Below are positions 1-64,000 of a stretch of DNA of 64,000 nt, in pieces (the stretch's first letter is position 1; each line of letters opens with the position of its first letter). Under the pieces are notes generated by a model. The model ran no database searches. It had not been told where the DNA came from and saw only the letters and a program-made list of their open reading frames with translations. This DNA comes from Acidimicrobiia bacterium (GTDB taxonomy: Bacteria; Actinomycetota; Acidimicrobiia; Spongiisociales; ZC4RG35), in the NCBI GenBank assembly GCA_965203555.1, contig CBDBCY010000004.1, positions 832,001 through 896,000 on the forward strand. The letters run 5' to 3'. A program made the translations under genes and the position numbers.

Positions 1-909
1 ATATTCGAGCCAGTGTTCCAACTCCGCATCCCTCCCGGAAACAAGGCGCTGGAACAGTTCCTGGGCCCGACGGGTGACCGGCCCCGGACGACCGGCCCCT
101 ATTGGACGGCTATCGATCTCTCGTACCGGAGTCACCTCCGCCGCGGTTCCGGTGAAAAACACCTCATCTGCATTGAAAAGATCACCCCTGGTGAGAGTTG
201 CCTCCCGGATTTCCACACCGTCGCGGGTCAGCAGGGTCATCACCGTGTCTCTGGTGATTCCATCCAGTATTCCGGAGGCCACCGGGGGTGTGAAGACCAC
301 CCCGTCCCGTACCACGAACACGTTCTCGCCGCTGCCCTCGGAGACGTTTCCATCGGAGTTGAGCAACAGGGCCTCCTCGTATCCGTTGCTGATCGCCTCC
401 ATCTTGGCCATCACGCTGTTGAGGTATTGCCCGCAACCCTTGGCCACCGGAACGAATGCCGCCGAACTGATCCGTCGCCACGAAGACACTCCCACCCGGA
501 TTCCGTTCAATACTCCTTCCTCTCCCAGATATGCACCCCATCTCCAAGCCGCAATGGCCGTGTGCGGGGTGGCGCCGGACGGATTGAGGCCGATGGCGCC
601 CAGCCCGTAGTAGGAGATGGGACGGATGTATCCAGACTCCAGCCCATTGTCTCTCATTACTGTCTTGCAGGCGTCTACCAATTCTTCCACCGAGTATTCG
701 AGGGGGACGCGGTAGGCCCGGGCGGAACGGTGGAGCCGCTCAATGTGCTCCGTAAGCCGGAAGACAGCCGTTCCTTTATCGGTCTCATACGCCCGGATTC
801 CCTCGAACACTCCGGTTCCGTAATGAAGGGAGTTGCTCAGCACGTGAACGGTGGCATCGTCCCAAGCGACGAGTTCCCCGTCCATCCATATATAAAGTGA
901 GGGTTCCAT
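1..909 (-). CDS. ilvE: Branched-chain amino acid aminotransferase (class IV PLP), runs off the window start
   Basis: Manual minus-strand translation from ATG at 909 (not in the ORF track): MEPSLYIWMDGELVAWDDATVHVLSNSLHYGTGVFEGIRAY...SEGSGENVF...ILDGITR...ADEVFFTGTAAEVTPVREID. Confidence 0.93.
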   Translation of the reverse strand, partial: MEPSLYIWMDGELVAWDDATVHVLSNSLHYGTGVFEGIRAYETDKGTAVFRLTEHIERLHRSARAYRVPLEYSVEELVDACKTVMRDNGLESGYIRPISYYGLGAIGLNPSGATPHTAIAAWRWGAYLGEEGVLNGIRVGVSSWRRISSAAFVPVAKGCGQYLNSVMAKMEAISNGYEEALLLNSDGNVSEGSGENVFVVRDGVVFTPPVASGILDGITRDTVMTLLTRDGVEIREATLTRGDLFNADEVFFTGTAAEVTPVREIDSRPIGAGRPGPVTRRAQELFQRLVSGRDAELEHWLEY

Positions 910-1007
910 CGCCCCTAGTTTGGCACATTCGGCGCTGCGTTTATCCGCACATTCCCCCAAAGGCCCTCCCATTTTGATGATATAGGAGCTCGGTACGCTT
1001 CACACAG

Positions 1008-1451
1008 ATGCGAAAACGGATTGCCTCCCTGTTCGGAGTGGGTCTCTTCCTGAACAGAATGCGGGGCTCCGACTCGGGATCGGGCACATTGGGAGCAGCG
1101 GTAGGACTGGCTGCAGCCTTGGCGGTCGGGGTACTGGGATGGGAGGCGCAGGCCTTGCTGGCCACGGCTGCGGCAGGGGTTTCCGTCTGGAGTTCGCACC
1201 CTTTCACCGATGATCCGGGCTGGGTAGTCATCGACGAAGCAGCCGGCGCGGCGCTGGCGGTCATCGGACTGGATCTCCCCGGGGCCGTGGCGGGATGGGT
1301 GATGTTCCGGCTTGTGGACATCTACAAGATCTTTCCCGGGATGAAATGGGCCGAACGTCTCCCGGGAGGGTGGGGCGTCACCGGCGACGACCTGGTAGCG
1401 GGAGGATACGGCTTGGCGGTTGGTTGGATCGTCCAACTCTGGCTGGGCTGA
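1008..1451 (+). CDS. pgpA: Phosphatidylglycerophosphatase A
   Basis: SGTLG, DPGWVVIDEAAG, FRLVDIYK, ERLPGGWGVTGDDLVAG motifs; hydrophobic. Confidence 0.88.
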   Translation: MRKRIASLFGVGLFLNRMRGSDSGSGTLGAAVGLAAALAVGVLGWEAQALLATAAAGVSVWSSHPFTDDPGWVVIDEAAGAALAVIGLDLPGAVAGWVMFRLVDIYKIFPGMKWAERLPGGWGVTGDDLVAGGYGLAVGWIVQLWLG

Positions 1452-1867
1452 TCGCAGTCTGTCATCCCAACCCCGTACCCACTTGCGGACGAGGTCGCGA
1501 TATTTTTCTTTGAGAAATCGTTGTGTAATGGTTGAAGTCTGTCTCAGGCCCGGTGCATATTGAATAGACAAACATGATTGCGGTCCGGACCGTGGTCATC
1601 AGATCGGTCTTGTTCTTGGTCGAGACGCTGGTTTGACAGTGTCCCCGAGGGCGGACTATCTAGCCGACAACTGATTATGTTTCGGGTTCGGACAGGCCTG
1701 CGCCTGTTCGCGCCTTTTGTGACGGTCAGGAGGCGGCGGGTCGGGAGGGGAAACCCAAAATAGGAGGGTGATGCCGCGGGGCAAGAGTGGGAAAACCGGA
1801 TGGCAGGGGACCGGTGGCGGGTGGAGGATGGCGTCCCGGGTGGGAAGAGTCGGGGGAAGTGGTCTGT

Positions 1868-3115
1868 TTATTTTCGTTGTTTTATGGTGGGTCGGCGTTT
1901 GCGGGAGTAGCGGCTGTTGGGTCGGCGTTTGCGGGGGTAGCGGTGGGAGGTGTTTTGGCGGGATGGGCGTCCCCATTGGGTGGGTGGTCGGCGGAGGGTG
2001 TATCTTCCTGCTGGTGACTGGTGTACTGTCCAGTCGTTGTCGTGTACTTTGTGGTGGCATCTGCTGCACAGCAGGACGAGGTTGTCGATGTTGGTGGGGC
2101 CTCCGTCGGCCCAGTGGATGATGTGATGCGCCTGGCACCAGGCGGCTTTCGCTCCGCACCCGACACAGTGTTTGTCCCGGGCGATGAGCGCGGCGCGTTG
2201 GGCCGGGTTGGCTTTGCGTCGGGCCCGTCCCAGATCCAGGGGTATCGAAGACCCCGAGAAGATGGCGGGCAGGACCTGCGCGTCACACGCCAGGTGGCGC
2301 AATGCCCGGGCGGGGATGGGGGTTCCATCGGACAGACGGGCATTTTTCAGTTGTTGACCGATAGTGTCGTAATCGGCGATCAGCAACAACCGCACATCCT
2401 GGGAACGGCCGTCTTTTCCCTCCCGAGTAAGAAGTTTGGATAGGGCGTCGGCCATTCTCTGTCCCGATGTGGCCCGGTTCCGGGGGTCTTCTTTGTGCCA
2501 TAGTTGTTTCATCATGTGTGACACGGCCGTTTCGACCCGAGCGCCGGTGACCGGATCGAACCTCCCGTAAAGGACGGTCATCCCGTCGTCTTGGTCGGTG
2601 GTGATCCTGGCGAACCGCCGCGACCGCTGATGCTCTAACTTCGACACACCATCATCTCGGGCACGCTGTTGTTCGTGTTTGCGGACCGTCGCCGCGAACT
2701 TGTCAGGAGACTGGGAACGAGCATCGTCCAGCAGTTCGTCTTCTGCTATGGTTCCCCGCTGGTTGGCACCGGCGATGATCCGCGCGTTGTCGTGGGAGAT
2801 CTCACCTTTGCGTAACCCTTTTCGCGTTTTTGGTAGTTCTTCCAATGCTTTGGCGGTTTCTACTTCTGACCGTGCTTTCCGACGGCCCAGCAGACCGTCG
2901 GTTTGCAACACCGTTTCTACCACCTCGGTGCCTTCCCGGCGGCGCAACTCCGACACAATCTCGGCGCGGATCGCCGCTGCCTGGTTCTGAACGCGGACAG
3001 TGGACTTCAACCGCTGGCGCAACTGCTCCAACGAAGCCTCCGAAACCGGCAAAGAAGGCACCAACAAACGCACCCGGTTGGTCACGGATGTTCCGTTCAC
3101 GTCTTTTCTGTTCAT
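1868..3115 (-). CDS. DUF222 domain plus HNH endonuclease (13E12/Rv1128c-like)
   Basis: QRMADAL, LACDAQVLPAIF, PLDLGRARR, QRAALIARDKHCVGC, CQAHHIIHWADGGPTNIDNLVLLCSRCHHKVH. Confidence 0.92.
   Translation of the reverse strand: MNRKDVNGTSVTNRVRLLVPSLPVSEASLEQLRQRLKSTVRVQNQAAAIRAEIVSELRRREGTEVVETVLQTDGLLGRRKARSEVETAKALEELPKTRKGLRKGEISHDNARIIAGANQRGTIAEDELLDDARSQSPDKFAATVRKHEQQRARDDGVSKLEHQRSRRFARITTDQDDGMTVLYGRFDPVTGARVETAVSHMMKQLWHKEDPRNRATSGQRMADALSKLLTREGKDGRSQDVRLLLIADYDTIGQQLKNARLSDGTPIPARALRHLACDAQVLPAIFSGSSIPLDLGRARRKANPAQRAALIARDKHCVGCGAKAAWCQAHHIIHWADGGPTNIDNLVLLCSRCHHKVHDNDWTVHQSPAGRYTLRRPPTQWGRPSRQNTSHRYPRKRRPNSRYSRKRRPTIKQRK
1891..1943 (+). repeat. Imperfect tandem repeat with 30-bp period in the HNH C-terminal tail
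   Basis: gtcggcgtttgcggg(a/g)gtagcgg at 1891 and 1921. Confidence 0.7.
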
Positions 3116-3122
3116 AGATACC

Positions 3123-3144
3123 AGTATGCACCAGGGGTGTGACA
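3123..3144 (-). promoter_or_regulatory. Putative PafBC/RecA-NDp-like DNA-damage promoter, leaderless
   Basis: Minus strand TGTCAC-N10-CATACT, then 7 nt to ATG 3115; resembles TGTCGG-N10-TANNNT. Confidence 0.45.
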
Positions 3145-3279
3145 AACAATGCCATATATCACTAAGTTGTTAAAAGAAACACTATATGGGAAGGTCAGCT
3201 TGGCGGTTGGATGGATCGCCCGACTTCGGCTAGTCTGATCGCAAGCCACCGGGCAACCAAGCTTCCACGGAGAGCGACG

Positions 3280-4080
3280 ATGACCGACTACCTATTCGAT
3301 GCCGACACCCGTCACGCCTTGACTTCGGTCGGCGCCGGCGAGTTCACCGCCAAGGTCAGTTCCCACTGGAACATAGGAGGAGTGCCCAACGGTGGATTCT
3401 CGATGGCCCTGTGTCTCGCCGCTGCCATTCGGGAAGTCCCCCATACCGATCCCCTCTCCATGAGCACTCACTTCCTGGGGAAGACCATACCTGGCGAGGC
3501 AGCCATTCGGTGTCGGGTACTCAAGCGAGGTCGCAGTCTCTCGGTGACAGCGGTTGATCTCGTCCAGGGCGAACGGGTAACCATCAACTCTGTTATCACC
3601 TGGGGGGATCTGTCCAAGTTCACAGGACCCGACGGACCGCCCCTACCGCCGCCGGACCTTCCGGCCGAAGCGGACATGCGCAGGGGTTTCCAAATGACGC
3701 CGGATTCGTCTTTCACCGAGAAATTCGACTATCTGATGCCCCACGACATAGCTCAGGGGGCCTCGGGCAGACCCACCGGCAGGGCACAGGCGAAGGGTCG
3801 GATGCGATTTGCGGACGGCCGCCCACCGGACCTGCTTTCCATGCCGCTGATCGCCGATGGTTTCCCGCCCGCCATCTTCCAACTCGGACACTACGGATGG
3901 GCGCCCACCCTAGAACTCACCATCCACTTCCGCGCCCGCCCGTGCCCGGGCTGGCTGACCGTCGATCAACGCGCCCGCCACCTCGTGAACGGCACCTTCG
4001 AAGAGGATTGCAACATCTGGGACTCCGACGGCAACCTGGTCGCCATGTCCCGCCAACTAGGCCGAACTCTGACCGGATAA
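3280..4080 (+). CDS. Acyl-CoA thioesterase (TesB-like double hotdog)
   Basis: WNIGGVPNGG, PLSMSTHFL, LKRGRS, ADGFPP, PTLELTIHFR, IWDSDGNLVAMSRQ. Confidence 0.88.
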   Translation: MTDYLFDADTRHALTSVGAGEFTAKVSSHWNIGGVPNGGFSMALCLAAAIREVPHTDPLSMSTHFLGKTIPGEAAIRCRVLKRGRSLSVTAVDLVQGERVTINSVITWGDLSKFTGPDGPPLPPPDLPAEADMRRGFQMTPDSSFTEKFDYLMPHDIAQGASGRPTGRAQAKGRMRFADGRPPDLLSMPLIADGFPPAIFQLGHYGWAPTLELTIHFRARPCPGWLTVDQRARHLVNGTFEEDCNIWDSDGNLVAMSRQLGRTLTG

Positions 4081-4143
4081 GACCAAGGGGATTCAAAGAG
4101 CGGGTTTTCACACCTTTTGTCTCCTACTGCTTACAATGGCCTC

Positions 4144-5277
4144 ATGTTCAGGGAAAAGATCACGGAGCATGGACGGCGGGTTGAGACATTGCTCAAGGAC
4201 TTTCCGGAAATCAAAAAACTCGAGGCCGCCACCAAAAACAGTCTGATCGAACCTCTTCTCCGGTGTCTTGGCTATGACACCGGCCATCCTCAACAGGTTG
4301 CACTGGAGGCGCTCACGGAACTTGGCGAAAGAATCGATTATGTGCTGACCGGAGAGGCAAACGTCAAGATTGCAGTCGAAGCGAAGAAAGCCGGAAATCC
4401 GCTGTCCGTAAAGGAGACAAACCAACTGCGGTCTTACTTCACCTTCTCTGAAGCAGTGGCAGGCGTTCTGACCAACGGCATCGACGTCTGGCTCTTCACT
4501 GATCTGGACAAGGCCAACGTGATGGACGCCGAGCCCTATCTAATGGTGGACACCCGCAATGTCACTGATAACGACACATTCCATCTGGAAACGCTGACAA
4601 GAAGCCAAGTGAGCCAAACTGCTATTCACGAACAGGCTCAGAGGGAGCGGTACAGAATACTGATCAACAAGATTGTGACCCAAGAGTTGGGCACCCCTTC
4701 CCAAGAATTTCTCAGGATGGTCGGCAAGAAGGCCGAGATAAAGCCACTTACCAAAGCCACCCTTGAGTCTATAAAACCTCTGGTAGCCGAAGCTATCGAC
4801 CAAAGCCGGGGAGTCACCATCCCTTCCAACACAAAACCATCGCCGCCTGCAGGGCTAGATCCCAAACCTCCATCCCCCACTCCGCCAGCCTCCCCTCCTG
4901 CTAAGGACCCTCCCGAACTCGGACCTGGGAAAAGCCTACTTAACACTGTCCAGATTCAAAGAGCGACGCTGTTCGGGGAGGTTCTTCCTGCGAAGAGCTA
5001 CAGACAGATGCTGCTAGCCGTGGTTGCCGAACTCCAGGCACGGCATCCAAACGAATTCCCGGACCGAGTCCGCAATAAGGACTTCAAGGGAAGACAATGG
5101 TGGTTCATTAGTAGGGATCAGAGCGACCTTAGCCCAAAACTCTCGAAAGCCAAGGTGGGTGAGTATTACGTTAATACAAATTTCAGCAGACTAGGATCGA
5201 TTAAGCAGGCCCACCGATTCCTGATCGCCTTTGGCTACGGTGTCAAAGCGTTAGAAATCCGGACATCTGACGACTGA
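4144..5277 (+). CDS. HsdR_N-type PD-(D/E)xK nuclease, Pro-rich linker, SeqA-like C-terminal domain
   Basis: EAATKNSLIEPLLRCLGYD, IDYVL, AVEAKK, QLRSYF, GVLTNG; TACAAT 6 nt before the ATG. Confidence 0.78.
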   Translation: MFREKITEHGRRVETLLKDFPEIKKLEAATKNSLIEPLLRCLGYDTGHPQQVALEALTELGERIDYVLTGEANVKIAVEAKKAGNPLSVKETNQLRSYFTFSEAVAGVLTNGIDVWLFTDLDKANVMDAEPYLMVDTRNVTDNDTFHLETLTRSQVSQTAIHEQAQRERYRILINKIVTQELGTPSQEFLRMVGKKAEIKPLTKATLESIKPLVAEAIDQSRGVTIPSNTKPSPPAGLDPKPPSPTPPASPPAKDPPELGPGKSLLNTVQIQRATLFGEVLPAKSYRQMLLAVVAELQARHPNEFPDRVRNKDFKGRQWWFISRDQSDLSPKLSKAKVGEYYVNTNFSRLGSIKQAHRFLIAFGYGVKALEIRTSDD

Positions 5278-5289
5278 TCCACCAGACCG

Positions 5290-6483
5290 CTAGCCAACGT
5301 ATCTTGAGGCTTCGGTGGCTGGATCACCGATTGGCCTCCAGGCAAAAGCCTCCAGATAGGGGTTAGGGGTTCCTTCGATTGCATCTGCAATCAGACCGCC
5401 CAAGACGGGACCGAACTTGAAGCCGTGGCCGCTGCCGCCGCTGGCAACCGTCAAACCTTCAACCTCGGGATGTTGGCTGATCAGGAAGTTTCCGTCCCAG
5501 GTGTCCGTGTAGACACACATCTTCAGGGCATGAAGCGGGGCATCCGCCAGAACTGGCAGGGAGTGCGACAGAAAGTCCCGGCAATGGGCGACGTCTTCAT
5601 CTCCGGGCGGAACGCGCGGTGCGTCCGCAGACACAGAATACCCGGGCCCATGGACGCCGATCTTGACTACCCCCTCCCGGTTGGCGGGGAAACCGTACCA
5701 GCCGGTGGTGGCGATGTCTGCACCCCAGGGCGGAAATAGAGGAGGTCGGAAAGGCTCCGGGTCGGCCGGCTCGAAATAGAGGATCGGCTGGCCGGACAGT
5801 CGAAGGAAACCGTTCAGCTCCGGAAGAAGCGAGGGAGTCCACACTCCGGCCGCCACTACCACATGATCAGCCTTGATCTCCGTCCCGTCCTCGGTGACCA
5901 CCCCCGAGACACCCCCACTTCCCACACTTATCGACGACACCACCGCCGTCCTCAAACCGATTCCCCTAGCCGTGGCATCCCGTGCCAACAGGGCAACTAC
6001 CGATCCTGCCTCCGCCCACCCTCCCCTCTGATTGAAATAGCCGTCGACGTAGTAGTCGGAATTCCATCCGGGATACCGGGAAGCTATCTCCGGTGACCCC
6101 AGCCTCTGCAACGAAAAACCCTCCTCGGAGAGAGTACGGTAGGAGTCACCCTCGAATCCCTCCTCCTCCAACGGCCTGCTACTAAGGAATAAAAGACCGT
6201 CCTGGTGATACAGGTCCCGTCCCCAGTGCGCATTCCACCGGCGCCAACCGTCAATGGCTTCATTGGCCAGACGACAGTGCAACCGATCGTTCCCGTAGTC
6301 CGTCCTTACCATCCGGCTCACGTCATTGGAAGCCGCCGAGGGATGCGGTATGGGACCGGCGTTGACTACGGTGACCTGGTATCCCCTATCCGCCAACTCC
6401 AATGCCCCGGCCAGGCCAAAGATGCCCGCGCCGACCATGACAACCGTTCGTCCACGAGCGGTAATCGAGGAAGAGTATCCCAT
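5290..6483 (-). CDS. FAD-dependent oxidoreductase (sarcosine/fructosyl-amine oxidase family)
   Basis: VGAGIFG, ASNDVSRMVRTDYG, MCVYTDT, GGSGHGFKFGPVLG. Confidence 0.88.
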   Translation of the reverse strand: MGYSSSITARGRTVVMVGAGIFGLAGALELADRGYQVTVVNAGPIPHPSAASNDVSRMVRTDYGNDRLHCRLANEAIDGWRRWNAHWGRDLYHQDGLLFLSSRPLEEEGFEGDSYRTLSEEGFSLQRLGSPEIASRYPGWNSDYYVDGYFNQRGGWAEAGSVVALLARDATARGIGLRTAVVSSISVGSGGVSGVVTEDGTEIKADHVVVAAGVWTPSLLPELNGFLRLSGQPILYFEPADPEPFRPPLFPPWGADIATTGWYGFPANREGVVKIGVHGPGYSVSADAPRVPPGDEDVAHCRDFLSHSLPVLADAPLHALKMCVYTDTWDGNFLISQHPEVEGLTVASGGSGHGFKFGPVLGGLIADAIEGTPNPYLEAFAWRPIGDPATEASRYVG

Positions 6484-6485
6484 GG

Positions 6486-7940
6486 CTAGGACCAGGTAAT
6501 CATGGCCACGGCAGTGGTGCTGGCATACAGAACCCGGCCTTCACCGGCGGCGCTGAGGAACATCCCGTTGGCGACTCTCGACCCGGTCGCCACCCTGTCG
6601 AGCAAGGCGCCGCTGGCAATGTCCACCACCACCAAGTCGTCAGATGGGGGGCCTCCCTCGGCGCTCACGTGGAAGTCGTTTATGACCAACTCGCCGGACT
6701 CGGGATAGACCACCGGTTGCATGGACGGTCTCACATCAAGGTGCCATGCAACTTTCATGTCAGTGCCGCCGTTCCGGGAAGAGCACTCGATACCCGCCAA
6801 ACCACCGTTCACCGAGTCCCAGGCTATAGCCATATCCAATCCCGGCTTGACCTGTGGTACGTGGACCGGAGGTGCGATAATGCCTCCCCCCGGCGTACCG
6901 AACGGCTCAATCGCTCCCCAGTCCTGGTCAGAAGTGAGGCTCACTCGGAACAAGCGCTGCGCTCCCGACCATGGCGCGGGGCGCCGCCACGAGAGTCTTC
7001 TGCCCGGAGAGACGCTGAACCGGCCGTTGGGCTCGGTGCCGTGAATGGCCCGGACGGACTCGATGTCCCCGCAATCCATGATCCAGCAGTGACCCGCAGA
7101 GAGACAACAATCCCAGGAAAGACCGAACTCACCGTTGAGCCGGCGGTAACGCGGCCGCCAAGTGCGGTCAATCTCCAGACCGCACCCACTGCCGTAGCCC
7201 AAAGAGCCGGCACCGTTGAAGTCAGCCACGACCAACCGCCAGACGTGCTCGGTCCCGGGGACGTAAATCAACTCCGTCTGCACACCGTCGATCTCAACCA
7301 GGTCGGCTGCGATCCGGCCCATCGATCCCTCCGGCAGCACCAGTGGTTCGCCCACCAACTCGAGCGACTCCGGTTCCAGCCGGGTGAGAGTGGTGCCTCC
7401 CTGTCCTTCCAGCCGCAGGTCCTTGGTGACTATGGTTCCATCCCGCAGCGCCAGCATTCCGTTGTGCGAGCGGTCGACGGGAAGCCGACGCTCAGCCAAG
7501 ACCGACAGGTCGAGGGGGTCGAGCTTGTGCAGGTAAGAGCCGTTGACGCTGTAGATGGCACCGTTGGCGTGGGCCAGTATCGATCCGCACCACACATGAC
7601 TCCCGCAGGGAAGCCGAGGCGATACAGCTTCCGGCTCAAGCGCATCGACACCGGACCCACCCTCGCTCAGGTCGAGACGCTCCACCCACCCGTGGGGCTC
7701 GGGACCGCTGAAGGCCGGCATCGTCCCGCCCAGGTACCATTCACCCGGCGCCCGCTCCACGAACATCACGTTCCAGCGACCGTTCAGCCGAGTCACTACC
7801 GAAGCGGACCGGGAAGCGGCATCCAAACGTCCCACGGCAGCCTTTTGCCGCCGGTTCCCGCCGCATTCCGCCGGCCATGGAGATGGCCAGTAGCCATCCC
7901 GCCCACCCGGTCGCCCTTCCAGGCGGTCCAGGGCCGTCAC
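6486..7940 (-). CDS. Hypothetical protein, probably beta-propeller
   Basis: 484-aa ORF with aggaggc RBS, ends 2 nt before the oxidase start; beta-strand-rich blade-like segments. Confidence 0.65.
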   Translation of the reverse strand: MTALDRLEGRPGGRDGYWPSPWPAECGGNRRQKAAVGRLDAASRSASVVTRLNGRWNVMFVERAPGEWYLGGTMPAFSGPEPHGWVERLDLSEGGSGVDALEPEAVSPRLPCGSHVWCGSILAHANGAIYSVNGSYLHKLDPLDLSVLAERRLPVDRSHNGMLALRDGTIVTKDLRLEGQGGTTLTRLEPESLELVGEPLVLPEGSMGRIAADLVEIDGVQTELIYVPGTEHVWRLVVADFNGAGSLGYGSGCGLEIDRTWRPRYRRLNGEFGLSWDCCLSAGHCWIMDCGDIESVRAIHGTEPNGRFSVSPGRRLSWRRPAPWSGAQRLFRVSLTSDQDWGAIEPFGTPGGGIIAPPVHVPQVKPGLDMAIAWDSVNGGLAGIECSSRNGGTDMKVAWHLDVRPSMQPVVYPESGELVINDFHVSAEGGPPSDDLVVVDIASGALLDRVATGSRVANGMFLSAAGEGRVLYASTTAVAMITWS

Positions 7941-8057
7941 CGTTCCATAGCCTCCTGTCTGACGGTCATCGCAAGTCCAGGCTACCCGCCGGTGGCGGAA
8001 CTCCGTTCCACCGCCCCCTTCCGGAGGTCGATCCCGTGCCGAAGCGGACCCTTGTGT

Positions 8058-8957
8058 TCAGGCTGTTGTTGCCGGAACACCGTCCTGCAGTTGTTTCTTT
8101 TTCTTCTTCTTGGTCCTTGACCCCGGCTGGGGGACATATAGATCGGGAACGAAGGCCTGTTCGGTGATGGGCGGACGGATGTATTCATCGCCGCTCTGTC
8201 GAGCCGGCAGGCTGAGTTCCGGAACTTCCACATTGTGATAGGGGATGCTGCTCAGCAGATGGCTGATGCAGTTGAGCCGTGCCCGGCGTTTGTCGTCGGC
8301 ATTCACCACGTTCCAGCGACAATCGATGATGTCGGTGTGTACGAACATGTCGTCCTTCGCCCTGGAATAGTCGATCCAGCGCTTCCTTGACTCCAGGTCC
8401 ATCGGGCTCAGCTTCCACCGCCGCCGGGGATCCGTGAGCCGGGCTTGAAAACGGCTCTCCTGCTCCTCGTCGCTCACGGAGAACCAGTACTTGATGATCT
8501 GGATGCCGGAACGGATCAGCATACGTTCGAACTGTGGGCAGGACACCAGGAACTCCTGATACTCCTGCTCGGTACAGAATCCCATCACCCGCTCCACGCC
8601 GGCCCGGTTGTACCAGCTGCGGTCGAAGAGCACCATCTCGCCCGCAGCGGGCAAGTGTGTCACATAGCGCTGGAAATACCACTGGGTCTTCTCACGCTCG
8701 GTGGGCACCCCGAGAGCCACCACCCGACAAACACGGGGATTCAGTCTCTCAACGATCCGCTTTATCACTCCCCCCTTGCCGGCCGCGTCCCGACCCTCGC
8801 AAATCACCAGGACTTTGAGTCCCCGGTTGACAATCCATCTTTGAAGCATCGCCAACTCTTCCTGCAGTCTGCGCAACTCTCGTTCGTAATACCTCCGCTC
8901 GAGCCTTCCCTTTGCTGTGTAGTTGGGTGGGCTCACTGAGGAATACATCCCGTTCAT
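8058..8957 (-). CDS. ppk2: Polyphosphate kinase 2
   Basis: EGRDAAGKGG, QWYFQRY, FDRSWYNRAGVERVMGFC, WKLSPMD. Confidence 0.96.
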   Translation of the reverse strand: MNGMYSSVSPPNYTAKGRLERRYYERELRRLQEELAMLQRWIVNRGLKVLVICEGRDAAGKGGVIKRIVERLNPRVCRVVALGVPTEREKTQWYFQRYVTHLPAAGEMVLFDRSWYNRAGVERVMGFCTEQEYQEFLVSCPQFERMLIRSGIQIIKYWFSVSDEEQESRFQARLTDPRRRWKLSPMDLESRKRWIDYSRAKDDMFVHTDIIDCRWNVVNADDKRRARLNCISHLLSSIPYHNVEVPELSLPARQSGDEYIRPPITEQAFVPDLYVPQPGSRTKKKKKKQLQDGVPATTA

Positions 8958-9106
8958 TCTTCTCTCCTCTCGCCGGCTGCGTCGTCTCCCGTCGGCTAGA
9001 AGGGGGCTTTACCTGTCGCTGTCGGAGAGTAACACCAGGCGGCACTTCAACCTGCCGGGACGGGGGTTTTTTTGACGAGCCGGTTACAGCACGAATCCAT
9101 GGCCTT

Positions 9107-9736
9107 CTATGGATCCGTGATCTCCAATCCCCAGCTAATCCACCCATCGGCGTTCGTGCGGGCGAACAACTCGATCTTGCTCTGCGAAGGAAACATTTCT
9201 TCGATCCTGCTCCGGACTTCCTCGGGCTTCTGCGAGTGCGGGCCTCGTGCGCTGCGAACCATCTGACGAACATTTCTCGCCCCCCGAGGCGTCGGGATTC
9301 GACCCTTCTTGAAAACCAGGCAGAGTTCACATTGGCTGAGGGTGTAGAAACCCGGGTTCACTCTTACCTTGTCCCATACGAAGGCAACCGTCGCCCACTT
9401 GAACCCCCAGGACTTTCCCAGTTCCACAGCCTGGTCAAGGTGAGGATTGGTAGTCCACATGAACAACAGGCAGTCGTCGGCAGCGATGGAGGGAACTCCC
9501 AGTTTCTTGAGATCGGAGAGCTTGACCGTGGGATAGTGCCGGACGGCGCCTCCGGTGTCGCCCGATCCCACTCCGGCGTGCTGGAGTTGCCCCCGGTAGT
9601 CCCAGGGTGGATCGGCATAGATAATCGCGAATCTCTGATCGGGGAGCCCAGGGAACATTTGCTCGGTTCCGATGTCAACACCTACCTGCTTGTCTTGGGA
9701 CCCGACCCTCTCCACGCGGGCTGATCGCCGAGACAC
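9107..9736 (-). CDS. MT-A70 family N6-adenine methyltransferase
   Basis: IIYADPPW, DDCLLFMW, WGF, HSQKP, KIELFAR, GWISWG. Confidence 0.92.
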   Translation of the reverse strand: MSRRSARVERVGSQDKQVGVDIGTEQMFPGLPDQRFAIIYADPPWDYRGQLQHAGVGSGDTGGAVRHYPTVKLSDLKKLGVPSIAADDCLLFMWTTNPHLDQAVELGKSWGFKWATVAFVWDKVRVNPGFYTLSQCELCLVFKKGRIPTPRGARNVRQMVRSARGPHSQKPEEVRSRIEEMFPSQSKIELFARTNADGWISWGLEITDP

Positions 9737-9811
9737 GGCGTCTCAGCCCTGACAACATTAATGCCGACCGACGTTGTTCACCTCACCTTCCCTGCCTGGC
9801 TCGGCGTTTGC

Positions 9812-10891
9812 TCAACCGGCCCGCATCGGCATGACCAGATTCCAGACTCGCGCACAGTGGGGGTCGGCGACAAGTACCGGCTTGGGCCGGGCCAGCGGAT
9901 CTTCTGCAAACCTGATCTCCACCTGATCGGAGACCAGGTTCGCCAGAGCGTCCGCCAGGAACAACGAGTTGAAACGCATAGTCAATTCCTCTGGCAACGC
10001 CGCATGATGGGCATCCACGGATCCGCTCACCATCCCGATCGGCGATTTCGCAACGAACTCAATTCCCGATGTTGAGAAAACCAGCTTGGCGGGTGCCGGT
10101 GACTTTCGGTCCAGCGCCACGACTCTGGAGGTGAGTTCGGAGAGGGGGGCTCGGGCACAAACGACGCGACCCTCCCAGGGAGGGGACCAGCCCCGGTAGC
10201 GTGGATAGTCAGATCGGTCGCACACGATCCCCATCTTGCCCAGCTTCTCGACCTCGAACCACACATAGCCCTCTTCCAACCACACCCGGTACACCGAAGC
10301 CTTTCCAAATGCCCGCAGCATCCTCTTGATCAGACGGACGTTCACCGAGAATGTCCCGTGACCCGGGATTCCCGACAAGTCACGCACCGCCAGCCGGAAG
10401 GTGTCGGAGGCAACCAGCCGCATGGTCCCGTCCGTCTCATCGAATCGCACCGAGCCGAATATCGGATGGTTGTCGGTGGCGGCCGCCGGAATCACACCAC
10501 CCAGGGACGATCTCATAAGCTCTCCATCGATGGGGTCTGCGGTATCTTCAGGCTCCGGTAATACGACTCCGCACAGTTCGTCCTGTTCGGCCAGGACAAC
10601 CCTGGCGCCCCCGCCGGTAAAAGCTATCCCTTCCTCTGCCCGTTCCATGGTGACCGCGCCGGCAGGAAGCGACTTGACCACCGAGACGATCTGTCGCAGC
10701 ATCACCTCGGCTGCCCCGTCCCGATCCACTGCCGCGTCCACTTTGGCCACAAAGACCACGTTCCTTCCAACGGCCACCAATTCCAGTCTCCCCGAATCCG
10801 CCGTCAGCACCAGGGGCGCCGTCGAACCGGCCCCGGTAGAGAGTCTCCGCAGAGCGCTGTTGAGTTGGTGACGCTCCAAGGTTGCCTTCAT
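9812..10891 (-). CDS. Divergent DNA polymerase III beta clamp (DnaN-like paralogue)
   Basis: 359 aa; MRLVASDTFRLAV, DYPRY, RFNSLFLADAL, C-terminal LVMPMR; aaggag RBS. Confidence 0.82.
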   Translation of the reverse strand: MKATLERHQLNSALRRLSTGAGSTAPLVLTADSGRLELVAVGRNVVFVAKVDAAVDRDGAAEVMLRQIVSVVKSLPAGAVTMERAEEGIAFTGGGARVVLAEQDELCGVVLPEPEDTADPIDGELMRSSLGGVIPAAATDNHPIFGSVRFDETDGTMRLVASDTFRLAVRDLSGIPGHGTFSVNVRLIKRMLRAFGKASVYRVWLEEGYVWFEVEKLGKMGIVCDRSDYPRYRGWSPPWEGRVVCARAPLSELTSRVVALDRKSPAPAKLVFSTSGIEFVAKSPIGMVSGSVDAHHAALPEELTMRFNSLFLADALANLVSDQVEIRFAEDPLARPKPVLVADPHCARVWNLVMPMRAG

Positions 10892-11181
10892 ATCCCCGCT
10901 CCTTGCTTGAGATCCAACAATGACCTGACGCCCCGCCCCGGTTGGTGTCCCCGTTCAAAAAGCGCTTAACCATTGCATACAGTTGTTATCTCCTTTCACT
11001 ATGCGGACACTGCTTCATCCGGTGGCATCGCAGGCATCACGGTTTTTCCCAAACCGGGTCCCTTTTTTGCCACTGTCCGGACCTGCAGTCCTCACATCCG
11101 GCCAGACGGCAACCCTCTCCGGTTGTGGGCCGGCGATGGCAAGGGGCGGTGGGCAGCCGTCCCCTCAGATGCGCCTTGAGA

Positions 11182-11880
11182 TCAACTTTCGGCGCTTGGA
11201 TCCCTGGGGAGCTTTTCGAATCGACGCCGGGTCGCCAGCAGACCGACTGCACCCATCACCACCCCGGCCAGATACCACCACGTCCAGTGGGACCAGGCCC
11301 CCACCGACCAAAGGGGCGTCACCAGCCGGACCGCCGAAGCCCATCCCAGACCCGCGGCGGCGCTGCCGCCCTCCCACCGCAGGGGCCTCCACCACAGCAA
11401 TACCGCCCCGGCGGCCAACAATATCGAGACGTAGACGCCTACGGGATGCCGGAGAAGGTCGCTTCCTTGCAGAGGCATCGCCCACCACAGATCCGACGGG
11501 GACCCCAGACAGGATCCCTGCCACCAACATCCCCCTTCCCACACCGCCAACCCGGCCAGAACCGCCGGAACCAGGTGGTCCAGACGTCTCAACAGGTCCG
11601 ATCGACAAGTCCAGGCCAGATAACCGACAGCGGCTATGGCGGCGGGAACCGGCGCGACACCACCCCGGATGAAGACCAGTTCCATCGGAGGGGCCAGCAG
11701 GTCAATACCCTCCGCCAATACGTAGGACAGGCGTCCTGCCGCCATCCCGACCAGGACCGCTCCGAGCAGATCGCTGAACGGTTGCGTGGAACCCGGCGGA
11801 GAATGCCGTCTCGATGCCCACAGTACCAAAGCGGCGACGACCATCGCCCCCAAGGCCCGCAGTACCAGAGTGAAGTCCAC
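11182..11880 (-). CDS. Lgt-like membrane protein (divergent prolipoprotein diacylglyceryl transferase family)
   Basis: GRLSYV, IRGG, LD, GCWWQGSCLGSPSDLWWAM, RHPVGVY; multiple TM segments. Confidence 0.65.
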   Translation of the reverse strand: MDFTLVLRALGAMVVAALVLWASRRHSPPGSTQPFSDLLGAVLVGMAAGRLSYVLAEGIDLLAPPMELVFIRGGVAPVPAAIAAVGYLAWTCRSDLLRRLDHLVPAVLAGLAVWEGGCWWQGSCLGSPSDLWWAMPLQGSDLLRHPVGVYVSILLAAGAVLLWWRPLRWEGGSAAAGLGWASAVRLVTPLWSVGAWSHWTWWYLAGVVMGAVGLLATRRRFEKLPRDPSAES

Positions 11881-11993
11881 CTCAGCCCTTCATCGTGCCA
11901 GTCTCGGCAGTTCAGCACCTTTCCACAACGTTCGTTCGAACGTCCCGAACTCAAAAAACAACAGGTGGTTTAGCAGCTTGGACTGTCCGGTGG

Positions 11994-12494
11994 TCATCCC
12001 AGACGGGAGAGTTCGTCGGTCCACAGGTTGAGAATGTTCTCATCGATGATTCCCCGGTGAACGTTGAGCACGTCACCCGCCGAATCGGTGAACACGGTGA
12101 AGGGAATCCCAAACGCCCCGTAATGCTCCCTCATGGAACCGCCGTCGGCCAGATAGTTTTGGAAGAGGATCCCGAAGGACTCCATGAAGTCGAAGGCGTC
12201 GGCGGCCGTGTCGTCCACCGCCACCCCGATGAAGCGCACCCGGTCGCCATACTCTTCATGAGCCCGCCGCAACACCGGGGCCTCCGCCCGGCACGGTCCG
12301 CACCACGAGGCCCAGAAGTTCACCACCGCCGCCCCACCGGAGGACAGCTCCACGGTCAACTCCTCGGGAGTGATCCAGTTCAAACTGTCCGGCACGGTGG
12401 CTGCCACCGTTTCCGGGTCGCTCCCGCCGCCACACGAAACAGCCAGCAGGCCCAGCAGCACGCCCAGTATCACAGTTTTACGCTTCATCGCCAA
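11994..12494 (-). CDS. TlpA/ResA thiol-disulfide oxidoreductase lipoprotein
   Basis: Lipobox LAVSC; VNFWASWCGPCRAE; GIPFT. Confidence 0.92.
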   Translation of the reverse strand: MAMKRKTVILGVLLGLLAVSCGGGSDPETVAATVPDSLNWITPEELTVELSSGGAAVVNFWASWCGPCRAEAPVLRRAHEEYGDRVRFIGVAVDDTAADAFDFMESFGILFQNYLADGGSMREHYGAFGIPFTVFTDSAGDVLNVHRGIIDENILNLWTDELSRLG

Positions 12495-12651
12495 TCCATC
12501 GCCAATCCGATGTTATGTGCCCCACCGGGTCTGCGCATCTGTTTCCTCCCCCTCAAGAACCCTTCAGGGGTAAACGGGAATAAGCCGGCGCCCGGCTCGT
12601 CTACAATTGCGTGGGCGAACCGGACCACCTCCGGCTCCCCATCCTCTCCTT

Positions 12652-12725
12652 TCCGGGGTAGCTCAATTCGGCAGAGCGGCGGGCTGTTAACCCGAAGGTT
12701 GTGGGTTCGAGTCCCACCCCCGGAG
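12652..12725 (+). tRNA. tRNA-Asn (GTT)
   Basis: Acceptor TCCGGGG/CCCCGGA, D arm TAGCTCAATTCGGCAGAGC, anticodon loop CT-GTT-AA, T arm GTGGGTTCGAGTCCCAC. Confidence 0.95.
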
Positions 12726-12860
12726 CTGATAATACAGGTATTTGCCCAGGTCAGAGGACCTTTAGGTCTAATCCGACATCACTTGTGGCATCTACTGGCC
12801 CCGATGATTCATGGGTGGGAATCCCAGCTTGGTGCAGCATAGGCAGGGGTGGGACCAAGT

Positions 12861-12977
12861 GATGAGTACTTGTCGATAGACGACATCATCACATCCAAAG
12901 AAAAAGCAGGCCGAGAAAAGGACCGGCTTACTCTGCCCGAGTTGCGACGCTTCCGAGACGAACAGCCACGTTCCTGA
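12861..12977 (+). pseudogene. C-terminal fragment of a nucleotidyltransferase-like protein
   Basis: DEYLSIDDIITSKEKAGREKDRLTLPELRRF resembles the SLxDIIxSKxxAGRxKD tail; N-terminal part absent (in-frame TAG at 12840). Confidence 0.5.
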
Positions 12978-13156
12978 ACCAAAAGTTCATTTTATGTGGG
13001 GAGTATTCGCGGAGCCAGGGCGAAACGCGCGGCGTTTTTGGGATGGGTCTGCTTTCGCAGGCACTATTGCGGCGTTTCAGTGACTTTGGGCAACCCAGTC
13101 AATTGCGTGTCTGCCGGGGTTCCCGAAAGAGATGGGACCGCGGCAGGACGGAGGCC

Positions 13157-13576
13157 CTACTCTTCCATGTTTATAACTATGTTGTCCGGTCCGCGGGCCA
13201 GGAACTGTTCCGACGGTACGTCGTAGGGATTTTCCTCGATGTGCCACATGTGGGCAGGCACGAACAGAAAGTCGCCTGGTCCGGCCTCTACCCATTCCTT
13301 GAAGTCCTCGCCATAGTAGACCCGGACGTGGCCGGAAATGACGTAGGCGGCGGTCTCGGCCTCACCGTGCATGTGGGGCGGACCCGTGTGATTGGGCTCT
13401 GAGGTGACCGTGCCGAACCAGATCTTGCTGGCTCCTACCGCTGCCGCGTCGATTGCGGGACGGCGGATCAGGCCGGGAGTCTGTGCCGTGTCGCTTGGCG
13501 GCCGGGTGCCGGGGACCACCATCGGGACGGTGCCGGGGACCACCATCGGGACTATGAGCTCAGTCTTCGCTTCCAA
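13157..13576 (-). CDS. Cupin domain protein
   Basis: TAQTPG, PHMHGEAETAAYVISG, GPGDFLFVPAHMWHIEEN; gaggagg RBS before TTG. Confidence 0.88.
   Translation of the reverse strand: MEAKTELIVPMVVPGTVPMVVPGTRPPSDTAQTPGLIRRPAIDAAAVGASKIWFGTVTSEPNHTGPPHMHGEAETAAYVISGHVRVYYGEDFKEWVEAGPGDFLFVPAHMWHIEENPYDVPSEQFLARGPDNIVINMEE
13505..13552 (+). repeat. Perfect 24-bp tandem duplication in the cupin gene
   Basis: ggtgccggggaccaccatcgggac x2 (VPMVVPGT x2). Confidence 0.9.
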
Positions 13577-13750
13577 GGTTGGCCTCCTCGTTGGCGTGTG
13601 CGCCGCGACCGACGCGGGGTTACCGTATGTTCGCTTCGATGGTTAGTTTACGGGCACTCGCCGCACAGGTTGTGAGAATGCGCCGTGAATATGCGGATGG
13701 TGGCGACAAGGGGGCGGGTCAAATGTTGGTCGGTATTCGCGATCGACCGA

Positions 13751-14602
13751 TCACACGTCGTCTCCCGGGTTTATTGACTGCTTGCCAAGTTGCGGCCAGG
13801 CGGCAGGCGCGGCGGCCTTGGCGAGCCGTTGTTCTATGGGCAAACGGTCGTCCCAGTAGTAGGCAATAAGACGCATGCCGTTGGTACCGTCGGACTCCTC
13901 GGACGCGAGCCACACCGCGGGCCCGTTCATCACCTCCGGCCGCATGAGGATCGCCCGCCCCACCGCGATGTCATCGGGAATGACGTGTGTGTCGGTCTCG
14001 CCGCCGGGGACAAGTACGTTGGCGGTTACTCCGGTCCCCTCCAATTCGCGGGACATGAGAGCAACAAGCGCCTCGTGGCTTGCCTTGGATGGACCGTAGG
14101 GGCACATGCCCGGCCGGTACATGGTGTCGACGCTGGTCGTGACGCCGATTATCCGGCCCCATCCCTGATCGAGCATGTGGCCCACTGCCGCCCGGGCCAT
14201 GAAGAACGATCCGCTGGAGTTGACAGCGATTATCCTGCTCCACGTCTCGGGAGTGATGTCCCAGAACTTGGGAACATTACCGCCGGCGAGGTCCGCAAGG
14301 TGGATCGTTCCAGCGTTGTTGATGAGCACGTGGAGCCCGCCGAGCCCGTCTATCGTCTTGCGGACAGCGTCCTCCACGCTTTCGGGGTCTGCGATGTCGC
14401 AGACCAAGTCCAAGACACAGTCGTCCCCACCGGCCGCCCGCACCTCGCCTGCGGACTGCTCCAGCCACTCCTCGTTGATGTCCAGCATCGCCACGCGTGC
14501 CCCGGCCTGCACCAGGGCAAACGTCATGGCGCGGCCCATGCCGATGGGGCTGCCGGCACCGGTAACGATTGCCACTTTTCCGTTTAGCGGTTTGTGTTGC
14601 AT
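13751..14602 (-). CDS. SDR family oxidoreductase
   Basis: VAIVTGAGSPIGMG, LINNAG, YGPSK. Confidence 0.93.
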   Translation of the reverse strand: MQHKPLNGKVAIVTGAGSPIGMGRAMTFALVQAGARVAMLDINEEWLEQSAGEVRAAGGDDCVLDLVCDIADPESVEDAVRKTIDGLGGLHVLINNAGTIHLADLAGGNVPKFWDITPETWSRIIAVNSSGSFFMARAAVGHMLDQGWGRIIGVTTSVDTMYRPGMCPYGPSKASHEALVALMSRELEGTGVTANVLVPGGETDTHVIPDDIAVGRAILMRPEVMNGPAVWLASEESDGTNGMRLIAYYWDDRLPIEQRLAKAAAPAAWPQLGKQSINPGDDV

Positions 14603-15002
14603 GTCGACTTCTCAGTTCGTGTGCGTACTCGAATACTTGACTTGCCGTCACCGATGTTCAAGAAAAGGCGTCCAAAGGGCCACCGACGGAATTGGCAATA
14701 ATCAGTCTACGAGGTTGGAATAGCAGCGACCCAGCCCAGTCTCGTATTCTGGACGCATGTGTCTCATCCCGTCCCGGATCAGAGGCACTTTCCGCGTCAA
14801 ACCCCCAACAACCCCACATCCCCTTCGGTGGACTCAGGATTACCGTTCCCGAGCATCGGCACTCAGGCGGTAGTGAAGACCACAAGTGATACCGCGAGCA
14901 TGATCCGGCATTTTGAGCAGGGTAAACGGAGGTTGCCGAATCTCGACGGTAGGCGGCCCGCTCGGAACTCAGCACCCGGTTCTGGCTGTGACGGCCCTTA
15001 CC

Positions 15003-16070
15003 TCAGGCAGAAGCCGGTCGGTAGGAGTCCATGTAGACCTCTTTGCCCTCGCGGGAGGAATCGTAGATGGCCATGATGATGGCCAGCGGCACCCGGGCGT
15101 CCTCTCCCGTGAGGATCGGATCACGGTCTTCCCGGATTGCATCCACCATGTCCTGTAGTTGGATCCGGTGGCGGCTCTGCGGATAGTCCCACGGATCGTC
15201 GATGTCGGTTAACTCGAAGCTTTGCTCCACATCCACGCGGCCCTGATCGCCTTTCACGTCCCACAGAAGGAACTTATCGTATTGGGCGTTGGCGACTACG
15301 GTGCCGTTGTCTCCGTGAAGTTCCAATCGGGACTTCAGAGCGGTCCGGACCGAGGAAGTGCTTTCGATGATCCCGATGGCGCCACTCTCAAAGGTAACGA
15401 CGGCGGTGGCAGTGTCTTCGATCTCGATGTCGTGTACCTGCGTGGCCACCCGGCCCATCACCGACCGCACTGGTCCCATCAGGTATTGCAGCAGATCGAT
15501 GATGTGGATCGACTGGGTCATCAGGCAACCCCCGCCCTCGAGCGTCTTGGTGCCTCGCCAGGCTGCGGAGTTGTAGTATGCGGTAGTCCGGCTCGACTTG
15601 TCGATGGCGTCACTCAGGAACACTCGTCCCAGCCGCCCGGAATCCACGGCCTCTTTGAGGGTGCGGGCTACCACCCCAAAGCGCATCTGGAATATCACTC
15701 CGAGCTTGGTGTTGTTCGCCCGGCAAACACCGATCATCCGGTCAGCCCTCTCCAGATTGATCTCGATCGGCTTTTCCACCAGCGCGTGCTTTCCGGCGTT
15801 GGAAGCGGCGATGGTGACGTCGGCATGAAGGCCGCTTGGAACTGACACGATCACTACATCGACGTCTTCATGTTCCACCAACTGACGGTAATCGGTGAAC
15901 CAGTGTCTCACATCGTTTGCCCTAGCGAAGCCGCTGACGTTGGCCTCGTTCCGGCTGCAAACCGCAACCAACTCACCGCCTTCGACGTATTCCATTTCCT
16001 TGGCCATGAAGCCACCCGACATCCCGGTCCCTACCAGGCCGAAACCGATCTTTTCGTTTCTCACCGTCAT
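15003..16070 (-). CDS. Gfo/Idh/MocA oxidoreductase
   Basis: GLVGTG, AGKHALVEKP, GGGCLMTQSIHIIDL, EIEDTA. Confidence 0.93.
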   Translation of the reverse strand: MTVRNEKIGFGLVGTGMSGGFMAKEMEYVEGGELVAVCSRNEANVSGFARANDVRHWFTDYRQLVEHEDVDVVIVSVPSGLHADVTIAASNAGKHALVEKPIEINLERADRMIGVCRANNTKLGVIFQMRFGVVARTLKEAVDSGRLGRVFLSDAIDKSSRTTAYYNSAAWRGTKTLEGGGCLMTQSIHIIDLLQYLMGPVRSVMGRVATQVHDIEIEDTATAVVTFESGAIGIIESTSSVRTALKSRLELHGDNGTVVANAQYDKFLLWDVKGDQGRVDVEQSFELTDIDDPWDYPQSRHRIQLQDMVDAIREDRDPILTGEDARVPLAIIMAIYDSSREGKEVYMDSYRPASA

Positions 16071-16363
16071 CGCCGCCCTTCTCTGGGAGGAGTGTTACTC
16101 GAGGGGCTGTAGATCATCCGACCAACGCCCCATCCTAATTCTGTCTTTGTCGAACAGTCCGAAATCTACTCAGAGTCCCATACCGTGTCAAGGGTTCTGG
16201 TTGGGCAGCGGCCTACCAGGTTCCGGCGGCGCGAAAAACGCCTGCTGGAAATCGGCGCGAGCACGAACCGGTGTGGCGGACACTCTCCGATGAATGAAAC
16301 GAACGATCGAGCCCTGTTTTCGATGGGAGTACCAAGTCGGCAAGACCCATACACTCGGGGCGA

Positions 16364-17029
16364 GTGATCCAATCCTCCGCTTCCCCCTCCCCGACCACCC
16401 CCTTGGTGGAATTGGTCGATCTCTCCGTTTCGTTGGGCGGGGTCCGAGTACTTTCGGATTGCCGACTCACACTCCATCCCGGTGAGTGCCTGGGGGTGGC
16501 AGGACCAAACGGCGCCGGGAAATCGACGCTGCTGGCCACGGTAGCCACCTTCATCTCCCCCGCCGAGGGCGCCGGAACGGTCATGGGGGTTCCCCTCGGT
16601 ACACCCCGAACCCCGGCGGTACGCTCCCGGATCGGATGGTCCGGGCATCTCCCCGCCCTTTATCCCGACCTGACTCTTGGCGAGAACCTGACCATGGCCG
16701 CCCGGTTGAGTGGCCGCTCCGCCAACGACGGAGATCGCGCCCTCCAGAAGGTGGGATTGGGACGGGCTCGCAATATACGTGTGGAGAGGTGCTCCAACGG
16801 AATGAAACGAAGAGCCGACCTGGCCCGGTTACTGATCGGCCGGCCGCGCCTGGTGCTGCTCGACGAACCCGACGCCGGCCTGGACCGGGACGCCGCTTCG
16901 ATCATCACCCACTTGATCAGTAGAACCACCAGCCGGGGCGGCGGCGTGCTGTGCGTCTCCCACGATGCCGCCCGATTGTCGGGCTGGGCAGACCGGGTGG
17001 TGGAGATCAGGGAGGGAAGGATCAGATGA
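16364..17029 (+). CDS. ccmA: Heme export ABC ATPase CcmA
   Basis: GPNGAGKST, CSNGMKRR, LLDEP; first gene of the ccm operon. Confidence 0.88.
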   Translation: MIQSSASPSPTTPLVELVDLSVSLGGVRVLSDCRLTLHPGECLGVAGPNGAGKSTLLATVATFISPAEGAGTVMGVPLGTPRTPAVRSRIGWSGHLPALYPDLTLGENLTMAARLSGRSANDGDRALQKVGLGRARNIRVERCSNGMKRRADLARLLIGRPRLVLLDEPDAGLDRDAASIITHLISRTTSRGGGVLCVSHDAARLSGWADRVVEIREGRIR

Positions 17030-17703
17030 CGGCCGGTTTCTGGAGGTCCGCATCAATCATTGCCCTGCGCGATCTCCGGGTTGAGATTCGAAGCGGAGAA
17101 GCTCTGTCGGTGGTCTTTCCGTTCGCGGTCGTAGCCACCTGGGTGGTGCCCCTGGCGACCGACGCCTCCCGGAGTTTGCTCAGGGATCTGGCTGCTCCCG
17201 TCTACTGGCTGATCTTTCTGCTGTTCGGAATGATGATCGTTTTCCGGCAGACCGCGGTGGAGACATCGGACCAAAGGCGCGTGCTGGCGCTGACGGGCCT
17301 TGACCCGGCTGCCCGGTTCGCAGGCCGCTCAGCAGCGTCGGCACTGATCCTGGTCCCGATATCGGGGACGCTGGTCTTTCCGATCATCGTGCTCTACGAC
17401 TACCGGCCTCCGTCGGGAACGATCCTGATGGTCCCAGTGATCATCCTCGCCGCGGCAGGAATATCCATGTTGGGGACCTTGGCCGCAGATGTAACCGTGG
17501 GATTGAGGGCCCGCACCAGCCTCGCCCCCCTGCTGATGGCGCCCTTGGCCGCTCCCCTCCTGATGGGCGCTTCCCAGGCCCTGGAAAGCTTGATCGCCGA
17601 ACGCGGTATCATCATCTGGGTACTGGTGCTGGTTATCGCTGACCTGGGGTTGGCCGCCGCCGGAGTCATGTCGGCCCGGGCCTTGGAGGAAATCGCTCTG
17701 TGA
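17026..17703 (+). CDS. ccmB: Heme exporter permease CcmB
   Basis: RDLRVEIRS, six TM segments, LAPLLMAPLAAPLL; overlaps the ccmA stop. Confidence 0.85.
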   Translation: MTAGFWRSASIIALRDLRVEIRSGEALSVVFPFAVVATWVVPLATDASRSLLRDLAAPVYWLIFLLFGMMIVFRQTAVETSDQRRVLALTGLDPAARFAGRSAASALILVPISGTLVFPIIVLYDYRPPSGTILMVPVIILAAAGISMLGTLAADVTVGLRARTSLAPLLMAPLAAPLLMGASQALESLIAERGIIIWVLVLVIADLGLAAAGVMSARALEEIAL

Positions 17704-18404
17704 AAAAGAAGGTTCTCGCCACCCTGACCGTCCTGGCGTTGGCGGCGGGTCTGGCCACTGCATTCACCTCACCCCCCGACGTCTTGCAGGGTGACTTCGT
17801 TCGGATCCTCTACATTCACGTTCCTTCAGCCTGGTTGGCTTTTCTGGCCTTCGGAGTCACTGCGGTGGGAAGCATCGGGTGGCTGTTCACCCACCGGATG
17901 GGTTGGGACCGGGTGGCTGAGGCGTCTGCGGAGACGGGCGTGCTCTTCACGGCCGTCGCCCTGGCCACCGGGATGATCTGGGGAAAGCCGGTCTGGGGCA
18001 CTTACTGGGATTGGGGTGACGCACGATTGGCCACCACCGCCCTGATGTTCTTCGTCTACCTGGGCTACCTGGCACTGCGTCGCACCACGTCCGACCCCTA
18101 CCGTCAGGCCCGTCGTTCATCGGTATTGGGAGCGGTGGCGGTCGTGCAGGTGCCGCTGGTCTATTTTTCGGTGAAACTGTGGCGCACCCTCCACCAGGGT
18201 CTCACCATCCGCCCCGACGGCATCCAAATGGACGGCGCCATGGTCACGGCACTGCTGGCGAACCTGGGAGCTTTCACCTTGCTTTACCTGACTCTGATCA
18301 GCTTCCGGACCGAACTGGCCCGACTTGAGAAAGCTGTTCACGAATCGCAGGTCTCGGTCCAAAACCGTGTCACCGTCCCCCAACTGGGTAAAGCAGAAGC
18401 GTGA
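17700..18404 (+). CDS. ccmC: Heme exporter CcmC
   Basis: RILYIHVPSAW, TGMIWGKPVWGTYWDWGDARL (WWD domain), WRTLHQ. Confidence 0.94.
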   Translation: MKKKVLATLTVLALAAGLATAFTSPPDVLQGDFVRILYIHVPSAWLAFLAFGVTAVGSIGWLFTHRMGWDRVAEASAETGVLFTAVALATGMIWGKPVWGTYWDWGDARLATTALMFFVYLGYLALRRTTSDPYRQARRSSVLGAVAVVQVPLVYFSVKLWRTLHQGLTIRPDGIQMDGAMVTALLANLGAFTLLYLTLISFRTELARLEKAVHESQVSVQNRVTVPQLGKAEA

Positions 18405-18511
18405 ACGCCGGTTGGGTATGGGCAGCGTATCTTGCCACGGGCCTGATCCTGGCGGGCTACGTTCTCCGCCTGGTGGTCCGGTGGCGGAGGGCGACCGGTC
18501 GCCGCGACTGA
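18401..18511 (+). CDS. ccmD: CcmD-like small membrane protein (36 aa, absent from the ORF track)
   Basis: MNAGWVWAAYLATGLILAGYVLRLVVRWRRATGRRD; overlaps the ccmC stop and ccmE start. Confidence 0.75.
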   Translation: MNAGWVWAAYLATGLILAGYVLRLVVRWRRATGRRD

Positions 18512-18918
18512 TGAAGGTACGCCGCTGGCCGTTTTTGATCTCGGCGGGGGTGGCCATCCTGATAGCCGGCTTCTTCCTGGTGCAGAACATCGGCAACGAC
18601 CTGGTCTACTACCTCACTCCCCACGAAGCCGTGACCCAGCGCGCCGACTTCACCGACGGCCGGCGCTTCCGGTTGGCGGGCGTCGTGGTGGAGGGGTCGC
18701 TGCGGGAAGGTAGCGATCCGCTCAGGTTCGAACTCACCGATGGCGCTTCCACCATTTCCGTCCTTCTCACCGACACCCCTCCTCTCCTGTTCGACGAGGA
18801 TGTGAACGTGCTGCTGGACGGGGCTTGGCAAGATGATCACTATCGGGCGGACGGGGCACTTGTATCCCATGATGAGAATTACGAGGCCCCTCCGGTGACC
18901 GGCGTCTCGGAACCCTGA
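18511..18918 (+). CDS. ccmE: Heme chaperone CcmE
   Basis: LVYYLTP, RFRLAGVV, PLLFDE, HDENY (HxxxY). Confidence 0.93.
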   Translation: MKVRRWPFLISAGVAILIAGFFLVQNIGNDLVYYLTPHEAVTQRADFTDGRRFRLAGVVVEGSLREGSDPLRFELTDGASTISVLLTDTPPLLFDEDVNVLLDGAWQDDHYRADGALVSHDENYEAPPVTGVSEP

Positions 18919-20966
18919 TGCTCTCCTTCTCCGGAACCCTGGCGGTGTGGGCGGCGCTGTTCGGCGCGGCCTGGCTGACATTGACGGCTTGGCAGGCGGC
19001 CAGGCGGCGCTCTTTCTCCGTAGCCGTTCTCCGTAGGCCGATGCTGACCATGGTCCTGGCTGCCGTGGCCGCCATGGTGGTCCTGCTCGCCGCCCTGCTG
19101 GCCAACGATTTCACTGTCTCCTACGTGGCGAACCACCATTCCCGACATACCCCTTTTCCCTTCAACATCGCCACTGCCTGGGCGGCTCTGGAGGGCTCTA
19201 TAGTGCTCTGGGGGCTGGTGCTGGCCGGTTATGCCTACTTCGTCTGGCGACGAGCCACCACCAGAAGTGGGCAGCCGGACGCCTTGGACTGGGGCGCCCT
19301 GGCTGCTATCGCAGCGGTGGGGGTGTTCTTCTTCGGATTGATGGCTACGGTGGGCAATCCCTTCGAGGTGTGCGTGGAGGCCACCTCCCGCTCCTGCGCC
19401 GTCTCCAGCGCCATACCCTTCTCCCCGGCGGTGGGGCCTGCTGACGGCGCCGGCCCCAACCCGCTCTTGCAGAACCATATCTTGATGGCTATTCACCCAC
19501 CGCTTCTCTACCTGGGCTACGTGGGAATGACCGTTCCCTTCGCCTATGGCGTCGCCGCCCTGGCCCTGCGCCGACCCGGTTCGGAGTGGCTGCGCCGAAG
19601 CGGCATGTGGACCAGGATCAGCTGGGTGTTTCTCACCGCCGGCATCACCCTGGGCGCCTGGTGGGCTTACGAGGTGTTGGGCTGGGGAGGGTATTGGGCG
19701 TGGGACCCGGTGGAGAACGCCTCTTTCATGCCCTGGCTGGTCGCCACCGCCTTCCTGCATTCCTCCCTGGTGCAGGAGCGCAGAGGAATGTTGGAGGCGT
19801 GGAATTTCGTGCTGGTGATCGGAACCTTCTCCTTGACCATCCTCGGCACTTTCCTTACCCGTTCCGGAGTGATCGCTTCGGTCCATTCCTTCACCCAGTC
19901 GGCGATCGGCCCGGCGCTTTTGGGATTCCTGGTGGTGGTGGTGGTGGGCTCGTTCACTTTGTTCGCGGCGCGCGCCCAGTTGATCTCCTCACCTCCCCGG
20001 TTGGAGTCCCTTTCCAGTCGGGAGGGGAGTTTCCTGCTCAACAACCTGCTCTTGACTGTGTATGCAATGGTGGTGCTGACCGGCACCATCTATCCGCTGG
20101 TGCTGGAAGCCTTCACCGGTTCTGAGGTGGGAGTGGGGAGGCCCTTCTTTGATCGTCTGGCCGTTCCCATCAGCTTTGCCCTGTTGCTGGCGATGGGTTT
20201 GGGACCCGCCCTCCCCTGGCGGGTGGCCCGGCCCAAAATAGTGTGGCCCCGGATACATCTTCCCCTCCAAGTGGCGTTGGGAGTCGCAGCGGTGGTGGTG
20301 ATGACCGCCACCGCGATCGGCTATGTGGTGCTGGCGGTGCTGGCGGGCAGCTGGGTGGTGGCGGTGGCTGCCTATCGCCTCTGGGCCCAGGCCCGTCGGA
20401 TCGCCGGATCCAGAGGAACGGCGGTTCACAGGCAGTTGGGAAGAGTCGTCCGGTCCGATCGAGGGTTCTGGGGAGGCCAGGTGGCTCACGCCGGGGTGGC
20501 GTTGGCGGCGGTGGCCATCGCCACCACCGCCAACCTGGGGCAAACCCTGGACCGGGTGGAGCTGACGCCCGGGGACCGGGTCGAGTTTGCCGGGTACCAG
20601 TTGCTCCACACCGGCGTGGACACTGCCAGGACGCCAAACCGTCTCACCAGTTCCGCCGCCGTGCAGGTCTGGAAGGACGACGCATTGCAGGGACTGGCGA
20701 GACCTTCCCTGAGCCAATTCGAGACCTCGGCTCTGCCGATTGCCACTCCCGGGATACATCGCACCTTCAAAGAGGACCTCTACCTGAGCCTGACCCGCAT
20801 CGACGAGCAGGGCATCACCCTGCGGGCGGCCACCGCTCCCCTCCAATGGGTGCTGTGGGTGGGCGGCCTGCTCTGCGCGGCGGGAGGTCTCTATTCGCTG
20901 GTGGGACGGAACCGTCGCCGGTCCGCCTCCCCGGCCCGGATGAAGGGACCCCGCCCGCGTGGATGA
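18918..20966 (+). CDS. ccmF: Heme lyase CcmF
   Basis: NDFTVSYVA, WAALEGS, NPLLQN, IHPPLLYLGY, WAYEVLGWGGYWAWDPVENASFMPW, SVHSF. Confidence 0.96.
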   Translation: MLSFSGTLAVWAALFGAAWLTLTAWQAARRRSFSVAVLRRPMLTMVLAAVAAMVVLLAALLANDFTVSYVANHHSRHTPFPFNIATAWAALEGSIVLWGLVLAGYAYFVWRRATTRSGQPDALDWGALAAIAAVGVFFFGLMATVGNPFEVCVEATSRSCAVSSAIPFSPAVGPADGAGPNPLLQNHILMAIHPPLLYLGYVGMTVPFAYGVAALALRRPGSEWLRRSGMWTRISWVFLTAGITLGAWWAYEVLGWGGYWAWDPVENASFMPWLVATAFLHSSLVQERRGMLEAWNFVLVIGTFSLTILGTFLTRSGVIASVHSFTQSAIGPALLGFLVVVVVGSFTLFAARAQLISSPPRLESLSSREGSFLLNNLLLTVYAMVVLTGTIYPLVLEAFTGSEVGVGRPFFDRLAVPISFALLLAMGLGPALPWRVARPKIVWPRIHLPLQVALGVAAVVVMTATAIGYVVLAVLAGSWVVAVAAYRLWAQARRIAGSRGTAVHRQLGRVVRSDRGFWGGQVAHAGVALAAVAIATTANLGQTLDRVELTPGDRVEFAGYQLLHTGVDTARTPNRLTSSAAVQVWKDDALQGLARPSLSQFETSALPIATPGIHRTFKEDLYLSLTRIDEQGITLRAATAPLQWVLWVGGLLCAAGGLYSLVGRNRRRSASPARMKGPRPRG

Positions 20967-21393
20967 CCAACCGACCGTCAAGCGGCGTCTCCGGCGGCTC
21001 TCCCCCCTGGTCACGGTAGGGCTGGGGATCTTCATACTGGTCTCGGTCGTAAACGCCGACCCTATAGCTCAAGACCGTTCCGAGCGCCTGGGAAAACAGG
21101 TGCGCTGCCCGGCCTGCGAAGGGGAATCCATAGCCGAGTCGCCCAGTTCCTACGCAGCCGACATGATGACCTACGTGCGTGAACTGATAGACGGGGGGCT
21201 GTCCGACCGGCAAGTCTTGGACCGGTTGATGGCGTCATACCCGGATTCCCAGTTACTCGATCCTCCGCTGAGAGCCGGCACTGTTCTGTTGTGGCTTGTT
21301 CCCGCCGCCGCCTTGCTGGCCGGTGCGGGCCTGGCCGTATCCCGCCTCCGCAGGCGGCCGATCTTCTGGCCGGATGGAGATCCCGGTGAGTGA
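20959..21393 (+). CDS. ccmH: CcmH N-terminal domain protein
   Basis: VRCPACEGESIAES, LLDPP, LLWLVP. Confidence 0.9.
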   Translation: MDDQPTVKRRLRRLSPLVTVGLGIFILVSVVNADPIAQDRSERLGKQVRCPACEGESIAESPSSYAADMMTYVRELIDGGLSDRQVLDRLMASYPDSQLLDPPLRAGTVLLWLVPAAALLAGAGLAVSRLRRRPIFWPDGDPGE

Positions 21394-22174
21394 GGAATCC
21401 AAGTGGCAGCGGCGATTCGACCAGGCCTCCCGGGATCTGGAAGAGTTGGAACTGCAGCTCGCCCAGGGTGAGATACCCGCGTCAACCGGTAGGAGACTGC
21501 AAGAGACATACCGGGAGGAGATGGAGGAGGCCCGGCGCGGCATTGGGGATGCAACACCAGGAGTGGACCCCGACTCGGCGCCTGCCGGGGAGGACGTCCG
21601 GTCCACGGGATTCTGGAACCAGGGAAGGATCTTGGTGGCGGTCATTCTGGCGGCCGCCGCCTTGGCGTTGGTGGTTTCAGTGGGTTGGTTCGCCCGGCCC
21701 GAACAGCAGGTCGCTTCCGACCAGGAGTTCGATCCGTCCAGTTATTCCAACGAGACCATGGAGGCGGTGATCGCCGCCAACGCCGATCACCCCCGGATAA
21801 ACGGGATGCGCCTGGCCCTGGCAGCGCGGTATTTCCAGGCGGGAGAATTCTCGGGCGCCTTTGCCCATTACCGGGAAGTATTGGAACGCGACCCGCTCCC
21901 CGGCGAGGAGGCCGAGGCTTTGAGACGCCTGGGTTGGATGGCCTGGGCGGGTTCGGGAGAAGTTCAGTTGGCCGTCGAGACCCTGGACCGGTCCCTGGTC
22001 GTGGTCCCAAACCACCCCCAGACCCTCTATTTCAAGGCCATTGTCCTCTGGTGCGGCGCCGGACAGCATCAGGAGGCTGTTCCGCTATTGGAACGAGTTG
22101 TCGAAGCTCTGCCCGCCGAGACCGAAGTCGTCGCCGAACTGGCCGCCGCCCGGGAGGGAGAAACGTGTCGGTGA
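21386..22174 (+). CDS. CcmI/CycH-like TPR protein
   Basis: DLEELELQLAQGEI segment, one TM, TPR-like helices; operon position. Confidence 0.75.
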   Translation: MSEESKWQRRFDQASRDLEELELQLAQGEIPASTGRRLQETYREEMEEARRGIGDATPGVDPDSAPAGEDVRSTGFWNQGRILVAVILAAAALALVVSVGWFARPEQQVASDQEFDPSSYSNETMEAVIAANADHPRINGMRLALAARYFQAGEFSGAFAHYREVLERDPLPGEEAEALRRLGWMAWAGSGEVQLAVETLDRSLVVVPNHPQTLYFKAIVLWCGAGQHQEAVPLLERVVEALPAETEVVAELAAAREGETCR

Positions 22175-22725
22175 GTTACAAGCCCGGCCGGGCGGTGATG
22201 GCTCTTGCGGCACTGGTGGTGGTCTCGACTGCGGTTGTCGCCGGGGTTTTTGCCTCCCGACTCTCAAACGACCCCCTATCAACCCCCTCACCGCTGATCG
22301 GCAGGCAGTCACCCATCTTGACCCTTCCGTTCCTGGACGGATCGGGGGAACTCGCCATCCCGGATCCCGAGGCCGAGGTGACCATCATCAACTTCTTTGC
22401 ATCCTGGTGCCTGGAGTGCCGGGTGGAGCATGCCGATCTGATGGCGGTGGCCGATGCCTTCTCCGGGGCGGGAGTCCGACTGGTCCAGATCGCCTACCAG
22501 GATCGCACCACAGACGCCATCGCCTTCGTCAACGAGATGGGAGTTTCACCCCTGGTCGGCTACGTTTCCGACCCCGGCAGTCGCGCAGCCATCTCATTCG
22601 GGGTTTTCGGGGTGCCGGAGACTTACGTCATCGGACCGGACGGCACGGTTACGGAAAGGATCACCGGACCGACCACCGCCCTGCAGTTGGGTGAACAGAT
22701 AGACCGCGTGCTGGGCGCCGGGTAG
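22171..22725 (+). CDS. ccmG: CcmG/DsbE thiol-disulfide oxidoreductase
   Basis: SPLIG, INFFASWCLECRVEH, GVFGVPETYVI. Confidence 0.88.
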   Translation: MSYKPGRAVMALAALVVVSTAVVAGVFASRLSNDPLSTPSPLIGRQSPILTLPFLDGSGELAIPDPEAEVTIINFFASWCLECRVEHADLMAVADAFSGAGVRLVQIAYQDRTTDAIAFVNEMGVSPLVGYVSDPGSRAAISFGVFGVPETYVIGPDGTVTERITGPTTALQLGEQIDRVLGAG

Positions 22726-22748
22726 CCGGTGAACCAGGCAACCGTTCC

Positions 22749-24143
22749 CTACGGGATCAACTCGAATAGCACTCCCGGCGGTGGGGCCTGGGTCAGGTCT
22801 CTGCCGCCCACGCCCATCAGGTGGCGGTCAAAAAACGAGACCAGGTAACGGTCGACGATGGCAAAGACCTGAGCCGCGGGCATGGAACCTCGCAACCCGA
22901 ACCAACCTCCCACCGGGGAGATCGCCGGCGCCGCGGTCAGATCGCTGTGTACGGTGTTTTCGATCCCAATCCAGTAGGTGCGCCGGTTGCTGCGTTCCAC
23001 CAGACCCCTCAGCACCCCGTCATTCTCCAGTTCTCGCCAAGGGTCGGACCGAATGAACATGGAAGGCACATCCAGTTCTGTCGAGAGTTCCGAGGCGGTG
23101 ATCGGCTCGACCCACCCGTCCAGGGAGGCCACAACCCGACACCTGGTATCTACCAGACAGGTCCTGACTGCCGCTCCTCCGCCGAGAGAGTGACCGTAGA
23201 TTCCCAGGCGTTCCATATCTGCAATCCCCGCCAATGATCCGAATGGTCCGCTCACCCCCTCTTCCAAGCCGGCGATGACCATCAAGAGATCATCAGAGTA
23301 GGTCTGCAGAATCCTTATCGCCGCTACTTCGAACGCATCATCGCCTACTTCGTCCAGATCGGGAAGCGCATCGGGATCCAATCCGACCACCTCCCCGTCC
23401 GGAAATACCGTGGCCACCGACCCGTAAGTGTGGTCGACTGATATGACCAGGTACCCGTGGCTGGCCAGGGACTCCATTTGGTGCACTGCCGCGTTGCGGA
23501 ACAGTCGCCATCCGTGTGAATAGAGAATGACCGGGATCTTTCCCTGATAGGGCAGGGCTTGCTCGTAACTGTGAGCGCCCGTATAGCGGGTGTGATCGAG
23601 AAGGAAGCCCGGGATGCCCAGGGTTTCGGCCAGAGCCGGTCCCACTACTTCCAAGTCCTCGATCCAGGGACTGAGCGGTTCGGCATCCCCTGATACTCGA
23701 CCGGGATACCAGACCTGCACCATCACTCGCCGGAATTCGCCAGGATTGGCCCCGTAGTCCTCGAGTCGATCATCGCTGCGGATCTCAAAGCTGCGGGTGG
23801 CAATCTGATAGGGTCCGGTCGGCGGAGGCATTTCCACGATGGGCAGGGCCCACAGCGGAATGATCACCAGCATGATTCCGACCACACCCAAGACCGCCCT
23901 GCGGATACGCTGGTAGGACTCCAGCCGTCTCTCACCGGCCAGCAGATCACCCAGTGCCATCCCGAGGGCCACTGCGTACAAACCCCACAGTTGCCACCGG
24001 AATCCCTCCACCAGAAACTGCATCGACCCACAGGCCGACAGCACCACCGCCACCACCCCTCTGGGGAGCCGCTTGCCCTCCAACGCCGGCCAGATGATGG
24101 CCAGTACACAGGTCCCGGTAAGCAGTACCTCCCAGAGTCTCAT
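22749..24143 (-). CDS. Membrane-anchored alpha/beta hydrolase (PAF-acetylhydrolase-like)
   Basis: EGFRWQ, PTGPY, MVQVWYP, YSHG, LASHGY, GHSLGG, LDGW, HSD. Confidence 0.88.
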   Translation of the reverse strand: MRLWEVLLTGTCVLAIIWPALEGKRLPRGVVAVVLSACGSMQFLVEGFRWQLWGLYAVALGMALGDLLAGERRLESYQRIRRAVLGVVGIMLVIIPLWALPIVEMPPPTGPYQIATRSFEIRSDDRLEDYGANPGEFRRVMVQVWYPGRVSGDAEPLSPWIEDLEVVGPALAETLGIPGFLLDHTRYTGAHSYEQALPYQGKIPVILYSHGWRLFRNAAVHQMESLASHGYLVISVDHTYGSVATVFPDGEVVGLDPDALPDLDEVGDDAFEVAAIRILQTYSDDLLMVIAGLEEGVSGPFGSLAGIADMERLGIYGHSLGGGAAVRTCLVDTRCRVVASLDGWVEPITASELSTELDVPSMFIRSDPWRELENDGVLRGLVERSNRRTYWIGIENTVHSDLTAAPAISPVGGWFGLRGSMPAAQVFAIVDRYLVSFFDRHLMGVGGRDLTQAPPPGVLFELIP

Positions 24144-24200
24144 GAAACCTCAGTCACGTCCGTTGGAACCAGGAACCGTGACGGACCGGTTACCGAGTGT

Positions 24201-25055
24201 TCAGCCCGATACGGAAAGCAGCTCTTCGATGGCGCTCCTCAGGGAAGATTCACCCTGAGCACCGAACAGCGTCTGGACAATGGTCTTGTCGGCGCCGACC
24301 AGAACGGTCACCGGCTGGTAACCGACTCCATAGGCCGAAAAGATCCGCTCCTCCTGGTCCAGGCCCCACTTCACTGCTCCGCTGGTCAAAAGCTGCCCGG
24401 CTCTTTGTGAGGTGTCCGACAGGCCGGCCTTCCAGGCCGGAGCCACGAATGCCACACGATCCTGGTACTCGGTCGCCAGTTGATCCACGACGGGCAACTC
24501 CCGTCGACAAGCCGGTCACCACTCGGCCCAAAACACCAGGTAGACAGGCCGCGGTTCGGCAGAAAGGGTGAAGGTTCCACCGTTTCCCAACTCCAAGGTG
24601 AAATCGGGTGCGCCTGGACGATCATGAGCCTCGGTCGTGGTGGTCGTGGGAGCAGCCGTAGAAGTGGTAGTGATCGCCCCAGTGGTTGTCGGGGGTTGGG
24701 TGGTGGGAGCGGCAGTCGTGGTGGCGACAGTGTCCTCGTCGGTCACAACCGCCACCGTGGTGGTGACGTCCGTGTCAACCTCCTCAGCCGCCGTCGTCTC
24801 TGCTGCCACCGTGTTCGTGGTTACCGCCCCGCTGGTCGGCGCCGGATCGTTGTCGCCCAAAGCGGGATCCTCAACCCCTGAAGAAGGTTCCTCCACCGGC
24901 TGGTCCAAGGTCGACTGGGTGGTTGGCGCGGCACCGGCGCTTTCGATCTGTGGGTCCGTATCTTCCGAACCACATGCGCTCCACACCAGTCCGCAAAGTA
25001 CCCAGACAGCCAACCTCACCCGGCCAGGGGGTTGGGAAGGCTTTGTGCGGCTCAT
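24201..25055 (-). CDS. Selenocysteine-containing redoxin (TlpA-like) lipoprotein, UPAC, 284 aa, Thr-rich linker
   Basis: ORFs 24516-25055 and 24201-24497 are in frame across a TGA at 24516-24518: FWAEW-U-PACRRELP...GYQPVT; lipobox WSAC. Confidence 0.9.
24488..24506 (-). promoter_or_regulatory. Bacterial SECIS-like hairpin
   Basis: CGACGGG-AGUUG-CCCGUCG; loop begins 16 nt after the UGA. Confidence 0.8.
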
Positions 25056-25651
25056 CAGGCGTCAGCCAACAGGGTGTCGAGGACCTCCCGGATCGCATCG
25101 GGGTTCCTGGCTCCGCGCCAAGTGGAGACCAGGGAGCCGTCGGCCGCGATGATCGCCCCGGCCGGCTGTCCTCCCACACCGTAGGCGGCGAAAACCTCCT
25201 GCTTTCCATCCAACCCCCACAGGACCTTCCCTGAAGGCAACAGACGATCTGCAACCTGGGTGGTATCTTCCAAACTCGACTTCCAGGCCGGCGCCACCAC
25301 CACGACCCTCCCTTCGTATTCCCCGGCCAACTGGTCGAAAGCGGGCAACTCCCGCCTACAGGTAGGTCACCACTCAGCCCAAAAGATCATAAGGACCGGG
25401 GTGGTCTGGTCCGAAAGAGCGAACGTCCCGCCATCGGCCAACTGCAATGTGAAATCGGGCGCCGGCGGCCCGAGAAGTTCATCCGTGGTTGTCGGGGTCG
25501 TGGTTGCAACTGTGGTTTCGGGAGAGCTGGTCACCGCGGCGACGGCCTCCGCCGGTTCACTGCTGTCCGAACCCCCGCCCCCGCAGGAGGATACGACCAA
25601 ACCAATCAGCAACAATACGGCTGTCCAAGACCAGCGCCCGCCGCGATTCAT
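25055..25651 (-). CDS. Selenocysteine-containing redoxin (TlpA-like) lipoprotein, UPTC, 198 aa
   Basis: ORFs 25367-25651 and 25055-25348 are in frame across a TGA at 25367-25369: FWAEW-U-PTCRRELP...GGQPAG; lipobox VSSC; TGATG coupling to the next gene. Confidence 0.9.
25339..25357 (-). promoter_or_regulatory. Bacterial SECIS-like hairpin
   Basis: AGGCGGG-AGUUG-CCCGCUU; loop begins 16 nt after the UGA. Confidence 0.8.
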
Positions 25652-25738
25652 GTGAAAAAGTATAGGTGAAAGACGGTCTTTACACCGCGGGTGAAAGTGC
25701 TCACCGGATTTGCGCCGGTGGCGCCCGCCCTGGGTTCT

Positions 25739-26749
25739 TCACGTACTGCTGAGTTCGATTACCTGGTCGAGCACCTGTTCCGCCGCTCCCGAATCAATAG
25801 ACCTTGCCGCCATACGGGCCCCATCCGTCGCCGTTTCCGCCAACCCGGCCACCATCAGCGTCGCAGCCGCGTTGGCCACCGCCGCGTCCCGGCGGGGACC
25901 GACCTCACCGGCCAACACGGACCGGAGCATCATGGCGTTGCGGCGGGCGTCTCCTCCTATCAGTTCGGAAACATCAGAAGACGCCAGACCGAAGTCATCG
26001 GGGGTGAACACGATCGGTGTAACCTCGCCGCCCGCCAATTCGAAGCCCCTGGTGGGGCCTGAGACCGACACTTCATCCAACCCGTCGTCGGCATGGATCA
26101 CCAATGCCCGCTCCGTCCCGAGACGGGAAAGCACTCCGATCATCCGCTCCGCCATCCGGCTGTCGTAAACGCCGATCAGTTGACGAGTGGCGCCTGCCGG
26201 ATTGGTGAGCGGCCCCAGAAAATTGAAAACGGTGGGTATCCCCAATTGACGCCGGATCGGAACCACATACTTCATGGCCGGGTGGTACCGGGGAGCAAAG
26301 AAGAACCCGAATCCGGCCTCCCTAACCATCTCGGCGGTTTGTTCCGGCGCAAGTTCGATGCCCATTCCCAGGGCTTCCAATACATCCGCCGATCCGCACT
26401 TCGAGGAAGCCGACCGGTTTCCGTGCTTCGCCACTTTGGCACCGGCTCCCGCTGCGATCAGGGCGGCGGTAGTGGAGATGTTGAAAGTGCCGGAGCGATC
26501 TCCTCCGGTCCCGGCCGTGTCCACCACCGGCTCCCCTATCGATACCCTGACGCCCACGGCCCGCATGGTCTCGACCAGGCCGGCCATCTCATCGGTGGTT
26601 TCACCCTTGATTCGAAGCGAGACCAAAAAAGCAGACGTCTGAGCCGCGGTGGCCTGTCCGCTCATGATGTCATTCAGGGCCGCCCGGGCCTGCTCCCGGC
26701 TCAAGTCCTCCCCGGCCGTCAGCTTTCCGAGTACATCAGCCCAGTTCAT
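25739..26749 (-). CDS. trpD: Anthranilate phosphoribosyltransferase
   Basis: DTAGTGGD, TFNIST, AKHGNRSASSKCGSADVLE, FNFLGPLTNP, DGLDE. Confidence 0.96.
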   Translation of the reverse strand: MNWADVLGKLTAGEDLSREQARAALNDIMSGQATAAQTSAFLVSLRIKGETTDEMAGLVETMRAVGVRVSIGEPVVDTAGTGGDRSGTFNISTTAALIAAGAGAKVAKHGNRSASSKCGSADVLEALGMGIELAPEQTAEMVREAGFGFFFAPRYHPAMKYVVPIRRQLGIPTVFNFLGPLTNPAGATRQLIGVYDSRMAERMIGVLSRLGTERALVIHADDGLDEVSVSGPTRGFELAGGEVTPIVFTPDDFGLASSDVSELIGGDARRNAMMLRSVLAGEVGPRRDAAVANAAATLMVAGLAETATDGARMAARSIDSGAAEQVLDQVIELSST

Positions 26750-26763
26750 AGCCTGTTAGTCCC

Positions 26764-27396
26764 TCAGGCGTCGACCGAGTCGGTACGCGCCACCTTGGTA
26801 ACCAGCCAGGCCACAGCCCCGCCGACCAAAGGCGCCACGATGTACAGCCAGATGCCGCTCAGGTCGCCGGCCACCACCGCCGGGCCCAGCGATCGAGCCG
26901 GGTTTACCGAAGCCCCGGAGATGGGTATTCCTGCCAAATGGATAGCGACCAGCGCCAGTGAGATCACCACCCGGGCGTGGCTGAGACCCTGGCTTCCCAC
27001 CACCATGATCACCAACACAAAGGCGCCGGTTAGGATGATCTCGGCGCCGAAGGCGGGACCGGTGTCTCCGAAGGTGTTCATAGTGTCGGCTACGGCATCC
27101 GATCCCTTCATGGCCAGCACGGCCAGCGACGCCAGAACCGCACCGATGACCTGGGCGATCCAGTACCCGATCATGTCAGCGGTGCTGAGGGCGCCGCCCA
27201 ACCGCATCGCCAGGCTAACCGCGGGATTGAAGTGTCCTCCGGAAATGTGACCTACCGAATAAAGGGCGATGAGCAGCGCCAGTCCGAATCCGAATCCCAC
27301 GATCAGCAGGTTCCCACCTGAAGAGAGGGCAGCCATCGACCCTATTGCCACCAGAATGAAAGTGCCGATCAACTCGGCGATATACGACTGCTTCAT
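26764..27396 (-). CDS. Aquaporin (MIP family)
   Basis: SGGHFNPAVS and GASVNPARS; six TM segments. Confidence 0.94.
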   Translation of the reverse strand: MKQSYIAELIGTFILVAIGSMAALSSGGNLLIVGFGFGLALLIALYSVGHISGGHFNPAVSLAMRLGGALSTADMIGYWIAQVIGAVLASLAVLAMKGSDAVADTMNTFGDTGPAFGAEIILTGAFVLVIMVVGSQGLSHARVVISLALVAIHLAGIPISGASVNPARSLGPAVVAGDLSGIWLYIVAPLVGGAVAWLVTKVARTDSVDA

Positions 27397-27483
27397 ATTG
27401 TTCTCCTCCAGGCTATGCGATCAACATCGTAAAACTCTACCCTTCTCGGCTAACAGGATCCGGGTCATCGCTGAAACGGGAAG

Positions 27484-27879
27484 GTGACAAGCTTGAGAAT
27501 TCCTAGCGTCCGATTGCGAGCCTTGGTATTGGGCACGGCCGTGGGACTCCTGGCGGTGGCGTTCGTCACCCTCGTCGAGTGGTGGCTGGGCGCCCTGGGC
27601 TGGGAACTCTTCCCGGGTTTCGGCAGCGCAGACAGCCGGGGGGGCGGCGCCGTGGGGGGATTGGTGGCGGGGGTGCTGGTCGGCGGGTGGGTGTCAGGAC
27701 GGTCCGTCTCCCTGCAACAACGCTTCCACGGCTCCGTAACGGGGCTGGCAATAGTCGCAGTCCTGGTAATGCTGGCCGCCACCGGAGGCGCCAACGTCAC
27801 GATTTCCCAGGTGCTGCCGGCGGCATTGCTGGGAGTCGTCCTCGGCGGACTCACCGGATGGTGGGCCGGACGCCGATGA
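27484..27879 (+). CDS. Hypothetical four-TM membrane protein
   Basis: Gly-rich hydrophobic helices; ggaagg RBS. Confidence 0.6.
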   Translation: MTSLRIPSVRLRALVLGTAVGLLAVAFVTLVEWWLGALGWELFPGFGSADSRGGGAVGGLVAGVLVGGWVSGRSVSLQQRFHGSVTGLAIVAVLVMLAATGGANVTISQVLPAALLGVVLGGLTGWWAGRR

Positions 27880-27961
27880 ACAGAGCCCTGCGGAGACCGG
27901 GAGACTCGGCAGGTCAAACCGCTGGAAGGGCACCGGATTTGTGACATAACATACAAAGCAA

Positions 27962-28340
27962 AGAGCGAGTTCGCCGGGTGACCGCGGGCGTAGGGTAAAA
28001 CCGAGGCTTGAGGAAAGTCCGGACTCCACAGGGCAGGGTGCTGGGTAACGCCCAGGCGGGGCGACCCGACGGAAAGTGCCACAGAGAACAGACCGCCGAT
28101 GGCTCTTGACCAGAGAGCACAGGCAAAGGTGAAACGGTGGTGTAAGAGACCACCAGCGCGCCGGGTAACCGGGGCGGCTGGTAAACCCCACCCGGAGCAA
28201 GGCTAAGCAGGGACGCGGCGGCCCATCGAATCGTCCCGGGTGAGCCGCACGAGGTCGCCGGCGACGGCGATCCCAGATGGATGGTCACCGGGGGCCGGAA
28301 ACGGTCCCCACAGAATCCGGCTTACAGGCGAACTCGTTCT
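27962..28340 (+). ncRNA. rnpB: RNase P RNA, class A
   Basis: GAGGAAAGTCCGGACTCC, AGTGCCACAGA, GGTGAAACGG, GGTAAACCCC, ACAGAATCCGGCTTA; P1 GAGCGAGTTCGCC/GGCGAACTCGTTC. Confidence 0.97.
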
Positions 28341-28381
28341 CATCCTGTTTTCGAACCGGTGACCGAGACCTGCCATTCCTT

Positions 28382-29194
28382 TCAGGTGACCGCGATCTCT
28401 ATTCTGCAATGGTCGCTTGGTCCCCACTCTTCAACACCGTTCAGGGCCCGTACTTCTACGGAGTCCGCCATGCCCTGTGAGGCGAACACGTAATCAATCT
28501 GGTCTCTCGCCGTGGCGGGGGATTCCCCGATTCTCTGGTAGGTGGGAACGTTCAGGCTGTCCTCCGGCAACCAGGTCGGCCAGGGATCGGCCTGCCGTCC
28601 GTGAGGATGCTGTGGCCCGACCAGAGGAAGCCCAATGGCCTCCATGCGCTCGAAGACAGTGTCGCTGCGCCGTTTCCAGTAGTCGTTCCCTCCGTAGCCA
28701 TGCCAGACGGTGAGATCACCCGCCGCCACGATGCGGTGTCCCCTCTGTTTCCCTATCAGCAGCGACAGGTCAGAGATGATCCGATGCACGGAAGCGTCGA
28801 CTATGTACATCTTGCCTACGGATCGATAGACCTTGTCGTATGCCGCGCAGATCGAGGCGGCGATGAACGGTGTCACGCCCGGTCCGGAAACGATAGCGGC
28901 CGCAATGGCTCCTGGTTGACTCTCAACGAAGTCGCCTCCCCGCGCCTCGGTAATCGGCACGGGCTCCAGCCATTCCACCTGAATCCGATCGGAGAGCTTC
29001 ACGACGGCCGCCCGCGAGAACCTGTATCCATCGGCGTCATGGAACGGCGCCGGGTCCACCTCAACCTGCCCAGCCACATCATCAGGCGGCAGGTTCGTCT
29101 CCTGTAAGAGTGCAACGTCCGCCTCGCAACCGAGCAGGAACCGCCAAGCGGCACGTCTACGTGCGATGTTCCAGCAGACGATCTTCACTGTCAT
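28382..29194 (-). CDS. Endonuclease/exonuclease/phosphatase family protein
   Basis: KIVCWNI, DVALLQE, AGD, PT, QIDYVFAS, PSDHC. Confidence 0.88.
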   Translation of the reverse strand: MTVKIVCWNIARRRAAWRFLLGCEADVALLQETNLPPDDVAGQVEVDPAPFHDADGYRFSRAAVVKLSDRIQVEWLEPVPITEARGGDFVESQPGAIAAAIVSGPGVTPFIAASICAAYDKVYRSVGKMYIVDASVHRIISDLSLLIGKQRGHRIVAAGDLTVWHGYGGNDYWKRRSDTVFERMEAIGLPLVGPQHPHGRQADPWPTWLPEDSLNVPTYQRIGESPATARDQIDYVFASQGMADSVEVRALNGVEEWGPSDHCRIEIAVT

Positions 29195-29306
29195 GCTAGG
29201 CACCTGCCAGTGCGAAACTGGTGCGATCGGCAGGAACACCCCTCGAAGGCGACTTCAGCGGAACCTGCCACTTGCACTGGGAACGGCTCGTCCACTTCCT
29301 GCTTCC

Positions 29307-29477
29307 CTACCAGAAACGAACCTGGAGTCGGTCCCCAACTCCTTCGCAAGCCGCCCACTCTCGAATGAAACCTACCAGTTCAGCCAAAGTGTCAGCTCCA
29401 CCGGTGAACCCAAGGTCTCCCTCGGCCCACCAAAGCGCGCCTTGATCACGATTCAGGTGAACGCGAACGGTGTACAT
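29307..29477 (-). CDS. Small HicB-like protein (56 aa), possibly degenerate
   Basis: Manual translation MYTVRVHLNRDQGALWWAEGDLGFTGGADTLAELVGFIREW...; gaagg RBS. Confidence 0.45.
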   Translation of the reverse strand: MYTVRVHLNRDQGALWWAEGDLGFTGGADTLAELVGFIREWAACEGVGDRLQVRFW

Positions 29478-29622
29478 CAGAAGCCTTCTTTCATAAGGGC
29501 ATGCAAAGCAGTTATTTCTTTGCCTAACTAATGGCTGATCCTGTTCAGCAGGTCAAAGACCTTCTGGCCTTCAAGACTGGGAATCTCGAGACTAGCACCA
29601 GATTCGACTTTGAACGGTCCAT

Positions 29623-30888
29623 TCAGGATGCGAGGTAACGCAGAGCGGCCAACGCATAGATCCGGGAGGCTTCGTAAACTCCGGTGGCCGCCAAGTGTTC
29701 GTTGGGAGCGTGTGCCCGTGGCAGGTATCCCGGGCCGAAGGCCGCAACCGAGGGAATCCCGGCCGTGGCCTGGAAGCTGTAGGCGTCGGTGGCGCCGGGG
29801 AAGATGGCAGGTTCCAGTTCTTTTCCCAGCACATGGGAAGTGGCATGCCGGATTGCGCTCACCACCGGATGATCGAAAGGAATCTCGGTGGCGGGAACCC
29901 CTCCCTCGATTGTCAGCTTCGCCCGGAGCCGGGGATTGGCCGCCATGGCGTCATCCAGGAAACGTTGGATGTCGGCCCTGACGCTCTCGACAGTCATCCC
30001 AGGTGTCAACCGTATGTCGCAGGCGAACCACCCGTTTCCCGGGTAGACCCCATAGAAGACCCCTGATTCCGACATGACGCCCACATTGACAGTGGGACCG
30101 GGTCCCCCCAAATGGTGCGGTTCGTAAGTCAGGTAGCTCTTCATCCGAGTGTGCATCCGCTGGATGAGCCAGGCCATCTCCACCGTGGCGTTCACCGGGT
30201 CGAACCGATCGGAAACGCTGGAATGCATCTGCGTCCCGATGACCTCTATCTTGACCAGGGCAGCGCCCCGGGAGACCACACCGATGTTCTCCCATTCCGA
30301 AACCACTCCGCATGGCTCCCCGATTATGGCCGCGTCTGCATCCAGGTAGCCTTGTCCGGCCATCCACTTGGAGCCCAGGTTCGAACCGGCTTCCTCGTCG
30401 GCGGTGAACACCAACTGGAGTTCCCCCGACCACCCCGACACTCGGGACACAGCCGCCCCCGCGTACACCATGGCGGCCACCGCCACCTTCATGTCCCCCG
30501 AACCGAGACCGTACAGGTTGCCGTCCCGGACCACCGGATCCCATGGATCTGTCTCCCAACGAGCCATGTCGCCCGCCGGTTTGGTATCGAGATGTCCGGA
30601 CAGGACCAGCGTGGGACCGTCGCCGGGGCCGGGAATCCTCACTATCAGATTGGGACGTCCCACCACCTGCGCCAACTCGGTTATGTCCGTGATCCCCAAT
30701 CGCTCCAGCCGCTGCATCACCACCTCCGCCACCGCCACTTCCCCGCCGGGAGGATTGGGACTGGGAGTGGCGATCAGTTCCCGGGCAAACGCCAACTGTT
30801 CTTCGGCGGTTTCCTCCAAGAAGGAAAGTACATCGATTTCGGAAGCGGTCAGATCAGCCACGACCAAAACATTAGCCGTCTGTGGCAA
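29623..30888 (-). CDS. M20 family amidohydrolase (ArgE/DapE-like)
   Basis: SGHLDT, LYGLGSGDMK, ADEE, IGEP, GATD, AHAPNE. Confidence 0.92.
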   Translation of the reverse strand: MPQTANVLVVADLTASEIDVLSFLEETAEEQLAFARELIATPSPNPPGGEVAVAEVVMQRLERLGITDITELAQVVGRPNLIVRIPGPGDGPTLVLSGHLDTKPAGDMARWETDPWDPVVRDGNLYGLGSGDMKVAVAAMVYAGAAVSRVSGWSGELQLVFTADEEAGSNLGSKWMAGQGYLDADAAIIGEPCGVVSEWENIGVVSRGAALVKIEVIGTQMHSSVSDRFDPVNATVEMAWLIQRMHTRMKSYLTYEPHHLGGPGPTVNVGVMSESGVFYGVYPGNGWFACDIRLTPGMTVESVRADIQRFLDDAMAANPRLRAKLTIEGGVPATEIPFDHPVVSAIRHATSHVLGKELEPAIFPGATDAYSFQATAGIPSVAAFGPGYLPRAHAPNEHLAATGVYEASRIYALAALRYLAS

Positions 30889-30924
30889 TGGGGCCAGTAA
30901 TCGAAGACTCTCGGATGCAGGTCT

Positions 30925-32046
30925 CTAAAGTCGTCGGGAACCACAAAACGGCAGATCGGTCACCTCAGTCTCTCGAGGTCCGGTCGGATGGTCAGCCGTC
31001 AGCACCGTGCCGGTCCGGTTGTGGGGAACATCAACCAGGGCCAAGCCGATGTTGCGTTCCAACCGGGGCGAATAGGCCGCCGCCCGGACCGTTCCCACCG
31101 CCTGGGAACCCAGCATGATCGGCCAGGGGTGCTCCAAACCACCAACATGATTTCCTTCGATCCACAAACCCACCAGTTGTCTGCTCAGCCCGGCGGATCG
31201 CTTGCGTATCAGGGCATCCCTGCCAATGAAATCGACACCCGAGTCCAGATCCAGGAATCTGTCCAGTCTCGCCTCAAAGGGATCAACATCGTCAGGAGTG
31301 TCACCCCGGTAGGACAACAGAAAACTCTCTATGCGCTCGGCGTTGTTGGGAGCGCCCGGGATGATGCCATGCAGTTCTCCCGCCCCGGCCACCAGTCGCC
31401 ACAGGTCAGACCCCCGGTCTCGATCGAGCAGGTACACCTCAAAGCCCCCCTGCTTGGACCATCCGGCCCGGCCCACCCACACCGGAATTCCTTCCACCGT
31501 GGTTGCCCGGTATCTGAAGAAACCCAGATCGCGCACCCATTCCCCCAGCAGATCCGCCATCACTTTCTCCGCCAGGGGACCCTGGACCGCCAACGGGTAT
31601 ACGTCAGGAATGGTTACCCTCACATCCAGTCCGCGTTCGGCCCCCACCGCCCTGCACCAGTACACCATGTCACTGTCAGCCAGGGACAGCCACCACCGGT
31701 CGGTGTCCACTCTCAAAGCCAGCGGGTCGTTCATGAGACGACCGCTGTGATCAACCATCGGGGCGTACTTGGCTTGACCCACCGCCACATTCGACAGGTC
31801 CCGGCACACCACTGCCTGGGCCAGCGTGCCGGCATCCGGACCGGACAGCTCCACCTGCACCTGGCAGGCGACATCCCACATCACCACCCCGTCGATGAGC
31901 CGCCAATACTCAGCGACCTCGTCCCCGTAGGACACGGGCAGGAGCATGTGGTTGTACACCGAGAAGCGCTTCGCCCCCGCCGCCACCGTGCAATCGAAGA
32001 ACGGGGATTTTGCGATGCGGGAACCGATAGCCAATTCGAAAGTCAC
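30925..32046 (-). CDS. GcvT-family THF-dependent demethylase, DmdA-like
   Basis: VYNHMLLP, WDVAC, MNDP, WLSLADSD, GWSKQGGFE, PNNAERIESFLLSY. Confidence 0.85.
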   Translation of the reverse strand: MTFELAIGSRIAKSPFFDCTVAAGAKRFSVYNHMLLPVSYGDEVAEYWRLIDGVVMWDVACQVQVELSGPDAGTLAQAVVCRDLSNVAVGQAKYAPMVDHSGRLMNDPLALRVDTDRWWLSLADSDMVYWCRAVGAERGLDVRVTIPDVYPLAVQGPLAEKVMADLLGEWVRDLGFFRYRATTVEGIPVWVGRAGWSKQGGFEVYLLDRDRGSDLWRLVAGAGELHGIIPGAPNNAERIESFLLSYRGDTPDDVDPFEARLDRFLDLDSGVDFIGRDALIRKRSAGLSRQLVGLWIEGNHVGGLEHPWPIMLGSQAVGTVRAAAYSPRLERNIGLALVDVPHNRTGTVLTADHPTGPRETEVTDLPFCGSRRL

Positions 32047-32200
32047 ATCGCCCCTATCTCAAAAGAGAACCGGTGCATCGCGTACCTCCGAGCCGCGCCC
32101 CGTCATGGCTGCTATAGATTACCGTTTGTCGGAGAAAAACTTCCTCTCGCCACCAGTCGACCGTGCCTGACATCGCCATTGTCATTCGGGTGGGCGGGAC

Positions 32201-33670
32201 TCAAATCAAAGTCGGGTCGATAGGGTAGAGAGGCCGGGGGGCGTGCACGAATCGCAGATACTCCAAGCGGGGAGTGCTGGCGCCGGGCAGGTCGAGGGTG
32301 ATGGCTTCCGGCGCCGCAGTGGGGAAGTTGGCCCGGTAGTCGCTGCAGGATCGCACCACCAGCACATCTGTGCGATCAGGATCCAGACCGGCGTGTCGCC
32401 AGGTAGCCGGGTCGGCGGTGATGGCAGGCCGGGAAGAGATCAGAAGATGGTGACGTCCCGTGGTCAGGACAGCCCACTCACCCATCGAAACCTCCCTGCC
32501 GGTAAAGGAGCATCCTGTTAATCGATAACTCCCCGCCCCGGCGCTGGTAACCACCCCCTCCACGGTCACCTGCCGGGCGGCGGGATTGAAACCTCCGCCC
32601 ACGTCGACCTTCGTTCTGCTCCCCACCGCCCGACCACAATGTCGCGCCGCGGCGGGGTCCAGCACCGAGTGCAGCACCGTCAGGTCAGCCCCGTGCCGGG
32701 CCGCCTCGGTCACCAGTATCGGATCATCCCCGGAAGCGCCGGCCGTGGGGCAATCGGCAGTGTGCGCCATGACGAACGGCCGGGTAGAGGAAAGCCGGGC
32801 CGTGGCAAAAGCGGCAGAAGTCGTAAGGATCCGGGGGGTGACCATCCTTCCCCGTCGTCGCCAAACCTCATAGGCCAACCCCTCGGCCATCAAAGACGCC
32901 CCTTCGGCATCGTCGTCGGTGACCACCAACACCCCCAAACCGAGTTCCGGCACATCCAGCCAGGGCTGGACGGGAAAGACGGACACGTCCAAAACCTGAT
33001 CTCTGATCAGACCATTGGCTATTGTCCTCACTTCCGACATCGGGCCCACATCGGTGCGCATTCCCTCGGCAGGGATCAGAAGTGACCGCTTGGCCAGCCC
33101 CATGGCGGGCCTGATCTCGTTTCGCGCCGAGGCGGCCACCAGCCGGGCGATTCGCTCTCCTGTCGAAGCCATGTCGATATGCGGCTCGGTGTGATATCCC
33201 ACCATCACATCCGCCAACTCCACCATCCGGACGGTCAGGTTGGCGTGTAGATCCAGGCACACCCCCACCGGCGCCCCGTCCATGCGCCTGCGGGCGACTT
33301 CTATGAGCGTCGAATCAGCGTCGAAGTGATCCTCCGACACCATTGCCCCGTGCAAGGACAGCACCAGCCCGTCAAGCTTGCCGGCCTGCTTGATACCGGC
33401 GTCAAGCAACTCGGACAGCCGGTGGAAGGTCCCCTCCGTGACCGGCCCCGACGGGAGTGCCCAGGCAGCAACCAGAGGCACGTGATCTACGCCCCGCTGG
33501 CGCAATTCGGAAACCGCTCCTGCAAATTCGGTGTTGGTTCCCTCCAAAGCGACTTCCGCCTCAGCGCCGACAAGAACGGTGAAGTCTTCCCATTCGGTCG
33601 GCTTCGGGCTGAAAGTATTGGTCTCCTGAACCAGGGAGGCAACCCCAATCCTCGGACCAGCCCCGACCAT
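32201..33670 (-). CDS. M81 metallopeptidase (MlrC-like), copy 1
   Basis: QETNTFS, LSLHGAM, LDLHAN, EPHID, PWLDVPELG. Confidence 0.92.
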   Translation of the reverse strand: MVGAGPRIGVASLVQETNTFSPKPTEWEDFTVLVGAEAEVALEGTNTEFAGAVSELRQRGVDHVPLVAAWALPSGPVTEGTFHRLSELLDAGIKQAGKLDGLVLSLHGAMVSEDHFDADSTLIEVARRRMDGAPVGVCLDLHANLTVRMVELADVMVGYHTEPHIDMASTGERIARLVAASARNEIRPAMGLAKRSLLIPAEGMRTDVGPMSEVRTIANGLIRDQVLDVSVFPVQPWLDVPELGLGVLVVTDDDAEGASLMAEGLAYEVWRRRGRMVTPRILTTSAAFATARLSSTRPFVMAHTADCPTAGASGDDPILVTEAARHGADLTVLHSVLDPAAARHCGRAVGSRTKVDVGGGFNPAARQVTVEGVVTSAGAGSYRLTGCSFTGREVSMGEWAVLTTGRHHLLISSRPAITADPATWRHAGLDPDRTDVLVVRSCSDYRANFPTAAPEAITLDLPGASTPRLEYLRFVHAPRPLYPIDPTLI

Positions 33671-33920
33671 CAGGTCCTCGGGACCCCGAGTTGCACCAAA
33701 CGCGGGTACAACTGGCCTACCGATCGCTCCCCACTCCGGTTGGAGACACGGGACGAAAAGTTACCGATTCGTATCGGGATCATGACCTCTAAGTTAACCG
33801 AACTGCAAATGCCGATCTTAACCTGGACTGGATTCTATCTTTCCTACCCCGCCGGCTCACAGCACACCGGGAACGCGACAGTACATGGCGAAACCGTCCG
33901 GGCCCCAGCTCACCCCGTTG

Positions 33921-35390
33921 TCAGACCAACACCGAATCGAGAGGATAGAGAGGGCGGGGGGCGTGTTGGAAATGGAGGCTCTCCAGTTTGGGGGTGCTGG
34001 CCCCGGGTAGGTCGAGGTTGATCGCTTCGGGGGCGGCGGAGGGGAAATTGGCCCGGTAGTCACTGCAGGAACGTACCACCAGGACATCCGCCTGATCAGG
34101 ATCCAGTCCGGCATGACGCCAGGTGGCCGGATCGGCGGTGATGGCGGGAAGGGAGGTGACCAACAGATGGTGAAGACCGGAAGTGATGACCCCCCACTCG
34201 CCCATCGAAACCTCTCTTCCCGTGTGGGACAGGCCCGTCATCCGGTAGCTCCCCGCCCCGGCCGCGGTAACCACCCCCTCCACGGTGACCCGTCGCGCCG
34301 CGGGATTGAAAACCGCCCCCACCTCCATCCGCACCCGGCTTCCCACCGACCCCGCACAACGGCGGGCGGCCGCGGGGTCCAGCACCGTATGCATCACCAC
34401 CAAATCGGCCCCGTGCATTGCGGTCTCGTTCACCATTATCGGATCGTCCCCCGTAGCCCCGGCGGTGGGGCAGTCGGCGGTGTGCGCCATCACAAACGGC
34501 CGGGTCCCCGATCGCCGCGCAGTAGCAAAAGCCGCCGCGGGAGTCATGACTCGGGGGGTGGTCATCCGGGACCGTCTTCGCCAGACCTCATCCGCGAATT
34601 GCTCCGCCAGGCGGATGGCGCCGTCGGGGTCATTGTCGGTAACCACCAAAACCCCCAAACCGAGTTCCGGCACATCCAACCAGGGCTGCACCGGGGAGAT
34701 CGAGATGTCCAGCACCGGGCCTTCGGTCTTCCGGTCAGCGAGTTGGCGGACCTCGGACATCGGGCCCACGTCGGTACGCATGCCTTCGGCAGGGATCAGC
34801 AGCGGCCGTTTGGCCAAAGCCATAACGGGAGAGATGCTGCCCCGCACCGTGGCGGCGACCAGACGGGCGATTCTCTCCCCGGTCGACCCCATATCAATGT
34901 GCGGTTCGGTGTGGTATGTCACCATAACGTCCGCCGATTCCACCATCCGGCCGGTCAGGTTGGCATGCAGATCCAGGCAAACCCCCACCGGCGCACCGCC
35001 CATGCGCCTGCGGGCGACCTCTATGAGCATCGAATCAGCGTCGAAGTGGGTCTCCGACACCATCGCCCCGTGCAAGGACAGCACCAACCCGTCAAGCTTG
35101 CCGGCCTGCCTGATACCGGCGTCAAGCAACTCGGACAGCCGGTCGAACGTCTCCTCCGTAACCGGTCCCGACGGGAGGGCGTCCGCCGACAGCAACGGGA
35201 CCGGTTCCCCTCCCAGTCGCACCAGTTCGGCGGCCGCCCCGGAGAATTCCGAGTAGGTGCCGCCCAGGACATCCAATGCCTCCCGCCCCACCAGGACCGT
35301 GAAATCCTCCCACCCGGTGGGCCTGGGGCTGAATGTATTGGTCTCCTGAAAGACGGAGGCGACCCCTATCCTCGGGCTGGATCCGACCAT
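33921..35390 (-). CDS. M81 metallopeptidase (MlrC-like), copy 2
   Basis: Same motifs and same 489-aa length as copy 1. Confidence 0.92.
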   Translation of the reverse strand: MVGSSPRIGVASVFQETNTFSPRPTGWEDFTVLVGREALDVLGGTYSEFSGAAAELVRLGGEPVPLLSADALPSGPVTEETFDRLSELLDAGIRQAGKLDGLVLSLHGAMVSETHFDADSMLIEVARRRMGGAPVGVCLDLHANLTGRMVESADVMVTYHTEPHIDMGSTGERIARLVAATVRGSISPVMALAKRPLLIPAEGMRTDVGPMSEVRQLADRKTEGPVLDISISPVQPWLDVPELGLGVLVVTDNDPDGAIRLAEQFADEVWRRRSRMTTPRVMTPAAAFATARRSGTRPFVMAHTADCPTAGATGDDPIMVNETAMHGADLVVMHTVLDPAAARRCAGSVGSRVRMEVGAVFNPAARRVTVEGVVTAAGAGSYRMTGLSHTGREVSMGEWGVITSGLHHLLVTSLPAITADPATWRHAGLDPDQADVLVVRSCSDYRANFPSAAPEAINLDLPGASTPKLESLHFQHAPRPLYPLDSVLV

Positions 35391-35529
35391 CAGCCGATCA
35401 CGGTCACCAGGCTTACCGAACCCCGGTGGCGGTGGTTCCCGGCGCAGTCTCTGCGAAAAACCGGATGCACCGAGTTTGCAGGTTCGTTTCGGATCATTGC
35501 CCCTAAGTTAACCGGTTGGTGGGTGGCAT

Positions 35530-36438
35530 GTGATCGTTAGCTGCGGTGAGGCCCTGGTGGATCTGGTTCCGGATCCGGCGCCGGGCGGAGGCCCCATGAA
35601 TGTCGCCGTCGCCTGTGCCCGTCTGGGGGTTCCGACTGCCTTTGTGGGTCGTGTCTCCACAGATGCCTACGGGGAGGCGATCTGGGCATTCCTGAGAGAC
35701 AACCAGGTGGATGTTCGAGCCTGTCAAAGAGGCCCCGAACCCACCGCCCGGGCCATCGTTGAACACACCCCCCGGCTGCGTTTCCGTTTCGAGGGGAAGG
35801 CAACCGCCGATACGATGCTCTCGTCGGTCGACACGAAGAGTCTCGGGGAGGGGCCGCACATCGTCCATGGCGGGACGCTCGGGATGTTCCGGGGCCGGAC
35901 CGCAGAAGTCCTGGCCCGTCTGGCGGAGAACCACCGGGGCATCGTCTCGGTGGATCCCAACGTCCGCCCCCAGATCATCGACGACCGCGCCCGCTGGGAC
36001 CACTATCACAACCGATGGGTGGTCAGGGCAGACATCTATCGGGCATCCGATGAGGACCTCGAATGGATATGGCCCGGTCGGAGTGGAGAGTCGTGCGCCG
36101 AGGAACTGCTGTCGACAGGGGCTTCCACCGTGTTCATCACCCACGGCGGATCGGGCGCCACGGTGTACACCGCCAAAGGTGACCTGTCGATGGAGGGAAA
36201 GCCCGTGGAGGTGGCCGATGAGGTCGGAGCGGGAGACACGTTCGTTGCCTCCATCCTGGCTTCGGTGTGGAATCTGGGTCTGGCGGGTGATCGGCAACGC
36301 CTCGGCAACCTGGGTTTGACCGCTTGGAGCGAAGTGATGGAACTCGCCACGGCCGCCGCGTCCATCACCTGCTCCCGGCCGGGCGCCGACCCTCCATGCC
36401 TGGCGGAACTACCTCCCGGGACGGCGTTTTGGAATTGA
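35530..36438 (+). CDS. PfkB family carbohydrate kinase
   Basis: GEALVD, GGGPMNVA, DPNVRP, DEVGAGDTF. Confidence 0.92.
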   Translation: MIVSCGEALVDLVPDPAPGGGPMNVAVACARLGVPTAFVGRVSTDAYGEAIWAFLRDNQVDVRACQRGPEPTARAIVEHTPRLRFRFEGKATADTMLSSVDTKSLGEGPHIVHGGTLGMFRGRTAEVLARLAENHRGIVSVDPNVRPQIIDDRARWDHYHNRWVVRADIYRASDEDLEWIWPGRSGESCAEELLSTGASTVFITHGGSGATVYTAKGDLSMEGKPVEVADEVGAGDTFVASILASVWNLGLAGDRQRLGNLGLTAWSEVMELATAAASITCSRPGADPPCLAELPPGTAFWN

Positions 36439-36458
36439 TTTCAGGGGATTTGGTTCGA

Positions 36459-37475
36459 TCAGCAGGGAGGAGGAGGAGTCAGCTCCACGGGAGCATGGCA
36501 GGCCGCGGAACGCTTGGCCGCGTCCACCATCGCCTGGGCATGTCGAGCCATCTCGAGAGTGACCTCGGGCGCCACACCACCCCTTACCGAGCGTATGAAG
36601 TGGTCCAGAGATGCTGCCAGGTCTCCCCCGACCCTGTCCAGTATCACCGGCCAGTGGGTGAGATCGGGCTTCGAATATGCCTCGGCGTCCATAATCGACA
36701 GCCCATGATTCGAACTGTCGACAAAGACGGCTCCTCCGGTCCCAACCACCTCCAGGCAGGCATCCAACCCGGCCGGGAGACGATTGGGCATCACCCAACT
36801 GGTCTCCAAGACCCCGATCGCGCCGCTGTCGAACCGCACCATCACCATGGCCGCGTCGTCATGTCCGTAGTCGGCCAAGCGCCGAGAGATGGTTTCGGCA
36901 TACACCCGGGTGACCGGCGAGTCAGCCAGCCACGCCATGGCGTCCAGATCGTGGATGCCGGTGGATATCAGCAGGTCGGTCCAGACCCCGTAGATCTCTG
37001 CCCCCAGATACGATCCCCGTCGGCGGGTGAACATGGTATGGATATCCCCCAGCCTGCCACTGGCAGCCGCCGCTTTGGCTTCCGAATAACGAGGATCGAA
37101 TCGCAGGATGAAGTTCACCATGGTGAGGACGCCCGTCTCTTGCAGGTCGGCTATCAGGCGATCCGCCTCAGCCAGACTGGGCGCCAGGGGTTTTTCGAGC
37201 AGCAGATGTTTACCGGCCCTTGCCAGGGGCATAGCGGTCTCGTAGCGATAGTGCTCCGGAACGGAAACTGAGGCAGCCTCGAATTCGCAACTCAACAACA
37301 GATCCGACACCTCGGTGAACCAGGGGACGCCCAAAGGTTCAGCTACCGCCTCCGCCGTCTCGGGATTGGCGTCGACGATGCCTGCCAACTCGGCCATTGG
37401 GTGCTCGGCATAGATGCGGGCGTGGAGAGACCCGATCGCTCCGGTGCCCACCACCGCGGTTCGCAAAGCGTTCAT
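36459..37475 (-). CDS. Gfo/Idh/MocA oxidoreductase
   Basis: VVGTGAIG, AGKHLLLEKP, IHDLD. Confidence 0.92.
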   Translation of the reverse strand: MNALRTAVVGTGAIGSLHARIYAEHPMAELAGIVDANPETAEAVAEPLGVPWFTEVSDLLLSCEFEAASVSVPEHYRYETAMPLARAGKHLLLEKPLAPSLAEADRLIADLQETGVLTMVNFILRFDPRYSEAKAAAASGRLGDIHTMFTRRRGSYLGAEIYGVWTDLLISTGIHDLDAMAWLADSPVTRVYAETISRRLADYGHDDAAMVMVRFDSGAIGVLETSWVMPNRLPAGLDACLEVVGTGGAVFVDSSNHGLSIMDAEAYSKPDLTHWPVILDRVGGDLAASLDHFIRSVRGGVAPEVTLEMARHAQAMVDAAKRSAACHAPVELTPPPPC

Positions 37476-37476
37476 C

Positions 37477-38238
37477 TCAACTCCCCCGGGGAGCGAAGGC
37501 CCGGTCATGGCCCGGCATAACCGTATTCGGCCGGAGGGCCTGTAGCCGATCCAGGCTGGAGTGCAGCTCCCGCAGCTGACCGCTGGTGTACCAGTGGGAG
37601 AACGTCCGATCCGAATACTCCCGACGGGTCATTACCGTGTCTCCCGCCACTACCACCCTCTCTCCCTCTTCATTCTCGGCCACCACGCTGATGTGGCCGG
37701 GGGTGTGTCCGGGCGTCGAAATGGCCACTACCCCGGGCATCAGTTCCAGCTCCTCTCCCCTTCCCACCTCGATCAGGCGACCCATCACCGAAAGTCGGGC
37801 TTCCGTCTCGGCGGCGCCGTACAACTCCTCGCAGAAGTCGGCTTCGCCCTCACCCAGCACGATGTCGGCGCCGGGAATACGGAAGGCGCTGCCCATGTGG
37901 TCGTGATGACAGTGCGTGCACACAACCGTGTCTATGTCTCCCGGCGTTAACCCGAATCGCTGCAGGCCAATGGCCAATTGTCCGTAGAACCCGGTGTGAT
38001 GATTGCCGGGATCGACCACAACGTTCTTCTCCCCCCTGATCAATACGGTCGTGGAGACCGGCATGAATCCGAGATTGGAGTCGAACAACATGTCCGTCTC
38101 CGGGTTTATTCCCATCATCAGTTCCATCCGATCCAAGACAGCCTCGGTATCCGCGGCGAAGAAATAGACCACCTCGTCATCCAAGAGGGTGAATCTCAGC
38201 ACCACCGGCTGGATGACTACATCTATCTGGTTGTCCAC
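37477..38238 (-). CDS. MBL-fold metallohydrolase
   Basis: THCHHDH, TPGHTPGH, AGD, PGHD. Confidence 0.9.
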   Translation of the reverse strand: MDNQIDVVIQPVVLRFTLLDDEVVYFFAADTEAVLDRMELMMGINPETDMLFDSNLGFMPVSTTVLIRGEKNVVVDPGNHHTGFYGQLAIGLQRFGLTPGDIDTVVCTHCHHDHMGSAFRIPGADIVLGEGEADFCEELYGAAETEARLSVMGRLIEVGRGEELELMPGVVAISTPGHTPGHISVVAENEEGERVVVAGDTVMTRREYSDRTFSHWYTSGQLRELHSSLDRLQALRPNTVMPGHDRAFAPRGS

Positions 38239-38301
38239 AAATCAACTCCTCTCAAGTCCAAGCCGTAGAACTCCCAAACCATGTTTCGAAGGCCGTGCCC
38301 G

Positions 38302-39153
38302 TCATCTCTCCACCCCGGCGGTCACGACCTCGGAGATGTTGCGCTGGAAGATGGCGGTGATGAGGATCACCGGCAGGGCGGTTATCACCGTGGCCGCCGC
38401 CAACTGCCCGATGGCGATGTCCGTCGTTGAGCGGAACAACCCCAGCGTCACGGTGAGAATGGAAAGGTCGCTGGTGAAGAGCAACGGGGTCAGGAACTCC
38501 ACCCAAGCAAGAATGAAGCCCAACAGCAACCCGGCGAAGATCCCGGGCCGGAGCAACGGGATGATGATACGAAACATCAGCTGGCGAAGCCCGGCGCCGT
38601 CGATCCGGGCCATCTCCTCCACTTCCACCGGTATCGCCCGGACGAACGATCCCATGATCCACACCATGAAGGGCAGGGTAAAGGCCACGTAGGGAAGCAC
38701 CAACCCTATGTAGGTGTCGTAGAGGCCCAATTGCACCACCGCGATGAACAGGGGAAGAACGAACAACAGGGTGGGAAGAATGTAGATGGCGGCGAACCCG
38801 CCCAGAATGATCCTCCTCCCCGGGACCGTCATCCGGTGCAGGGCGTAGGCGGCGGGCACCGCGATCGCCACGGTCAGAAAGGCCGTGGCCAGCGCCACCA
38901 CCAGACTGTTCACCATCGATTCCGCCACCGGGATGCCCGAGGCCTCCTCAAAGATCCTCTGATAATGCTCGGTCTCGATGTAGGTGGGGACGAACGCCAC
39001 GTCCCGGGAGCGAATGTCGGGTTCGGTCTGGATGCTGGTCAGGATGATCCCGTAGAGGGGAAAGGCCGTCACGACCAGGACCAGCACTGCGGCGCCGTAT
39101 ATCATCGCCCGTTTGAGCCGGCGTCCCGCGGACATGCGGTTCGAGGCCACCAT
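38302..39153 (-). CDS. Carbohydrate ABC transporter permease
   Basis: NSLVVA, EEMARIDGA, WVEFL. Confidence 0.92.
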   Translation of the reverse strand: MVASNRMSAGRRLKRAMIYGAAVLVLVVTAFPLYGIILTSIQTEPDIRSRDVAFVPTYIETEHYQRIFEEASGIPVAESMVNSLVVALATAFLTVAIAVPAAYALHRMTVPGRRIILGGFAAIYILPTLLFVLPLFIAVVQLGLYDTYIGLVLPYVAFTLPFMVWIMGSFVRAIPVEVEEMARIDGAGLRQLMFRIIIPLLRPGIFAGLLLGFILAWVEFLTPLLFTSDLSILTVTLGLFRSTTDIAIGQLAAATVITALPVILITAIFQRNISEVVTAGVER

Positions 39154-39155
39154 CG

Positions 39156-40085
39156 CTACATCCCCGCCAGTCGCCGGGATCGGGCCAGCATCCACCCCAA
39201 ACCGGCAATTGCCAGCACCGTCAGGGCAGATAGAAGGTATGCGGTAGCCGCCGCGTTGCCGAAATCGAACTGCTCGAATCCCTGGCGATAGGTCAGGAAA
39301 TTGAGGGTGGTAGTGCCCCGGATGGGTCCCCCTCGGGTCAGAACGAAGATGGTGTCGAACACCTTCATTGCCCACACGAACAGAAAGATCACCACCGGGA
39401 CCACCACCGGCAGCATCAGCGGGAGGGTCACATGGCGGAAACCCCGCCACGGACCGGCGCCGTCGATGGCGGCCGCCTCCCGGACGGACCTGGGCACGAT
39501 CTGCAGGCCGGCCAGGATGAACAGGGTGGCGAAAGGAATCCATCTCCAAACCTCGGTGATCAGCACCGAGTGAAGGGCGATGGTCGAACCGCCCAACCAG
39601 ATTATTCCCCCTTCTCCGCCGAATGCCCTGATCAGTCCGTTGAGAAATCCGAATTCGGCATGGAACATCTGCACCCACAGCACCCCGGAGGCGACGGGCG
39701 GCACCGCCCAGGGGAGCAGGACGGTCACCCTGAGCAGACCCCGGCCGAAGAAGGTCCTGTTCAGGAGGAGGGCTATCAAAAAGGACAGCACCACCGTCAG
39801 CACACAGAGCATCAACCCGAAGTAGACGGTTATCCGGGTCGCCTGCCAGAAGTGGGGATCGGTCAACTGGTTGATGAAGTTCTTGAACCAGACGAAACCC
39901 TCGATCCGGAATCGGGGAGACAGGTCTATCTTGGAGAAGCTGTAGGCCAGGGTCGAGAGAGCCGGATAGGCGTACACGCCGCACACCACCAGCACCGCCG
40001 GGGCCACCATCGCCGCCGCGACCAAACGACCGCGGCGGCGAGTCCGGCCGGCCCGAGCCTCGACCGCCTGCTCCTGGGAAGTCAT
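39156..40085 (-). CDS. Carbohydrate ABC transporter permease
   Basis: LLPWAVP, WRWIPF, EAAAIDGA, LTRGGP. Confidence 0.93.
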   Translation of the reverse strand: MTSQEQAVEARAGRTRRRGRLVAAAMVAPAVLVVCGVYAYPALSTLAYSFSKIDLSPRFRIEGFVWFKNFINQLTDPHFWQATRITVYFGLMLCVLTVVLSFLIALLLNRTFFGRGLLRVTVLLPWAVPPVASGVLWVQMFHAEFGFLNGLIRAFGGEGGIIWLGGSTIALHSVLITEVWRWIPFATLFILAGLQIVPRSVREAAAIDGAGPWRGFRHVTLPLMLPVVVPVVIFLFVWAMKVFDTIFVLTRGGPIRGTTTLNFLTYRQGFEQFDFGNAAATAYLLSALTVLAIAGLGWMLARSRRLAGM

Positions 40086-40101
40086 GGAGTCGGGCGCGGT
40101 T

Positions 40102-41472
40102 TTACGCTTCGTCCTGCCTGCGAGCTTCCAGGGTGGCTGCTGCTGCGTCGTCCAGGGCCTGCTGCGGAGTCTTCCGTTGCGCCAGAACCTCGTGGATCTC
40201 GTCGGAGAGGAACTGCGTCCAGCGAGGACGGTCCTCGGACCACCCTCCTTCCACGGGATACTCGTACGCCTTGGCCAGGGCCGGATAGAACGGGAAGGCT
40301 TCCACGATGTCGGGCTCGTTCAGGACCCCGCTGTAGATGGATCCCCATCCGCCCAGCGCCACCACTCTCTGGCCCTCGCGGGAAGAGATCAGATCCAGCA
40401 GGCGCCAGGCCTCGTCCTTGTTCTCGGCATAGACCGGGACTCCGAAGAACTCCGACCCGTCCACCGATCCGCTGGTCACCACGGCCGGGTTGGGAGCGAA
40501 GGCGCTGTGACCGGCGATTCCGGGCGCCGCGTCGGGAAGGGCCGCCACTCCCGCCACGAACGGCCAGGAGATGAACATGCCTCTCGTTCCGTCGAAGAAG
40601 CCGGGGGTGGCGTCGAACACCCAGGTGTAGGTGGGGACGGCGGGATCTATGCACTTGTGAACGTGAAGCAGGTCATGCAGCTTCTGCAGCGCTTCTACCC
40701 CTGCCTCGCTGTTGAAGGCAGGCTGCTGCTCCTCGTCGAGGAAAGTCCCGCCGTGCATGTGAAGCATGCCGCCCCAGGTGAACAGAACGTGCTGGTCGGC
40801 CCAGGCGTCGGTGAGTCCGTAGTACTGGACACCGTCCCGCTCTCCCGTCATCGCTATGGCGTATTCAACAAAGGTGTCATAGGAGTTGGGAGTGGAATGC
40901 CAGTCGAGCGGAAGGTCGGGATCGAGCCCCGCCTGTTCCATGAGCTTCTTGTTCCAGTGCAACAACTGACTGCCCATGGTCCACGGCACGGCCCAGGTTT
41001 CCCCGCCAAACTCCACTGCGCCCATGCCCCGGGTCAATAGGTCGGGTTCACTGCGAACCCGCTCGTCCATGAAGGGACCGGCGTTGGTGAGCCATTCGCC
41101 GTTGGTGAGCTCGGCCCCCAACGTGGCGGTGACGAACACCGCGTCCCAAGGCGAACTCTGCGCCAGGAAGGAAGTGGTCAGCTTGGTGCGCAGGTCGGGA
41201 CTGGTGACCTCTTCGACATTGGGAGCGAACCCCACGTTGGCCTCGTGCTGTTCCAGGAGTTGCTTGATGGGATCCATGTGCGTCCCGATCAGCACCCCCA
41301 GTTCTCCGGTGAAGTCCTCACCCGGCTCCGCCCCCTCATCGGTGGGGTCCCCTCCGCCGCAGGACGCCAACAGGCTTGAAAATCCTCCCATGGCGGCAAA
41401 GGCCAGCAGCGCGGAACTTCCTCCCAGGAATTGGCGACGGGTAATTCCAGAATCAAATCGTTTGGGGGTCAA
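40102..41472 (-). CDS. Sugar-type ABC substrate-binding lipoprotein with Tat signal
   Basis: TRRQFL, LLASC, WNKKLMEQAGL, FNSEAGVEAL, TPQQALD; gaggagg RBS. Confidence 0.9.
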   Translation of the reverse strand: MTPKRFDSGITRRQFLGGSSALLAFAAMGGFSSLLASCGGGDPTDEGAEPGEDFTGELGVLIGTHMDPIKQLLEQHEANVGFAPNVEEVTSPDLRTKLTTSFLAQSSPWDAVFVTATLGAELTNGEWLTNAGPFMDERVRSEPDLLTRGMGAVEFGGETWAVPWTMGSQLLHWNKKLMEQAGLDPDLPLDWHSTPNSYDTFVEYAIAMTGERDGVQYYGLTDAWADQHVLFTWGGMLHMHGGTFLDEEQQPAFNSEAGVEALQKLHDLLHVHKCIDPAVPTYTWVFDATPGFFDGTRGMFISWPFVAGVAALPDAAPGIAGHSAFAPNPAVVTSGSVDGSEFFGVPVYAENKDEAWRLLDLISSREGQRVVALGGWGSIYSGVLNEPDIVEAFPFYPALAKAYEYPVEGGWSEDRPRWTQFLSDEIHEVLAQRKTPQQALDDAAAATLEARRQDEA

Positions 41473-41805
41473 AGTGTTCCTCCTCGATTAGGGGATAGTT
41501 TGCTTTGCCATCTTAAGCTAGCCGGTTGTTCATCGACGGGTAACCAAAGCGGGGAGTTTTGCCGAGCAACCCGCAAGGAGCCCTCTTCATCAAGCCGATA
41601 GATCGGGAAGCTACCGGCATCCTGTTATCAGGCCTACTCATAAGAAGGGCTCAGAAGACGTCCTGTTTGCACAAGACAGCCCATCAGGACCTTATTTGGA
41701 CAGATTTGCTTAGCATAGCTCTTATCCGCACTAAAACGTATATATAACCCATTATCGCACAAAAATGCATGTATAAGAAAGAGAACCGTTGATATCATTC
41801 CATGC

Positions 41806-43329
41806 ATGGCCCGAACGACCTACCCCCCCTGGCCCACCGAGATGCGGTCCGTTTTCTTCGACAACGAAGACATAGCTTCGACCGCCACCCTGAGAAGGGC
41901 CGTGGCCGAGGAACGGATACGCCGCTTGGCGCCTCGACTCTATACGGCGGATCTGAAAAGTGATGCTGCTGAAATAGTGGTGGAGAACCGCTGGTTCATC
42001 CTGGGCCGCCTGCTGCCGGGTGCGCTCATAGTGGACCGTTCGGCGGCCGAAGGGGGTCGAGTGGTGAACGGCTTTCTGTTCGTAGCCTCTGAGGAAAGGC
42101 GTACGCCTATCCGGTTACCCGGTCTGGTCGTACACGTTCGTAACGGGAGACCGGTCGATGAACCGACAGAAGACCCGATGTGGGCAGAGGGTCTGAGGAT
42201 GTCCAGTCCGGCTCGAACTCTGGTGGACAACATGGCAGTGTCACGTCGTCGGGGAAAGCGACCTGCTCGAACCTTGTCGCCGAGCGAACTGGAAGATTGG
42301 CTGGCTCGGAAAGCCCTGGTCTGGGGACCGAAGCGTATATCGCGCCTTCGCGGCAACGCAGTGGCGATGGCTGAAGTTCTGGATGCACCGGATCGCGTTG
42401 AGAACATCAAACGCATCTTCGAGCAATTGGCTGGTCAGAGACCACCCAGCCCTGCCGCCGGTAGGTATTTCAGAGCGGTAGTCAAAGGTCGAGCCTGGGA
42501 CGAGCGGCGGATGGGGATGTTTCAACGATTAGTAGAAGGGCTCAATAAATACGACGATCCCGACCTGCCGGATTGGTTGCCTGCGGAGCCCTCTCCCGGG
42601 GAATTGCCTTTCTTCGAAAGCTACTTCTCGAACTACATCGAAGGAACAATCTTCACAGTGAACGAGGCCCGGCATATCGTGGAGAGCCAAGAGCCTCCAG
42701 CAACCCGCGCCGCCGATGGACACGACATACTGGGGACCCATCGCTGTGTCGTAGATCCTGTTGGCCGCAAGGCCGTCTCCGAAAAACCAGAGGAGATCGT
42801 CAGCCACCTCTGCAAACGTCACGAAACGATCATGGCCGTCGGACGACCGGAGTTGCTGCCCGGTCTATGGAAACACGAAAACAACCAGGCGGGAGGGTAT
42901 GTGTTCGTGGCTCCCAACCTGGTGGAGGGTACTCTCATGAAGGGTCTTGAACTCGTCTCCTCGGTTCCCGCCGGATTCCGGCGAGCCCTGTACGTGATGA
43001 TGGTGACCCTTGAAGTTCATCCCTTCATCGACGGAAACGGGCGGGTGGCCCGCGTGATGATGAACGCCGAACTTTCGGCAGCCAACCTGGCGCGGATCGT
43101 CATACCCAGCGTTTATCGCCGCGAATACCTCGGTGGGATACGGAGAGCCTCACTGTCGGACGGAGAGCACATCGGCAGCCTGGTCAAGGTAATGAGCTTT
43201 GCCTGGCGGTGGACCGCTGCCATGCCCTGGGAGGATCGGGCGGCTACCGAAGGGCAGTTGAAGGCCACCAACGCATTGCTGGACCCGGATGAAACCCCGA
43301 TGGGTGGCATCCGCTTGGAATTGCCCTGA
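41806..43329 (+). CDS. Fic family protein with extended N-terminal domain
   Basis: FFESYFSNYIEGT, HPFIDGNGRVAR. Confidence 0.92.
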   Translation: MARTTYPPWPTEMRSVFFDNEDIASTATLRRAVAEERIRRLAPRLYTADLKSDAAEIVVENRWFILGRLLPGALIVDRSAAEGGRVVNGFLFVASEERRTPIRLPGLVVHVRNGRPVDEPTEDPMWAEGLRMSSPARTLVDNMAVSRRRGKRPARTLSPSELEDWLARKALVWGPKRISRLRGNAVAMAEVLDAPDRVENIKRIFEQLAGQRPPSPAAGRYFRAVVKGRAWDERRMGMFQRLVEGLNKYDDPDLPDWLPAEPSPGELPFFESYFSNYIEGTIFTVNEARHIVESQEPPATRAADGHDILGTHRCVVDPVGRKAVSEKPEEIVSHLCKRHETIMAVGRPELLPGLWKHENNQAGGYVFVAPNLVEGTLMKGLELVSSVPAGFRRALYVMMVTLEVHPFIDGNGRVARVMMNAELSAANLARIVIPSVYRREYLGGIRRASLSDGEHIGSLVKVMSFAWRWTAAMPWEDRAATEGQLKATNALLDPDETPMGGIRLELP

Positions 43330-43527
43330 AGAACCGGGCGCCATTTCTGGTCCGATGGGAGGTTCGTTGCCCCGGCTCGACTCCTCGACACTGCGGCCTC
43401 CTCCGACCGGACAAGCCATCCGAGTAGCAGGGAATGGCCTGCGGACAGTCGGATCGTCCTGGAGCAGACGGGACTCTCGGCGGCGCCTCGTCCGCATCGT
43501 TCCGGTGGACGACGAACACGGCTCGGA

Positions 43528-44904
43528 TCAACCGGCGGGCAGGATCCATGCGGATGGCGCCAGGTTGCGAGGTTGGGACAGGAGGTCCACTGAGGGGTCG
43601 ACAATCCGTCGAGCGGGGCGTCCGTTCATCGACACCCAGGCATCGGCTCGCACCTCGAGATCTTCAAACCCCTGTCGTTGATAGTGATCGGCTATGAGAC
43701 GAGCCGTGGCGTGGATCAGATCAGGCCGCACGTTGGCCTGCCCGGTCTGCCAATCGGTCAAGACAAGCTCGGGTCCGGTCAGCCAGGTATGTCCTCCGGA
43801 AGTATCGGTAACTCGATACTCGACGTACCCCGTCTTCTCGGTGAGCATGACCCGCCATGACCAGTAGTAACCCTCCTCGGTCCATCTCACGTTCCCGGTG
43901 TAGGCGTAGTGTCGCAGCGGCAGCAGCACCTGGAACAAAGCCAAGGCGACCAAAAGCACCACAGCCGGTCGGGTGATCCTTGCCGTTGCACCAGGCGCCG
44001 CTGCTCTCGCCTTGGACCCTGGTCGGATTGCTCGCCACGCCTTTACGGGCCAGTCGGGGCCGAAAAACACCAGACCACTCACGATCATCACCCACGGAAA
44101 CACCCCTATCCGGAACATCACTCCGGTGGCTAGATGAAACCCGACCAGCGCCATGTACGCCCACGGACGGCTGCGACGCCACAGCAGCCAGGCCACGATG
44201 GTGCAGTCGAAAAAGGCGCCCCCCCAACTGGCCAGGTAGGCGACCACCGGCTCATCGAGAAGGGGCCCGATGATCGGAAGATGGGTGCGGTCGGCCAGCC
44301 ACAGCCGCAGCGGTTGGGCTCTCAGCAGCCAATCTCCGTTGAGTTTGGCCAACCCGGCGAAGGCATAGAGCAGACCCAACTGCCCCCGGAGCACCCAGAC
44401 CACCGCCGCCGACACGGTCGCTCTCGCCTCCACCCGACCTGCCCGGGCGTCGAGCGACCAGCGATGGTGCACGGGGAGGAGCACCAACAGCACTGCGGCC
44501 AGCGTGACGAACCAGTAGTGGTTCAGATACAGGACCGCGTCGATCAATTCCGTGTAGGTGAATCCCACCGCATACAACGCCGCGGCCAGCCGATGCCGGT
44601 ACCCCAAGGCCACACAGATCCCCAGAAGAGCCAGCACCACCATGAGAAGGTGCATCCACGGAGCGGGAAGCGGGTGAACCCAGTCGAAGCCCGGATAACT
44701 CAGATGATTGGTAGGCGCGAGATAGAGGCTGTCCACCCAGCCGCGGGCCAGAAAACGGACTGAACCGAAGGTCGCCACCACCCCGAAGCCGATACGAAAG
44801 ACTGCCACCGAGTCGGCAGCCACCGGCCGCCGGGCCGCAGCGCCGAGTCGCGCCAGAAAATCCGACAGGGGTCGGGCTTCAACCGGAACTGTCGCCGTCG
44901 GCAT
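43528..44904 (-). CDS. HTTM / vitamin K-dependent gamma-carboxylase-like protein
   Basis: FRIGFG, YLNHYW, AGLAKLNGDWL, IGVFPW, WTEEGYYWSWRVML, SMNGRP...IVDP. Confidence 0.9.
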   Translation of the reverse strand: MPTATVPVEARPLSDFLARLGAAARRPVAADSVAVFRIGFGVVATFGSVRFLARGWVDSLYLAPTNHLSYPGFDWVHPLPAPWMHLLMVVLALLGICVALGYRHRLAAALYAVGFTYTELIDAVLYLNHYWFVTLAAVLLVLLPVHHRWSLDARAGRVEARATVSAAVVWVLRGQLGLLYAFAGLAKLNGDWLLRAQPLRLWLADRTHLPIIGPLLDEPVVAYLASWGGAFFDCTIVAWLLWRRSRPWAYMALVGFHLATGVMFRIGVFPWVMIVSGLVFFGPDWPVKAWRAIRPGSKARAAAPGATARITRPAVVLLVALALFQVLLPLRHYAYTGNVRWTEEGYYWSWRVMLTEKTGYVEYRVTDTSGGHTWLTGPELVLTDWQTGQANVRPDLIHATARLIADHYQRQGFEDLEVRADAWVSMNGRPARRIVDPSVDLLSQPRNLAPSAWILPAG

Positions 44905-45928
44905 CGCTGAACCCGAGGGCCACTCCCAATTGGGCGATCACCTCGGTGGCCACGCTGATCTGCACGGCTTTCACGGCATCCCGGGCGGCTGCGACCACGG
45001 CGGGAGTGTCGACCACGGCCTGCCGCAGGGGTGGTCGGATAGCCTCCACGGCGTCAAGGGCGGCAATCATCTGCGTTGAGAGCCGTTCCGCCAGGTCTTC
45101 GGTCAACAGGGCGTCCAGCCCGGAATCGAGGTCCTGCCCGATCAATACCGATTGCAAGCCGAGCAAACGTTCCAGAAGGTCAGTCACCCCACCGCCCGCC
45201 TCACCTTCCTGGATGGCTTCCAGTTTGGGTGAACGGCCCATCACTCCCAGGGCAGAACCCAATTCCAGGTCGGTGACGGATTCGAGAAGGAAGAAGGCGT
45301 CGTTTACCAACGAGTCCAACCCGTCGCCGTCGGCAACGCTGAACGTTTCCCGGTAGGGAGCGCCTCCCTCCCGGCCGGTGGTCCAGTCGGAGAGAAGCAG
45401 GTCGGCCTGGTCGGCAATGATCTCCGAGACGGTTTGCAGGTATTCGCACCTGCGGGGATCCTGCAGCGCAGCCAGTGGGTCGTCTCCGGCGTGGAGAACG
45501 TACTCCAACCCATCCAGGCCCCGCTGATCGGATCCGATGCGGGTGGCCAGGCGCTCGAAGTCCAACCCGACAGAAGTGTCGGAAATCATATCCTCGATCT
45601 GGTCGGGGTCCACCGGCCACCGGACCACCGACCAGGACCGCCGTTCCATCACCGGACCCACCCACATCGCCTGGGCGCCCACCCAAGCCTGGCGTGCGGA
45701 ATCCACCGCGGTCCGCGAAGCGGCCAGCCCCGCACTGTCCGGGGCTTCACAGAATCCACCGATGGTGGAGTACATGTGGGAAGCAGCGGCTTGGAACCGC
45801 TCGTAAGCGGGGATGATCGCCTCGCCAGCCAAATCGTCCAGGATCTCCGGACGGCTCGGGGCTCCCGCGCAGGAAGCCGCCAAAACCGCGAACGCAACCA
45901 GTGTCCCGACCGGGCGTCGGAGGTTCAC
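44879..45928 (-). CDS. Imelysin-like (M75) lipoprotein lacking the motif His
   Basis: Lipobox LAASC, IIPAY, ARQAW, VGP, RGLDGLEYVL, C-terminal GFSDADGD. Confidence 0.85.
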   Translation of the reverse strand: MNLRRPVGTLVAFAVLAASCAGAPSRPEILDDLAGEAIIPAYERFQAAASHMYSTIGGFCEAPDSAGLAASRTAVDSARQAWVGAQAMWVGPVMERRSWSVVRWPVDPDQIEDMISDTSVGLDFERLATRIGSDQRGLDGLEYVLHAGDDPLAALQDPRRCEYLQTVSEIIADQADLLLSDWTTGREGGAPYRETFSVADGDGLDSLVNDAFFLLESVTDLELGSALGVMGRSPKLEAIQEGEAGGGVTDLLERLLGLQSVLIGQDLDSGLDALLTEDLAERLSTQMIAALDAVEAIRPPLRQAVVDTPAVVAAARDAVKAVQISVATEVIAQLGVALGFSDADGDSSG

Positions 45929-47310
45929 AATGCCTCCAAAAAAGCCACCAAATCAGCCCGGTCCTCGGCATCGGCCATCCTGAACGCCTCGCGGGAAGCT
46001 TCAGCCTCTCCGCCGTGCCACAGTATGGCTTCCTCCAAGGTCCTGGCCCGGCCGTCATGCAGAAGGAACCGATACCCCTGGACATCGTCAACAAGTCCGA
46101 GACCCCACAGCGGCGGGGTGCGCCACTCGCTACCGCTGGCCGCGAAATCTTCCCTGTTATCAGCCAGACCCGGTCCCATGTCGTGCAGCAACAGATCAGT
46201 GTAGGGATGAATGGTCTGGTTGGAGAGGGTCAAAAGGTCCACTGTTCCGGTCTGGTGGGTGGGAGTGTGACAGGCCGCACACCCAAAGTCCGCAAACAAC
46301 TGCGCGCCGGCCCGCACCGGGGCAGTCTCATGTCCCCGCATGGCGGGAACCGCCAGGGTGCGGATGTACAGGACCACAAACGCCAGGCGGGAGTCGGTTA
46401 TCTCAGGCGTGCCTCCGTGAGGAGCGGCGGAGCAATCTCGTTGGACGGGCCTGCAGTTCTCTTCGGGGTGCAGAACCGAAGTTATCCCGATGTCGCCGTG
46501 AAACGCTCCGGCGGCCTGCTGCTCGGCGGTGGCGACATTGGCCTTCCATCCAAACCGGCCCAGGGTATGGGTTCCCGCCCTGGCATCCCAAACCACATTG
46601 GCCCGGCCGGAGATGCCGTCGCCGTCGGCGTCATCGGGGTCGGCGGCGGCCAATATCGATTCGGCGGGAATAGCTTCCAGCAACCCTATTCCCACCACCT
46701 GCTGTGCCAAACGGGAACTGGTACGCACATTTTCCGCCAGGGGACCGAAGGCGAGATCGACGATCTCGTATGTCGGCGCCCGCAGCTCGAATTCGCTGCC
46801 GTCGCCGTAGGCGCCGACGATGTACTCGTAGGTCACGTTCAATGTCCCTTCGGCAGGCACCCCCAGAACGGACCGATCCTGCAACTGGCCACCGTACACC
46901 GGATCCGGCAGCGGCGCACCGGTGACGGGGTCTGCACCGGGAACCGAGAGCCTGACGAGCAGACCCAGACGCGTCTGCGCTCCGGTGGGATCGGGAGGAA
47001 GTCCTCGTCCGTCCAGCAGGTGACAGGACGCACAAGCTTGAGCATTGAAGACTGGACCCAGCCCGTCCCTGGCCTCGGTGGAAGCCGGAGCGGAAACCCA
47101 GTTCTGGGTAAAGAAACTGTCCCCTACCTCGAACAGCCGGCGTTCTTCGTTGGACAGTTGGGGCGCCGGCAGGCTAAACGAGTTCCTGGAGACATCGCTG
47201 CGCGTGGTATCACCGCCCAGTTTGGGGTCCAGAACCAAATCATCGGCGCTGCAGGCACCGGCCAGCAGGACAAAGCCCACCACGATCAACGGAGTAACCC
47301 GATGGGCCAC
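45925..47310 (-). CDS. Di-heme oxidoreductase (DHOR) lipoprotein
   Basis: GLGPVFN, CASCH, GRFGWKA, CAACH, YTDLLLHDMG, EWRTPPLWG, LHDGRA. Confidence 0.93.
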   Translation of the reverse strand: MAHRVTPLIVVGFVLLAGACSADDLVLDPKLGGDTTRSDVSRNSFSLPAPQLSNEERRLFEVGDSFFTQNWVSAPASTEARDGLGPVFNAQACASCHLLDGRGLPPDPTGAQTRLGLLVRLSVPGADPVTGAPLPDPVYGGQLQDRSVLGVPAEGTLNVTYEYIVGAYGDGSEFELRAPTYEIVDLAFGPLAENVRTSSRLAQQVVGIGLLEAIPAESILAAADPDDADGDGISGRANVVWDARAGTHTLGRFGWKANVATAEQQAAGAFHGDIGITSVLHPEENCRPVQRDCSAAPHGGTPEITDSRLAFVVLYIRTLAVPAMRGHETAPVRAGAQLFADFGCAACHTPTHQTGTVDLLTLSNQTIHPYTDLLLHDMGPGLADNREDFAASGSEWRTPPLWGLGLVDDVQGYRFLLHDGRARTLEEAILWHGGEAEASREAFRMADAEDRADLVAFLEAL

Positions 47311-47373
47311 CTCTAGCCGATCCGGCCGATACCTGGCAACTCCTTCACCTTTTCGAAAAAGCCAAGTCTCGTA

Positions 47374-48555
47374 TCAGCTGACCTCTATGGCAATGCCGAG
47401 GGCATCCGCGGCAGCCACGATGGTGTCGGTCTGGGTTTCCAGGGCCTCGATGGTAGAGAGCACCTGCTGGCGACCGGGATCGTTGTCCGACACCCCGTCC
47501 CGGAGGTGCTGATCAAACGGCGCCGGAATGGCCCGGGCGGCATTGATGCTGACCGCTACCTCTCCTCTGAGCTGCTGGGCCAGTTCACTGTCGGCCGCAG
47601 CAATGACATCGAGCAGGCCGGTGCCGGAGACACCGCCCGGGTAGCTGCCCAGCAGCACCATCTCCACGCCACGGGCGTTGCCAATAATGTCAACCGTGGT
47701 GTTGTCCGAGAAGCAGGAATGTTCATCCTCCTGGGAACGCTCCAGATACGCAACGCTCATACGCTCGCCGGCCAATTCGCCACGAGACATCTCGCCGATA
47801 CCGGTGAAGGCCAGCCTGAGTGCGTCGGAGGAGTCCATTGCCTCGAAACCGGCCCGGTAGTTGTTCTGCCCCGGCGCCCAGGCAACCACCAGTTCTTCGA
47901 GATGGGCCACCAATTGATCTGTCACCGCAGCCAGATAGGCTGCTCGGCGATCAGCGTTGGCGGCGGTGGTGTAGTCCTCCACCGGACGATCGCCGGGACC
48001 GTTCTCATTCATGTCCTGACCCCATAGCAGGAATTCGATGGCATGCCAGCCCGTCGACACGTTGGCCTCGCCACCCTGCTCGTTCAACTCCACCAGGAGG
48101 TCGGCGGTGATTTCCGGATAGGCGCCCGGATCGTTGATGATCCCGGTTCCCGAGTCTCCTTCGACATAGTCGATGTAACCCTCGTCCAAGGGCCAGGCGT
48201 TTATGAGACCTTCGGTACCGGTCTCCTCGTTGTCGATGGGACCCCCATAGAAACGGAACACTTCTGTTGGACCGTAGTCCACCCTGGCCACCAACCAGGC
48301 CTGGCGCGCTGCGTCCAGGGTGGCCTGGGAGGGGGAGTCCAGGAAGGCGTCGATAGCTGAGTCCATGGCCCTCGCCGAGAAGAGACTGGCCTGATAAGCC
48401 GAGTGCACGCCGGCGGCATAGGTTGCCGCGGCGTCATCAAGCACAGCCTCGTCGACCGACGAATCATCGGCGCAGGCGGACAGCGTCAGGGCAATGGCTG
48501 CAACCAGGGACAAGAGGCGGACAAGACTTAGCGAGTTTGTGTTAGTACGTAGCAT
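47374..48555 (-). CDS. Imelysin/IrpA-like iron-regulated lipoprotein (start uncertain)
   Basis: Lipobox LSAC, TEVFRFYGGPID, INAWPLDEGYID, TGWHAIEFLLWGQD (GxHxxE), EDEHSCFSDNT. Confidence 0.92.
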   Translation of the reverse strand: MLRTNTNSLSLVRLLSLVAAIALTLSACADDSSVDEAVLDDAAATYAAGVHSAYQASLFSARAMDSAIDAFLDSPSQATLDAARQAWLVARVDYGPTEVFRFYGGPIDNEETGTEGLINAWPLDEGYIDYVEGDSGTGIINDPGAYPEITADLLVELNEQGGEANVSTGWHAIEFLLWGQDMNENGPGDRPVEDYTTAANADRRAAYLAAVTDQLVAHLEELVVAWAPGQNNYRAGFEAMDSSDALRLAFTGIGEMSRGELAGERMSVAYLERSQEDEHSCFSDNTTVDIIGNARGVEMVLLGSYPGGVSGTGLLDVIAAADSELAQQLRGEVAVSINAARAIPAPFDQHLRDGVSDNDPGRQQVLSTIEALETQTDTIVAAADALGIAIEVS

Positions 48556-48875
48556 ATTTTGCATAATAAACATTTTATAAAACATTTGCCAAATACCAAT
48601 AGTGTCAAACCGCGACCCCATGAGGCAGGCTGGACTACAAACCCGGCCAGGAGCCTTTACGCCCGGTATTTCTGCCGGGAACAACGAAGAGCACTGACGT
48701 CAACTGTCTCTTCATTTTGGCCGAGAAGTTCTCGACACCAGGTTCGCGGTTCTCCGGGAAGGCCTGAGAAAGGCAAGAACTCTTCGATGAGTCCGGACCC
48801 CGCTGCCGTCGGGCGGCGCCGGAGGTCCCGTTCGCGCAGAACCCGGAGCCAGGACGGGGCGAACTCCGCCGGACG

Positions 48876-50291
48876 TCAGTCGCGGAGCCCGGGCAGGTCG
48901 GGGCCGAAACCCTGGCGGAAGTCGAACTCCTCAGTCTCCACCGTGGCGGCCCCCAGTTGCCGGCTGGCTTTCTCGGCGGCGATGATCATGCTCTTGGGGC
49001 CGCACAGCGCGACATGGCCGCCCCTGAGGCCGTCGGGTCCGAAGTGCTCAGCCAGAGTCGACTTCCCGAATCGTCGCCCCTCCGCGGAGGCGATGACCTG
49101 CAGACTGATTCTGCCCTCGGCGTGGGCCTTGCCGAGCAGGTCCATCCCCATCGCGTCAGCCCGGTTTCGCACGCAATAGAACAGCACGGGAGGATTGTCG
49201 GAGTCGGCAGGCATCATCGTCGAGTTGGACAAAAACGGTGTGATGCCCACGCCGCCGGCCACCCAGACGGTCGGGGCGTCGTTTTTGGATGTCTCGAACG
49301 TTCCGTACGGTCCTTCCACCAACACCTCGAGTCCGACCAGATCGGTGTCGTGGAGCTTCGCCGTCCAGTCGCCCAGCCGACGGATGAAAAAGCGCAGATG
49401 GCCCGAGCCGGGCGGCGCGGCGACAGTGAACACATGCGGCTCGGACAGTCCCCGCTTCTGGAACTTCAGGACTGCGAACTGCCCTGCGTGGTAGTCGAGA
49501 TGCCTGCCCACCGGCTCGAGGACGATATCCAGGGCCGTCCCCACCTTCGCCGCGGACACGACCCGGTATCGCAGGCCCCGAAAGATCATGTCGCGCACGA
49601 TCAGACGGTGGAGGCACGCGGCCATCCCGACGGCCATGATGGCGTTCAGGAGTATTCCCGCCCCCGACCAATTCTGAAAGGGCTTCTCGGCGGTGTACAC
49701 GTGCCACACGGCGAACGCGTACGGTACGCCGAACAACTTGTGGGTGAGGCGCCACCATCGGTACGGCATCCATCTGAGAATGCTGAACACGAACAGGACG
49801 AGGCTGATGATGACTGCCGCCGACGCCAACCCGAGCGCGGTGTCGGCAGTCGATTGAGCGACCTCCAGATAGCCGCCGCGGATGCCGGCCGAGCCAGCGT
49901 GGAACAGCATCGTGGGAATAGCCAGCGCGCCGGTCCAGCGATGCACCCGGTAAGCGCGGTCGAGACCGCCGAAAACAGGCTCCAACCACGGGATGCGAAC
50001 GGCCAACACGAAGCTCCAGGACATGAGCACCAGCGACATCGCGCCGATGGTCAGTCCCGACGCGCGGGCGTTGCCGCCGGGTCCCGAACCGCTCGACACC
50101 GCGATCGCCGACGCGAAGACCGACACCACCACGATCGACGGGCCCACCCACCCCAGATGCGGCCGCAGGATGCGGATGCTGGGAGCCTTCAGGCGCCAGT
50201 CCTGGCGACGCCCGAACAACCGCCGCAGTGGCGAGGGCCGCGAGCGGGCACGCGGCAGGGAGCGGGGATACCGGGCGGCATCGGCGACCAT
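48876..50291 (-). CDS. Ferric reductase-like TM domain plus FAD/NAD-binding oxidoreductase (start uncertain)
   Basis: FGGLDRAYRVHRW, WRLTHK, HAGQF, EPHVFT, GDWT, EGPYG, AGGVGITPF, CGP, EEFDFR. Confidence 0.9.
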   Translation of the reverse strand: MVADAARYPRSLPRARSRPSPLRRLFGRRQDWRLKAPSIRILRPHLGWVGPSIVVVSVFASAIAVSSGSGPGGNARASGLTIGAMSLVLMSWSFVLAVRIPWLEPVFGGLDRAYRVHRWTGALAIPTMLFHAGSAGIRGGYLEVAQSTADTALGLASAAVIISLVLFVFSILRWMPYRWWRLTHKLFGVPYAFAVWHVYTAEKPFQNWSGAGILLNAIMAVGMAACLHRLIVRDMIFRGLRYRVVSAAKVGTALDIVLEPVGRHLDYHAGQFAVLKFQKRGLSEPHVFTVAAPPGSGHLRFFIRRLGDWTAKLHDTDLVGLEVLVEGPYGTFETSKNDAPTVWVAGGVGITPFLSNSTMMPADSDNPPVLFYCVRNRADAMGMDLLGKAHAEGRISLQVIASAEGRRFGKSTLAEHFGPDGLRGGHVALCGPKSMIIAAEKASRQLGAATVETEEFDFRQGFGPDLPGLRD

Positions 50292-50302
50292 CCGACGTCG
50301 TT

Positions 50303-51100
50303 CTACTCTCGGCGAATGGTCCTGCGCCACGGGGACCAGCGGGTAGCAGCATAGGCCATGGCCTCGTCGGTGAGCAGCAACCGCGTCGAATTGCCGATGC
50401 GCACGTAGAAATCGGCGGCGCGGCGCCCGCCCGGAGGGTTGGCGAACACGGCCCGAGGATGCGGGTCGACGTCGATGCGGACCACGTTGTGCAATCCGCA
50501 CGGCGGGAACGAGACCCTGATCGAGGCCATCGCGGCACTGCCCAATGTGGATTGGAGCATGTCGGCCAGCCAGAGATGGTAGCGATCGAAGTCGGGCTGC
50601 TTCATGTGCTGCAGGTCGTCGTCGAGTCCTACCGGATGGCCGGCGTCGTCGACCCCGACCAGCAGTGTTCCGCCGCGGCTGTTCAGGAAGCCGGCCACGG
50701 TCTTGGCCACCGCCATCTCGATCCGGGCGTCCCGCCGGCCGGTGCGGACGTTGTGTCGTGCGGTCTGCTTGAACTCGACTTCTTCCGATTCCCCGGCGCC
50801 CAGGATCTCGCTTACGGACTTCGCCGAGCGCTTGGCAACCGCCGACGCCACCGCGGCGTAGACAGCGAGCACACCGACGGACCCGGCGACCGCCGACGCC
50901 ACCGACAGCACCGTCGGCTCGAATGCCGCGCTGCCGCTGAAAAGCGACAACAAGGTCGTTCCGACGCCTGCGCCGACCATGCCCACCAGGATGGTCTCGG
51001 CCCACGACAGCGACACCCGTCGCCTCAGCATCAGGCGAGCGACAGTGCCCAGCACCAGTCCGGCGAGAAGGAACCCGATCCAGGAGAACCCGCTCAGCAC
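50303..51100 (-). CDS. GlsB/YeaQ/YmgE-like TM domain fused to a Schlafen AlbA_2 domain
   Basis: GLVLGTVARLML...TILVGMVGAGVG; GESEEVEFKQT, KTVAGFLNSRGGTLLVGVDD, FYVRIGNST. Confidence 0.88.
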   Translation of the reverse strand: MLSGFSWIGFLLAGLVLGTVARLMLRRRVSLSWAETILVGMVGAGVGTTLLSLFSGSAAFEPTVLSVASAVAGSVGVLAVYAAVASAVAKRSAKSVSEILGAGESEEVEFKQTARHNVRTGRRDARIEMAVAKTVAGFLNSRGGTLLVGVDDAGHPVGLDDDLQHMKQPDFDRYHLWLADMLQSTLGSAAMASIRVSFPPCGLHNVVRIDVDPHPRAVFANPPGGRRAADFYVRIGNSTRLLLTDEAMAYAATRWSPWRRTIRRE

Positions 51101-51331
51101 GGTCGACCCCCGGACGCGCCGACGACGGTACGGGCCGTCACGTCAGTGTCGTCGTCTCTTGGTTCTGTGCGCATCGCTAAGGACCTCATAGTGGTCCGGG
51201 CGTACTGTACCGCCAAACTCTTGTGAGAGGCTCGGGCTGTGAGGGGGGCTAGCAGCCTCACGAACAGCCACTGCCCTCCGGCGCAATCAAGTGGGAGCGC
51301 CGGCGCGCCGGTCACCGGTCGCGGTGAGGGC

Positions 51332-51370
51332 ATCACTGCGATCGGCAACTCCGTCGGCGTCATAGTCCCT
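51332..51370 (+). pseudogene. AbrB/MazE-like antitoxin N-terminal remnant
   Basis: ITAIGNSVGVIVP matches the AbrB N-terminal signature; no start or continuation. Confidence 0.4.
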
Positions 51371-51432
51371 CACCCCCGAGTAACAACCAAGAGCGCCCAA
51401 GCAAACAGAGTCCTTCGCCTCGCCGGGAGAGG

Positions 51433-52323
51433 TCAGTTCTCGGAAGGAGTTTCGCAGGCATCGTCAAACAGTTCTTCGATCCGCTGGAAGAAACCCTCGA
51501 AGTCCTGTCCATCCTCGTTTTCCGAGCCTTCCAGATCTTCGATGTCTTCGACAATGTCCGACAGACTCTGAAAGTCGAGTTCGCAGTCTTCGAGAAAGGC
51601 CAGGTCGGGCAGAATATCTCCGAAGGCGAATCCGAACAATCCCTCAAAAGGCATTTCCCCAAAAGGCATTTCCCCGTCCTCGCTCCATGAGTTCTCTTCC
51701 CAGAACCTCTTCTCTCTGTCCTCCCCGTTGTCGAACCGGTCGGGACTGCCGAACCCGTCGGGCCACCCCATGCCCGGACGGAACCGACCTTCATCCCAAC
51801 GCCTCTCGATGAGACTCCCGATCTCTTCGACGGCCTCTTCGATAAGTTCCTCCAACACCTCATAGGGGATATAGATACCCCTGCGGTCTCCGAACTCCCC
51901 ACCGAGCGGCCCCCTCTCCGGGAACCAACCCCTGCGGTCCCCTTTCCAATCGAATTCTCCATCGAGGCCCGGGAAGGGGCGGAACCGCCTTCCGTCCCGC
52001 CACCGTTTTCCTTCATCGGACCACTCCTCGAGAGGTTTCACCTCGGATGCGGAAAAGCCCTGCTCGTGACGGTCGTCCAACTCCACCCCCCCATCCCCGT
52101 CTTCGTACCAGAGTCCGATCAGCACTCCCGCGCCCAGGAGCAGCACCCCCACTCCCAGCCGCCACCAAAAAGCCCACTTGCCCAAATAGCCGAAAATTCT
52201 GCCCAGGCGTCTTCTTCTGCGGGCCGGGGTCTCGCTCTCCTCCATCGGGGTCTCGCTCTCCTCCATCTCCGAGTCGGGGGATGGTGACGATTCCTCCGGA
52301 TTCCGGTCATGCTGTTCTTCCAT
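51433..52323 (-). CDS. Highly acidic single-TM hypothetical protein
   Basis: gaggag RBS; one TM; D/E/G/F-rich low-complexity ectodomain with two Cys. Confidence 0.7.
   Translation of the reverse strand: MEEQHDRNPEESSPSPDSEMEESETPMEESETPARRRRRLGRIFGYLGKWAFWWRLGVGVLLLGAGVLIGLWYEDGDGGVELDDRHEQGFSASEVKPLEEWSDEGKRWRDGRRFRPFPGLDGEFDWKGDRRGWFPERGPLGGEFGDRRGIYIPYEVLEELIEEAVEEIGSLIERRWDEGRFRPGMGWPDGFGSPDRFDNGEDREKRFWEENSWSEDGEMPFGEMPFEGLFGFAFGDILPDLAFLEDCELDFQSLSDIVEDIEDLEGSENEDGQDFEGFFQRIEELFDDACETPSEN
51646..51675 (+). repeat. 15-bp tandem repeat (GEMPF x2)
   Basis: aaaaggcatttcccc x2. Confidence 0.85.
52225..52266 (+). repeat. 21-bp tandem repeat (MEESETP x2)
   Basis: cggggtctcgctctcctccat x2. 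Confidence 0.85.
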
Positions 52324-52495
52324 GTTGCTCCTCGCTAACCGCGTCTTCTGTTCCGTTGTGTCCCATTACCCATAAAAACACCATAAACACCATGCGGACC
52401 GGCGTCCAGACCCACCGCACGGGGGCGCTGTCCCGACCGGTTCGACTCATGGCGAAGTCGTCACTCTCAACAGATTTGTAGCATTCGGGACATAG

Positions 52496-52804
52496 ATGAA
52501 AGAGCGAGACCGGAACATGAAAGGGCCGCAGGCGCAGTCGGATTCGACGTCGTCCCCGGCAAAATCCCCCCTGAAGAAACCCGCCCTCCCCTGGAGGGTG
52601 GCAGGCGGCGGGCTGATCGCCCTGCTTTTGATCTGGTTCGTCATCCAGAATTCCCACCCGGTGGAAGTCCGCCTGTTCTGGTGGGCCGGCGCTTTCCCCA
52701 TGATCATGGTCCTGGCGGCTGTGGTGGTGGCCACCATCCTGATCCGGGAGACACTGGGGTCGATCAGGCGACGACGACGCAGACGAAGGCCCAAAGGTGG
52801 CTGA
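52496..52804 (+). CDS. LapA/DUF1049 family membrane protein
   Basis: WFVIQNSHPVEVRLFWW, two TM segments, Arg-rich tail. Confidence 0.8.
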   Translation: MKERDRNMKGPQAQSDSTSSPAKSPLKKPALPWRVAGGGLIALLLIWFVIQNSHPVEVRLFWWAGAFPMIMVLAAVVVATILIRETLGSIRRRRRRRRPKGG

Positions 52805-54143
52805 ACGACTGGTGGTCATCGGAGGAGACGCGGCCGGGATGTCCGCGGCCAGCCAGGCGCGAAGGCGCCGGTCAGCCGAAGACCTGAGCATTGTCGCCCT
52901 GGAACGTTCCTCCCATGTCTCCTATTCGGCTTGCGGAGAGCCTTACCATGTAGCCGGCTACGTCGATCCGCTGGAACGGCTCGTGGCCCGTTCGCCCCGG
53001 CAGTTTGAAGACCGTGACATCGAGGTCCGGATCCGCCATGAGGCGGTGGAGATCGACTTGGACATACGTGAAGTCACGGTTCGGGACATCCGGCAGGGCA
53101 ACACCTACCGGCTCGGCTTCGATCAACTGATGGTGGCAACCGGGGCCACCGCGTTGCGGCCGCCGATCAGCGGCATCGACCTGCCCGGGGTCTCGGAACT
53201 GCGGACCCTGGACGACGCGGCCTGGCTGCGACAACGCGCTGACGGCCGCAAGGTTCCGGTAGTGGTGATCGGAGGGGGATACATCGGTTTGGAAACGGCC
53301 GAGGCATTCCACCACCGTGGATTTCCGGTGGTGGTGCTCACTTCCGGCCAGGCCGTCCTGGACCGCACCCTTGATCCCGACCTCGGACTCAAAGTGGTCA
53401 AAGCCCTCGAGGACATGGGGATCAGAGTGGTGACCGAAACCCGGGTCAAGTGCATCAACGGCGCCAAACGGGTGGAGAGCGTGGGATGTGAAGACGAGAC
53501 CCACCCCGCCAATCTGGTGGTGCTGGGTCTTGGTTCGCGTCCCGAGACTGAACTGGCCACCGAAGCCGGGATACCGGTCGGCGACACCGGCGCTATTGCC
53601 GTGGACAGAAGGCAGCGGACCGAGATCGATGGAGTATGGTCGGCCGGAGATTGTTCGCAAGCCATACACCGCGTTACGGGCCGACCAGTCAACTACCACC
53701 TGGGAACTATCGCCAACAAGACCGGACGGGTGGCAGGCATCAACATCGGGGGAGGCAGGGCCGAGTTCCCCGGGGTATTGGGAACGGCTATCACCAAGGT
53801 CTGCGATCTTGAGATCGCCTCGACCGGGCTGACCAGCGGTGCCGCCCGGCAGGCAGGGTTCCAGATCGTGATCGGAGACGCTGCGGGAACTACGACAGCC
53901 GGATACTGGCCGGCCGCCTCGCCCATGACCATCCGGGTTATAGCCGAAGAGTCCAGCAACCGGATCCTGGGCGCCCAGATCGTGGGCGGCCCCGGCGCCG
54001 GTAAGAGAATCGATGTGTTCGCCACGGCCATCTGGAATGACATGACCGCCCGCCAACTGGCCTGGACCGACCTCGCCTACGCTCCCCCATTCTCAGGGGT
54101 GTGGGATTTGATCCATATCGCTGCTCGGCGCACAACCTATTAA
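52797..54143 (+). CDS. CoA-disulfide reductase / NADH oxidase family flavoprotein
   Basis: IGGDAAGMSAA, SYSAC, ATGA, GGGYIGLE, SAGDC, DLAYAPPFS. Confidence 0.92.
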   Translation: MAERLVVIGGDAAGMSAASQARRRRSAEDLSIVALERSSHVSYSACGEPYHVAGYVDPLERLVARSPRQFEDRDIEVRIRHEAVEIDLDIREVTVRDIRQGNTYRLGFDQLMVATGATALRPPISGIDLPGVSELRTLDDAAWLRQRADGRKVPVVVIGGGYIGLETAEAFHHRGFPVVVLTSGQAVLDRTLDPDLGLKVVKALEDMGIRVVTETRVKCINGAKRVESVGCEDETHPANLVVLGLGSRPETELATEAGIPVGDTGAIAVDRRQRTEIDGVWSAGDCSQAIHRVTGRPVNYHLGTIANKTGRVAGINIGGGRAEFPGVLGTAITKVCDLEIASTGLTSGAARQAGFQIVIGDAAGTTTAGYWPAASPMTIRVIAEESSNRILGAQIVGGPGAGKRIDVFATAIWNDMTARQLAWTDLAYAPPFSGVWDLIHIAARRTTY

Positions 54144-54153
54144 CCTCCCCGCT

Positions 54154-55338
54154 ATGAATCGCATCTCACATCGGATCGGCAGCATCGCTCCCTCGGCTAC
54201 CATGGCCGTCTCCGCCAAAGCGAAACAGATGGCCGCGGCAGGAGCAGACGTAGTCAGTTTCGGGCCGGGCGAACCCGACTTTCCTACCCCTCAACATGTG
54301 GTGGAGGAGGCGGCGGCCGCCTGCCGGGACGTGCAGAATCACCGCTACAGCGCCACGCCCGGGCACCAAGACTTGAGGGAGGCGGTGGCTGCCGCAACTT
54401 CCGCCAATTCCAAAGTTGATGTATCTGCGTCCCAGGTGCTGGTCACCAACGGAGGAAAATACGCGGTTTTTGCAGCCTGCGCGGCCCTCCTTGACCCTGG
54501 AGACGAAGTGATAGTTCCTGCTCCGTACTGGGTCTCCTATCCGTGGACAATTCATCTGGCCGGCGGTGTAGCCGTACCGGTTCTGGCCGATCAAAGTACG
54601 GGATTCCAGATAACTATCGACCAACTGGAACAGGCCGTGACCGACCGTACCAAGGCCCTGATCTTTGTCTCTCCCTCCAATCCCACCGGCGCTGTTTACA
54701 GCCCTGCCAAAGTTCGAGAGTTGGCCGAGTGGGCGTCGCAGCGGGGAATCTGGGTGATCGCGGACGAGATCTATGAACATTTCGTCTATGACGGCGCCGA
54801 GTTCTCTTCCATCGCTGCCTTTATGGACGACCGCTGGGTGATCGTCAACGGCGTGGCGAAGGCGTACGCCATGCCGGGCTGGCGGGTAGGGTGGATGGTC
54901 GGGCCGTCCGATGTGATCAAGGCTGCCGTCGGACTGCAGTCCCACTCCACCTCCAACGTGTGCAACGTTGCTCAGAAGGCGGCCTTGGCGGCGCTCACCG
55001 GACCACAGCAGCCGGTGGCGGACATGAGAGACGCCTTTGATCGCCGCCGCCGGACCATGTACGATGCCCTGTCGGCCATGGAGGGGATCGAATGTCTGGT
55101 ACCCCAAGGCGCCTTCTACGCTTTCCCCGACTGCTCCGGCCTCATGGGGCGCAGTCTGGGCGGCAGGAAAGTGCTCAACACCATCCAGTTGGCGGACACC
55201 TTCCTCGAAGAGATCAAAGTAGCGGTTGTACCCGGGGAGGCGTTCGGAGCGCCGGGCTTCGTACGGTTTTCCTATGCCCTTTCGGACCAGGATCTCGCCA
55301 AGGGAATGCAACGTCTCTCCAACTTTCTAGCCAGGTGA
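54154..55338 (+). CDS. Class I PLP aminotransferase (aspartate aminotransferase-like)
   Basis: GEPDFPTP, PYWVSY, SPSNPTG, DEIY, AKAYAMPGWRVG, GAFY. Confidence 0.93.
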   Translation: MNRISHRIGSIAPSATMAVSAKAKQMAAAGADVVSFGPGEPDFPTPQHVVEEAAAACRDVQNHRYSATPGHQDLREAVAAATSANSKVDVSASQVLVTNGGKYAVFAACAALLDPGDEVIVPAPYWVSYPWTIHLAGGVAVPVLADQSTGFQITIDQLEQAVTDRTKALIFVSPSNPTGAVYSPAKVRELAEWASQRGIWVIADEIYEHFVYDGAEFSSIAAFMDDRWVIVNGVAKAYAMPGWRVGWMVGPSDVIKAAVGLQSHSTSNVCNVAQKAALAALTGPQQPVADMRDAFDRRRRTMYDALSAMEGIECLVPQGAFYAFPDCSGLMGRSLGGRKVLNTIQLADTFLEEIKVAVVPGEAFGAPGFVRFSYALSDQDLAKGMQRLSNFLAR

Positions 55339-55482
55339 GGCCCCGGCGCCAAAGGGAAGAGCGGGCGTGACACCCAGCCGCCTGATCGATACATGTAGCA
55401 TCGATTAGGCACCCCTTGGTGGGGATTTCAGCCGACACCCCCGCAAATGTACGCTCTGTCCTCAACAGCCAGAGGGACAGCC

Positions 55483-56562
55483 ATGAGCGGAATCGGCGTA
55501 AAGGCCCAAATATTGGTCGAGCCGCACACCCTGCGACCCCGGACTCTGCCGCGGCGTTCCATTCAGGAGGGGGCATGGTTGGCAGTGGAGGCGACCAGCC
55601 TATCGGGAATAGACGCTCAGGCATGGGCCGGCGAGATCTCCCAGCTGACTTATCCCGTCATCCTGGGGCGGCAGGTGGTGGGCAGGATCGCCGACTCGAT
55701 CAATGGAGATCTGCCGTATCCGATCGGATCCCGAGTCTTGGTGGAGCCGGTCATCCGGTGCCGCCGGTGCTCCTCCTGTCTGGCGGGACTTTCCTTATGC
55801 CGACACCGGCATCCGGTCAACTCTTACGGCCTGATCCCCTCCACCGAGCACCCCGGGCTATGGGGGGGGATGGCCGAGACCCTCTACATCGACCCCAACG
55901 CCCGTCTTCATCAGATCAGTGACGACATCCCGGCCGTGACCGCCACAATCGCTCATGCTCTGGCCGACGGGTGGACATGGGCGGTCCAGAGTCCGCGTCT
56001 GCACCCCGGAGAGAACATTTTGATCCTGGGGCCGGGACCTCGAGGGTTGGCCTGCCTGCTGGCCGCCAAGAGCGCCGGCGCCGGGTGGGTGGGTATCAGT
56101 GGCCTGGATGTGGACTCCGACCGTTTGGAGATGGCCCGAAAACTCGGAGTTGATCTGACCGTCAACGTCACCGGGCAGGACTTGCAAACGGCGGTGGCAA
56201 ACAGCCTCGGTTGCCGCCCTGACGTGGTGGTGGACGTGACATCCAACGATCCCGAAGCTATTTATACGGCTCTTGAGATCGTACGGCCGGGAGGCCAAGT
56301 GATACTGGCCTCAACCAAGGGAGGCAGACCTCTCTACTCGCTGTACTCCGATGTCATCGTCACCAAGCAACTGCAAGTGATGGGAGTACTGGGCCCGTCA
56401 GCGGAAGGGTTCGAGTGGGGAGTAAGGCAGTTGGCGATCGACCCGCGGCTCGACTCCCTGATCAGTCACCAGTTTCCGTTGGACGAGTCTCACCTGGCGG
56501 TGGCAGCCACTTCCGGGAAGTTGGGCCACGAAGAATTGATCTCGGTGGCAATCAGCTTTTGA
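55483..56562 (+). CDS. MDR (Zn-ADH) family protein with altered catalytic Zn ligands
   Basis: CRRCSSC...C, GLWGGMAE, LGPGPRGL; SLSGID and ILGRQ in place of GICGSD and GHE. Confidence 0.82.
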   Translation: MSGIGVKAQILVEPHTLRPRTLPRRSIQEGAWLAVEATSLSGIDAQAWAGEISQLTYPVILGRQVVGRIADSINGDLPYPIGSRVLVEPVIRCRRCSSCLAGLSLCRHRHPVNSYGLIPSTEHPGLWGGMAETLYIDPNARLHQISDDIPAVTATIAHALADGWTWAVQSPRLHPGENILILGPGPRGLACLLAAKSAGAGWVGISGLDVDSDRLEMARKLGVDLTVNVTGQDLQTAVANSLGCRPDVVVDVTSNDPEAIYTALEIVRPGGQVILASTKGGRPLYSLYSDVIVTKQLQVMGVLGPSAEGFEWGVRQLAIDPRLDSLISHQFPLDESHLAVAATSGKLGHEELISVAISF

Positions 56563-56584
56563 CGCCGATTACCAAAGCCGGACG

Positions 56585-57898
56585 GTGACCGGATTGACCC
56601 CCGCACCGGACTGGCAGCCGTCTCGTTCCTCGGTCTGGGCCTGGGTCGGTTATGACTTGGCCAATACCATTTTCTCGCTGGGAGTGATCGGGCTCTATCT
56701 TCCCCAGTGGATCTTGGAGGAGGGACTTGCCGATTCGGCGTTGTCGTTGGCCACCGCCGGGGCCGGAATGGCCGTGGCTTTCCTGGCGCCCTGGGTGGGG
56801 GCCAGGACCGACTACCAGGAAAACAGAATCGGCGCCTTGGCGATCACGACCGGCATGGCCGTGGCGGGGACCTCCTTGTTGGCGATAGGACCAACCCTGC
56901 TTACCATGGTCATCTTTGCCGTTTCCCTCATTGGATTCCATGTGGGATCAGCTGTCTACGACTCTTTACTTCTGGATGTAAGCACCCCCCAGACCCGCAG
57001 TCGCGTGTCAGGACTGGGAGTGGCGATCGGATACGTGGGGTCCTTCATCGGATTGGGGATCGGTTCTGTGGTTCTGGGTATGGGAGGGGAGTACTCAACA
57101 GTCTTCCGTTCCCTGGCGGTCGGCTTCGCGGTCTTTTCCCTGCCCGCTTTCTTCCTGATACGCCCCGCTCCCCGACCGGCGCCGGTGGGTGATCCTCCAC
57201 CCCTTTGGAGAATCCTCGGGGAACTGTTCAGATCATGGAAGGCCACCAGGCAATACCCGAACCTGACGCGATTCCTGGTGGGCCGGTTTTGCTATACGGA
57301 GACAGTTAATACCCTCATCGGCGGGTTCCTGGCCATCTACGCAACGGAAGAGGCGGGATTAACCACCTCGGAGGTCACCGTGCTGCTGGGCGCCGCCATA
57401 GCCGCTTCCATGGCCGGCGGGTTCTTCGGTGGTTGGCTGGCTGCCCGCTTCGGACCCGGGCCGGCAGTGCGCCTGATCCTGAAATTGTGGATAGTGACCA
57501 TCGCCTTGGGGGTAACCGCCGGCATAACCGGCGTCACCGTCTTGATCTGGATAGCGGGCCTGTCCGGCGGTGTGGCGTTGGGTGCACTGTGGGCCACAGA
57601 CCGGGTGCTGATGACCGGTCTCTCCCCACCCCACCGTCTCGGGGAATTCTATGGCCTGTACGCCACTGTGGGAAGGTTCGCCGCAGTTCTCGGACCGTTG
57701 CTTTGGGGTTTCATAGTGGATGTTCTGAAATGGCGCCGGCATGCGGCCATGATCAGTTTGATGGTCGTGGCGGGGATCGCTCTCTATATCCTCAGGGAGG
57801 TCAATCCCCCGGTCGCCTACGAACCTTCCCCTTCCGACCCCGGCCCTGATGGATACACTACAGAAACCGATCCACCCAAAGATCCGTTGGGAACGTAG
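56585..57898 (+). CDS. MFS transporter (BtlA/UMF1-like)
   Basis: WVGYDLANT, YDSLL, VSGLGVAIGYVG, GEFYGLY, GPLLWG. Confidence 0.9.
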   Translation: MTGLTPAPDWQPSRSSVWAWVGYDLANTIFSLGVIGLYLPQWILEEGLADSALSLATAGAGMAVAFLAPWVGARTDYQENRIGALAITTGMAVAGTSLLAIGPTLLTMVIFAVSLIGFHVGSAVYDSLLLDVSTPQTRSRVSGLGVAIGYVGSFIGLGIGSVVLGMGGEYSTVFRSLAVGFAVFSLPAFFLIRPAPRPAPVGDPPPLWRILGELFRSWKATRQYPNLTRFLVGRFCYTETVNTLIGGFLAIYATEEAGLTTSEVTVLLGAAIAASMAGGFFGGWLAARFGPGPAVRLILKLWIVTIALGVTAGITGVTVLIWIAGLSGGVALGALWATDRVLMTGLSPPHRLGEFYGLYATVGRFAAVLGPLLWGFIVDVLKWRRHAAMISLMVVAGIALYILREVNPPVAYEPSPSDPGPDGYTTETDPPKDPLGT

Positions 57899-58364
57899 TA
57901 GGTCATACCTTCCTCGTCACGGAGGATGGTCACCCGGGGACGGATGTCCACCACCTCCCCAACCGCAGAGCCGCTCTTGACCTTGTCCCCGATCCGGTAC
58001 TGGTCCTCAGCCAGGATGAAGAAGCCGGCAATCACATCCTGGACCAAACCCCTGGCCCCCAAGCCGATTGCCACACCTGCCGCCGACGCAACCGCCAGGA
58101 ATGGCGCAAGCGGCAATCCCCACACCGCGATGATCATAATCCTCACGTTACCAGGAAAGCGATCAGGATGACCCTGCGCACCAATGACCACAAAGAAGCG
58201 GCTCGCGTCCCGTGGTCATCGCCCCGCTCGGCCATCTCTCCGACCACGCGTCTCCCTGTCCTCTTCACGACCAAATGAAGGATCCAAAGACCCAGCGCGG
58301 TGATAATCGTCCCCAGCATCTCATCTGCAAATTGCCACTCTGTGACGGATGACCACATGATCAA
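57817..58364 (-). pseudogene. Frameshifted and truncated MscS mechanosensitive channel
   Basis: N-terminal TM ORF stops at 58143; the other frame gives GVAIGLGARGLVQDVIAGFFILAEDQYRIGD...YYVPNG and then loses similarity inside the MFS 3' end. Confidence 0.75.
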
Positions 58365-58457
58365 AAGCTCCCATTCCGGTCGGGTAATAGGGACAAGTAG
58401 AAGCAGCGTTCGCTACCTACACTTTAACCGGGTTATCTCATCCTTTTTCCCTTCGCC

Positions 58458-60647
58458 ATGTCTCGAGCGGCCCGTTCCCTCCTGATAGTTGTAACGGCGG
58501 CGGCCGCGGTGATCATTGTCTCGGTGGTCAGCTTCGTACTGTGGAGCAGAGCCAATAGTCAGACCATCATCGGATCGGTAACCGTGGCAGGGTCGGACCT
58601 GAGCGGTTTGGAAAGAGCGGAGGCTGAGGCGGTTCTGGCCGAATTGGAAGCTGAGCAGGCGCAGGCAACCATCCGGATCCTCGTCAACGACCAGCCCATG
58701 ACGGTCAACGCGGCAGAGTTCGGATACCGCATCAATACCCAGGAGTTAATCGATCTGGCCCTGTGGCAGGAAAGGGACGGGGGCTTTCTCGCCCGGTGGC
58801 GACGCTGGCTGAGAGGCTTCTTCGACGACCCGGGCACCGTAGAGTTACAGCCCCAATCCTCCGTTGATCGGACCTTGGTGGAGAATCTTCTCAGCCAATT
58901 GGATCGACAATTCGGAATGCTCCCCGTGGAGGGGAAGGTGGAGTTCCTGGATGGACAGCCGGTAGCCACCTACCCCTCTCCAGGGTGGCTTCTGGACAGT
59001 TCGAACGCCGCCGAACAGATAACCGCCGCGGCGGTGAGCGGCGGGGGCACCGTGCAATTGAATACGGTGTTGGTAGAGCCTCGGACCAGTATCGGTCAGA
59101 TAGCCGATGCGGTGGCTCTGGCGCAAAAATGGATATCCGGACCGGTGGTCCTCCACGACCCGGAAGGAAATGCAGACCTGGTCTTCTCCGCCCAGGAGAT
59201 CGCCGACGCCACCATTTTTGAATTCGACGCCGCCTCCACTCCCCAGGTCACTCTGAACATCGACCGAAGGCTGGTGACCCGTAAGGTAGCCGGTATAGGG
59301 GACCTGATTGGCGACCCTCCCGTGGACGCATACTACGAGATCGACGAGAACGACCAGGTAACCATCCATCCATCCGCGGTCGGCACCGTCCTGGACGTGA
59401 CAGCCATCGGCGACATGCTGGTACAACTGGCGGCCGGTGAGGTGCGGGAGGGAACTTTACCCTTGGCGGAGGGAGTGCAGCCCCAGGTGACCACCGGAGA
59501 CATCGAGAACCTGGGGATCCGCCACTTGGTGTCCCAATACACCACCTACCACCCCTGCTGCGCTGCCCGGGTAACCAACATCCATCTCTTTGCCGACGCC
59601 GTCACCGATGCGCTGGTCCCGCCAGGTGAGGAGTTCAGTCTCAACGGGTATGTCGGCGAGCGAACCACCGAGGACGGGTTCGTAGAGGCGGGAACCCTGG
59701 TGAGGGGCGAACTGATCGACACGATCGGAGGAGGGGTAAGCCAATTCGCCACCACTTTTTACAACGCGGTGTTCTGGGGTGGATTCAAGGATGTGACCCA
59801 CAAGACCCATAGTTTCTATTTTCCTCGCTACCCCGAGGGCATTGAAGCCACCATCAACTGGCCCGAGGTGGATCTTGTTTTCCTCAACGACTCAGAGAGT
59901 CACGTGTTGATCCGCACCGAATACACCCGTACCTCCATCACCGTGAAGTTCTTCGGCGACAACGACGGGCGGGTCATAGTAGGAAGCTGGAAGGACGGAA
60001 GGGGCCGTCTGGAGGTCGTCTCAGAAGGAGGACCCGCCGCCCGGGTTGTGTCAGCCACGGTGTCGGAACGTTTCAATGGAATAGAACCGCCCGAGACCCT
60101 GTATCGGGCCAATCCAGAATTGGCGCCCAACGAGGTGGACCAGATTCAAACGGCTGAAAACGGCTGGACGGTGACCGTAATCCGCACTATCCAGCGGGGA
60201 GAACAGGACATCCAGCACATCCGCAACGTTCGATACATACCCCGCCAGGAAATAATCGAAGTCCATCCCTGCGTGATGTCGCTGCTGACCGAGTCCGGGG
60301 CGGTTGCGCAGGTGGAGGAATCAGAAGCGGGCGAGCAAGGCCCCGCCAACGGCGAGCCCATCGTGTGCCCGGGACCCGAGGATGAGGAACCCACCGTGCT
60401 TCCCGAAGATCTGAATGAACGATTCCCGGAATTGGCGCCCGAGGAAGGGGAGCAAACGCCGATAACAGACGAAGAAGGCGAACAGGGCCCCATAGAGGAA
60501 GAAGGCGAACAGGGCCCCATAGAGGAGGAAGAAGGGGAGCAGGTCCCTATAGGGGACGGGGAAGAGGAGAAGCAAGCACCCGTGGGAAACAGCGAGGAGA
60601 CCCCTCCGGACCCCGAACAGGATTCAAGCTCCGACGACGGTCAGTAG
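58458..60647 (+). CDS. VanW family protein with PG-binding domains and acidic tail
   Basis: N-terminal TM; RVTNI, VPPGEEFSLN, GGGVSQFATTFYNA, RYPEGIEATI. Confidence 0.92.
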   Translation: MSRAARSLLIVVTAAAAVIIVSVVSFVLWSRANSQTIIGSVTVAGSDLSGLERAEAEAVLAELEAEQAQATIRILVNDQPMTVNAAEFGYRINTQELIDLALWQERDGGFLARWRRWLRGFFDDPGTVELQPQSSVDRTLVENLLSQLDRQFGMLPVEGKVEFLDGQPVATYPSPGWLLDSSNAAEQITAAAVSGGGTVQLNTVLVEPRTSIGQIADAVALAQKWISGPVVLHDPEGNADLVFSAQEIADATIFEFDAASTPQVTLNIDRRLVTRKVAGIGDLIGDPPVDAYYEIDENDQVTIHPSAVGTVLDVTAIGDMLVQLAAGEVREGTLPLAEGVQPQVTTGDIENLGIRHLVSQYTTYHPCCAARVTNIHLFADAVTDALVPPGEEFSLNGYVGERTTEDGFVEAGTLVRGELIDTIGGGVSQFATTFYNAVFWGGFKDVTHKTHSFYFPRYPEGIEATINWPEVDLVFLNDSESHVLIRTEYTRTSITVKFFGDNDGRVIVGSWKDGRGRLEVVSEGGPAARVVSATVSERFNGIEPPETLYRANPELAPNEVDQIQTAENGWTVTVIRTIQRGEQDIQHIRNVRYIPRQEIIEVHPCVMSLLTESGAVAQVEESEAGEQGPANGEPIVCPGPEDEEPTVLPEDLNERFPELAPEEGEQTPITDEEGEQGPIEEEGEQGPIEEEEGEQVPIGDGEEEKQAPVGNSEETPPDPEQDSSSDDGQ
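60441..60550 (+). repeat. 27-30 bp coding repeats (EEGEQxPI x4)
   Basis: gaagaaggcgaacagggccccatagag exact at 60471 and 60498, with degenerate flanking copies. Confidence 0.85.
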
Positions 60648-60802
60648 CGCCCCCAACACCCCCCTCCGACAGCGAGGACGTGCGGTCGGGCAGAGGCGGG
60701 CAAGGAACATACATCTTGACGCTTTCGTTCAGCATCGCAACAACCCGGAGAGCCGAGCGTTGGCCGCACTTTCGGGGAAGAGCCTTCCCGTCCTGGCGCA
60801 CT

Positions 60803-61384
60803 CTATATCGGACTTCGGTTCTGAGAGGCGGCTTCCGCCGTTTTGGCGATACGCCGAGCTCGGGTGTCGGAACGACGAGCAGTGGCAATCCACCACAGGA
60901 CGCTCTTCCTGGCGGAGACGGTCAGTCCCTCGAAATTCTCTCTGGCCGACCTCCGTCCGGCCAGAGCGACAGCCAAGTCTTCGGGAACCACCAGGTCCTC
61001 GATGGGATCGTAAGCGGCCCATGCGCCGTTGCGCCTGGCTTCCTCTATGCAGGCCATCCCCGCCTCGGCCATCATTCCGCTCGCCACCAACCTTCTCACC
61101 CTTTCCTTGTTGGTACGGGACCATGGACTTCGGGGGTTTCGAGGGGTGAACATCAGGGCATACCGCCGGTCATCCAAGCGTCTTTTGCGACTGTCGACCC
61201 ACCCGAAGCAGATCGCTTCCTCCACAGACTCCTCGTATTTCATGGTCTGCTTCCCGGCGCCCTTCTTATAGAAGACCACCCATATCCCCGGCCCGAGGGC
61301 GTGGTTATTCTCCAGCCACTCCCGCCAGGCGCCCCGGTCGGAAAAGTATATCCGCTGGTGGTCACCGGGCGTCGGGGGACCCAT
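60803..61384 (-). CDS. YdeI/OmpD-associated family protein
   Basis: WREWLENNH, EEAICFGWVDS, FTPRNPRSPWSRTNK, VPEDL, TRARRI. Confidence 0.92.
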   Translation of the reverse strand: MGPPTPGDHQRIYFSDRGAWREWLENNHALGPGIWVVFYKKGAGKQTMKYEESVEEAICFGWVDSRKRRLDDRRYALMFTPRNPRSPWSRTNKERVRRLVASGMMAEAGMACIEEARRNGAWAAYDPIEDLVVPEDLAVALAGRRSARENFEGLTVSARKSVLWWIATARRSDTRARRIAKTAEAASQNRSPI

Positions 61385-61392
61385 CAGGGTAT

Positions 61393-61695
61393 CTACCCCC
61401 CGGCGTAGAAAAGAAAAAACTCCGACACAGTTTCGGACACCCGCTCCACTTCGTCCGGCACCCATCCTCCCTTCCGCCGCACGGTCAAAGTGTTGGAAAG
61501 GGTGAAAACGCGGTTGATGCGGGGATCGAGGTCCATGAGACGAGCCGAGAGTTGAGCCGGGAAGGTATTCGCTGACCGGGCGATGTCCCGGTCCTCATAA
61601 CCTTCTCCGTCCTGTCCCCCCAGACTGCGATTGGTGTCGATCAACAGCACATCCCCCACCATTTGGGTGGAGAGAACCTCTATCAACTGTCCCAA
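61393..61695 (-). CDS. Nfu/NifU N-terminal scaffold-like domain protein
   Basis: TNRSL, LSARL, INRVFTLSNTLTVRRKGGW. Confidence 0.6.
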   Translation of the reverse strand: MGQLIEVLSTQMVGDVLLIDTNRSLGGQDGEGYEDRDIARSANTFPAQLSARLMDLDPRINRVFTLSNTLTVRRKGGWVPDEVERVSETVSEFFLFYAGG

Positions 61696-61816
61696 ATCAA
61701 CCCTTTCTTCGCCGCCCCGCATTCTAACGGCGCAGGCAGGACGGACAGACCTCGCAAACCGGGCCCTGAACTCGGATGAGCGGGGCTTCGGGAGCTGTCA
61801 ACCACAGCCCTGCCCC

Positions 61817-63289
61817 TTATCTTCTTCTGCGTGCCGCCGCTGCTTTTCGGTCCCGTCGGAAAGAGTTGCTGTAACGTTCTCCGATTGATTGGACCTTGAT
61901 CAGGTTGGTGGAGGCCGCCCGGTTGGGAGGGGTGCCCGCCACCATCACCACCAGTTCATCTCTTTGGCAGAACCCCTTTCTCTCCAACAACTTCTCCGCG
62001 GCGGCAAACATGAGGTCGGTGTGATCCCGGCGCACGAACGGGAAGGGAGTTACTCCCCAATAGAGTGCAGCCTGTCGCAAAGCGCGGAGCACCGGCGTGA
62101 GGGCAATAATGCGAGCCCGGGGACGGTACTTGGAGAGCAGCCGCGCCGTGGCGCCCGACTCTGTGAACGCCACCAGGGTATCAACACCCAGGTTGTGGGC
62201 GGCATCGACTGCCGAACGGGCCACCGCGGAAGCGGTGCCTCCTCCGGCAGTTATGTAGGGGACCGCCGGATCCCCTTCCGCTTTGAGGAGCTCCTTTTCT
62301 ATCTCCATGCAGATTTCCGACATCACCTCCGTCGCCCTGATCGGATATGCACCCACCGCCGTCTCAGCCGACAACATCACTGCATCGGTCCCGGCTGCCA
62401 CCGCGGTGGCGACATCGGTTACTTCCGCTCGGGTCGGCCGAGCAGAACGGGTCATCGACTCCAGCATCTCGGTGGCTGTGATAGCGATCAGACCGGCCCG
62501 ATTGGTCCGTCGCAGAATGTCCGCCTGCACTATGGGGAGTCGAGCCATCGGGAGTTGGACCCCCAGATCACCTCGAGCCACCATCACCCCCGCCGCCTCA
62601 GCCAAGATTTCGTCGAGGTTCTGGTAAGCGGTCGCCAACTCCACCTTGGCAATCACCGGCGCTCCGCCCGCCAAACCCTTGATCGTGCGAACGTCCTGGC
62701 CGGTGCGAACGAAAGAGGCGGCCACGTAGTCCACCCCCAATTCGATTCCGAATTCCAGGTCGCGGCGATCCTTGTCGGTGACCGCAGGCAATTGCAGGGT
62801 GCTCTCGGGGAAAGCCACCCCCTTCCCGCTCCAGAGTTCTCCACCCCAGGTCACTTCGCCGACCAGCCGATCCGGGTGATGTTCGACCACCGTCATCCTT
62901 ATCATTCCGTCCGACATCACCACCCTGTCTCCGTCATTGACGTCATCCAGCAGCCTGGAGTAATCAATCGGGATGGTTCGAGATTCCCTGGGCATCAGAC
63001 GTCCCGGGACCAGGTTGACCCGGTCCCCGTGTCGCAGTGCGATCCTCCCCTCTGCGATCTGCCCCACCCGCAGTTTGTGCCCCGAAATGTCCTGGAGAAC
63101 GGCCACCGTCTTCTCTTCGTCCTCACCGGCCTGTCTCACCCACTCCACAAATCGGCCATGAAGCTCATGATCCCCATAGGAGAAGTTCAGTCTGGCGACA
63201 TCCATCCCGGCGGCCACCAGTTCCCTGATCTTGTTGGGGGACGCCACTCCCGGCCCCAGGGTGGCCACGATCTTGGTGAATCTCTCCAT
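61817..63289 (-). CDS. pyk: Pyruvate kinase
   Basis: TKIVATLGP, GMDVARLNFS, IAKVE, VMVARGDLG, ATEMLESM, PTRAE, DAVMLSAETAVG. Confidence 0.96.
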   Translation of the reverse strand: MERFTKIVATLGPGVASPNKIRELVAAGMDVARLNFSYGDHELHGRFVEWVRQAGEDEEKTVAVLQDISGHKLRVGQIAEGRIALRHGDRVNLVPGRLMPRESRTIPIDYSRLLDDVNDGDRVVMSDGMIRMTVVEHHPDRLVGEVTWGGELWSGKGVAFPESTLQLPAVTDKDRRDLEFGIELGVDYVAASFVRTGQDVRTIKGLAGGAPVIAKVELATAYQNLDEILAEAAGVMVARGDLGVQLPMARLPIVQADILRRTNRAGLIAITATEMLESMTRSARPTRAEVTDVATAVAAGTDAVMLSAETAVGAYPIRATEVMSEICMEIEKELLKAEGDPAVPYITAGGGTASAVARSAVDAAHNLGVDTLVAFTESGATARLLSKYRPRARIIALTPVLRALRQAALYWGVTPFPFVRRDHTDLMFAAAEKLLERKGFCQRDELVVMVAGTPPNRAASTNLIKVQSIGERYSNSFRRDRKAAAARRRR

Positions 63290-63348
63290 GCCAGGTTCAA
63301 CGCTAACGAGCCGATGTGAACACCGCGATATCAATATCCGCAATCAAG

Positions 63349-64000
63349 TCAGCGTCGGAGCTCAAACACCTCGAAGCCATACAACCGCAGATTGGCTCTT
63401 CTCACCGACTCCCGACCGTCAGGGGATTGCAGCCACCGGACGAAAGCCTCCGCCGCCTCTGCCACCGGTGAATCCTTGACCGCCATGGCCCGGTAGGGGT
63501 TGTCCAACCCGGTCGGATCCACCATGGCGTCCACCAGACCAGCTGCTTTCTTTGCCGCCAGGAAGACACTCAACTCCACCAGGACGAAAGCTTTCCTCTG
63601 GGAGGCGACCTGCAGAGTGAGCCCCATGCCCTGGCGCGTTTGGATGTACCAGTCCCGACCGGTGGGGTCCAGACCTGCTTGGCGCCATATCAGGCGCTCT
63701 CTTTGAAACGTGCCGGACCCATCGGCCCGGCTGACGAACAGATGGCCCGCTTCGGCTATCTGCTGGAAAGCCCGGGCGGGGCTCAGTCCCTCAAGGGCCT
63801 GGGCCGCAGATGGGGGACCGGCCAGGACGAACCGGCTTGAAAACACCTCAACTGCCAGTTCAGTCCCCCCTTCGGCAATGAACCTCTCCTCTTCTTCAGG
63901 ATCGTGGGTGATCGTGATATCCACCGACCCGCTTCTCGCCAAGGCAAGCGCCCGGGCTGTGGGGGCGCCAACCACGCTGACTTTCACACCCCGACGCTGT
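63349..64000 (-). CDS. Tungstate ABC substrate-binding protein, TupA-like (5' end outside the window)
   Basis: THDPEEE, FVSRADGSGT, WYIQTRQGMGLTL, LDNPY. Confidence 0.78.
   Translation of the reverse strand, partial: QRRGVKVSVVGAPTARALALARSGSVDITITHDPEEEERFIAEGGTELAVEVFSSRFVLAGPPSAAQALEGLSPARAFQQIAEAGHLFVSRADGSGTFQRERLIWRQAGLDPTGRDWYIQTRQGMGLTLQVASQRKAFVLVELSVFLAAKKAAGLVDAMVDPTGLDNPYRAMAVKDSPVAEAAEAFVRWLQSPDGRESVRRANLRLYGFEVFELRR

Follow-up and report, generated by a model that had tools for sequence, protein, structure and literature searches.

The gene at 50303..51100 on the minus strand of the window, the 64,000-nucleotide stretch of Acidimicrobiia DNA analyzed here, very probably encodes a membrane-anchored pSlfn domain, in which an N-terminal module of three transmembrane (TM) helices precedes a single Schlafen/AlbA_2 catalytic lobe. 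The protein is a variant of a recently recognized bacterial nuclease family.

A membrane module joined to a single Schlafen lobe

The open reading frame begins with a GTG codon, at a start residue common to close homologues, and specifies 265 amino acids followed by a stop codon. Its composition is coding-like (GC of 0.66/0.51/0.85 by codon position), and one entry in the searched protein collection (P0001) is 100% identical to its product. The frame is confirmed as a real gene, and the earlier observation of it holds. A promoter scan of 48600-52600 found none, and terminator-like sites around the gene did not exceed those in shuffled sequences (5 observed versus 2.7+/-1.7 expected).

The N-terminal module covers aa 1-92 (50825..51100, minus strand). 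Hydropathy analysis places TM segments at aa 5-26, 36-55, and 62-89, in line with helices at aa 4-25, 33-55, and 64-92 in the AF2 model. Family-wide, loop 1 has a K+R count of 1.22, compared with 2.96 after TM3, while loop 2 is acidic; applied across these 72 relatives, the positive-inside rule predicts that the N-terminus lies outside and the C-terminus in the cytoplasm. Within the TM part of the alignment, G18, R22, and G43 do not vary, and both the TM and the nuclease modules are conserved in the family alignment, with a mean column identity of 53%.

The initial annotation had described this region as a three-TM N-terminus with the pattern of transglycosylase-associated stress proteins. The three TM segments are borne out by hydropathy and by the AF2 model, whereas the family match is probable and the query itself falls below the Pfam cut-off for Transgly_assoc (PF04226; E 0.03, 15 bits versus 25.3). 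The NCBIfam model of YeaQ (PRK10457) likewise gives E 0.0027 and 18.2 bits against a cut-off of 129. It is the family that suggests a divergent GlsB/YeaQ/YmgE domain: PF04226 is matched by 43/72 relatives at E<=0.01 (best, 6.8e-8) and is carried by 26% of the 53 members of the nearest ESM Atlas cluster. When 26 N-termini were compared by hhalign with the genome's own bona fide Transgly_assoc protein, the probability was 59.9% (E 8.8e-5) over 73 co-linear columns, and profile scores of the TM module may be inflated by TM composition. Size and helix count also fit, as GlsB/YeaQ/YmgE proteins have about 80-90 aa and three TM helices. These small stress-associated membrane proteins resemble the module in length (about 85 aa), in helix number, and in a Gly-rich G..AR...G..G pattern; however, the free members stand alone, whereas here the module is fused to a cytoplasmic nuclease domain of ~170 aa. 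A literature search for a mechanism of YeaQ, YmgE, or GlsB found none in the portions of the sources available.

The nuclease domain occupies aa 96-256 (50333..50815, minus strand) and matches PF04326 (AlbA_2) over aa 104-241 with E 1.4e-13 and 51.8 bits (cut-off, 25.3), as do all 72 relatives at the level of the Pfam family. The active-site stretch of SLFN13 and SLFN11, ES..(I/V)EFK, aligns with ESEEVEFK of the query (aa 104-111; 50768..50791, minus strand), and their GVDD aligns with the query's GVDD (aa 149-152; 50645..50656, minus strand), in which D152 corresponds to the third catalytic acid. E104, E109, and K111, which form an E-x4-E-x-K motif, and D152 line up with the catalytic residues of SLFN11/13 and are unchanged in 72/72 relatives; D151 varies. 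The acidic residues that had been called intact from the DNA alone are thus present and, with K111, invariant throughout the family. The motif corresponds to the Ex4(E/D)xK defined for pSlfn proteins (PMC13056530).

The AF2 model has a pLDDT of 88.3 overall and of 94-98 over most of the nuclease domain. As modeled, this domain has the AlbA_2 / Schlafen C-lobe fold. Foldseek matches it to DIP2311, SAMD9, and SLFN5/11/12/13/14 (E 1.6e-5 to 1e-3), and VIA-align returns Z scores of 13.6 for DIP2311, 13.4/12.6 for the SAMD9 DBD/tRNase domain, and 9.2-10.5 for SLFN5/11/12/13/14. In the SLFN chains, the matched region runs from about residue 170 to residue 350 only; the model presents one catalytic lobe of about 165 aa, equivalent to the C-lobe of SLFN5/11/12/13/14 and to the SAMD9 tRNase domain, and not a two-lobed Schlafen core. 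The "Schlafen core" of the initial annotation therefore stands as a Schlafen/AlbA_2 domain but not as the whole core, while its statement that helicase and ATPase domains are lacking is correct for the frame 50303..51100, which stops after aa 265.

Relatives of the nuclease domain and earlier records of the architecture

By sequence, the nuclease domain groups with the C-terminal effector domains of DUF262-, BrxL-, and HsdR-type defense proteins and not with the other AlbA_2 genes of the genome. Over its full length, its profile scores 84-207 bits against the C-terminal domains of GmrSD_N(DUF262)-, BrxL-, and HsdR-type fusions, whereas matches to the genome's own HATPase_c_4-type AlbA_2 paralogues are weak (17-24 bits over about 60 positions). 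The source genome has 12 other AlbA_2 frames, and HATPase_c_4 was present in all seven of those tested. In the tree, members of the TM family form a single clade (90/88), with the DUF262 fusions as its sister group (93/90). TM modules of at least two further, unrelated kinds are joined to this pSlfn subtype in 5 of the 18 short relatives inspected; the modules of the proteobacterial TM-pSlfn proteins P0198 and P0204, for example, do not match the family's N-terminal profile. Such repeated fusion to unrelated TM modules suggests that membrane coupling may have been selected repeatedly.

Among known systems, EcoSlfn7 (pSlfn7, DUF262-pSlfn) shares a C-terminal PF04326 domain with Ex4(E/D)xK behind a variable N-terminal module. 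However, that module is DUF262, for which the query has no Pfam match (GmrSD_N), and only the nuclease domain is related to pSlfn7; the query's own module is a three-TM membrane domain, and the gene was not associated with defense islands in the 44 loci surveyed. AlbA_2-HATPase_c_4(-HTH) proteins (pSlfn1/2; DIP2311, PDB 3lmm) have the same AlbA_2 fold (Z 13.6), but theirs is N-terminal. The N-terminal nuclease core of mammalian SLFN11/13/14 and the SAMD9 AlbA_2 tRNase resemble the query in how the catalytic lobe folds (Z 9.2-13.4) and in aligned acidic residues, whereas the query is membrane-anchored and lacks the N-lobe, linker, and helicase of SLFN11/13/14.

It was only in 2025-26 that bacterial Schlafens were demonstrated to be tRNases acting against phages, with their specificity conferred by soluble sensor domains fused to them; DUF262-pSlfn (EcoSlfn7) and Ig-pSlfn (RorSlfn5) were anti-phage experimentally, and RorSlfn5 is hexameric and cleaves tRNA (PMC13056530). 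In CbCash, also a tRNase, activity is gated by a rearrangement of the oligomer (PMC13462974). The class closest in layout is pSlfn10, "Photosystem I subunit X PsaK.pSlfn", a structurally assigned class of 31 members with 270-293 aa and a defense score of 0.16 (Perez Taboada et al., Nat Microbiol 2026, PMC13056530). Like the family described here, pSlfn10 consists of small proteins of similar size with an N-terminal helical membrane-type module, then pSlfn, and low defense association. Its members, which include Methylococcales and Cytophagales among the rows listed, come from phyla other than that of the Acidimicrobiia family, and the likeness is one of domain order and size. None of the strings "Transgly", "PF04226", and "membrane" turned up in the 12 supplementary files of PMC13056530 that were searched.

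The view that this architecture had not been characterized is upheld in that our literature search found no experimental study of a TM-Schlafen fusion. It is not, however, unrecorded: relatives were already named YeaQ/YmgE by JGI, one ESM Atlas cluster carries both PF04226 and PF04326, and the PsaK.pSlfn class has been published (PMC13056530).

Distribution and genomic neighborhoods

The family is large and mostly found in Acidimicrobiia, with at least 538 metagenome matches and, among the best 150 matches, 26 full-length clusters at 50% identity. Within the class, the gene occurs in 11 of 401 genomes and in none of 16 congeners, and so it cannot be generally essential; in genus g21 it is present in 4/4 genomes. 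Among viral contigs, 17 pattern matches included no relative, and PADLOC assigned the query protein to 0 families.

In the source genome, a species-specific island of about 10 kb (41560..51430) has the Schlafen gene at its edge. The island was delimited by blastn against the syntenic regions of two congeners, in which the flanks are conserved and the island is missing. It contains, in order, a Fic-domain gene, HTTM, an imelysin gene, a di-heme oxidoreductase gene, a second imelysin gene, a ferric-reductase-like gene, and the Schlafen gene. An acidic TM protein gene is retained in the two congeners. The island Fic protein matches SoFic and PDC-S04 weakly (E 2.5e-10 and 1.6e-12). Neither a tRNA gene nor bounding direct repeats mark the island.

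The downstream ferric-reductase-like gene (48876..50291, minus strand) encodes a membrane flavoprotein with Ferric_reduct, FAD_binding_8, and NAD_binding_1 domains. It starts 12 nt past the Schlafen stop codon across a gap that has no terminator-like site, and this close spacing makes co-transcription possible. At locus L037, a Schlafen homologue of 70% identity adjoins a 74% identical orthologue of this gene; there the Schlafen gene is inverted, and no flanking inverted repeats were found that would explain the inversion. The association is known from two close relatives only and in opposite relative orientation; the ferric-reductase-like protein is at most a possible functional partner.

We surveyed 44 loci (+/-7 kb), scanning 194 neighbor clusters with PADLOC. 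This survey was confined to cluster representatives and relied on a crude home-made gene caller and on contigs that are often truncated. A defense neighborhood was clear in one locus (L064), where the homologue lies beside a Mutator transposase, an NsnA/GmrSD-like gene, and DrmB. Two further cases are doubtful: a helicase matching DpdJ/BrxHI in L102 and the window's own Fic protein, with its weak SoFic match. The defense inference of the initial annotation is accordingly not supported by the context of these loci. Recurrent neighbors were purM, purF, enoyl-CoA hydratase, and DUF4389 genes, and the genomic context of the family is mostly housekeeping or metabolic. Because no neighbor is conserved family-wide, the gene appears to stand alone. 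DUF4389 is the immediate downstream same-strand gene in 8/44 loci and in genome G036; as an obligatory partner it was rejected, being missing from most loci and not found in genome G000.

In one lineage, the gene has stayed within a purM–X–DUF4389 block, where its divergence is close to the rate of purM (median pairwise identity of 59.5% versus 63.6% for purM; 21 pairs). Housekeeping synteny and purM-like divergence fit a constitutive cellular role, whereas the patchy distribution and the species-specific island fit an accessory or conflict gene.

Proposed mode of action and its alternatives

On balance, we favor a membrane-tethered, conditionally active pSlfn endoribonuclease that serves as a general membrane-stress or conflict effector. 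On the model of the tRNases RorSlfn5 and CbCash, the nuclease domain would cut tRNA or other structured RNA, and, by analogy with characterized pSlfns, its activity would be gated by an oligomeric arrangement that the fused non-nuclease module sets. Here, the gating module would be the Gly-rich TM bundle. The membrane-held enzyme would stay inactive until an altered membrane or envelope state activated it, leading to translation arrest, and some lineages may have domesticated the gene into the core genome; we lean away from a classical defense-island gene. The parts of this proposal differ in strength. Comparison with characterized pSlfns makes it likely that the protein is an active RNase, while gating through the TM module, drawn from the same analogy, is put forward tentatively, and it is doubtful that the main role is anti-phage. 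A phage-defense role as such is possible but unsupported, and the "envelope-stress or phage-entry sensor" of the initial annotation is pure inference. In a bolder form, which we regard as quite unlikely, the three-TM module would be a true sensor of the membrane state: depolarization or envelope damage (phage entry, holins, abiotic stress) would rearrange the TM bundle and thereby bring the cytoplasmic Schlafen lobes into an active, tRNA-cutting oligomer.

A dedicated single-gene anti-phage (abortive-infection) system, in which the Schlafen domain would destroy tRNA once the TM module had sensed an entering phage or a membrane lesion caused by one, is an unlikely alternative. Defense stays under consideration because the nuclease domain is most closely related to effector domains of DUF262/BrxL/HsdR-type defense proteins; pSlfn fusions defend experimentally (PMC13056530), the distribution is patchy (0/16 congeners), the island also carries the Fic protein with its SoFic/PDC-S04 matches, and there is the setting of L064. 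Against it, defense neighborhoods (one clear and two doubtful among 44 loci) contrast with 69.6% for pSlfns overall, and the TM-type class pSlfn10 scores low for defense (PMC13056530). The absence of a PADLOC match for the protein, the absence of relatives among the viral contigs, and the stable purM–X–DUF4389 synteny with near-purM-rate divergence in one lineage point the same way. That purM-like divergence, together with the mostly metabolic neighborhoods and the full occupancy of genus g21 (4/4 genomes), would instead suit a constitutive membrane-localized enzyme of RNA processing or turnover, tethered in the manner of RNase Y or RNase E. Also in keeping with this role, the 30.4% of pSlfns outside defense neighborhoods may have non-immune functions (PMC13056530). 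We nevertheless consider a housekeeping enzyme decidedly improbable, given a gene that only 11/401 class genomes and none of the congeners possess, that is island-borne in the source genome, and whose domain comes from a clade used as conflict effectors.

Two further readings deny the nuclease its central place. The roles could be reversed, with AlbA_2 as a nucleic-acid sensor and the TM module as an effector that permeabilizes the membrane upon oligomerization. TM effectors are common in defense systems, the SAMD9 AlbA_2 domain also binds DNA (according to the entry title of 7ksp), and 1/72 relatives has a marginal match to a holin family (E 0.0095). However, this match is at noise level, GlsB/YeaQ/YmgE proteins are not known as pore formers, and the invariance of the four catalytic-site residues in 72/72 relatives points to selection for catalysis, so that such a reversal appears very improbable. 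The same intact and invariant residues make it scarcely credible that the protein lacks catalysis and serves as a tether that does no more than bind DNA or RNA at the membrane. That reading is in keeping with NCBI names such as "putative DNA binding domain-containing protein", but these names are automatic; some mammalian SLFNs do lack the catalytic residues (PMC13462974).

The preferred reading, a membrane-tethered and conditionally active endoribonuclease, concerns a family that at present is a variant annotated by homology. If the membrane module does exert such control, the family would be the first case of a Schlafen nuclease regulated from the membrane, and the widespread GlsB/YeaQ/YmgE stress-protein fold, on whose function the family offers a handle, would gain its first molecular function. 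The family could also address the question, left open in PMC13056530, of whether the ~30% of pSlfns outside defense islands have non-immune roles: it is large, its membrane module sits in the "sensor" position, its nuclease belongs to a clade of defense effectors, and its context is mostly housekeeping.

Membrane module and catalytic lobe

Our analysis shows that the minus-strand ORF at 50303..51100 (GTG start, 265 amino acids [aa]) encodes a membrane-anchored protein bearing a Schlafen-type catalytic lobe, predicted to be cytoplasmic, with strongly conserved active-site residues. Long ORFs in other frames of the window overlap it, as expected at about 65% G+C. That it is a real gene is established by a codon-position GC of 0.66/0.51/0.85, by the presence in the protein collection of a 100% identical protein and of homologues at graded levels of similarity, and by a start residue common to the query and its homologues in the alignment.

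Hydropathy analysis places three transmembrane (TM) segments at aa 5-26, 36-55, and 62-89 and no hydrophobic segment in the remainder; the AlphaFold2 model (72 relatives; pLDDT 88.3) has helices at aa 4-25, 33-55, and 64-92, followed by an alpha/beta domain. In the 72 relatives, basic residues prevail in the TM1-TM2 loop and just past TM3, and acidic residues prevail between TM2 and TM3. By the positive-inside rule, the predicted topology therefore has an external N terminus and a cytoplasmic nuclease domain.

The three-TM module is probably a divergent GlsB/YeaQ/YmgE domain (Transgly_assoc, PF04226), judging from sequence comparisons whose scores may be inflated by TM composition. The query matches the Pfam model at aa 37-85 with an E value of only 0.03 (15 bits), below the Pfam threshold, and aligns nearly end to end (aa 6-84) with the NCBIfam YeaQ model at a score far under the cutoff; the bona fide Transgly_assoc protein of the source genome scores 31.3 bits. 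Several relatives carry precomputed PF04226 matches, with YeaQ/YmgE as their JGI names, and 26% of 53 proteins in the closest cluster of the ESM Atlas also have PF04226. A profile of 26 family N termini aligned with the source genome's Transgly_assoc protein over 73 co-linear columns (hhalign probability, 59.9%; E, 8.8e-5), values that TM composition may raise. The initial annotation had read a Transgly_assoc-type three-TM N terminus; the three segments stand, and the family assignment draws on matches at E ≤ 0.01 in 43 of the 72 relatives (best, 6.8e-8), with the query itself remaining under the cutoff.

The Pfam SLFN_AlbA_2 domain covers aa 104-241 (E, 1.4e-13; 51.8 bits versus a cutoff of 25.3). 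In phmmer comparisons with PDB sequences, aa 100-155 align with ES..(I/V)EFKQ...GG.L..GVDD of rat SLFN13 (5yd0), SLFN11, and SLFN14. E104, E109, and D152 align with what we take to be the catalytic E/E/D of SLFN13 and SLFN11; counting along these alignments, the second Asp of the query GVDD (D152) is the counterpart of the catalytic Asp. E104, E109, K111, and D152 are invariant among the 72 relatives, while D151 varies. When aa 93-256/265 of the AlphaFold2 model were compared by Foldseek and VIA-align, VIA-align Z scores were 13.6 for the DIP2311 AlbA_2 domain, 13.4 and 12.6 for the SAMD9 DNA-binding/tRNase domain, and 9.2 to 10.5 for the catalytic lobe of SLFN5/11/12/13/14. Unlike mammalian SLFNs, the query is a single lobe; the N-lobe, linker, and helicase are missing. 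The initial annotation was correct in describing intact acidic residues and no helicase, whereas its “Schlafen core” amounts to one lobe only.

Kinship and spread of the family

The TM-Schlafen lobe descends from a clade that serves as a C-terminal effector in defense proteins. A profile of the family's nuclease domain matches the C-terminal domains of larger proteins end to end (84 to 207 bits): GmrSD_N (DUF262)-...-AlbA_2 proteins, a BrxL_N + BrxL_ATPase + AlbA_2 protein, and HsdR-like (T1R_D3-like) + AlbA_2 proteins. The HATPase_c_4 paralogs of the source genome reach only 17 to 24 bits over about 60 positions and, since they are alignable only in part, were left out of the domain tree. In this midpoint-rooted IQ-TREE phylogeny of 27 domains, the TM family members group together in a single clade (90/88), which has two DUF262 fusions as its sister group (93/90) and lies within these effector-type domains. 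Of the two bacterial Schlafens with protection shown by experiment, EcoSlfn7 belongs to the DUF262-pSlfn class (PMC13056530).

Related Acidimicrobiia of the same genus or order carry unusual fusions: a BrxL_N + BrxL_ATPase frame with a C-terminal Schlafen domain (L018, 1-1983, plus strand; 5' end beyond the locus) and two type I restriction R-subunit-like (T1R_D3-like) proteins with such a domain (L024, 1402-3468, and L029, 1498-3576, both minus strand). The 3.4-Mb source genome has 13 AlbA_2/Schlafen-domain frames (at loci L001-L007 and five further places); all seven others checked pair AlbA_2 with HATPase_c_4, with or without an HTH. This genome shows a marked expansion of pSlfn1/2-type AlbA_2 genes.

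A word-indexed search (8,000 candidates scored) gave at least 223 family clusters, and a metagenome scan confirmed at least 538 relatives among the 601 pattern matches listed; a pattern scan of viral contigs found no relative. When the family profile was searched exhaustively with HMMER, 11,074 representatives reached E ≤ 1e-3, of which 1,516 reached E ≤ 1e-30. Among the best 150 of the 11,074, 26 match both the TM part and the nuclease part in one stretch, P0128 does so in two, and 4 are partial; the remainder have the nuclease domain only, mostly C-terminal in proteins of 144 to 1,168 aa. Among the matches listed, the named sources of family members are Acidimicrobiia/Actinomycetota, with two Candidatus Poriferisodalis assemblies as the nearest named records (70% identity). 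Among species-representative genomes, the full-length form was found in the source genome and in one further genome among 40 relatives but in none of 16 congeners. At E ≤ 1e-40, it was found in 11 of the 401 class genomes, concentrated in one family (6/25); all four genomes of one genus are carriers.

Other hydrophobic N termini, with no match to the family TM profile, are borne by 5 of 18 short relatives from the exhaustive search. Protein clusters P0198, P0204, and P0260 are of a two-TM type, two of the three having proteobacterial source names (Halopseudomonas and Tropicimonas), and P0255 and P0250 are of a four-TM type; in both types, the same Schlafen subtype sits behind an N-terminal TM module unrelated to that of the family. 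These proteins may correspond to the published “PsaK.pSlfn” class.

Genomic neighborhoods

In the window, the gene lies at the edge of a species-specific island of about 10 kb (41560-51430) that two congeners lack at the syntenic position. The island showed no tRNA gene, no integrase, and no bounding repeats. Twelve nucleotides after the Schlafen stop codon begins a gene for a ferric-reductase-like membrane flavoprotein (48876-50291, minus strand), not found in four congeners. By Pfam, it is followed by imelysin, di-heme oxidoreductase, second imelysin, and HTTM protein genes and then a Fic-domain gene (41806-43329; weak SoFic/PDC-S04 matches). The HTTM-imelysin-di-heme oxidoreductase-imelysin cluster together with the ferric-reductase-like gene looks like an iron-acquisition module. 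At L037 (4477-6798), in a Candidatus Poriferisodalis assembly, the orthologs of the Schlafen gene (70% identity) and of the ferric-reductase-like gene (74%) are again neighbors; compared with window positions 48876-51100, the Schlafen gene has the opposite orientation and is followed by a P-type ATPase gene, homology ends at the Schlafen stop codon, and no flanking inverted repeats were found around the gene. A HipA/HTH pair lies about 4 kb from it.

Next to the island, 51433-52323 (minus strand) encodes a 296-aa protein matching no Pfam family, with a very acidic Glu/Ser/Pro-rich N terminus, a single TM helix, and a C-terminal part of acidic/aromatic character. GC content is lower in this region (0.59), the GC skew is strongly negative (-0.26), and congeners retain a diverged homologue in the same place. 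Elsewhere in the window, the adjacent stretches at about 32.2-33.7 kb and 33.9-35.4 kb both match one segment of each congener region (73 to 81% identity), which suggests a tandem gene duplication in the source genome, or a paralog pair, at 32182-35393.

Across the family, we surveyed 44 loci (±7 kb; 312 called ORFs in 194 clusters), with an upstream neighbor at 35 and a downstream neighbor at 42. Recurrent neighbors are enoyl-CoA hydratase (11/44), DUF4389 (8/44, in each case immediately following on the same strand), purM (7/44), and DUF4349, class III aminotransferase, PPK2, purF, and rhomboid genes. The DUF4389 membrane protein gene lies directly 3' of the TM-Schlafen gene, on the same strand, at L042, L043, L045, L046, L047, L058, L059, L060, and L036 (genome G036), within a purF-purM-X-DUF4389 block in which X is TM-Schlafen; in five loci it begins before the Schlafen match has ended, and in three a gap of 36 to 39 nt separates the two. 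It may be a lineage-specific operon partner and was not found in the source genome. In the purM-X-DUF4389 lineage, median pairwise identity is 59.5% for TM-Schlafen versus 63.6% for purM.

No PADLOC model matches the query. The defense-island co-occurrence that the initial annotation had put forward as a check is scarce: among the 44 loci, scanned by way of neighbor-cluster representatives, the sole clear defense neighborhood is L064 (10001-17618), with Mutator-family transposase, NsnA/GmrSD_N-like, and DrmB-like genes downstream of TM-Schlafen. Two others are doubtful, namely an L102 helicase, perhaps just a common Lhr-type enzyme, that matches DpdJ/BrxHI, and the window's Fic protein, matching SoFic at 2.5e-10. 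The other PADLOC matches are generic domains (ABC ATPase, HTH, subtilase, group II intron RT, and MotB-like). Within the limits of crude gene calling, short contigs, and models dating from 2023, the survey gives no family-wide partner and little defense signal.

Known systems and possible role

Perez Taboada et al. (2026; PMC13056530) catalogued 5,930 pSlfns in RefSeq complete genomes, defined the motif Ex4(E/D)xK, placed 69.6% near defense genes, and reported phage protection by EcoSlfn7 and RorSlfn5, the latter a phage-activated hexameric tRNase. The terms “Transgly,” “PF04226,” and “membrane” do not occur in 12 supplement files of that study. Its pSlfn10 class (“Photosystem I subunit X PsaK.pSlfn”; 31 members of about 270 to 293 aa) is a structure-based assignment with a defense score of 0.16, with Methylococcales and Cytophagales among the rows listed. 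Compared by description, its architecture appears to be of like kind to that of the TM-Schlafen family. Our literature search found no paper on a TM-Schlafen fusion and, among search listings, no mechanism for YeaQ/YmgE/GlsB. CbCash is reported to be a single-lobe pSlfn tRNase gated by oligomer rearrangement (PMC13462974).

By analogy with such proteins, the TM-Schlafen lobe would be an RNase, probably a tRNase, with activity controlled via the oligomeric arrangement imposed by the TM bundle; the trigger might be a membrane or envelope cue. An accessory conflict gene is suggested by the patchy distribution and by the island location in the source genome. A role in cellular stress or RNA metabolism is suggested by the housekeeping synteny and slow divergence seen in one lineage and by the low defense score of the analogous pSlfn10.
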